DNA from: Desulfotalea psychrophila LSv54
GTDB taxonomy: Bacteria > Desulfobacterota > Desulfobulbia > Desulfobulbales > Desulfocapsaceae
Reading direction: 5' to 3'
Assembly: GCF_000025945.1 (NCBI RefSeq)
Contig: NC_006138.1
Location: 1,380,001 to 1,412,000 of the forward strand
Length of the DNA: 32,000 nt
Shown here: positions 1 to 32,000 of the stretch, piece after piece
How the letters are laid out: every line of letters starts with the position of its first letter
Numbering within the stretch: position 1 is the first letter of the stretch
Notes under the pieces: model-generated
The model's database searches: none
What the model was told of the DNA's origin: nothing
What the model saw: only the letters and a program-made list of their open reading frames with translations
Position numbers and translations under genes: made by a program

Positions 1-1
1 G

Positions 2-547
2 CAGGGACGTATTGATATGTCCATTGCCAATATGACCCATAAGCGTGAGCGTGATAAGTCCATCGATTTCTCCATCACCTACTTTTTTGACGGACAGAAG
101 ATGCTTACCCGAAAGGGTAAATATGCGGACTGGAATGCCCTTGTTGGTAAGACCATTGCCACCGTCCAGGGAACCACCTCCGAGATTAATGTAAAGACCC
201 TTATGAAAAAAATGGGTGGAGCCGAAATTGTCTCTTATCAGGATTATCCCTCTGCCTTCAATGCCCTGCAGATGGGGCGTGTCCAGGCATTTTCTACGGA
301 TTCCACCATCCTGCTTGGCTATGCTGCACAGGAGCCGGGAAAGTATGAGCTTGTCGGTGATTTCTTTTCTCGCGAGCCCTATGGTATCGGTCTTCCTCAG
401 GATGAGTCTCAACTGCGTGATGCGGTAAACTTTGCCCTTCAGGATATGTGGAAGGATGGTACCTATATGGCAATTTACAATAAGTGGTATGGAGAGAGAA
501 CTCCCTATTATTTTCCCATGACCGAGCAGATTGAGATGTGGCCATAA
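2..547 (+). CDS. Amino-acid ABC transporter periplasmic substrate-binding protein (SBP family 3), 3' portion; 5' end outside window
   Basis: The frame is open from the window edge to TAA at 545-547. The translation DKSIDFSITYFFDGQKMLTRKG...VQGTTSE...FSTDSTILLGYA...REPYGIGLPQDE...YNKWYG shows the typical pattern of polar amino-acid binding proteins. Confidence 0.8.
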   Translation, partial: QGRIDMSIANMTHKRERDKSIDFSITYFFDGQKMLTRKGKYADWNALVGKTIATVQGTTSEINVKTLMKKMGGAEIVSYQDYPSAFNALQMGRVQAFSTDSTILLGYAAQEPGKYELVGDFFSREPYGIGLPQDESQLRDAVNFALQDMWKDGTYMAIYNKWYGERTPYYFPMTEQIEMWP

Positions 548-718
548 TGGTTTGAGTTATCTGCAAGCGGAGGGGTTGTTGCCTGCACCCGTTTGAGATG
601 TGGAATGGAGTTGATCCCTGCGGCTAATGCTCTTGGGGCTGCTACGTTTTGTGGCGAGAAGCAACTTTAGCTCTGCGGAAAAATGTTGATAAGACGTTGT
701 TCTTTCAGATAAGTTAAT

Positions 719-748
719 AATAGCGAGACGATTATCGCTATTGTTTTT
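719..748 (+). terminator. Possible rho-independent terminator downstream of the binding-protein gene
   Basis: An 8-bp stem AATAGCGA/TCGCTATT (719-726 / 735-742) with an 8-nt loop is followed by G-TTTTT (743-748). It lies about 170 nt past the stop codon. Confidence 0.4.
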
Positions 749-1182
749 GGGATTAGTAGAGGCCTAGAGGTAGCATTTCATCTGCAGGTAGAAAGAGCTG
801 TCGGCGATGTCATCGGAGTATGATCCTGCTAGCCAGCAGAGAATGGGTAGGAGTCTCCGCTTTCCAGATTGGCGGGATTGCTGTCGGTATAGTCAATATC
901 GCCAGAGCCATAGCCCGGATGGAAGCTGAGGGCCAGATCATGTTTTACCTAGTGATTATAGCCACCTGTGATGCCGTGGACATTGGCATCGTATTCAACA
1001 GGGTCGGAGCTGTTAGGGGGTAGCTGTAATAGGGGCGGGCAAAGAGCCAGCTACGCTTTGCCGACAGGGCACTTGTCATCAGCGCCGATGGGTCAAGAAT
1101 GGGATCGGTTGAGGCAAGTTGGACACCTTCGTAGGCCACACTGCCTGTGGATTGTTTCTGGCCATCATGCCGAGCATGGGGC

Positions 1183-2466
1183 TTATAAGGTCGGTTCTGG
1201 CAATGGCAATGCTGTTGTCGGTGATGGTGTTTTTCTGACCTCTGTTGCTAGCTGTGAAACAGAGGCCTTGGGGTGGTAGGTGATGGCCAGTTTCTGTGGC
1301 GCTTCTCCATTGCCGTTTATAAGTTCTGCTGAATAATCGGGACTGGTCGTCTGGATATGGCTGAATTGATCTATGCTGGCACCTCCTGCCAGCATGGGAA
1401 TATCATAGCTGCCGTTGCTGAGGTTATTGTCGGTAAAGGCATAGAGTCTTGCATTTTCGAAGGTGACATCTCTACTGCCACCCGAAATAGTTCCCCTGTA
1501 CTCCCTATCTACCTGGGCCTGATCATTGAACTTCATGGCAAAACCGGTGATATTCACCCCATCTGGGGCAACAACCTGGTATGAACTTTCTTCTGCTCTT
1601 GTGGTGGTAAGATTAATCAGTCCGGAGGAGTGAAGGACTGGCAGAATCGATGAGTCTGACGGAGCCCCTATGTAGATGCCCGTTGCGGCACTTGTGCCGC
1701 CGTTTTCAGCCTCGACGTTGATGGTGCCGCTATTGGTTACATCTCCACGAGTCCAGATGCCTGTTGCCTGACTGCACGCATAGCCGGAAGTTGAGTTGCT
1801 GGTCGCTTTAACGGTAATATCGCCCCTGTTGTTGATATTGCCTTCTGAATCCACAATTCCCAAGGCCTTAGTCCCTCTTTTTGCCCTTGCGGTAAGAGTG
1901 ATATTGCCCTTATTGTATATATTGCCCCCTCCTGAAGTGCTCATCAGTCCGGTGCCCATTATGTCTCTGAAGTTTTTTGTTTCTATTGAGATTGTGCCGT
2001 TGTTTTCAATATCAGCCATGCTGAAAATAGCGGATGCCCAAATGAAGCCAGTGTCAACGCCATTGCTGTGTTGTGCCCTGATACTAATATTGCCCTCGTT
2101 ATTTATGTTGAGTCCGTATACAAGATTTTTTATCCCCCCTGCTCGAGAAGAATCTTCGCTTGTCACCCCTGGGTAATCGAGTCTTATGCTTCCCTGATTG
2201 GTAAAGGTCTGTCCCGTTTCGGAGTCTCCCGTGAGGACAATGGCTATTTGGGGCACTCTGCCACTGTCCGTGATGTTTTCAGTATTGGTGTCCCAGGAAG
2301 ATGCTGTGAGGTATGGTGTAGCCGCTGATGCTAGAGGGGCGGTGATCAAGAGGGCAATGGTGCCGGGGCAGAGGGTGGAGTGGAAAAATCTGGTGGGGAC
2401 TGGCTGCCCATTTTTTGAGGGCCAGGATCTAAGTTTATGTTCCTTTGGCGGAGTGACGCTTTTCAT
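1183..2466 (-). CDS. Secreted beta-helix repeat protein (autotransporter-passenger-like / adhesin-like), function unknown
   Basis: 427-aa ORF. The N-terminus has a signal-peptide-like stretch, TIALLITAPLASAATPY. The protein is rich in G/N/S/T and has about five degenerate 28-32 aa repeats, each carrying an N-x-G-x-I-[ST]-[VIL] motif (NNEGNISI, ENNGTISI, YNKGNITL, NNRGDITV, TNSGTINV). Confidence 0.6.
   Translation of the reverse strand: MKSVTPPKEHKLRSWPSKNGQPVPTRFFHSTLCPGTIALLITAPLASAATPYLTASSWDTNTENITDSGRVPQIAIVLTGDSETGQTFTNQGSIRLDYPGVTSEDSSRAGGIKNLVYGLNINNEGNISIRAQHSNGVDTGFIWASAIFSMADIENNGTISIETKNFRDIMGTGLMSTSGGGNIYNKGNITLTARAKRGTKALGIVDSEGNINNRGDITVKATSNSTSGYACSQATGIWTRGDVTNSGTINVEAENGGTSAATGIYIGAPSDSSILPVLHSSGLINLTTTRAEESSYQVVAPDGVNITGFAMKFNDQAQVDREYRGTISGGSRDVTFENARLYAFTDNNLSNGSYDIPMLAGGASIDQFSHIQTTSPDYSAELINGNGEAPQKLAITYHPKASVSQLATEVRKTPSPTTALPLPEPTL
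1596..2133 (-). repeat. Internal degenerate coding repeats (about 28-32 aa period) of the beta-helix protein
   Basis: The motifs GNISIRAQ / GTISIETK / GNITLTAR / GDITVKAT / GTINVEAE recur at roughly regular spacing in the translation of 1183..2466. Confidence 0.5.
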
Positions 2467-2756
2467 GGATGAGTTTCCTTTTGAGTTAGTTGATGGGGGG
2501 AAATCTTCTAACTCGTTGTTGATACTAAATTGAAGCGTAGTATGTCTAGTAAATGTTTAATATTGTATTGTTTTATTGCTAATTTGCCCGCCTTGCCCTC
2601 TTGGCTGAAAGCAGAGGGGGCAGAGTTTTTGTAGCTGTTGCAATGAGTTTTTTAGAAGTGCAGGGGCAAGAGGGGCTTTGGTGACTATTAGCCTGTAGGT
2701 GTATTTTCAGTTGATCAAATTTTGTCTTGGCTGAAGATTTGTAGAGGTGGCTCGTG

Positions 2757-3701
2757 CTAGCTCATCAGAAGGTGGGTGAAGAAGGTCAGGCTGAGGGCGG
2801 AGAGGAGGGTGGAGATAAAGAGTATGGCTGAGCTTTCCTCTATATAGCGGTTACTGTTTGCGGAGATAAGACAGACATTGCTGGCAAGTGGCATTGCCGC
2901 CAGAAGTACCGCGCAACTTTTCCAGATGGGATCAAGTTCCGGGAAGAGGGGGCAGAAGGCCAGGACAAGCAGGGGGCTGAATACCAGTTTACAGAGGCTG
3001 AGCCACCCCGCTTCGAGCATGGTTTTTTTTACTGGCTTGAGCCGAGCGAGGGAGAGCCCCACGGCAAAGAGGGCGGCAGCAGCGGTGGGTGATCCCAGTA
3101 GCTCAGCGGAGCGGCTGATGGCCGCAGGAATTCTGATGGTAAGAAGAGAGCAACCAATGCCAATGATACAGGCAATGATAAAGGGGGTGCAGAATGCCCG
3201 GATAAGGGGCTTGATCTTACTGCCACCGTCCCTGCCATCGTGCCTGTTGCTGGCGCAGATACTTAGGGCACAGATGCCCAGGGCTGTGAGTGTTAGGTTG
3301 ACGGTAATGGTGCCGATAACGGCCGCTACTCCACCTCTGGCCCCGAAGAGGCCGACAAGCACGGGGATGCCCATATATGTTGTATTGCCAACCGTTGATG
3401 CCATAAGGAAGAGAATATACTCTTCCAGACCCTCTTTTTTGAAAAAGAAGAGACCTGCCATGCTCACTATGATGGTGGCAAGGGAGCCAAGGAGGAAGAC
3501 CAGGATGAAATCTCCGTTGAGGATATCCGACGCCTCTGCTTGGGAGGTGGTGACAAAGAGCAGGCAGGGCAGGGCTATATAGTAGACGAAGCGGTTAATG
3601 ACCCTTGCCGCCTCCTGCCCTAAAAAATTGCCCTTACCTGCTAAAAACCCGGTCAGCAAGACGACGAATACGGGGATGATGGCATTGAAAATATCGATCA
3701 T
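2757..3701 (-). CDS. AEC (auxin efflux carrier / MdcF-like) family membrane transporter
   Basis: 314-aa polytopic membrane ORF. The N-terminus MIDIFNAIIPVFVVLLTGFLAGK...RFVYYIALPCLLF is typical of AEC family permeases. The large plus-strand ORF 2878..3582 is its antisense shadow. Confidence 0.75.
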   Translation of the reverse strand: MIDIFNAIIPVFVVLLTGFLAGKGNFLGQEAARVINRFVYYIALPCLLFVTTSQAEASDILNGDFILVFLLGSLATIIVSMAGLFFFKKEGLEEYILFLMASTVGNTTYMGIPVLVGLFGARGGVAAVIGTITVNLTLTALGICALSICASNRHDGRDGGSKIKPLIRAFCTPFIIACIIGIGCSLLTIRIPAAISRSAELLGSPTAAAALFAVGLSLARLKPVKKTMLEAGWLSLCKLVFSPLLVLAFCPLFPELDPIWKSCAVLLAAMPLASNVCLISANSNRYIEESSAILFISTLLSALSLTFFTHLLMS

Positions 3702-3746
3702 GGTCTATTCTGGCTCTTTGGCTGATAATCTCTCTCGGTGGTGTGC

Positions 3747-4652
3747 CTATACAGTCTCTGGCTCTTGGTGCTGTTGGAGCAGGAAGTTGTAAAATGCCTG
3801 GTACTGGCGTGGCAGAGATCGCTTTGCTAACTTGGCTATATAAAAGGTTCTGTTCATTGAAATATCTTTGAGCTGAATCTCTCTGAGCCATCCCATTTTC
3901 AATTCTGTTTCAACGGCGTAGCGGGAGACGATGGCAATACCGAGATTGGTCTTTACCGCCTCTTTGACGGCCGTGCTTGAGCCAAAGCTGGCAACAATAT
4001 CGAGTTGGTTGGGAGAAAAGCCCGCATTGGTGAATATCTTTTCCATATTGCGCCGGGTACCGGAGCCTGTTTCTCGGGTAATAAAAGGGTATTTGCCCAA
4101 GGACTCTAACTTGATTCTTGCGGGAATGGGGTTTTCCGGGTTGGCTATGACAATGAGTTGGTCTTCACAGAGAGGGGTGAACTCAATTTTTCGGGAAAAT
4201 GTTTTGCTACCGACAATGGCCAGGAGCAGGCGTTTGTCGTGGATGGCGCTTGCCGTCCGGGTAGAATCTTTTATCTGTGTTTCAAAGATGATCTTGGGGT
4301 ACTTTTTCTTAAAGGCGGCTGCATATTTGGGGAGGAGATAGGTGCCGGGGATGGTGCTGGCACCTATGGTCAACTCGCCTGCCACTGTGCTGCCCGCAGA
4401 GGAGACCTCGTCCTTTAACTGTTTCAGATCTTCGAGTATGGCAGCGGCCTTGGGGTAGAGGGTCTCTGCCTGGATGGTGGGCATAATAGAGCGTCCAAGT
4501 CGATCGAAGAGTTTGCAGTCTAGCTGGTCTTCCAGGTTGCGGATATGTTCGCTCACCGTCGGTTGGCTGGTGTAGAGTAGCTCAGCGGCCTTGGTGAAGC
4601 TCAGGGTTTTGTATACAGCAACAAATATTTTAAGGTGACGAGTTTCTATGAC
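3747..4652 (-). CDS. LysR-family transcriptional regulator (start codon uncertain, probably non-canonical ATA at 4650-4652)
   Basis: The track ORF 3747..4556 starts at an internal GTG. The same frame stays open upstream and encodes the LysR wHTH, IETRHLKIFVAVYKTLSFTKAAELLYTSQPTVSEHIRNLEDQL. The C-terminal part is a periplasmic-binding-like effector domain. A GGAG sits 6 nt upstream of the ATA codon. Confidence 0.8.
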   Translation of the reverse strand, partial: VIETRHLKIFVAVYKTLSFTKAAELLYTSQPTVSEHIRNLEDQLDCKLFDRLGRSIMPTIQAETLYPKAAAILEDLKQLKDEVSSAGSTVAGELTIGASTIPGTYLLPKYAAAFKKKYPKIIFETQIKDSTRTASAIHDKRLLLAIVGSKTFSRKIEFTPLCEDQLIVIANPENPIPARIKLESLGKYPFITRETGSGTRRNMEKIFTNAGFSPNQLDIVASFGSSTAVKEAVKTNLGIAIVSRYAVETELKMGWLREIQLKDISMNRTFYIAKLAKRSLPRQYQAFYNFLLQQHQEPETV

Positions 4653-4670
4653 GTTCTCCTTCTCTCTTTA

Positions 4671-5591
4671 TCAAGAGGTGCTAAATAGATTGGTGCTGAG
4701 GTATCTTTCCCCGGTATCCGGTAGAATGGTGACAATGGTTTTTCCTATATTTTCCGGTCGTTTGGCAACTTCCAGGCTTGCCCAGAAGGCAGCGCCTGAG
4801 CTTATCCCACAGAGAATGCCCTCTTGGGTGGCAAGCTCTTGAGCTGCCACGAGTGCATCTTCGTCGTTTACCTTGATGGTTTCGTCGATGAGACTGATAT
4901 CAAGATTACCGGGGATGAATCCTGCCCCGATACCCTGGATGCCGTGGGGCCCCGGGGCTTCGCCGGAAATAACGGCAGAGGTGGCGGGCTCTACCGCAAT
5001 CACCTGCACTCTAGGGTTTTTTGCCTTAAGTACACTGCCCACTCCGGTAAGGGTGCCGCCTGTGCCCACTCCGGCGACAAAGATATCTACCCTGCCATCG
5101 GTATCTCGCAGGATCTCTTTGCCGGTTGTTTGTCTATGGATCTCTGGGTTGGCTGGATTATTAAACTGATCTGGCATAAAGCCATCAGCCAGGCCTGTTA
5201 GCAGTTCCTCTGCTTTGGTGATGGCTCCTGTCATTCCCTCGGCTGCCGGGGTAAGAACAATCTCGGCGCCCAGATGCGCCAGGAGTTTACGTCTCTCTAT
5301 GCTCATGCTCTCGGGCATGGTGAGAATGAGGCGTAATCCCTTGGCTGCGCAGACAAAGGCGAGCCCAATACCAGTGTTGCCACTGGTTGGTTCGACGATG
5401 GTTGTTCCCTTAGAGATCTTTCCCTCTCGCAGACCTGTTTCGATCATGGAGACGGCAACCCGGCATTTTACACTGCCTGCTGGGTTTCGTGATTCCTGTT
5501 TAACGAGAATGGTGGCAGCGCAGTCCCTGTCAAGTCGACCTAGCTTGAGTAAAGGGGTGTTGCCAATGGATTGTCCAATTGTTGTGGTCAT
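4671..5591 (-). CDS. cysK: Cysteine synthase A (O-acetylserine sulfhydrylase)
   Basis: 306 aa. IGNTPLLKL...ESRNPAGSVKCRVA contains the PLP-lysine motif, as in E. coli CysK (SVKCR). TSGNTGIGLA and GVGTGGTLTG are also present. An SD GGAAGGG lies before the ATG. Confidence 0.9.
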   Translation of the reverse strand: MTTTIGQSIGNTPLLKLGRLDRDCAATILVKQESRNPAGSVKCRVAVSMIETGLREGKISKGTTIVEPTSGNTGIGLAFVCAAKGLRLILTMPESMSIERRKLLAHLGAEIVLTPAAEGMTGAITKAEELLTGLADGFMPDQFNNPANPEIHRQTTGKEILRDTDGRVDIFVAGVGTGGTLTGVGSVLKAKNPRVQVIAVEPATSAVISGEAPGPHGIQGIGAGFIPGNLDISLIDETIKVNDEDALVAAQELATQEGILCGISSGAAFWASLEVAKRPENIGKTIVTILPDTGERYLSTNLFSTS

Positions 5592-5599
5592 GGCCCTTC

Positions 5600-6577
5600 C
5601 TATAGATGTGTTTTTTGCCCATTTGCATGGTGCACGATAAGCTCAGGTTTTTTTAAAAATACCTTAGAGCCCTGTTCAACACTTTCGATGATCCAGCTAT
5701 TACCGCCAATGACCGAGCCCTCACCTATGGTGGTGGTGCCGCCAAGAATGGTGGTATTGGCATAGATGATAACATCGTTTTCAATGGTTGGATGGCGTTT
5801 TGTTGAGCGTAGTTTCTCGCCCGCATCGCGGGGGAGAGAGAGTGCTCCTAGGGTAACACCCTGATAGATACGTACGTTCTCACCAATAATGGTTGTCTCG
5901 CCAATAACGATGCCTGTGCCGTGGTCAATGAAAAATCCCGGGGCAATTTGGGCACCGGGATGAATATCGATGCCTGTTTGGCTATGGGCGTATTCAGTCA
6001 TTATTCTTGGGACAAAGGGTACCTCAAGGAGGAAGAGTTCATGGGCAAGTCGGTAGACCAAGGTGGCCAGTAGACCCGGGTAACAAAAGATGACCTCATC
6101 TGGACTCTTGGTTGCGGGGTCACCAGCAAGTGTTGCCCGAATGTCCTGAGCCAGTGTTGCGGTTATTTCCGGTAATTTTTCCATGAACTGAAGGGCGAGT
6201 TTGGCGCTCTCCTGTTCGCAGTTGGTGCATAGTCTGCGGTTTCTCCGGCAGTCATGGCGGATGGCCATGGTGATCTGCTCGCAGACCAGCTCATAAAGAT
6301 CCATGGTCTCCTTGCCAATATAGTACTCAATATTGGAGGCATGGAGCTTGGTTGTGGTGAAGTAGCCGGGGAATATGATGCGACGTGCCTGGAGGGCAAT
6401 ATCGATAATTTTTTCCTGAGAGGGGATGCAAACAGGACTGATATGGTCAAAGCATTCCTTGGTGCTCCAGCCTGAGAGCATTTTTTTTACGATATCTGGA
6501 AGTTGGTTATGCTTACTGTTTTCTGTGATCTTAACGTGATCGCAAAGTTCTGGGATGGTAGGAATCGTTTTTTCCAT
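5600..6577 (-). CDS. cysE: Serine O-acetyltransferase
   Basis: 325 aa. The C-terminal left-handed beta-helix hexapeptide repeats read GIDIHPGAQIAPGFFIDHGTGIVIGETTIIGENVRIYQGVTLG...TIENDVIIYANTTILGGTTTIGEGSVIGGNSWI. The N-terminal part is a helical SATase-like domain. Confidence 0.85.
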   Translation of the reverse strand: MEKTIPTIPELCDHVKITENSKHNQLPDIVKKMLSGWSTKECFDHISPVCIPSQEKIIDIALQARRIIFPGYFTTTKLHASNIEYYIGKETMDLYELVCEQITMAIRHDCRRNRRLCTNCEQESAKLALQFMEKLPEITATLAQDIRATLAGDPATKSPDEVIFCYPGLLATLVYRLAHELFLLEVPFVPRIMTEYAHSQTGIDIHPGAQIAPGFFIDHGTGIVIGETTIIGENVRIYQGVTLGALSLPRDAGEKLRSTKRHPTIENDVIIYANTTILGGTTTIGEGSVIGGNSWIIESVEQGSKVFLKKPELIVHHANGQKTHL

Positions 6578-6600
6578 GGTAACAGCCTTGTGTTTTACTT

Positions 6601-7224
6601 TTATTGTTTTGCTATAACGAAGATGCCGTAGGTCGCCCGAAGATTAATGAAGCGTTGTATTATATGGCCTTTAGTGCTTTTCGGGTTGGTGTTGATGGCA
6701 ATTTCTTTGACTATGCTGTAGCCCACCTCTCTGGCAAAGATGCGAAAATCTTTGAGGGTGATAACCCTGATATTTGGTGTGTCATACCAAGAGTAGGGAA
6801 GGTGGTCGTTTTTGGGGGCCATGCCGCGTAGGAGTAGTCCCTGTCTGATGGAGTAGTGGCTGAAATTTGGAAAACTGACAATAACATAGCGGCCAATGCG
6901 GGCAAGGGACTGCAGCAGTTTGTTTGGTGCAAAGACCTGTTGCAGGGTCTGGCTGAGGATAACATAGTCAAAGTAGTTGTCGGGGTAATCTTCAACCTCT
7001 TCGTTGAGATCCCCCTGCAGGACGGTAAGGCCACGAGAGATACAGTTTGTGACTTTCTTTTGATCCTGCTCAATGCCTGTGCCTTGAACGTCTTTGTTCT
7101 CCTTGAGCCAGGCAAGGAGGTCACCGTTGCCGCAACCGAGGTCAAGCACCCGGCTACCCGGTTCTACCACCTCGGCTATTACCTGCAGGTCAAAGCGAAA
7201 ATTTTCTACTTTTTCTATATTCAT
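6601..7224 (-). CDS. metW: Methionine biosynthesis protein MetW (methyltransferase-fold partner of MetX)
   Basis: 207 aa. It has VLDLGCGNGDLLAWL...GIEQD...LQGDLNE...FDYVILSQTLQ and sits immediately downstream of metX. Confidence 0.85.
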   Translation of the reverse strand: MNIEKVENFRFDLQVIAEVVEPGSRVLDLGCGNGDLLAWLKENKDVQGTGIEQDQKKVTNCISRGLTVLQGDLNEEVEDYPDNYFDYVILSQTLQQVFAPNKLLQSLARIGRYVIVSFPNFSHYSIRQGLLLRGMAPKNDHLPYSWYDTPNIRVITLKDFRIFAREVGYSIVKEIAINTNPKSTKGHIIQRFINLRATYGIFVIAKQ

Positions 7225-7248
7225 CTTTTCTTGGTGGTAATGGTGAAA

Positions 7249-8421
7249 TTATATCTCGGCAATGCCCGTATAGATGCCGGCCAGAAAGCCCCTCATCAGT
7301 TGCTCCAGGCGATCATCGGGAATAAGAAATGCGTCGTGACCACAGTCGGATTCTATTTCAGAAAAACTGACGTTTCGTCCGGAGCGTTTTAAGGCCTTTA
7401 CCAAATCTCTGGCCTGATAGGTTGGATAGAGCCAGTCAGAGCTATATGAGATGACAAGGTATTTCTGCTGTGGCGCAGTGAGTTCTGTTTCTGGTCCGGA
7501 TGTGCTGATCCGTTCAACAATGTCAAAATAATCCGACGCCTTGGTGATATAGAGCAGGGAGTTGGCGTCAAAGCGGTGCACGAATTTATTGCCCTGATAG
7601 CGGAGGTAGGATTCCACCTGAAAGTCTGCGTCAAAACCATAGGAGAGATTCTCCTTTTCCTGAAGGTTGCGGCCAAACTTACGGCGCATTGCCTCGTCGG
7701 AGAGGTAGGTGACATGGCCGACCATGCGGGCCACGGCAAGGCCTGTGTCCGGATGGGCCTGGCCGTAATATTTCCCCCTGTTCCAGTGAGGGTCAGTCAT
7801 AATAGCCTGTCTGGCAATTTCGTTAAAGGCGATGGCCAGGGCCGAGTGGCGCATGGTGGTGGCAATAGGGATAACAGAGTGCATCATCTCGGGGTAGCGA
7901 ATCGCCCATTCCAGGGTCTGCATGCCGCCCACGGAACCGCCGATTACGGCAAGTAACTTGGGGATACCCAGATGGTCAATAAGGAGCTTTTGGGTGGCAA
8001 CCATGTCACCGATGGTAACCATAGGGAAATCAAGTGCATAGGCCTCCCCGGTTTCCGAATTCTTACTGGCGGGGCCGGTGGTGCCATTACAGCTACCGAG
8101 GATATTGGAGCAGATAATAAAGTATTTGTCGGTGTCAATACCCTTGCCCGGGCCGACAAGAAAGTCCCACCAACCTGGTTTTTCCTTGGGGCCATCCGTG
8201 GCATAGTGCCCCGCAACATGGGAGTCTCCTGAAAAGGCGTGGTTGATCAGGATGGCATTATCCTTTCTGGCTGATAAATTGCCATAGGTTTCGTAGGCAA
8301 TGGTTATGGGGCCTAATTTGGCACCATTTTCCAGGATAAGGGGGCTTGGTACTTGGGCGCAGGTGAAAAATTGTTTTTCAACGATGCCCACGGATTTATG
8401 ATCTTTTATCTCTTTTTCCAT
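7249..8421 (-). CDS. metX: Homoserine O-acetyltransferase
   Basis: Alpha/beta hydrolase with the nucleophile elbow GGSVGGMQ. It also has ILINHAFSGDSHVAG and a C-terminal GHDAFL. I prefer the internal ATG at 8419-8421 (MEKEIKDHKSVGIVE...). The longer ORF reaching 8508 adds 29 non-conserved-looking residues. Confidence 0.85.
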   Translation of the reverse strand: MEKEIKDHKSVGIVEKQFFTCAQVPSPLILENGAKLGPITIAYETYGNLSARKDNAILINHAFSGDSHVAGHYATDGPKEKPGWWDFLVGPGKGIDTDKYFIICSNILGSCNGTTGPASKNSETGEAYALDFPMVTIGDMVATQKLLIDHLGIPKLLAVIGGSVGGMQTLEWAIRYPEMMHSVIPIATTMRHSALAIAFNEIARQAIMTDPHWNRGKYYGQAHPDTGLAVARMVGHVTYLSDEAMRRKFGRNLQEKENLSYGFDADFQVESYLRYQGNKFVHRFDANSLLYITKASDYFDIVERISTSGPETELTAPQQKYLVISYSSDWLYPTYQARDLVKALKRSGRNVSFSEIESDCGHDAFLIPDDRLEQLMRGFLAGIYTGIAEI

Positions 8422-8629
8422 TGTCTTTTTATGTCGGTACGGAACCAATATTTTTTGTCGCGCAACAGGAGGAAAGAGACAAGCTGAAAAGGTTTCAATC
8501 CGTTGCATCTATGGCGTATATTACGGCAAAACATACTACCAAAATGTGGATAATATTGCTGTGCTAGAATGGGTATCCTTAAATTTTTTTATACAAGACC
8601 CGCTCTTGTTAGTGAGAAGAGGTGTCTTT

Positions 8630-9223
8630 CTACTGGGCCGGTTGCACTGTCTCTTCTGTCTTGAGGTATTCAACAAATTCTGAGACCTTGCCGCCATTGC
8701 TTGATTGGGCCTCAGGGTTTACCCGGAGAAGTTCTTCGAAACTGGCGATGGCTTGCTGTCGTTGGTTGAGGTCGTAAAGGAGAACAATGCCCCTGTTGAA
8801 GAGGGCGGTCTCGTGTTTGGGGTTGATGGCTATGGCCTTGTTAAAAGAGTCGATGGCCTTTTGCGCTTGTTCGTTGCGGCGATACATGACTCCCAGGTCT
8901 GTCCACAGGGCAGCGTCGTTTGGTTTGAGAAGGATTGATTTTTTATAGGCAGCAATAGCCTTCTTATGCTGGTTGGAGTCAAAGTACATATGGCTGAGCT
9001 GAATCCATGAGTCCAGATCCTCGGGCTTGTCCTTGACAAGTTCCTCAAGTTTGTGGAGTTGCTCGTGGTTAATGGCCGGGATTTTTGCTGTGGAGGGTAT
9101 TTGCTTATTTGAGAGTTGTGGCTGAAGTTTGTATACGCTAATGCCTACGCCGGAGATAAATCCACAGATGAAGATGAATGCCCAAACGAGATAGTGGTTG
9201 GGTGAATTCTTGGTTGTTTTCAT
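8630..9223 (-). CDS. Membrane-anchored TPR-repeat protein
   Basis: 197 aa with one N-terminal TM helix (YLVWAFIFICGFISGVGISVY). About three TPR units follow (AIAAYKKSILLKPNDAALWTDLGVMY..., AIDSFNKAIAINPKHETALFNRG..., AIASFEELLRVNPE). Confidence 0.7.
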   Translation of the reverse strand: MKTTKNSPNHYLVWAFIFICGFISGVGISVYKLQPQLSNKQIPSTAKIPAINHEQLHKLEELVKDKPEDLDSWIQLSHMYFDSNQHKKAIAAYKKSILLKPNDAALWTDLGVMYRRNEQAQKAIDSFNKAIAINPKHETALFNRGIVLLYDLNQRQQAIASFEELLRVNPEAQSSNGGKVSEFVEYLKTEETVQPAQ

Positions 9224-9479
9224 GGTATTTTTTTTGGATAATGTTGATGTTTTTATCTAAGTGAATATTCCTAGTATGCTGTACAGTAGATAAAAGTATA
9301 GCTGATTGTGCTTTTTGTCCAGTATGAAGAAATTGCTCTGTAGGCTTTCTGCGGGGGAAGGGGTCCTGCTGTTTCTGCGGATGCCTTTTACGTTGACCTA
9401 GGATTTGATATCAGGTATTTACTGTCCGAAAAAAAATCAACGGGGAGGCAAGGCTGTTATGGATTTATTTGTTGGGCAT

Positions 9480-9518
9480 AAAAAAAGGGATAACAAACGA
9501 AGCTTGTTATCCCTTTTT
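9480..9518 (-). terminator. Rho-independent terminator downstream of tRNA-Cys (hairpin flanked by A-run and T-run, potentially bidirectional)
   Basis: A 10-bp perfect stem GGGATAACAA / TTGTTATCCC (9487-9496 / 9504-9513) has a 7-nt loop. It is flanked by A7 on one side and T5 on the other, so the minus-strand reading gives a hairpin followed by TTTTTTT. Confidence 0.8.
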
Positions 9519-9525
9519 CAATTAC

Positions 9526-9600
9526 TGGAGGCGACGAGCGGATTTGAACCGCTGAATCATGGTTTTGCAGACCAGTGCCTTACCACTTGGCCACGTCGCC
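9526..9600 (-). tRNA. tRNA-Cys(GCA): tRNA-Cys (anticodon GCA), CCA encoded
   Basis: The minus-strand sequence is GGCGACGTGGCCAAGTGGTAAGGCACTGGTCTGCAAAACCATGATTCAGCGGTTCAAATCCGCTCGTCGCCTCCA. The acceptor stem is GGCGACG/CGTCGCC. The T-arm is AGCGG-TTCAAAT-CCGCT. The anticodon loop is CTGCAAA. Confidence 0.92.
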
Positions 9601-9614
9601 CCGTTGTGCAGACT

Positions 9615-9642
9615 TTTATACCATAGATTTTAATTAAGACAA
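9615..9642 (-). promoter_or_regulatory. Putative sigma70-type promoter for tRNA-Cys
   Basis: On the minus strand, TTGTCT (9637-9642) is followed by a 16-nt spacer and TATAAA (9615-9620). This places the -10 element about 14 nt upstream of the tRNA 5' end. Confidence 0.35.
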
Positions 9643-9656
9643 GGGGAAAATTTAAC

Positions 9657-10382
9657 ATGGGAATAGATGTAAAGGAACTTATCCGGCGAAATAGGCAAAA
9701 GCACGCTGAATTTGAGAAAAAAATAAATTATAAATTTATCGATCTGCGTTTGTTACAGAAAGCATTAATTCATTCGTCCTATGCATTTGAACAGGCTCAG
9801 GCTGGTAAAAACAATGAAAGATTGGAATTTGTCGGGGATGCGGTCCTCGATTTGGTGGTGGGCAATGCCCTCTATCGGCGCTTTCCTGAGATGCGGGAGG
9901 GAGAGCTTACCCGTTTGCGGGCAGCCTTGGTTAATGAAGGGCATCTTGCCACTATGGCCAGGAAGATTAATCTGGGCTATTTTTTATGCCTTGGTAAGGG
10001 TGAGGATAACTCCAAGGGGCGCGAGAAGTCTTCCATTCTCTCCTGTGCCTACGAGGCAGTGATCGGAGCTATCTTTCAGGACGGTGGTTATGATGCGGTG
10101 GCAGCGCTAGTGGAGAGATTTTTCTTGCCCGTGATTGATCGGCGTAAGGAGGATCTGCTTCTGGCCGATGCCAAAAGTCGTCTGCAGGAGATTCTGCAGG
10201 AGAAGCATAACGAGGGGCCGTCCTATAGACTTGATAATGAAGAGGGTCCGTCCCATAAAAAACGCTTTACCATCTCGGTGCTTTTTCGAGACGAGGTGTT
10301 GGGTACCGGCGAGGCGGGGTCGAAAAAAGAGGCGGAGCAACGTGGGGCAGCTCTGGCCATAAAAAAAATAGAGAGCATGTAA
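9657..10382 (+). CDS. rnc: Ribonuclease III
   Basis: 241 aa. The RNase III signature NERLEFVGDAVLDLVV is present, and the C-terminal dsRBD reads GPSHKKRFTISV...GEAGSKKEAEQRGAALAI. Confidence 0.92.
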   Translation: MGIDVKELIRRNRQKHAEFEKKINYKFIDLRLLQKALIHSSYAFEQAQAGKNNERLEFVGDAVLDLVVGNALYRRFPEMREGELTRLRAALVNEGHLATMARKINLGYFLCLGKGEDNSKGREKSSILSCAYEAVIGAIFQDGGYDAVAALVERFFLPVIDRRKEDLLLADAKSRLQEILQEKHNEGPSYRLDNEEGPSHKKRFTISVLFRDEVLGTGEAGSKKEAEQRGAALAIKKIESM

Positions 10383-11405
10383 ATGGGTCTTGTCATACCG
10401 CTGTTTATTCCTCACCGTGGTTGTCCTCATCAGTGTCTCTTTTGCAATCAGGAATCCATTACGGGCTGTGCGGAGCCTAAGGCAGATTATGGTGAAGAGG
10501 CTATTGCCACCATTGAGGAGTGGTTGGCTCGGGAGTCCTTACATGGTGAGCTACGGGAAAGGGAGGTGGCCTTTTACGGGGGCTCTTTTACCTGCCTGCC
10601 GGAAGAGGAACAGGCACGTCTGCTTGCTCTTGTTCAACCCTATATAGATAGGGGATTGGTGGACGGTATTCGTCTCTCCACCAGACCGGACTGTATATCC
10701 AAGGATATTGCCGAGTTTCTTGTTGCCCATCGGGTAAAAAAGGTGGAACTTGGGGTGCAGTCCATGGACGATGGGGTTCTGCGGGCGGCAAAACGTGGCC
10801 ACAGTGCCCTGGACTGCAGGAGGGCAATTGCTATTCTGCAGGCTGCTGGCCTGCAGGTGGGGGTGCAGCTGATGGCAGGCCTGCCCCGGGAGACAACGGC
10901 CATTTTTTTGCGGGGGCTGGATGAGATTATCGGTCTTCGTCCGGACTTTGTTCGTCTCTATCCCGTGGTGGTGGTTCGTCATTCAGAGCTTGAAGACTTG
11001 TATCTTAAGGGGCGTTACCAACCCATCTCTTTGGCAAAAGCGGTTGCCTTTGGTCACCTTTTTCGTGTACGTATGGATCGTGCTGATATTCCTATTATTC
11101 GTATGGGTTTGCAGCCCTCAAAGGATTTGGAGCAAATGTTGGTGGCAGGGCCCTATCATCCAGCTTTTGGTGAGTTGGTAGGCTCTCGGCTGTGGCTCAA
11201 GGAAATTCGCCACAGATTGAGGGACTTGCAGGAGGGAGAGAACCTGCTCATGACGATTTCTCATAGAGATCTGTCCGTGGCTCAGGGGATGAAAAAATAT
11301 AATATAAGGCGTATCCAGGCCCTGGGCTATGGGGATCGTTTTTCTATTCAACTTGATGTGCAGATGACCCGTGGAACTAGGAAATTTTCAGTAGAAAAAG
11401 GCTAG
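10383..11405 (+). CDS. Radical SAM protein (ELP3-like radical SAM core family), function unknown
   Basis: 340 aa. The N-terminal IPLFIPHRGCPHQCLFCNQ carries a CX3CX2C cluster motif. The ATG abuts the rnc TAA (10380-10382 / 10383). Confidence 0.75.
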   Translation: MGLVIPLFIPHRGCPHQCLFCNQESITGCAEPKADYGEEAIATIEEWLARESLHGELREREVAFYGGSFTCLPEEEQARLLALVQPYIDRGLVDGIRLSTRPDCISKDIAEFLVAHRVKKVELGVQSMDDGVLRAAKRGHSALDCRRAIAILQAAGLQVGVQLMAGLPRETTAIFLRGLDEIIGLRPDFVRLYPVVVVRHSELEDLYLKGRYQPISLAKAVAFGHLFRVRMDRADIPIIRMGLQPSKDLEQMLVAGPYHPAFGELVGSRLWLKEIRHRLRDLQEGENLLMTISHRDLSVAQGMKKYNIRRIQALGYGDRFSIQLDVQMTRGTRKFSVEKG

Positions 11406-11458
11406 TGTATATCGGTTTTTGAATATATCAGAAAAATTGTTTGTGGAGGTCTTTAGAC

Positions 11459-13450
11459 GTGTTGTCTGTAAATCGTCTTGATATACGTTACGGTGAGAAG
11501 CATCTTTTTAAAAATGTTTCAGTGCAGGTAAATCGTGGCAATCGCATAGCCCTGGTTGGGGTTAATGGCGCAGGGAAAACAACCCTGTTAAAAATTATGG
11601 CCGGGGTAAGTGCCACCGATGATGGAGTGGTTACCTGTTCAAAACAGTTCACCGTGGGCTATCTACCTCAGGAGTCAGAGCCATCAACGTCTGCCATAAG
11701 TCTTTATGAAGAGGCGAAAAAGGCCTTTGCTCCGATTATTGCCCTGCAGGAAGAGGTGGATGTGCTTCATCAGACTATCTCTTGCTGTGATGCCCAGGAT
11801 CCCACCCTTGAAAAACTTCTGCAGCGTCAGGGAGAGTTGCAACATCGGCTGGATGGCAGCGCTATCTATTCCATGCGGGCCAAAATTGAAAAGGTTCTGG
11901 ATGGTTTAGGCTTTACCTCTGAGGATATGGAGAAGGAATTACACTCATTTTCCGGTGGCTGGCAGATGCGTTTGCGTCTTGCTAAAATGCTCCTTGAAGC
12001 ACCCTCAGTCCTTCTGCTTGATGAGCCCACTAACCATCTTGATCTTGAAACTCTGAGATGGTTGGAGCAGTTTCTTATCTCCTACGATGGGGCTATGGTG
12101 GTAATTTCCCATGATCGCTCCTTTCTCGATAAAGCGACCACCATGACCTGGGAGGTGAGTCTTGGTAATGTCAATATCTTCAAGGGCAACTACAGCTACT
12201 ATGTCAAGGAGAAGCAGGAACGGCTGGCGGTGGAGCGCGGTGCCTATGAAAACCAGCAGGCAAAGATTCGCCAGACCATGCTTTTTGTAGATCGCTTTCG
12301 TTCAAAGGCGACCAAGGCCAAGCAGGTGCAGAGCCGGGTCAAGCAGCTGGAGAAGATGGAAATGGTTGAGCTCTCTGCCGAGGATCAGCAGATTCATTTC
12401 TCCTTTCCGCCGGCACCGCCTTCGGGACGGGATATGCTCTCGGTGAAGGGGCTAAGCAAGAGCTATCGGGGAAAAACTGTCTTTAAAGATGCAGAATTTG
12501 AGCTGCAACGTGGTGATAAGGTGGCCGTGGTTGGAGTTAATGGTGCCGGTAAGTCCACTTTGCTGAAGATTCTAGCCGGTGAGATAGAGGCCGATGCAGG
12601 CCAGAAAAAATTTGGTTCCGGGGTGGTTAAAACCTATTTTGGCCAGCACCAGGCCCAGGAGCTCTCACCGCAGTTATCCGCTCTGGATACCATGGCTCTC
12701 AGTGGTGAGGCCCTGAGCATTACCCGTCAGCGTTCCCTCCTCGGTGCCTTTTTGTTTCGTGGCGACGAGGTGGATAAGAAGGTTGCCGTTCTCTCCGGTG
12801 GTGAAAAGAGTCGCTTGGCTCTGGCTAAGATGATCGCCATTCCCGCTAACTGTATGCTCCTTGATGAGCCTACTAACCATTTGGATATGAACTCCCAGGA
12901 TATTCTCCAGGAGGCCATGGGGCAGTACGATGGCACTATTATCGTTGTCTCTCATAATCGTTATTTTCTCGATACTTTTGTCAATAAGGTCTTTGAGGTA
13001 AAGGATGGTAAGATAAATGTCTATGGCGGTAATGTGACGGAATATCTGCAAAAGGTAGAGGCCATTGCCGAAGAGGGCAAACGGCAGGAACAGGATGCTA
13101 CGAGGCAGGAGTCTGTCCAGGAGCCTGGTGAGGGTTCGGGGCAGAATCGCAAGGAACGGAAAAAGCAGGAGGCGCAGAGGCGTCAGGAACGCAGTAAGCT
13201 CTTGGGTTCATGGCTGAAGGTTGCCGAAGAGTCTGAAAAGCAGGTGGAAAATATCGAGGAAGAGAAAGAAGCGCTTGAGGTCACCATGGCCGATCCCGCC
13301 CTCTATTCCGATGAGGATGCCTGGTCGGCGGTCAGTGCCGATTACGAGGCGTGTAAGACCCGGCTTGAACGAGCCTATGCCAGCTGGGAAGAGGCACAGG
13401 GGAAAATAGAAGAGGGCGAGGCAAAACTTGCCCTTAAGTACGGAGAATAG
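11459..13450 (+). CDS. ABC-F family ATPase (two ABC domains, no TM domain; translation-factor-like)
   Basis: There are two Walker A motifs (GVNGAGKTTLLK, GVNGAGKSTLLK) and two signature motifs (FSGGWQMRLRLA, LSGGEKSRLALA). The C-terminal tail is charged and coiled-coil-like. I prefer the GTG at 11459, which has GGAGG 9 nt upstream. The track start TTG 11441 is also possible. Confidence 0.85.
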   Translation: MLSVNRLDIRYGEKHLFKNVSVQVNRGNRIALVGVNGAGKTTLLKIMAGVSATDDGVVTCSKQFTVGYLPQESEPSTSAISLYEEAKKAFAPIIALQEEVDVLHQTISCCDAQDPTLEKLLQRQGELQHRLDGSAIYSMRAKIEKVLDGLGFTSEDMEKELHSFSGGWQMRLRLAKMLLEAPSVLLLDEPTNHLDLETLRWLEQFLISYDGAMVVISHDRSFLDKATTMTWEVSLGNVNIFKGNYSYYVKEKQERLAVERGAYENQQAKIRQTMLFVDRFRSKATKAKQVQSRVKQLEKMEMVELSAEDQQIHFSFPPAPPSGRDMLSVKGLSKSYRGKTVFKDAEFELQRGDKVAVVGVNGAGKSTLLKILAGEIEADAGQKKFGSGVVKTYFGQHQAQELSPQLSALDTMALSGEALSITRQRSLLGAFLFRGDEVDKKVAVLSGGEKSRLALAKMIAIPANCMLLDEPTNHLDMNSQDILQEAMGQYDGTIIVVSHNRYFLDTFVNKVFEVKDGKINVYGGNVTEYLQKVEAIAEEGKRQEQDATRQESVQEPGEGSGQNRKERKKQEAQRRQERSKLLGSWLKVAEESEKQVENIEEEKEALEVTMADPALYSDEDAWSAVSADYEACKTRLERAYASWEEAQGKIEEGEAKLALKYGE

Positions 13451-13452
13451 GG

Positions 13453-13887
13453 ATGAGGATAGAGAAGATTGCCTATAAGGAGGAGCGTGGTCAGCCCATG
13501 CTTGAGGTGGCTACCTCTCAGATCAGTCTCGAGGCGGGGCTTGCAGGAGATATCTCAGGCAAGCCGGGCACGCGTCAGATCACCCTCCTCAGTGCTGATG
13601 TCTGGCAGGAGGTCTGTGCTGAATTGTCTGAGCAGGTACCCTGGACTGTACGTCGGGCTAACCTTCTTGTCGCTGGGGTGAGGTTTAAGCAGAGCGATGT
13701 GGGACGTATTCTGCATATAGGTGATGTACAGATAGAGATAACCCGCGAGACCGTCCCCTGTAAGTTAATGGATGCTCAGGTTTCAGGTTTGTTGGCTGCC
13801 CTGAATAAGGAGTGGCGTGGCGGTGTTTGTGGGCGAGTTGTAGCAGGTGGTAATATAGAGGTAGGTGACAACGCCCACTGGGCGTAG
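13453..13887 (+). CDS. MOSC domain-containing protein
   Basis: 144 aa. It has GDISGKPGTRQITLLS...RANLLVAGV...IGDVQIEITRETVPCKLMD, including the conserved MOSC cysteine. The start is 2 nt after the ABC-F stop. Confidence 0.7.
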   Translation: MRIEKIAYKEERGQPMLEVATSQISLEAGLAGDISGKPGTRQITLLSADVWQEVCAELSEQVPWTVRRANLLVAGVRFKQSDVGRILHIGDVQIEITRETVPCKLMDAQVSGLLAALNKEWRGGVCGRVVAGGNIEVGDNAHWA

Positions 13888-13896
13888 GAGAGGTTG

Positions 13897-14763
13897 ATGG
13901 GACGTGTTTTAGGGACCAAAAAGTTGTTGGGCTGGCTCGCTGTTTTTTGTTCAACGTTTTTTTTCTATTTTGCAACGGTGGTTATTCGGCTGGCAGAAGG
14001 TGAGGTGGATATTGATGTCTCCTATTTTGCCTTCTTTCGCTTTATTTTAGGTTTCATTGTTGTCAGTATTATTATGCTTATAAGCAGGCAGCCGGTGCGT
14101 CCTCGCAGATACCATTTCTTGTTGGGGCGGATGTTGGCAAATACTGCTGCTGTATACTGTTTTTATAAGGCAGCGTCCCTTGGGTCGGTGGCAGAGGCCA
14201 ATATTCTCAATATGACCTACCCCCTCTTTGTGGCCTGTGCCTCATGGTTTCTCTTTAAATCGCAGAGAGATTGGGTGGTGGCGGCTTTGGTTGCCCTTGC
14301 CTTTGTGGGGGTCTGGTTGGTTCTTAACCCGGGTGGTGATTTTTCTGTGAACGGGCAGAGCATCTGGGGTCTTGCCTCTGGTATGCTTGCCGCCGCGGCA
14401 ATTATTTATCTTAATCTCTGTCGCATAGATCACGACTCCAATACCATTCTTTTTGTTCTGTTTGGTTTGGGCTCTATAGTTATGTATACGTTTTTCCATA
14501 ACTATATATTTTGGCCAAATGGTAAGGAGTTCTACTACTTGATGCTCTGTGGTGCTCCTGGCGTTATTGGACAGTATTTGATTACCTTTGGCTTTCGTTT
14601 TGTGACGGCTGTTGAGGGATCGGTTATCTCCTCGTCAAGGATTATGCTTGCAGCCCTGTTGGGGCCAATTATCATTGGTGAGCCGTCCCTGGCCCTATTG
14701 GGATGGTGTGGCGGTTTCTGTATCTTTGTTGCTAATGTGGGCTTGGCTATGCGTAAAAAATAG
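13897..14763 (+). CDS. DMT-superfamily (EamA-like) transporter
   Basis: About 10 TM segments with a two-EamA-repeat architecture. GGAGAGG lies upstream. I prefer ATG 13897 over TTG 13894. Confidence 0.7.
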   Translation: MGRVLGTKKLLGWLAVFCSTFFFYFATVVIRLAEGEVDIDVSYFAFFRFILGFIVVSIIMLISRQPVRPRRYHFLLGRMLANTAAVYCFYKAASLGSVAEANILNMTYPLFVACASWFLFKSQRDWVVAALVALAFVGVWLVLNPGGDFSVNGQSIWGLASGMLAAAAIIYLNLCRIDHDSNTILFVLFGLGSIVMYTFFHNYIFWPNGKEFYYLMLCGAPGVIGQYLITFGFRFVTAVEGSVISSSRIMLAALLGPIIIGEPSLALLGWCGGFCIFVANVGLAMRKK

Positions 14764-14768
14764 TCAAT

Positions 14769-14807
14769 CAGGACGGGCCTCGGCTATTTACGGCTGAGGT
14801 CGTCCTG
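14769..14807. terminator. Long imperfect hairpin between convergent EamA and Nudix genes (possible bidirectional terminator)
   Basis: CAGGACGGGCCTCGGC (14769-14784) pairs with GCTGAGGTCGTCCTG (14793-14807). The stem is about 15 bp with one bulge and an 8-nt loop. No canonical T-run follows directly. Confidence 0.35.
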
Positions 14808-15191
14808 CCATTGGCGTAGACATTTTTGAATACTGCCCAACTCGATAAGTTCATGGGCCCTGTTTAGGGAGACCAGCTTGCGTATGCGTTGGTGCTGTTC
14901 GGGCCATTTCTTGAGAATTTCAGTCACCTCCATGGGGAAAAACTGTATTTTGTATTTGGTTCCATGATGTTGATATTTTATCAGATATGATTTTTTCCCC
15001 TCTATGCATCCGATAATACCCGCCTCCTCAAAGGCCTCCTGAGCAGCTGATTCGATGCAGCTCTTCTTTTTTACCAGATGTCCCTTGGGCAGGATCCAAT
15101 AGCCATTGGTACGACTGGTAATCAAAAAGATCTTTAAAGACTTCTTTGTCTTGATGTACGGAATTACTCCATATTGATTTTTGCTGTTCAT
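14784..15191 (-). CDS. Nudix hydrolase, DIPP/Ddp1-like (candidate polyphosphate / dinucleoside-polyphosphate hydrolase)
   Basis: 135 aa. The Nudix box is GHLVKKKSCIESAAQEAFEEAGIIG. WILPKG and VTEILKKWPE...RIRKLVSLNRAHELI resemble human NUDT3/DIPP1 as I recall it (WIVPGGG..., VTEVLEDWED...RKREWFKIEDAIKVL). Confidence 0.7.
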   Translation of the reverse strand: MNSKNQYGVIPYIKTKKSLKIFLITSRTNGYWILPKGHLVKKKSCIESAAQEAFEEAGIIGCIEGKKSYLIKYQHHGTKYKIQFFPMEVTEILKKWPEQHQRIRKLVSLNRAHELIELGSIQKCLRQWQDDLSRK

Positions 15192-15255
15192 GGCAAATTT
15201 TGTTGGTTGTTCTGGGAATAATTTCTCGCTATATAATTCCTGTTCAGTCAGAGAC

Positions 15256-15996
15256 TTACAGTCTCTTGAGGATGTCTTTCCATACCTCGTTGTAGGCCTG
15301 GGCCACTGAGTTGGACTTGGCGTAGGTCAGAACAGGGGCCCGATGGATACCCATCCGTTCGATATCTGTGCAGGAGGGAATGTCGCTTACCAGAAAATCA
15401 GGATACTGTTGGCGTAGTCTCTTCATGCTCTCCTTATGCAACTTTTTCTGGCGTTGAACCATGGAGAAAAGGGGCACTATTTTTTCTTTTTTGAATCCCT
15501 TTTCCTCAAAAAACTCGTAGAGTTGGCCAAGGGTTCGCTCTGATAGGGTGGTGGGGATCACAGGTATAATTATTTTGTCTGCAACCTTGAATACATTCTC
15601 GGAGAGACGAGAGATATTTGGTGGGCAGTCAAGGATGACAATGTCATACTCACTGTCCACGGCCTTCAGGGTCTGTTTGAGACGGGAGCGGCTCTTTTTC
15701 ATGTTTGCTAGAAAAATATCAAAATCCCGGTAACTCATATTGGCGGGCAGGAGATCAAGGTTGTCGAAGTCGCTGGCTCGAATTGCCTCGGAAAAGCGAT
15801 CAACATTGGTGAAGAAGGCTTGTTCTCTCAGCTCTTTTGAGGGCTTGATCCGAAAATAAAATCCAGAGGCACCCTGGGGGTCAAGATCACAGAGAAGGGT
15901 CCTTTTGCCGCTTTTGGCGCAGGCATAGGCGAGATTAACCGAGGTGGCTGTTTTGCCAACACCACCCTTATTGCTATAACAGGCTATGATTTTCAT
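15256..15996 (-). CDS. Orphan ParA/MinD-type (deviant Walker A) ATPase
   Basis: MKIIACYSNKGGVGKTATSVNLA carries the KGGxxGKT deviant Walker A. CDLDPQG and IVILDCPP are also present. I prefer the ATG at 15994-15996, which has AAGGA 8 nt upstream. This start is 4 nt after the upstream CHAD stop; the track ORF extends to 16026. Confidence 0.85.
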   Translation of the reverse strand: MKIIACYSNKGGVGKTATSVNLAYACAKSGKRTLLCDLDPQGASGFYFRIKPSKELREQAFFTNVDRFSEAIRASDFDNLDLLPANMSYRDFDIFLANMKKSRSRLKQTLKAVDSEYDIVILDCPPNISRLSENVFKVADKIIIPVIPTTLSERTLGQLYEFFEEKGFKKEKIVPLFSMVQRQKKLHKESMKRLRQQYPDFLVSDIPSCTDIERMGIHRAPVLTYAKSNSVAQAYNEVWKDILKRL

Positions 15997-16000
15997 AATA

Positions 16001-17641
16001 CTATCCTTTTGTGCTAAAAAGCTCACTGACGAGATCTGCTGTTCTGGGGCTGTTAAAGTTTTTGAAATTTTTTGTAACCAGAGCCCGTTCCTTTTGTTGG
16101 CAAAGATTGAGCATTGCTCTCAGAGCTCCGATGCCTTCGGCAAGCTTTTTCCCATCCCTTCCCTTAATATCAGCTGTTTCGAGAAATGTCCCCAGGGATA
16201 TCTGTTGGACTGAATAATCGTTAAATCGACCTAAATTGTCCTGGAGCATTTTCAGTGATTTTATAATTGACTTAACGCTGCCCTGGCTAAAAACCGGGGT
16301 GAAAAATTCCAGGAGATAACGAAGCTTTTTGCAGTGGATGCGAAGCTCATGGACGATGGCATCTGCGGTGCTGTCATCGATGCTGGCGGCGATCCTGCAC
16401 ACCTTTTTGTATCTGCTGAAAATCACCTTTTTGGCAAAAAGAGCCGATGGTATTTGAGCCTTCTCTCCCCATATCCACGAGTTGTTGGCAAAGCCATCTT
16501 GGAGGGATTTCATTCGCCTGGTATAGGCCTTGTTCTGTAGTTCCTTACAGAGAGAGCTGTGTAGTAGCTTGCGTTCCCGGGTGAAGGCGGCAAAGAGAAT
16601 TTTAAGGCCCTCATGGGTGCTTTTGGGTACAAGCTTGAAATACAGATCCTTATCAAGCAGATAGACATCTAAATCCCGCAGGCGTCCCGTTGCCTGCATA
16701 ATTTCTGAAAATTCTGTTTTGAGGTAGGCTGTGTCGGCCAGCGAGTATACTCCCTTAAAGAGGCTGATGACAGAGCGTACCTTGCGTAGACTTACCCGGT
16801 AATCATGGAGAAATTCGCTGTCGTAATCGGCTCTGATGCCAATCTCGTTTCTTCTGGCAACGGCAATGAAGGTGTTGATTATTCTGTTGCTTGTCTCCTG
16901 GATGGGGGTCTCGGCTTGCAGGGGGATTGTGGGTTTTGCCTCGTAGGCAAGGCTTGCTATCTGCAGGAGAGAATAGATGTCCTCTTCTTTTTCCTCAACC
17001 GGTGAACTCAGGGCTTCCACTAAAATTTGATGGGCCTCGTCATAACCGCGAAGGGGTTGACTGATGGCTATTTGTACTCTTCTTTTTTTTCGTCTGAGGA
17101 GGGTGCTGCCCAAGCGGGCAACGGTCTTTCCCTCATCGTCGAGCATGGTGTGTGCCTGTAGCTGTAGGGAAATTTCAGTCCGGGGTAGGAATGCCCGGAG
17201 GGGCGAGACTGTTTCCAGTGCTTCTTTTACGGGACCTGCTGGTAGCTCTGGCCAACATTGAAGTTCTATCTTGCCCCGTTGCTCTCGGCTTGCTCCTGTT
17301 TTAAGGTCAATAAGGATGATGGCCTGTTCTGTTTGTAAGAGTATTCTTCCCGTTTTACGCAACTCTTCGTCGAAGGTATCAAGAATCTTGGCCTCTTGTT
17401 TTTCGTCTATCCTGCTCTGCCAACTGTAGGTTGGCTTGAGGGCTTTTTGGATTTTTTTTATGGGTAACTCTGAACGTGCAAGGAGGATATAGGGTTTCAT
17501 GGCTTTTGTTGGTGGCCTTCGTATTAATAAAATATATTGAAGTATTTCTTCTGCTTCGCGGTTGGATCTCTTCAGGACGTCAGTTGAGTTCTTTTTCTCA
17601 AGAGATGAGGTCAGTTTTATTGATTTTTTGTGAAAAAGCAA
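16001..17641 (-). CDS. CHAD domain protein with N-terminal degenerate CYTH-like domain (polyP-granule-associated family)
   Basis: CHAD helices are present: FLHDYRVSLRKVRSVISLF, VHELRIHCKKLRYLLEFF and LQDNLGRFNDY. The N-terminal half has ILDTFDEELRKTGRILLQ and PLRGY, as in CYTH-CHAD proteins such as YgiF, but no EXEXK motif. The start is either 17641 or the internal ATG at 17500. Confidence 0.8.
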   Translation of the reverse strand: MLFHKKSIKLTSSLEKKNSTDVLKRSNREAEEILQYILLIRRPPTKAMKPYILLARSELPIKKIQKALKPTYSWQSRIDEKQEAKILDTFDEELRKTGRILLQTEQAIILIDLKTGASREQRGKIELQCWPELPAGPVKEALETVSPLRAFLPRTEISLQLQAHTMLDDEGKTVARLGSTLLRRKKRRVQIAISQPLRGYDEAHQILVEALSSPVEEKEEDIYSLLQIASLAYEAKPTIPLQAETPIQETSNRIINTFIAVARRNEIGIRADYDSEFLHDYRVSLRKVRSVISLFKGVYSLADTAYLKTEFSEIMQATGRLRDLDVYLLDKDLYFKLVPKSTHEGLKILFAAFTRERKLLHSSLCKELQNKAYTRRMKSLQDGFANNSWIWGEKAQIPSALFAKKVIFSRYKKVCRIAASIDDSTADAIVHELRIHCKKLRYLLEFFTPVFSQGSVKSIIKSLKMLQDNLGRFNDYSVQQISLGTFLETADIKGRDGKKLAEGIGALRAMLNLCQQKERALVTKNFKNFNSPRTADLVSELFSTKG

Positions 17642-17666
17642 AGGCTTTTTGGCTTCAAAGTATTTT

Positions 17667-17694
17667 TTGTCAAAAGGGTGTATAGTGCTAATAT
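17667..17694 (+). promoter_or_regulatory. Near-consensus sigma70 promoter with extended -10, upstream of ppk1
   Basis: TTGTCA (17667-17672) is followed by a 16-nt spacer, then TGc-TAATAT (TG at 17686-17687, -10 at 17689-17694). Confidence 0.5.
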
Positions 17695-17894
17695 GGGCCT
17701 TTGTCTTGCACTTTCTCAGCTTTGGGCTGTTAGGTTGTTTCGGTCTGTTGATGGAAAATATGAACGAGGTGAGTTGTTTTTAATAGGAAGAGAGGGAGGG
17801 GCTATGGCTCGGCAGAAACAAGGAAGGCAAAAGGTTGGAATAGAGAAGTCGACGTTGATTTGAGTTCCCCCAGTGGTTTCTGAATCGTGAAGTT

Positions 17895-20003
17895 ATGTGG
17901 CTTAAATTTAATGGCAGGGTCCTTGCTGAGGCCATGGATTCCCGTAATCCTCTGTTGGCAAGGGTGTTCTTTTTTGCCGTGGTTGATTCGAATCTGGATG
18001 AGTTTTTTATGAAGCGCATTGGTCGGTTGAAGCAGCAGGTCAGCGCCGGGGTAAAGACCCTTAGTGTTGATGCTCTCCTGCCTCAGGAACAGATTGATGT
18101 CTGTACCCCACTTATCCAGGATATAATAAAGAGGCAGTATACTCTGGGGCGTGAACTTCAGGCGGGACTGGCCAGTGAAGGGATTGTTGTTGCCAGTTAT
18201 GCAGGGCTTCCTCGCGAACAACGTGCCTGGTTGGATAATTTTTTTATCGATCAGGTTTTTCCTCTCTTGACTCCTCAGGGAGTTGATCCCGCTCACCCTT
18301 TTCCTTTTATCTCTAACCTTTCCATAAATCTATTGATTAGTGTCCGTTATCCGGGCAGTGAACATGTCTATCGTAATCGGGTAAAGATGCCGGTCAATGA
18401 GGTGATCCCTCGTTTCGTTAGAGTTGGTAGTGATGATGTTTATATCCCCCTTGAGGATCTGGTCAGTAATAACCTGCAAATGCTTCTGCCCGGTATGGAG
18501 ATAGACAGTGTTGATGTCTTTCGCGTTACTAGAAATGCTATGACAGGGCCGAGTGGGGGGCAGGTAAATGATCTTTTGCATATGATTGAGTCTGCTCTGC
18601 GCGAGAGGAAATTTGCCGAGATTGTCCGTCTGGAAGTGGGGCGGGGGATCAGTTCTCTAAATCGGGGGATGCTTGCCGCTGAGCTGGGGATTGACGAGGA
18701 AAAAGATGTTGTTGAGTTGGATGATCTGCTGGGTAAGGGATCACTGATGGAAATTGCTAAAATAGATAGAGATCAGCTTCATTTTTCTCCGCATCATTTG
18801 GTTAATAACCCTGATCTCATAGAGGACGATCCAAATATTTTTCATGTACTGCGGGAGAAGAAGGCTGTTTTACTTCAGCATCCCTATGAATCGTTTGAAA
18901 CATCCGTTGAGCGTTTTCTGGATGAGGCGAGTCAGGATCCCAAGGTATTGGCCATAAAGATGACCCTCTATCGTACGGCAAATGACTCCAGAATTATTGA
19001 GTATTTAATAGAGGCATCGCAGAATGGTAAGCAGGTTGCGGTGGTGATGGAACTCAAGGCACGATTTGATGAGTCAGCCAATATTAGATGGGCGGGTTAT
19101 TTAGAGCAGGCAGGGATCCATGTGACCTATGGTGTTCTTGGGCTGAAGACACACTCTAAGGTGATCTTTGTGGTGCGTAAAGATTATGATGGGATTCGTC
19201 GTTATGCTCACATCGGTACGGGTAATTATCATTCGGGAACGGCAAGAGGCTACTGTGATCTTGGTTTGTTGACCTGCGATCCTGATATCGTCTCTGATCT
19301 TACCGAGTTTTTTAATTATCTGACCACGGGCTATACCCCTATCCGTCGTTATAAAAAGCTCCTGCCCTCCCCCCGGATTCTCAAGAAGGCATTGCTCTCA
19401 AAGATTAACAGAGAGATTGCCGTTCAGGAGAAGGGAGGCGTGGGGCTTATTCAGTTGAAAACCAACGCTCTGGAAGACCGTGACCTGACAGAGGCGCTCT
19501 ATAGGGCCTCGCAGGCAGGGGTGCATGTTGATCTCATTGTTCGGGATTCATGTCGTCTCCGCCCCGGAATTGAGGGGCTTTCTGAAAATGTTCGGGTGAT
19601 CTCTATTGTGGGGAGGTTTCTGGAGCATAGCCGACTTTTTTATTTTAGAAATAACGGCGCGGAAGAGTACTATATTGGCTCTGCAGATCTCATGACCAGG
19701 AATTTGGAGAGGCGGGTGGAGGCCTGTGTGCCCGTAGAACTTCCTCACCTTCAGGCGCAGTTGCGGGAGATTCTTGATCTACAGTTGGCTAATAGTAGGA
19801 ATGTCTGGGAGATGGACTCCGGGGGTAACTATCTGCAGAGGACAACCAAGGGCAAGAAAAAATCAGAGACGCTTTCTGTGCATCAGCTCTTGATTGATAG
19901 CGCGGAAAAACGGGACGCCGCAGGTAAGCTTAAGTTGGCCAAGAAGCGTAGCCAAAAACAGATAAAAATTAGATCCAGATCGTCCCCTTCTTCGGAGAGG
20001 TGA
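17895..20003 (+). CDS. ppk1: Polyphosphate kinase 1 (5' end anomalous, see findings)
   Basis: 702-aa ORF. WLKFNGRVLAEAMDSRNPLLARVFFFAVVDSNLDEFFMKRIG is the PPK N-domain motif. The two PLD-like HxK motifs are GLKTHSKV and RFLEHSRLFYF. Confidence 0.92.
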   Translation: MWLKFNGRVLAEAMDSRNPLLARVFFFAVVDSNLDEFFMKRIGRLKQQVSAGVKTLSVDALLPQEQIDVCTPLIQDIIKRQYTLGRELQAGLASEGIVVASYAGLPREQRAWLDNFFIDQVFPLLTPQGVDPAHPFPFISNLSINLLISVRYPGSEHVYRNRVKMPVNEVIPRFVRVGSDDVYIPLEDLVSNNLQMLLPGMEIDSVDVFRVTRNAMTGPSGGQVNDLLHMIESALRERKFAEIVRLEVGRGISSLNRGMLAAELGIDEEKDVVELDDLLGKGSLMEIAKIDRDQLHFSPHHLVNNPDLIEDDPNIFHVLREKKAVLLQHPYESFETSVERFLDEASQDPKVLAIKMTLYRTANDSRIIEYLIEASQNGKQVAVVMELKARFDESANIRWAGYLEQAGIHVTYGVLGLKTHSKVIFVVRKDYDGIRRYAHIGTGNYHSGTARGYCDLGLLTCDPDIVSDLTEFFNYLTTGYTPIRRYKKLLPSPRILKKALLSKINREIAVQEKGGVGLIQLKTNALEDRDLTEALYRASQAGVHVDLIVRDSCRLRPGIEGLSENVRVISIVGRFLEHSRLFYFRNNGAEEYYIGSADLMTRNLERRVEACVPVELPHLQAQLREILDLQLANSRNVWEMDSGGNYLQRTTKGKKKSETLSVHQLLIDSAEKRDAAGKLKLAKKRSQKQIKIRSRSSPSSER

Positions 20004-20031
20004 TGGGCGGTCTCATTGTTGTGGTAAAAAG

Positions 20032-20067
20032 AGCTCAATCCTGTACATCAGGGTTGGGCTTTTTTTA
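20032..20067 (+). terminator. Rho-independent terminator of ppk1
   Basis: A 12-bp stem AGCTCAATCCTG / CAGGGTTGGGCT (two G-U pairs) with loop TACAT is followed by TTTTTTT. Confidence 0.85.
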
Positions 20068-20088
20068 TGAGACTACTGTTGTCTGTTT

Positions 20089-21186
20089 TTAGGAGATCTC
20101 TTCGCCAATGCCAAAGAGAAGTTGGTATAAAAAAACTGAATAGGCTAGGACGGCTACGATGGCGACCGGAGCAAAGAAATATCCTAAGGGGCAGAGTATG
20201 ACCACGGTGATCCAGTGAAGGGCTATGGTGGGTTTTGTTTGAAGTTGCAGGGGAAACTCTCTATGGCGTGCTGCTACGGCAAGTCCACTGAGGTTCCAGC
20301 CGTAGAGAGCCATGAAGGCATGCATGCGCAGTAGTGGCAGGCTATTTTCCGGGTTATAGAGTGGCGAAAATTCCAGGAGGATATAGATGATGCCGGTAAT
20401 TGAGGTGCAGAGAAGAAAGAGGATGCCCGAGAGGAGAAAGTTTTTTTGCTGGGAGGGAATACCGAGGGATATATAGAGAAAAAAAACCAGACCTACCGTG
20501 ATAAAGAGGGTGGAGGCGATGATCACCTGGGGAATAAAGAGGCCGGCCAGAATAAAGATAAAAAAGATAATGACTCCCAGGTTGATTATCCAGAAGGAGA
20601 TCTCCTTAAGTGTTCTGGCAAATGATGTTCTGGCCTTTTGCATCAGAGAGAAAATAACAGACATGCTTATGAGGGAGAGGGGAAAGGAAAATCCGAGGAA
20701 GAAGGTATCAAGGGTCAGTTTTGGGATGGTGAAATAGTGGAGGTAGATGGCGTTGAGAATAACAAGAGAGGATATGATGAGGGCCAGGGAGAGACAGAGC
20801 AGGGCAGCTTGGTGAAATTTTTTGGCAACGGGCTCACTGCTGCGCAGCATTTCTACAGGGATGCAGTGGCCGAGGTGTAACACCCGTACCCGTTCGGTGA
20901 TAACGGCAAGTCCCAGTGGCAGGAAAAGTGTTGGTGGATACCATTCCAAGAAGGCTGTAAGGGCAAAGAGAAGGGAGCCAAGGCAGTAGAGTTTGCCGTG
21001 TGTTGAGAGTCGCTTTTGTCCCTCCGTGAAGTAGATGAGTAGGGTGCCGCCAACGCAGAGATTAAAGAGGAAGATGTGCAGTCTTTCAAAGTTGAGCACC
21101 TGGGGCGGGACAATATGGTGCATAAAACCACAGGCCAGGGCTGTAGTAAGGAGCAGGAGGAGTAAAAGCTTAAATCGTAGACTCAT
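20089..21186 (-). CDS. Polytopic integral membrane protein, unknown function (about 10-12 TM)
   Basis: 365 aa and very hydrophobic throughout. The start ATG overlaps the stop of the upstream gene (ATGA at 21183-21186). Confidence 0.6.
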   Translation of the reverse strand: MSLRFKLLLLLLLTTALACGFMHHIVPPQVLNFERLHIFLFNLCVGGTLLIYFTEGQKRLSTHGKLYCLGSLLFALTAFLEWYPPTLFLPLGLAVITERVRVLHLGHCIPVEMLRSSEPVAKKFHQAALLCLSLALIISSLVILNAIYLHYFTIPKLTLDTFFLGFSFPLSLISMSVIFSLMQKARTSFARTLKEISFWIINLGVIIFFIFILAGLFIPQVIIASTLFITVGLVFFLYISLGIPSQQKNFLLSGILFLLCTSITGIIYILLEFSPLYNPENSLPLLRMHAFMALYGWNLSGLAVAARHREFPLQLQTKPTIALHWITVVILCPLGYFFAPVAIVAVLAYSVFLYQLLFGIGEEIS

Positions 21187-22565
21187 CTGTACCGTCCCAG
21201 TTGAATTTTCAAACTCTTTTTGAGTTCAGGGTATTGAAAGCAAAATCCTGACTCTACCAGTTTCTTACTTGATACATGGCAATTTGCCAGGGCAATCTCT
21301 CTGGCCATCTCGCCGTACAAAAACGTGAGAAAGCTGGCGGGCACCCTGGGGAGAAGGGGGCGTTTTTTTATTTGGGCAATGGTGGCAAGTAGCTCCTCAT
21401 TTCTCACCGGCTGTGGGGAAACGATATTTATCGGTCCTCTGATCTCCGGGCAGACAAGGCAGTGGAGGATTGCCGCTAGCATATCGTTGATGTCTATCCA
21501 ACTGGTGTACTGGCGGCCGTTACCAAAGCTTCTTGGTAGGGCTATTTTGCCGATTTGCAAGAGCCTTTTGAGGGCACCGCCGCGGTGGCTCAGGGTCACT
21601 CCCATTCGTAACATGGCCGTGCGGATGCCGGTGATCTCTGCCTGAGCGGCCTCTTTCTCCCAGACCTTGCATACCTGGGAGATAAAATCTGAGCCGGCCT
21701 CTTGTTCTTCCGAGAGGTTTTGCTCGGGACTGTCACCATAGTAGCCCGTGGCCGAGGCAGAGAGGAATACCTGTGGCGGCCGTGGGAGTTTGGCCATAGC
21801 TGCACAGAGTAAGCGGGTGCCATTTTTTCTGCTCCTGAGGACCCTCTCTTTTTTTCCCCTGCTCCAGCGGCTCAGACCAATTTGTTCGCCAGCAAGATGG
21901 ATAATGGCATCTATTTCTGGAATGGCATTGCTGTCAATTTCTCCCAGGGCAGGGTTCCAGTAGATCTCCTTGTCTCCCTCTACTCCTCTTCTTACAAGTC
22001 TGAATACCCGGTGTCCGCCACTCTCCAGAAAGGGTACCAGCTCGCGCCCTAGTGTTCCGCTAGCTCCGCTGATGAGGATGCGTAGAGGTGGCCAGCTATA
22101 CCTTTGGTGTCTTGCCAGGTCGTGTCGAAGAATTTCATGGCGGTAGGTGAAGGTTCTTGTCAGCTCTTTTTTTACCGCCCCATGGACAAATGAGGGGAGG
22201 AATTCATGGACGGGCAGGCGGTACTGCACCAGGTCTTCCATGCTGGCGCCGTTTTCCTCATTTTGAAAGAGGTGTCTGTGCTGCCAGAGGGAAAAGGGTC
22301 CCTCCGTCTGTCTATCCTCAAACATTTTCCCTGGTATGGCCTGCAGATGCTCTGCTTTGACGGTAAAGGCTATGGAGGCTATGCGCATGCGTATGGTGGT
22401 CTTGCCTCCCCTGCCTAAGCCTCCACTTCGTTCGAGTACCTGTGCCTCCTGCCAGGGGGGGATGAGGCGTTCAAGCGCTCCCGGTCTGGCATGCCAGGCA
22501 TATATATATTGAGCATCCACGGGGTAGATAGATTTTTTTTGTAGTTTATTTCGTTTGTCTGTCAT
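21183..22565 (-). CDS. Fusion protein: N-terminal SRPBCC/START-like domain plus C-terminal SDR-type NAD(P)-binding epimerase-like domain (YfcH / DUF1731-like)
   Basis: 460 aa. The Rossmann motif ILISGASGTLGRELVPFLESGGHRVFRLVRR starts around residue 163. The C-terminal end has a DUF1731-like tail (SSKKLVESGFCFQYPELKKSL). The N-terminal ~150 aa resemble the SRPBCC ligand-binding fold found fused in this family. Confidence 0.65.
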   Translation of the reverse strand: MTDKRNKLQKKSIYPVDAQYIYAWHARPGALERLIPPWQEAQVLERSGGLGRGGKTTIRMRIASIAFTVKAEHLQAIPGKMFEDRQTEGPFSLWQHRHLFQNEENGASMEDLVQYRLPVHEFLPSFVHGAVKKELTRTFTYRHEILRHDLARHQRYSWPPLRILISGASGTLGRELVPFLESGGHRVFRLVRRGVEGDKEIYWNPALGEIDSNAIPEIDAIIHLAGEQIGLSRWSRGKKERVLRSRKNGTRLLCAAMAKLPRPPQVFLSASATGYYGDSPEQNLSEEQEAGSDFISQVCKVWEKEAAQAEITGIRTAMLRMGVTLSHRGGALKRLLQIGKIALPRSFGNGRQYTSWIDINDMLAAILHCLVCPEIRGPINIVSPQPVRNEELLATIAQIKKRPLLPRVPASFLTFLYGEMAREIALANCHVSSKKLVESGFCFQYPELKKSLKIQLGRYR

Positions 22566-22750
22566 TTTTTTTGTCTGTTTTGGATGGTGAGTTCCTAACT
22601 TATTGTATATTACCTGTACAGGGGAGGAGTAACTAACAAAAAAAAGAGTTTATTGGTGAAAGATTATTTGCCCCGTGTATTATAAAGACAGAGAAATATA
22701 CTATGTTCTTCTTTGCTAATATTTATTTCAGTTTTATTGAAGAGGGAAAA

Positions 22751-24799
22751 ATGACTGCGATTGTGAGTGTGAGAGCCCGTTTTTTTACGGGTAGTATAGG
22801 TGCCGTTGCTGTTTTTCTCATCGCCTTCTTGTCTTTTTATTATGATAGCGTTCAGAAAAATGTGGCCGAAATAAATGCTCATGCCTCCGTTATTGCCAAT
22901 GAGGTTTGGGCCGTTGATCGTGGTGGTGTAGGTGGCTATCTTGCTTTGATCAGTCGTCTTGACTCCTATCGATCTATTTCCGTTGTGGGACCCGATGGTA
23001 TCGTGTTCGCGTCGGCAACGGGTCAGCCACTGAGTCACTGGGCAGAGATACTTTTTGCCTCTCATCTCCTTCTTGTTAAAGAGATGAGGACAGAAATTCT
23101 TCATCAGGGAGTACCTATTGGCACTCTGGTGGCCGAAAAATATATTCGTATTTTAGGACCAGGTTTTCTTATTTTTCTTTTTTCCCTTATCCTGGCAACC
23201 ATCTTTGTCTTTGCACATGATTTGGTTGTGACCAGACGTTTTCTGCAAAAGCGGCTGTTCTTTAAGATGGAGAAGCTCGATGAGAGCGAACGCCGTTTTG
23301 AGGAGTTGGTTAATTCTTTGCCGGAAATGGTTTTGGAAACGGATTTGGCAGGCCATATTATCTACTGTAATTATATTGCCGAGAGCAGGTTCGGTCTTGC
23401 TGGTCGTGATAAAGCCTTGTACTTTGGCCTCTTTATAGAGGAGCAAAGAGAGCAGCTTGAGGAGCGTTTTCGGTTAGCTCTTCGTGGTCAGGATATTGGC
23501 CTGCGTAAGTTGCAGGCCAAGGATTGTGATGGCAGAGTCTTTCCCCTGTTGGTGCGTTGTTCTCCTTGTTATCGAGAAGGTGTTGCCGTGGGCATGCGGG
23601 TCTTAGGTATAGACATAAGTGAAAGAGTAGCCCTGCGAAGGCGGATCGAGCATGGACGTCGTATGGAAGAGTTGGGTCTGATGACGGGAGGTGCTGCCCA
23701 TGAGCTTAAGAATATACTCTCGGGAGTGGTGGGCTATTCTGATCTACTCTTAATTGAACTGGCAAGCGATGCAAAAGAGCGTAGTGTGGTGGCTGCGATC
23801 AAAACAGCAGGCTTGCAGGCAGCAAATCTTGTCTCTGATCTTCTCACCGTGGTTCGGGGCGGAGGTGGTTTGTTTCGACAAAACAGGGATATAAATATTA
23901 TCTTGGGGGAGTATTTCTCTTCTGCTGAATGTCTGCGACTACGCGATGGAAATTCTCACGTCCATTATAGTTTGCAACTTGCCCGTGAGCCACTCTGGAT
24001 ATCTTGCTCAGAGGAGCATATTCTTAAAATTGTGATGAATTTACTGGTGAATGCCACCGAAGCAATTGAAGGTACTGGTGCTGTGCAGATAAAGACCTCT
24101 ATCGAGGAGTGTACCCAACCATTTTTCTGTCAAAATATGTCTATGGCGGAGGGGACCTATGTTTGTCTGCAGGTGCAGGATGATGGTATTTTGGATGAGT
24201 CTCGCAGGCATATTTTTGAGCCCTTCTATAGCAAGAGGGTGCAGGGAAAAAATGGTACGGGGCTAGGTATGGCCCTTGTCTGGAGTGTTGTTGCTGATCA
24301 TGATGCGGGTATTCGTATCAGCCGGGCCGATTTAGGTGGCAAAATAGAGGTCTTTTTCCCATTAGTAGTGGCAGGGACAGGGGATACTTCTCTGATTATG
24401 GGCACCGATGCTGAACCATCTTGTGGAAATGGTGAGGTGATTTTGGTGGTGGATGATGAGATAGGGCAGTGTGAGTTGGCGATGAAGATGCTTTCATTTC
24501 TTAACTACTCTGTGCACTGTGCGACTTCCTCTGAGCAGGCTTTGTCCTGTCTTGACAGGCATAGGGTGGACCTGTTGTTGCTCGATATGGGCCCGGGAAT
24601 AGATGGCAGGGAAATCTGCGCCAGGGTCTTTGCCAATAGTCCTGAGCAGAAAACTATTATTACCACTGGCCATGGGGGCATAGACGATATGGAGGATCTT
24701 CAGGGATTGGAAATCAGTGGGGTAGTGGGAAAACCCTACAGTGTTGGTAATATGGCCTCGGTTGTCTCTGCGGCCCTGGCCTCTTGTCGCAATGAGTGA
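22751..24799 (+). CDS. Hybrid sensor histidine kinase (2 TM periplasmic sensor - PAS - HisKA - HATPase - receiver)
   Basis: The H-box is GGAAHELKNILSGVVGYSDLL, the N-box is NLLVNATEAI and the G2 box is GTGLGMALV. The receiver has ILVVDDE...DLLLLDM...IITTG...GKPYS. I prefer ATG 22751, which follows GAGGGA; the track start is 22703. Confidence 0.85.
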   Translation: MTAIVSVRARFFTGSIGAVAVFLIAFLSFYYDSVQKNVAEINAHASVIANEVWAVDRGGVGGYLALISRLDSYRSISVVGPDGIVFASATGQPLSHWAEILFASHLLLVKEMRTEILHQGVPIGTLVAEKYIRILGPGFLIFLFSLILATIFVFAHDLVVTRRFLQKRLFFKMEKLDESERRFEELVNSLPEMVLETDLAGHIIYCNYIAESRFGLAGRDKALYFGLFIEEQREQLEERFRLALRGQDIGLRKLQAKDCDGRVFPLLVRCSPCYREGVAVGMRVLGIDISERVALRRRIEHGRRMEELGLMTGGAAHELKNILSGVVGYSDLLLIELASDAKERSVVAAIKTAGLQAANLVSDLLTVVRGGGGLFRQNRDINIILGEYFSSAECLRLRDGNSHVHYSLQLAREPLWISCSEEHILKIVMNLLVNATEAIEGTGAVQIKTSIEECTQPFFCQNMSMAEGTYVCLQVQDDGILDESRRHIFEPFYSKRVQGKNGTGLGMALVWSVVADHDAGIRISRADLGGKIEVFFPLVVAGTGDTSLIMGTDAEPSCGNGEVILVVDDEIGQCELAMKMLSFLNYSVHCATSSEQALSCLDRHRVDLLLLDMGPGIDGREICARVFANSPEQKTIITTGHGGIDDMEDLQGLEISGVVGKPYSVGNMASVVSAALASCRNE

Positions 24800-24870
24800 A
24801 AATGGTACCTAGAGGGTGATATTGGATAAAAAAATAAGAGGTTTTTTTTTCAGCCTGTGTATTTGCCTGC

Positions 24871-25686
24871 TTGTTAATCATTCCAGAGATTCAGGCCAGA
24901 CAGTCGCTTACCTGGCTGGCAGCGGATGCTCCGCCCATGTGTATTTGCAGGGGCGCCTATCGTGGTCAGGGCTATCTGGACCTTATTCAGGGACAGATAA
25001 CAGAAAAGTTATCCTCCTACGATGTTGATAAAAATAGCGCGAATATATCCAGACACTATGAGCTTTGGAAGGATGGGGCGGAGGTCTGCTCAATAGGGTA
25101 TAAGACGGCAGACCGACAGAAGATAGCCTATTACTCTCAGCCCATCCTTCGTACCTTACCTGCTGTTTTGGTGGTTAGCAGGGATAAGGCAGCGCTTTTC
25201 TCGGGTCTGCAGGTGATTAGTTTAAAGAAGCTTTTGCAGAGGGGAGATATTGTCCTTGGTCGCAGTCATGGTCGCTCCTACGGTGGTCCTCTTGATAAAA
25301 TTTTTAATCAGTATGGTACCAAAAAGAATATTTTTAATTATGAGGGTGATGGCATTAGTCGCAATTTCTTTGAAATGCTGGCCTTAAATCGCATTGATGC
25401 GATTGTCTGTCAGCCCAGTGAGCTTATCTATTTGACCAAGAGGCTTGGCTTAAGCGGTCAATTTTTAACCTTTGATATTGAGGAAAATCGTGGGACTGTA
25501 GAGGCGAATTCTGTCTATGTGATATGTAGTAAAACGGATTGGGGGAAGAGGGTGATCTCCCGAGTTGACAAGCTGGTGGCTGATCCGCAAATAAAGCTAC
25601 ATTTTCATTATGCCTATGAGTATTGGCTCAATAGCAAATATCTTGAGCTTTACTCTGGCAATGCGGCGAAAACCTATGCCCATTGA
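24871..25686 (+). CDS. Periplasmic substrate-binding-like protein (SBP family 3-like, TIGR02285-like); N-terminal signal peptide is out of frame upstream
   Basis: SLTWLAADAPPMCICRGAYRGQGYLD...CSIGYKTADRQKIAYYSQP matches the pattern of SBP_bac_3-like orphan binding proteins. The first canonical start in frame is TTG 24871. The signal-peptide n-region is encoded in another frame upstream of a T9 run. Confidence 0.6.
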   Translation: MLIIPEIQARQSLTWLAADAPPMCICRGAYRGQGYLDLIQGQITEKLSSYDVDKNSANISRHYELWKDGAEVCSIGYKTADRQKIAYYSQPILRTLPAVLVVSRDKAALFSGLQVISLKKLLQRGDIVLGRSHGRSYGGPLDKIFNQYGTKKNIFNYEGDGISRNFFEMLALNRIDAIVCQPSELIYLTKRLGLSGQFLTFDIEENRGTVEANSVYVICSKTDWGKRVISRVDKLVADPQIKLHFHYAYEYWLNSKYLELYSGNAAKTYAH

Positions 25687-25876
25687 AAAAAAGCAACTTT
25701 TTGGGACATCATCTTAAGTGCGGATAGTAGTGGCGAACTGTCTAATTGCGTGACAGAGTAATATTTTGCTCTAGAGTTTTTATTTTTTCCCTAGACGGTA
25801 AACAATTTGTTGAATCTTTTAAAATTCAGTATATAGAGGTCTTGATTGTTTATAGTTAAATTAAAAGGGGTAAAAT

Positions 25877-26347
25877 ATGCATCTTGATAAGACAGATAGA
25901 AAAATACTGAATATTCTTCAGGGAAACGGTCGTATCCGAAATTCTAAGTTGGCTGCAGAAATTGGTATCTCCCCTCCCGCCATGCTTGAACGGGTAAAGA
26001 GACTAGAGTTGTCCGGTATTATTACTGGTTTTACTGCTCAGGTAGATCGGGATAAGGTGGGATACGGGCTTCTTGCAATTATTATTGTCTCTGTCAATCT
26101 TCACCAGGTTTCCTCACTTACAGCGGTTAAAGAGAAACTGAAGGCTCTTGATTATGTTTTAGAGTGTTATCAGCTGACGGGTGATGTCGATTTTATGCTG
26201 AAGGTTGCTGTAAAGGATATGCAGACCTATACCACATTTGTTAACACCCAACTATCTGATATCCCTGGTATTCAAAATGTGAAGACATCTTTTGTCCTTG
26301 AGACGCTTAAATCAAATAATGCAATTACACTTGCAATAGATGAGTAA
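25877..26347 (+). CDS. Lrp/AsnC family transcriptional regulator
   Basis: 156 aa. LDKTDRKILNILQGNGRIRNSKLAAEIGISPPAMLERVKRLELSGII is the HTH. The C-terminal part is a RAM/ACT-like domain. Confidence 0.88.
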   Translation: MHLDKTDRKILNILQGNGRIRNSKLAAEIGISPPAMLERVKRLELSGIITGFTAQVDRDKVGYGLLAIIIVSVNLHQVSSLTAVKEKLKALDYVLECYQLTGDVDFMLKVAVKDMQTYTTFVNTQLSDIPGIQNVKTSFVLETLKSNNAITLAIDE

Positions 26348-26370
26348 AAGAAAAATTTGTAGGAGAAGGT

Positions 26371-26967
26371 ATGAAAATTGTAGGTGTTGCGGGTAGTCCT
26401 CGTCATGATAAATCTTCGAAATTTTTGCTTGAGCGTTGTTTGCAGAGCGTACGTTCTGTGGCTGCCGATCAGCAAGAGCAGATAGAAACAGAACTTATTG
26501 ATCTTGCCGGGATGGAATTTTCTGGCTGTATTTCCTGTAATTTATGTAAAAAGGGATTGCAGTGTAGTTTGCAGGATGATTTTCAACCACTCTTAGAAAA
26601 ACTTGCCGCTCCTGATATTGCCGGGATTATTTTGGCAACGCCTGTTTATATGGGCTCTATGACGGCACAGATGAAGGCCTTTATTGATCGTACCGTTGCC
26701 CATCGTCGTAATGGCTTTCTCTTTCGAGATAAGGTGGGTGCAGCCATTGCCGTTGGCGGTTCTCGTAATGGTGGCCAAGAGCTCACCATTCAGGCTGTGC
26801 ATGCGGCGATGATGATTCATGATATGGTCATTGTCGGTGATGGCGGACATTTTGGCGGAATTGCCTGGGGAAATCATCCGGGTGGTTACGCTGAGGATAA
26901 TGTTGGTATTGCCACCGCAGAAAAATTAGGGGAGAGGGTTGCCCATCTTGCCCTTCGTTTGTCCTAG
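26371..26967 (+). CDS. Iron-sulfur flavoprotein (Isf-like NADPH-dependent FMN reductase family)
   Basis: 198 aa. It has MKIVGVAGSPR and the compact cysteine motif CISCNLCKKGLQC (CX2CX2CX5C), which is typical of the Isf 4Fe-4S site. TPVYMGSMTAQMKAFIDR is also present. An SD AGGAGAAGG lies upstream. Confidence 0.75.
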   Translation: MKIVGVAGSPRHDKSSKFLLERCLQSVRSVAADQQEQIETELIDLAGMEFSGCISCNLCKKGLQCSLQDDFQPLLEKLAAPDIAGIILATPVYMGSMTAQMKAFIDRTVAHRRNGFLFRDKVGAAIAVGGSRNGGQELTIQAVHAAMMIHDMVIVGDGGHFGGIAWGNHPGGYAEDNVGIATAEKLGERVAHLALRLS

Positions 26968-27081
26968 GAGGGATGGGGGCGCTGTTTTTCTTTGCTTATC
27001 TGTAGGCCTTACATGATTTTTTATAGTATCCTTTTATTAATGCCTTTGTTTAACCTTTACTTTTAATAAAAGAGGATGATT

Positions 27082-27675
27082 ATGAAACGTTGGAAATGTA
27101 GCGTTTGCGGTTATGTGCATACTGGGGATGTCCCTCCCGAAAAATGTCCTCTGTGTGGTGTTGCAAAAGAAAAATTTGTAGAGATCGCGGCAGAGAAATT
27201 ATCCCGACAAGAGAAAGTTAGCGGCAGGGTGGGGCAAAATTTTTGGATTAGACAGATCCTGAAGCACCATCTTCATCCTATGTTGGTTCATTTTCCCAAT
27301 GGTCTTTTGCCCGTCTCTTTGCTTTTTCTTGCCCTAGTCTATCTGTTTGGCGGCACCCAACTTCAATATGCAGCTTTTTTTAACCTGATTGCTGTGCTTA
27401 TAGTTCTCCCTGCCGTGATGTTTACAGGTTATGTGGAGTGGCAATCAAGGTATCGGGGGGCCCGGACCCTTCTCTTTAAGATAAAGATAGCTGCATCCAT
27501 AACAGTGCTTACCAGTTTGGTTATTCTTGTCCTCTGGCGTTTTGTTAATCCTGAGGTGATGGCTGTGGGCTCTTCGCAACGACATCTCTACTTTGCCCTT
27601 GCGGCGTTTATGGTTGCTGCGGTGGCACTTGCCGGTCATCTTGGTGGCACCCTGGTGCATAGGGGGCGAGATTAG
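27082..27675 (+). CDS. Rubredoxin-type zinc/iron-ribbon domain fused to a DUF2231-like 4-TM membrane domain
   Basis: The N-terminus reads [24 protein letters not shown], with CxxC...CxxC. It is followed by [12 protein letters not shown] and the C-terminal GHLGGTLVH, which are typical of DUF2231. I prefer ATG 27082, which lies 5 nt after GAGGA; the track start is 27076. Confidence 0.7.
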
Positions 27676-27725
27676 TTTTCTCTCCCCTGTTTTTATATTT
27701 TAACCGTTTTAGCTTGGACGTTTTT

Positions 27726-28355
27726 ATGATGATTCCCCTTGATGTGGCCCTTACCTTTTTGTTTGCCTCCGTTGTCCTTGCTCTCGTTCCTGGCCCGGAT
27801 AATATTTTTGTCTTAACCCAGTCAGCCCTGCATGGGAGGAGATCGGGGATAGCGGTTGTCTTTGGCCTCTGTACGGGGGTGATATTCCATAGCTGTGCTG
27901 TGGCCCTCGGGGTTGCTGTTATTTTTCAAACTTCTGCCCTGGCCTTTACTGTCCTCAAATTTTTAGGCGCAGCCTATCTGGCCTATCTGGCCTGGCTCTC
28001 CTTTCGTACTAAAGGCTCTCCTCTTGTGGCCGGGGAAGGACTGGAACAGGACAGGTGGAAGCTTTACCGTCGTGGTATTCTTATGAGTATTACCAACCCT
28101 AAGGTCTCTATTTTTTTTCTGGCCTTTTTGCCACAGTTTGCTGATCCTGCCCGTGGCCCGGTTTCCCTTGCAGTATTGCTGTTGGGTGCTCTCTTTATGT
28201 GTTCCACCGTTGTGATCTTTGGTCTTATCGCCTTGCTGGCAGGTAGTCTTGGTGAGTATTTGCATCGTTCTAAGAATGTGCAGGTTTGGCTCCATAAAAT
28301 TGCCGGTACCGTTTATCTGGGACTTGCGGTAAAGTTAGCCCTGCTGGAGAGGTAG
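27726..28355 (+). CDS. LysE/RhtB family amino-acid exporter
   Basis: FLFASVVLALVPGPDNIFVLTQSALHGRRSG is present, with six TM-like segments and ITNPKVSIFFLAFLPQF. The start is uncertain: ATG 27726/27729 or TTG 27714. Confidence 0.8.
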   Translation: MMIPLDVALTFLFASVVLALVPGPDNIFVLTQSALHGRRSGIAVVFGLCTGVIFHSCAVALGVAVIFQTSALAFTVLKFLGAAYLAYLAWLSFRTKGSPLVAGEGLEQDRWKLYRRGILMSITNPKVSIFFLAFLPQFADPARGPVSLAVLLLGALFMCSTVVIFGLIALLAGSLGEYLHRSKNVQVWLHKIAGTVYLGLAVKLALLER

Positions 28356-28461
28356 GTACCAGGGCTTTACTCTGGAAAACGGCTGAAGATAATGGAGAGT
28401 AGGATGAGGTACTGTTCATTGTGAGAATTTGGGAAGGCAATCCCCCTTGAGCTTGGTCAGT

Positions 28462-29223
28462 ATGGAAAAATTTGTAGAAATTCGTATACAGCTTCGTGAT
28501 ATTTTAGAGAACTCCACGACTCGGATGAGTAAGATTATTTATTGGGTCATACACTGCCTGATTATTACTGCCCTTGTCAGCTTCACCGTTCATACCCTGC
28601 CCGAGCTGTCGCCTACGGCAAAGCAGATTTTATACCTTGTCGATCTGGCCTGTCTCTGTCTTTTTTCTGTAGAGTATCTCCTGCGCCTCTTTGCGGCTGA
28701 AAATCGATTTCGATTTGTCTGCTCATTTTTTGGCATCGTTGATCTCCTGGCTATTCTTCCCTACTTCCTCACCCTTGGTCTGTTTGACATGCGGGTATTG
28801 CGTCTCCTTCGACTCTTGCAACTGTTTAAGGTAGCCCGCTATAATAAAGTTTTTAAGAGGTACTATCGTGCCTGTCTGCTCTTGAGGGTGGATCTTGCCT
28901 TTTTTCTTGCCGTTGCCCTGATAACTGTTTATTTGGCGGCCGTGGGGATTTATCATTTTGAAAACCTTGCCCAGCCGGATAAGTTCGGCTCCATTTTTCA
29001 GAGCCTTTGGTGGTCGGTAGTGACCCTCACCACCGTGGGTTATGGGGACGTCTTTCCCATAACAACTGGTGGTAAGGTTTTTACCTTCGTCCTCCTGATC
29101 ATTGGCCTGGGGCTTGTTTCTGTACCTGCAGGTTTGGTGGCTTCAGCACTTGGCGAGGCCCGAGAAATAGAGAAGGTAGAAGAGAAGGGCAAACCGGAGT
29201 ATGGAGAGACCCACGAGCAATAG
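28462..29223 (+). CDS. Voltage-gated-type (6TM) potassium channel
   Basis: The S4-like segment is MRVLRLLRLLQLFKVARYNKVFKR, with arginine at every third position. The pore has WWSVVTLTTVGYGD, carrying the selectivity filter TVGYGD. The start is uncertain (ATG 28462 or TTG 28429). Confidence 0.85.
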   Translation: MEKFVEIRIQLRDILENSTTRMSKIIYWVIHCLIITALVSFTVHTLPELSPTAKQILYLVDLACLCLFSVEYLLRLFAAENRFRFVCSFFGIVDLLAILPYFLTLGLFDMRVLRLLRLLQLFKVARYNKVFKRYYRACLLLRVDLAFFLAVALITVYLAAVGIYHFENLAQPDKFGSIFQSLWWSVVTLTTVGYGDVFPITTGGKVFTFVLLIIGLGLVSVPAGLVASALGEAREIEKVEEKGKPEYGETHEQ

Positions 29224-29248
29224 CTGTGGGGGGTAGGGAGAGACGATA

Positions 29249-29288
29249 GGGGGACAAGGTCATAGGCTGATCTTGTCCCCCTTTTTTT
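29249..29288 (+). terminator. Rho-independent terminator of the K+ channel gene
   Basis: A 10-bp perfect stem GGGGGACAAG / CTTGTCCCCC (29249-29258 / 29272-29281) is followed by T7. It overlaps the stop codon of the convergent CBS gene. Confidence 0.85.
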
Positions 29289-29958
29289 ATTCCGGGATAA
29301 AGGGCCTGATATCCTCGACGTATTCATTGACGATCTTGAATTTTCTCTCTTCTAAGGCCCTCGTGGCTCGAGCAACGTCACAGGTGGCTATTCGAAAGAT
29401 AAGCTGCTGTATTCCTGGATACTTGTGTGCCGGGCAACTGAATATTGATTGAAGGTTAATTTGTTCTTCTTTCAGGGCTTGGACAATTTCAGCAAAGGCA
29501 CCGATGTTGTCCTTAACATAGACCGAAAGTCTTGCTGATTGTTCGTCCATGCCAATGGCAGTGAGGAGCACCCCCATTACATCGGTAGAGGTGATAATTC
29601 CTGCCAGTCTGTTGTTGTCAAGGACAGGCAGGGCGCTGATATTATTTTGTTGCATGATGTATGCAGCCCTTTCCACCGTGGTTGAGACGGTGATGGTCAG
29701 TACAGTTTTGACCATGATGGATTTTACCTGTACCTGTTCCAATAGGGAGGTGAGCTCATAGACGCTGAGGGTGGTTGCCGGGGAGGCCCAGTTTTGCTTG
29801 AGGTCTTTGTCGGAGAGGATTCCCTCTAAAACACCCCTGTTATTGACCACCAAGAGATGATCAAAGGATTTGCTGTCCATAATTTTGCGTGCTGTGACAA
29901 GATTTGTTGTGGGGGAGATGGTGACAAGGTCCGTATGCATGATGTGGCCAATATACAT
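29287..29958 (-). CDS. CBS-pair plus C-terminal ACT-like domain protein (AcuB-like)
   Basis: It has IMHTDLVTISPTTNLVTARKIMDSKSFDHLLVV...GILSDKDL and a second CBS, IMVKTVLTITVSTTVERAAYIMQQNNISALPVL...GIITSTDV. I prefer the ATG at 29956-29958, which has AGGAGA 5 nt upstream; the track ORF extends to 30009. Confidence 0.8.
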   Translation of the reverse strand: MYIGHIMHTDLVTISPTTNLVTARKIMDSKSFDHLLVVNNRGVLEGILSDKDLKQNWASPATTLSVYELTSLLEQVQVKSIMVKTVLTITVSTTVERAAYIMQQNNISALPVLDNNRLAGIITSTDVMGVLLTAIGMDEQSARLSVYVKDNIGAFAEIVQALKEEQINLQSIFSCPAHKYPGIQQLIFRIATCDVARATRALEERKFKIVNEYVEDIRPFIPE

Positions 29959-30392
29959 AAAATTCTCCTGTAGGGTGTGGGGTGGCAGCAGAGAGGCAGT
30001 GGTCTTCATCTTCTATAAAATAAAGAATATACGTCTTTTTTTCTCTTGTCAAAAGAAAGAGGATTCTCTTTGCTATGGTTAGGCCTCATGATTCTGTCCT
30101 TGCTTTTAGACGACGAATAAAATTACTCTGGGCTCGCCCGCTGCTTGGTTAAGTTTTGTCTTGGCTTGTTTTTGCTGTATAAACTTAACAAAAGGCTTGC
30201 TAGTGAGGGGCTCTTTGAGGTAGTTTGAGAACGTTCGTTGATTATAATGACTATTAAGCTTGTAAAGCTGTCTTTTGCACATGTTTTGCAGCTACTTGTG
30301 ATTGAAATTATAGAAATTGTTTTATATTTAATGTGGGCTGTGGTGGTAAGGAGCAGGTCACCTCAGACAATATGTGCTTATCAGGAGATATT

Positions 30393-32000
30393 GTGACTAG
30401 CAGAGAGAAAAAAACAGAGAGTGAATCCATGCTTTGGATGTCAGGTAATGAGGCTATCGCCCTTGGAGCCTACGAGGCAGGCGTGAAGGTGGCCTCAGGT
30501 TATCCCGGGACACCTTCAACGGAAATTATGGAGAATTTGTCCACCTATGACTCGGTTTATACCGAGTGGGCGCCCAATGAAAAGGTAGGTCTTGAGGTTG
30601 CCATTGGTGCCTGCTTTGCCGGAGCTCGGAGTCTGGCGACCATGAAGCATGTCGGGGTGAATGTGGCAGCAGATCCACTGCTTACCGTTGCTTACACGGG
30701 TGTTCGTGGTGGCTTGGTGGTGGTCAGTGCCGATGATCCTGAGATGCATTCCTCGCAGAATGAGCAGGATAATAGAAACTTTGCCCTTCATGCTAAGATA
30801 CCCTGTATAGAACCCTCCGAACCTGCCGAGGCAAAGGCCATGATGAGGCTTGCCTACGAGTTGAGTGAAGATCTTGATACTCCCATTATGTTTCGCATTA
30901 CTACCAGGGTCGCCCATGTGAAGGGTGTGGTCGAGAGGGGAACTCGGCTAGAGGGGCCTGTTGCCTGTGGCCTTGAAAAGGTGCCGAGCAAGATGGTTAT
31001 GCTTCCCGGTCTGGCCAAAAAACGTCGTGTCTTTGTTGAAGAGAGGATGGACCGTTGTAAGACCATTGCCGAGACGGCTGATTTTAACCGGATAGAAGAG
31101 GGTAGTACTAAACGTGGATTTATTACTGCGGGTGTTGCCTATCTCTATGTTAAGGAGGCCTTTCCACAGGACTCTGTGCTTAAATTGGGGATGACCTGGC
31201 CTCTTCCGGAGAAGAAGATCCGTGAGTTTGCCGCTTCGGTTGATGAACTTTATGTGGTGGAAGAGCTTGACCCATTTTTGGAAACGCAGATCAAGGCCAT
31301 GGGGATCAGCTGTCACGGTAAGGATCTTATTCCTAATCAGGGTGAGCTCAATACGGCCATTGTCCGTAAGGCGATCACCGGTTTAACGGATCTTGAGCTT
31401 TTTGAAGCTGTCGATCTGCCCATGCGCCCGCCTAATATGTGTGCCGGCTGTCCGCACCGTGGCATTTTCTTTAACCTGTCGCGGATGAATGTCTTTGTCT
31501 CGGGCGATATTGGTTGTTACACCCTGGGATTTTTACCACCGCTCTCGGCGATGGATGCCTGTGTTTGTATGGGCGCATCGGTACCCATGGCTCACGGTAT
31601 GGCCAAGGCCCTTGGTGAGGGGAGCCATGATAAGGTTGTTTCGGTGATCGGTGATTCCACCTTTATCCATTCAGGCATAACTGGCCTTATTAACACGGTA
31701 TATAATAACTCTGCCTCAACCCTTATTATTCTTGATAACCGCATTACGGCAATGACGGGTCAGCAGCAGAATCCTGCCACCGGTTATAATATCAAGGGTG
31801 AGGCGGCCAACGCTCTGGATCTTGAGGCGCTCTGTCGAGCCGTCGGGGTAAAGCATGTTTATACCGTTGACCCCCATGATATTATTAAAACACGTGAGGT
31901 GATGAAGGAGGCAGTTGCTCTTGATGAACCTTCGGTGGTTATTTCCCGGGCACCCTGTGTCCTCATACCGGAAATGAAGAGCCGTAAGACTGTTTCCTAT
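30393..32000 (+). CDS. iorA: Indolepyruvate:ferredoxin oxidoreductase alpha subunit, 5' portion (3' end outside window)
   Basis: This ORF is absent from the track because it has no stop in the window. My hand translation gives SGNEAIALGAYEAGVKVASGYPGTPSTEIMENL, MCAGCPHRG, and the TPP motifs GDIGCYTLG and GDSTFIHSGITGLIN. GTG 30393 has AGGAG 5 nt upstream. In-frame ATGs at 30429 and 30438 are alternatives. Confidence 0.85.
   Translation, partial: MTSREKKTESESMLWMSGNEAIALGAYEAGVKVASGYPGTPSTEIMENLSTYDSVYTEWAPNEKVGLEVAIGACFAGARSLATMKHVGVNVAADPLLTVAYTGVRGGLVVVSADDPEMHSSQNEQDNRNFALHAKIPCIEPSEPAEAKAMMRLAYELSEDLDTPIMFRITTRVAHVKGVVERGTRLEGPVACGLEKVPSKMVMLPGLAKKRRVFVEERMDRCKTIAETADFNRIEEGSTKRGFITAGVAYLYVKEAFPQDSVLKLGMTWPLPEKKIREFAASVDELYVVEELDPFLETQIKAMGISCHGKDLIPNQGELNTAIVRKAITGLTDLELFEAVDLPMRPPNMCAGCPHRGIFFNLSRMNVFVSGDIGCYTLGFLPPLSAMDACVCMGASVPMAHGMAKALGEGSHDKVVSVIGDSTFIHSGITGLINTVYNNSASTLIILDNRITAMTGQQQNPATGYNIKGEAANALDLEALCRAVGVKHVYTVDPHDIIKTREVMKEAVALDEPSVVISRAPCVLIPEMKSRKTVSY

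Follow-up and report, generated by a model that had tools for sequence, protein, structure and literature searches.

Organization of the ppk1 and CHAD-ParA genes

The window, a 32 kb stretch (32,000 nucleotides) of the Desulfotalea psychrophila genome, contains a four-gene arrangement in which ppk1, on the plus strand, is divergent from three minus-strand genes encoding a CHAD protein, a ParA-like ATPase and a DIPP-like Nudix hydrolase. All four open reading frames of the original prediction are present where they had been placed, and profile searches confirmed the identity of the products (PPK1, CHAD, ParA-type and NUDIX). The features of the locus are:

14784..15191, minus strand: gene for a 135-aa DIPP/DDP1-like Nudix hydrolase, closing the operon (Pfam NUDIX; solved-structure matches)
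15015..15083, minus strand: Nudix box, aa 37-59, GHLVKKKSCIESAAQEAFEEAGI (translation)
15256..15996, minus strand: ParA/MinD-family ATPase, 246 aa, DP1251 (Pfam; structure model)
15949..15972, minus strand: deviant Walker A, aa 9-16, NKGGVGKT, signature lysine K10 (family alignment)
15994..16010, minus strand: putative translational-coupling junction between CHAD and ParA (direct sequence reading)
16001..17500, minus strand: two-domain CHAD protein gene, most likely 499 aa (Pfam CHAD; homologue lengths)
16004..16900, minus strand: CHAD domain, aa 201-499, predicted polyphosphate-binding module (match to the CtCHAD-polyP structure)
17006..17500, minus strand: beta-rich N-terminal domain of the CHAD protein, aa 1-165, predicted degenerate CYTH/TTM-like fold (Foldseek)
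17501..17894, no strand: divergent intergenic region between ppk1 and the CHAD operon (set by the revised CHAD start)
17895..20003, plus strand: ppk1, polyphosphate kinase 1, 702 aa (Pfam and NCBIfam matches)

The ppk1 product matched all four PPK1 domains in Pfam (PP_kinase_N, PP_kinase, PP_kinase_C_1 and PP_kinase_C) and the NCBIfam models TIGR03705 (699 bits, cut-off 466) and NF003921 (897 bits). The Nudix protein scored above the Pfam NUDIX cut-off (E=8.4e-6), and its designation as DIPP-like was borne out by yeast DDP1 (6.5e-10) and human DIPP1-3 as the top solved-structure matches. The Nudix consensus is GX5EX7REUXEEXGU; here the catalytic core QEAFEEAG is retained, Q standing in place of R and K in place of the first E.

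For the CHAD gene, both the longest open reading frame and the deposited annotation run to a TTG at 17641, giving 546 aa, and this start had also been assumed in the original prediction. Because homologues are 497-520 aa long and their alignments begin at residue 47/48 of the long frame, the start is most likely the ATG at 17500, which gives a protein of 499 aa and leaves a divergent intergenic region of 394 nt. The junction between CHAD and ParA reads ...AAA GGA TAG TATT ATG, so that, as had been proposed, the ParA ATG lies 4 nt past the CHAD TAG stop and the Shine-Dalgarno sequence AAGGA falls inside the CHAD 3' end, in its last two codons and 7 nt ahead of the ParA ATG. The 64-nt gap from the ParA stop to the Nudix ATG was also confirmed in the sequence.

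The CHAD-ParA pair is conserved and associated with polyphosphate enzymes

Neighbourhood surveys showed that the gene arrangement is far beyond chance and that the CHAD-ParA adjacency holds well beyond this genome. The CHAD gene was directly upstream, on the same strand, in 80/80 ParA-seeded genomic loci, and an independent metagenome scan found ParA directly downstream in 70 of the 73 CHAD-seeded loci that had room downstream, at identities reaching down to 30% for CHAD and 42% for ParA. The ParA-seeded loci belong to Desulfobulbales, Pontiella (Kiritimatiellota) and Gamma-, Alpha- and Betaproteobacteria, together with MAG-labelled lineages (Gemmatimonadota, Myxococcota and Verrucomicrobia); the pair occurs in at least six named phyla when isolates and well-labelled records are counted, and in further ones if one trusts the labels of metagenome bins. 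Across phyla the window ParA shows 60-79% identity. Among 144 intact pairs, 135 overlap or are at most 30 nt apart (76 overlap, 49 of them by 4 nt, and 59 are spaced by 0-30 nt), and nine are separated by >30 nt. The three CHAD loci that do not have ParA, one of which is a CHAD-CYTH-Nudix locus, indicate that the CHAD protein can function when no ParA is present. Further, the expectation that CHAD-linked ParAs form a clade of their own, not grouping with chromosomal or plasmid ParAs, was supported by a neighbour-joining tree in which they were monophyletic with respect to their nearest unlinked relatives and Soj proteins (70/100 bootstraps).

The proximity to ppk1 also recurs. PPK1, a CYTH gene or a Nudix gene was present in 60/80 ParA-seeded and 45/80 CHAD-seeded loci, in at least four different gene orders. 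PPK1 adjoins the cassette at 28/80 and 17/80 loci of two locus sets, in several orientations, in 28-29 loci of each set ParA is followed by an intact CYTH gene (ExExK intact, Pfam CYTH 2e-6), and a Nudix homologue follows ParA or a ParA-CYTH pair in 16/80 and 13/80 loci of two sets. Published gene maps of Acidithiobacillus show a neighbourhood of the same kind, a conserved folD-ppk-parA-CYTH/CHAD cluster, where parA was labelled as a plasmid/chromosome partition gene and given no role (PMC10892726, PMC6416229). Across 160 neighbourhoods only polyP genes recur, and no division or chromosome-segregation gene does. This speaks against a reversed logic, in which the CHAD-marked polyP granule would be a landmark and the ParA-like protein would position or inhibit something else, such as division or chromosome loci, in a MipZ- or PomZ-like manner; weak Pfam matches to ParA/MinD ATPases such as MipZ are in its favour, and we consider it very unlikely.

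The CHAD protein combines a predicted polyP-binding module with a degenerate TTM-like domain

The CHAD domain was recognized by Pfam (CHAD, E=1.5e-52), and the AF2 model of the protein has a pLDDT of 92.7 and a pTM of 0.85. The domain superimposes on the CtCHAD-polyP complex 6qva with TM 0.94 and an rmsd of 1.8 A, and by sequence it matches 3e0s/6qv7 with E=5e-51. The residues through which CtCHAD contacts polyP are H253, R256, R260, R296, R418/Y419, R438 and K441 (PMC6537752). They map to H232, R235, R239, R275, R394/Y395, K414 and K417 of the window CHAD protein, and all mapped core contacts are invariant or nearly so in the homologue alignment. The crystallised protein is a member of the same two-domain subfamily; the construct (Chlorobium tepidum Q8KE09) comprises residues 208-522 of a 522-aa two-domain protein. 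A full-length stand-in, 98% identical to CtCHAD, shares 31.6% identity with the window CHAD protein over 510 aa and is encoded in a PPK1-x-CHAD-ParA operon, adjoining a ParA of the CHAD-linked clade that shares 48% identity with its counterpart in the window. By analogy with CtCHAD, for which binding was shown, the window CHAD protein would be expected to bind polyP.

The N-terminal domain had been described as CYTH-like, which stands for the predicted fold and fails for the sequence. In Foldseek the domain matched the CYTH/TTM structures 3sy3, 2gfg, 5a65 and 5a67 (E ~1e-3, TM 0.45-0.53). At the sequence level there was no Pfam match at E<=10 and no hhalign match to the true CYTH proteins of neighbouring genes, and the ExExK catalytic motif is absent, the N-terminus reading MKPYILLARS. 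With neither ExExK nor a Pfam CYTH signal, we infer a degenerate CYTH/TTM-like fold that is probably not a phosphatase. The domain has its own conserved motifs, DxFD, LR, KT..R and RGY, which are kept across 147 homologues. A search of 1.84 billion representatives returned 127 matches; most full-length proteins among them are ~475-570 aa long and carry the domain at the N-terminus or close to it, and the shorter matches look like fragments. The order of a TTM-like domain followed by CHAD is shared with YgiF, the TTM-CHAD tripolyphosphatase of E. coli, and the whole chain matches YgiF (5a60) with E=3.4e-7; however, the TM of only 0.27-0.31 implies that the domain arrangement is not common to the two proteins, and the window domain differs in its missing catalytic motif and CYTH signal. 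We know of no ParA neighbour of YgiF. In the AF2 model the CHAD protein opens directly with a beta-strand and does not have the disordered basic N-terminal tail usual in ParA partners.

The ParA-like ATPase is Soj-related and unusually basic

The ATPase matched Pfam AAA_31 (E=1.8e-42) as well as CbiA, ParA and MipZ, and reached no NCBIfam equivalog cut-off. The anticipated deviant Walker A, KGGVGKT, is present as NKGGVGKT, and Walker A, Walker A' (D37/D39) and Walker B (D123) are invariant in a 30-sequence family alignment. The protein aligns over its full length with M. xanthus ParA (8ray) and Soj proteins, and the top Foldseek matches of its AF2 model were 8ray, 2bek, 1wcv and 6iub (TM ~0.75), with BcsQ and FlhG also among the structural neighbours.

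In the Soj motif P-[RK]-N-V-[RK]-L-S-E both basic residues align to S/F and D/E throughout the CHAD-linked family. The R238E variant of M. xanthus ParA loses DNA binding, and as we map this substitution by alignment to the same motif, canonical nucleoid binding by the ParA-like protein is not assured. Its pI is 9.4, with 9.4-10.2 across the family (net charge +11 to +23) and a median still of 9.4 for the clade's divergent half, as compared to 5.2-8.8 in a small set of five comparison ParAs. Given the replaced arginines and the unusually basic ATPase, either DNA or polyP itself could serve as the matrix. In the latter case the ATP dimer would bind the polyP surface or chains and no DNA, and CHAD-stimulated turnover would set granule coalescence, size or number, or bridge granule and nucleoid. 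All operon products are basic, as expected of polyP binders, but a high pI would equally favour DNA binding via other residues, some lysine positions equivalent to HpSoj are retained (K188, K227/228) and such a mechanism is without precedent, which makes it improbable in our judgement.

The missing arginines and the likeness to BcsQ and FlhG, SIMIBI/ParA-like ATPases that regulate machine assembly, would also suit a nucleotide switch tied to polyP, with no positioning motor, where the ATP dimer recruits, scaffolds or gates PPK1, Nudix or CYTH on a CHAD-coated surface during granule biogenesis or turnover. The accessory genes are indeed enzymes (PPK1, CYTH/TTM and DIPP-like Nudix) and not structural or DNA-binding factors, and the degenerate TTM-like domain on CHAD, combined with an intact CYTH gene after ParA, suggests a regulated enzyme hand-over. 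On the other hand, the nearest relatives in both sequence and fold are Soj/ParA segregation ATPases, and the enzyme genes vary, with no PPK1, CYTH or Nudix within the flanks of 20/80 genome loci. CHAD alone is constant, which argues that the ParA partner is the granule-binding protein and no enzyme. We regard the switch as a real though minor possibility.

A ribbon-helix-helix gene accompanies some related cassettes

The whole 32 kb window has neither a ParB domain nor a parS-like array nor a small partner ORF, in line with the original prediction. For the family this does not hold, as about one third of the related loci carry a small ParG/omega-like ribbon-helix-helix (RHH) gene just upstream of CHAD, whose Pfam ParG and RHH_1 matches are below cut-offs. 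The N-terminal tail of the RHH protein is flexible and rich in lysine, and a TGACGTCA palindrome, a predicted operator, lies upstream. Together with a small Soj-like ParA this resembles the type Ib systems, ParF/ParG of TP228 and delta/omega of pSM19035. An ordinary DNA-partition ParA, whether of a chromosome, of a plasmid or of a decayed type Ib system with RHH, would make CHAD a chance or hitch-hiking neighbour; some cassettes are on Paracoccus plasmids, and plasmid ParAs are among the nearest unlinked relatives. Yet CHAD is the sole constant partner and always lies between the RHH gene and ParA, and most of the family, the window and the Pontiella and Chlorobaculum loci included, has no RHH gene. 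Also, the palindrome is single, with at most one or two degenerate copies nearby, and there is no long centromere iteron array. Most cassettes are chromosomal, that of the window has a housekeeping context without ParB, the Paracoccus plasmid cassette is set among metabolic genes, and the CHAD-linked clade is separate. The DNA-partition reading is already disfavoured, and we consider it the least probable of those discussed here.

A candidate module for polyP granule organization

The computational checks suggested with the original prediction all turned out in its favour. Taken together, a functional tie of the CHAD-ParA cassette to polyP is very likely, being strongly supported by the domains, the conserved adjacency, the separate ParA clade, the polyP-enzyme neighbours, and the CtCHAD subfamily and contacts. 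For the ParA-like protein, the mechanism that fits best is the positioning or segregation of granules, as a candidate role. That the locus is a dedicated polyP-granule module for ATP-driven organization, with CHAD as the granule-bound ParA partner, we hold to be evenly balanced. The invariant core of such a module would be the translationally coupled gene pair. PPK1 would supply the polymer, and the CHAD protein would bind it in the basic pore that is conserved in its CHAD domain, thereby marking the granule surface. The ParA-like protein, made in step with CHAD, most likely would alternate between two states, a dimer that holds ATP and sits on a polyanionic matrix and a monomer set free from it, the N-terminal domain or linker of CHAD possibly being the region that acts as its partner. 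The most likely output would be granules kept apart, spaced along the nucleoid and distributed to daughter cells, while polyP would be trimmed or degraded by the DIPP-like Nudix or, in other lineages, by an active CYTH/TTM enzyme encoded on its own.

ParA/MinD ATPase genes characteristically adjoin their cargo genes (bioRxiv 10.1101/2022.06.09.495121). The proposed module is closest in logic to McdA/McdB and carboxysomes, where the gene of a small ParA/MinD ATPase likewise adjoins those of a cytoplasmic inclusion that is nucleoid-associated and not made of DNA, with a cargo-bound partner encoded next to it, for equidistant spacing and inheritance. Here an inorganic polymer granule would be the cargo, a folded TTM-like/CHAD protein of 499 aa, encoded upstream and translationally coupled, would take the place of the small, disordered McdB, and the ATPase keeps the signature lysine, in contrast to McdA, to which the sequence match is weak (6non/6noo, E ~1e-8). 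Cargo and presumed outcome, i.e. evenly spaced, non-coalescing, nucleoid-associated polyP granules, are shared with Pseudomonas aeruginosa, where spacing depends on AlgP (PMC9239181); AlgP is a DNA-binding tether resembling histone H1, lacks an ATPase and has no homology to the window system. In Synechococcus elongatus polyP spacing reportedly does not depend on the one ParA that this organism has, so other granule-spacing mechanisms exist. The positioning reading, in which a ParA gradient on the nucleoid would space the granules and CHAD would be an ATPase-activating adaptor, is complicated by the replaced Soj DNA-binding residues, the missing basic tail of CHAD, the RHH gene of about one third of the related loci and the 3/73 loci without ParA. 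According to reviews, neither the positioning factor nor the energy requirement of polyP granules is known (PMC13052382), and no paper in the literature searched assigned a ParA to them. A coupled ParA-CHAD pair in at least six phyla, usually by polyP enzymes, would be the first strong candidate for an ATP-driven polyP granule organiser.

The divergent intergenic region

The region between ppk1 and the CHAD operon (17501..17894) contains no parS-like array, and of the TGACGTCA palindrome of related loci it holds only 1-mismatch copies. A sigma-70-like TTGTCA-16-TAATAT faces ppk1 at 17667-17694, although such sites are not above chance frequency, and a direct repeat, ATTTTTTGTGAAAA / ATTTTTTGTCAAAA, is located at 17623 and 17662.

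Organization of the locus

ORF analysis recovered all four genes of the original prediction in their expected places, and profile searches matched the PPK1, CHAD, ParA/MinD and Nudix domains that had been assigned to them.

Genes of the polyphosphate (polyP) locus
17895-20003, plus strand: ppk1; four-domain PPK1 architecture with all four Pfam domains; TIGR03705 699 bits, above the curated cut-off of 466
16001-17500 (start likely at 17500), minus strand: CHAD gene; Pfam CHAD 1.5e-52
15256-15996, minus strand: ParA/MinD ATPase gene; AAA_31 1.8e-42; Walker A motif NKGGVGKT
14784-15191, minus strand: Nudix gene; Pfam NUDIX above its cut-off

The start of the CHAD gene, previously set at 17641, is most likely the ATG at 17500, since homologues are 497-520 aa long and their alignment to the long ORF begins only at its residue 47/48. 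A D. psychrophila database entry of 546 aa matches the long ORF with 100% identity. The ATPase is 100% identical to DP1251. The junction between the two genes reads AAA GGA TAG TATT ATG, leaving the predicted 4 nt between the CHAD stop and the ParA ATG and placing a Shine-Dalgarno sequence (AAGGA) inside the last two CHAD codons. The distance from the ParA stop to the Nudix ATG is 64 nt, also as predicted. No NCBIfam equivalog was reached for the CHAD protein, the ATPase or the Nudix protein.

The Nudix product had been described as DIPP-like, and its top 19 solved-structure matches were indeed DDP1, DIPP1-3 or a DIPP-type chain (2duk), with yeast DDP1 and human DIPP1-3 as closest solved relatives. 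The catalytic EE of the Nudix box is retained in the translation, and the protein is predicted from its sequence to have the Nudix fold and a kinship of the DIPP/DDP1 type. DDP1 and DIPP1-3 are counted among the eukaryotic polyphosphatases (PMC6537752).

Besides the cassette and ppk1, no second polyP gene was found elsewhere in the 32 kb, and the remainder is of housekeeping character (cysteine synthase, MetW, RNase III, ABC-F, MOSC, EamA, hybrid kinase). Promoter and terminator scans gave matches at chance level. The ppk1-CHAD intergenic region holds a direct repeat (ATTTTTTGTGAAAA / ATTTTTTGTCAAAA) at 17623-17636 and 17662-17675, 39 nt apart, the second copy of which overlaps the -35-like TTGTCA of the sole promoter-like site facing ppk1. 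A 365-aa ORF at 20089-21186 (minus strand), without Pfam or NCBIfam match, overlaps by 4 nt the next gene at 21183-22565 (minus strand), whose 460-aa product carries SRPBCC/polyketide-cyclase, epimerase and DUF1731 domains. This pair is kept at about 62% and 48% identity in many Desulfobulbales loci, adjoining ppk1, or the CHAD gene where ppk1 was undetected. ORFs at 1183-2466 (minus), 24871-25686 (plus) and 30516-30917 (minus), encoding 427, 271 and 133 aa, gave no Pfam match at E<=1e-4.

The CHAD-ParA pair is conserved across several bacterial phyla

Searching genomes with the window ParA as query gave 80 loci, with identities of 59-76%, in Desulfobulbales, Pontiella (Kiritimatiellota), Gamma-, Alpha- and Betaproteobacteria and in MAGs of Gemmatimonadota, Myxococcota and Verrucomicrobia; every one has a CHAD gene directly upstream on the same strand (80/80). 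A second, independent scan used the CHAD alignment as query against metagenomes and also gave 80 loci, with CHAD identities of 30-52%; in 70 of the 73 that were testable, having at least 150 nt downstream, ParA was the next gene, at 42-79% ParA identity. The adjacency is thus conserved beyond the genome in which it was noticed. The two genes lie tightly together, as 76 of 144 intact pairs overlap (in 49 cases by 4 nt, as ATGA), 59 are spaced by 0-30 nt and 9 are wider. Identities of ParA and CHAD to the window pair co-vary (r=0.87), and in a neighbor-joining (NJ) tree the 90 de-replicated CHAD-linked ParAs form one clade of their own in 70 of 100 bootstraps, separate from two Soj/ParA structures and from the most closely related ParAs that are unlinked to CHAD.

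ParA is absent from three CHAD-seeded loci (L111:1-1888, L113 and L122). One of these has the order CHAD-CYTH-Nudix, which indicates that the operon can retain its polyP enzyme genes when the ATPase gene is missing. The unlinked ParAs at 33-42% identity, from Halomonas, Pontibacter, Marinobacter and sphingomonads, have no CHAD, CYTH or Nudix neighbour. Apparent in-frame CHAD-ParA fusions in two loci (L035 and L048) were discarded because of an in-frame stop.

The pair often lies near polyphosphate genes

At least one polyP enzyme gene (PPK1, CYTH or Nudix) was found within the available flanks in 60/80 genome and 45/80 metagenome loci, in an order that varies with lineage. Desulfobulbales have the cassette with a divergent ppk1, Gammaproteobacteria and Rhodobacteraceae CHAD-ParA-CYTH(-Nudix), and Pontiella CHAD-ParA-Nudix, and more divergent metagenomic loci show CYTH-Nudix-PPK1-CHAD-ParA or CHAD-ParA-PPK1. 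In the CYTH protein linked to the cassette in Gammaproteobacteria and Rhodobacteraceae the EIERKF motif is intact, and the protein matches CYTH in Pfam. On a Paracoccus aestuarii plasmid the NCBI annotation reads hypothetical / CHAD / AAA ATPase / CYTH / NUDIX. In Chlorobaculum the operon is PPK1 / 265-aa repeat protein / CHAD / ParA; its CHAD protein is 98% identical to CtCHAD, the Chlorobium tepidum protein, and its ParA has the family motifs and shares 48% identity with that of the window. A near-twin of CtCHAD in a ParA operon brings a demonstrated polyP binder into the ParA-linked subfamily.

Taken together, these results strongly support that CHAD and ParA form a unit which is expressed and inherited together and has ties to polyP metabolism, and the window ATPase very probably acts in polyP biology. 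Of the original interpretation, the link to polyP is therefore strong by gene linkage and context, and the positioning mechanism is a plausible proposal.

Two further gene associations were observed. The Chlorobaculum 265-aa protein between PPK1 and CHAD (L170:5183-5980, L171:5184-5981) consists of repeated, leucine-rich-repeat-like CSGNxLxSLxGxP units with no Pfam match on record. In 12 Desulfopila-like loci (e.g. L022, L027, L032) a 136-aa zinc-ribbon and PilZ-domain gene lies on the opposite strand about 150-320 nt past ParA and convergent with it; in L047 and L049 it is upstream instead. A c-di-GMP link through this gene is possible.

The CHAD protein is predicted to bind polyphosphate

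The AlphaFold2 model of the 499-aa CHAD protein (pLDDT 92.7, pTM 0.85) has three parts:

Parts of the CHAD protein
aa 1-165: beta-rich N-domain
aa 166-200: acidic linker, pI 4.1
aa 201-499: helical CHAD domain

The CHAD fold, two four-helix bundles around a basic central pore, is supported both by the Pfam match (1.5e-52) and by a Foldseek superposition of the modelled domain on 6qva, the complex of Chlorobium tepidum CHAD with polyP (TM 0.94). In CtCHAD, which was crystallised as residues 208-522 of a 522-aa protein, mutation of the polyP contacts H253, R256, R260, R296, R418/Y419, R438 and K441 reduces binding (PMC6537752). These align to window residues H232, R235, R239, R275, R394/Y395, K414 and K417, which are invariant or near-invariant, and we conclude that the CHAD protein in all likelihood binds polyP. 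Localisation to polyP granules in vivo is known for other CHAD proteins, outside the window subfamily.

The N-domain had been called CYTH-like. The fold search supports a possible resemblance to the eight-stranded CYTH tunnel, and the sequence searches do not. Foldseek matched it to the CYTH/TTM structures 3sy3, 2gfg, 5a65 and 5a67 with probability 1.0 and otherwise modest scores (E about 1e-3, TM 0.45-0.53, rmsd 6-7 A), and the whole chain matched E. coli YgiF at a low TM of 0.27-0.31. By sequence there was no CYTH signal in Pfam at E<=10 and no match by hhalign to 27 neighbouring true CYTH proteins (probability 0.7%), and the ExExK motif is absent, the N-terminus being MKPYILLARS (consensus MxPFxYxLPS). 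The domain keeps conserved motifs of its own across 147 homologues. A search of 1.84 billion representatives gave 127 matches, many of them short fragments; full-length matches were mostly ~475-570 aa and had the domain at or near the N-terminus. This degenerate TTM domain may be explained as an ATPase-interaction module.

The ATPase and its proposed role

The window ParA matched AAA_31 (1.8e-42), CbiA (3.5e-15) and ParA (1.2e-12) in Pfam and aligns over its full length with M. xanthus ParA and Soj proteins. Thirty family members share, without variation, the deviant Walker A motif NKGGVGKT (signature lysine K10, and K15), the Walker A' aspartates D37/D39 and the Walker B aspartate D123. A Soj/MinD-type fold extends over the whole chain, as residues 3-244 align with 5-252 of 8ray by HMM, and the AlphaFold2 model (pLDDT 73) matches 8ray, 2bek, 1wcv and 6iub with TM 0.74-0.77 and E down to 7e-17. 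The protein is in all likelihood a functional ParA-type P-loop ATPase.

A family-specific segment, GFYFR-KPSK-L----FF (ParA aa 45-62, window 15811-15864), is invariant or nearly so and has no counterpart in Soj/ParA. It is modelled at pLDDT below 50 and falls in the helix-H4 region, which in canonical ParAs contributes to the site where the partner binds; for this reason it is a candidate specificity determinant.

We propose that the ATP-dimer of ParA would bind a polyanionic matrix and that the granule-bound CHAD protein would serve as its partner, a combination that could lead to spacing and partitioning of granules. We regard such a role in spatial organisation, with CHAD as adaptor, as evenly balanced between being right and wrong. 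Two observations weaken this proposal. First, the canonical DNA-binding arginines are lost: the P-[RK]-N-V-[RK]-L-S-E motif aligns to P207-S-C-T-D211-I-E213, and every family member, Chlorobaculum included, has S/F and D/E at the two basic positions. In M. xanthus ParA the R238E change within the Soj DNA-binding motif abolishes DNA binding. Second, the disordered activating peptide typical of ParA partners is absent from the CHAD protein. The ATPase could instead be a switch in assembly or turnover of the granules, an explanation of the same polyP linkage that we find rather doubtful.

The family is strongly basic, with pI 9.4-10.2 vs. 5.2-8.8 in five comparison ParAs. A further reading takes polyP and not DNA as the matrix, so that the basic ATP-dimer would bind polyP and granule-bound CHAD would trigger release. 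On this view the system would spend ATP to control the size and number of the granules, an inorganic condensate, and their coalescence. If this were true, it would be the first case of a ParA/MinD ATPase that takes its pattern from a polymer other than nucleic acid or membrane; we consider this reading unlikely.

Landmark-type or ordinary partition roles retain small remainders of probability. As predicted, no window ORF has a ParB domain and there is no repeat array, the interval 14700-18000 containing only short two-copy repeats in place of parS-like arrays or iterons; no ParB was found in the annotated related loci either. The MinD hallmark is a conserved C-terminal amphipathic membrane-targeting helix together with minC/minE neighbours. 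The last ~10 ParA residues are unconserved in the family (KDILKRL, EELQKKL, EIECLI), the last helix (aa 230-245) ends at the C-terminus of the model with nothing beyond it, and no min genes are near the window ParA. The locus also differs from McdAB, where a small disordered McdB-type partner is encoded beside the ATPase; no such ORF is present in the window, and the constant neighbour of the ATPase is the confidently folded CHAD protein.

A putative ribbon-helix-helix gene accompanies some of the cassettes

A gene for 50-70 aa lies directly upstream of CHAD in 29/80 genome and 16/80 metagenome loci.

Examples of the ribbon-helix-helix (RHH) gene, all outside the window
L022:4299-4460
L059:4302-4481
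L035:4289-4468
L083:4299-4487

In its product a lysine-rich tail precedes KKNTSLRL..KTLKALKIRAIEEDTSVQKIIE.LI..YL, a pattern of ribbon-helix-helix type, and the Pfam matches to RHH_1 and ParG are weak and below cut-offs. In this design it resembles ParG and omega, the ParB analogues of type Ib systems. In the 39 RHH-gene loci detected by tblastn with the 62-aa Paracoccus protein, the palindrome TGACGTCA occurs shortly upstream in all (39/39, 38 exact), as compared to 6.5% of random 200-nt windows, and the protein is probably an autoregulator. Since the gene is absent from the window (six-frame HMM search), from Pontiella and from Chlorobaculum, it is outside the invariant core. The possibility that the extra 47 N-terminal residues of the long CHAD ORF are an RHH remnant was ruled out (HMM score -0.6). 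One-mismatch copies of the palindrome, TGACGTCC and TGACCTCA (minus strand), are found at window positions 17575-17582 and 17606-17613, preceding the CHAD start codon by 82 and 113 nt; these could be chance occurrences or a relic operator.

Relation to known positioning systems

ParA/MinD-type ATPases position chromosomes, plasmids and carboxysomes, and the cassette described here would extend this theme to a cargo and a class of partner that are both new, with an ATPase of a positioning family hard-wired to a polyP-binding protein. Gene neighbourhood as a guide to ParA/MinD cargo has precedent (bioRxiv 10.1101/2022.06.09.495121). In the full-text literature up to August 2026 we found no ParA/MinD ATPase assigned to polyP granules, and the only ParA-polyP link consisted of two Acidithiobacillus gene maps without interpretation, in which a conserved folD-ppk-parA-CYTH/CHAD order is drawn and parA is labelled a partition gene with no role assigned (PMC10892726, PMC6416229). 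Reviews from 2024-2025 name AlgP of Pseudomonas, a passive tether, as the sole known spacing factor and call the spacing proteins of other species and the energy requirement unknown (PMC13052382). A 2026 study in Synechococcus found polyP spacing to be independent of its only ParA.

For the spacing and inheritance of polyP granules, and their energy cost, the cassette offers a concrete, widespread and genetically testable candidate. It also gives the enigmatic CHAD 'phosins' a testable function and places the already crystallised CtCHAD inside a ParA-linked system. Among the carriers are organisms whose polyP is of environmental and industrial importance, namely sulfur-cycle Desulfobulbales, marine Rhodobacteraceae and green sulfur bacteria, and possibly biomining Acidithiobacillus on the published gene maps.

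An orphan ParA on the Marinobacter nauticus VT8 plasmid pMAQU02 (L084:4001-4747), 39% identical to the window ParA and an outgroup in the NJ tree, adjoins PHB-metabolism genes (phbB, acetyl-CoA transferase), a context that hints at other ParAs linked to storage granules.
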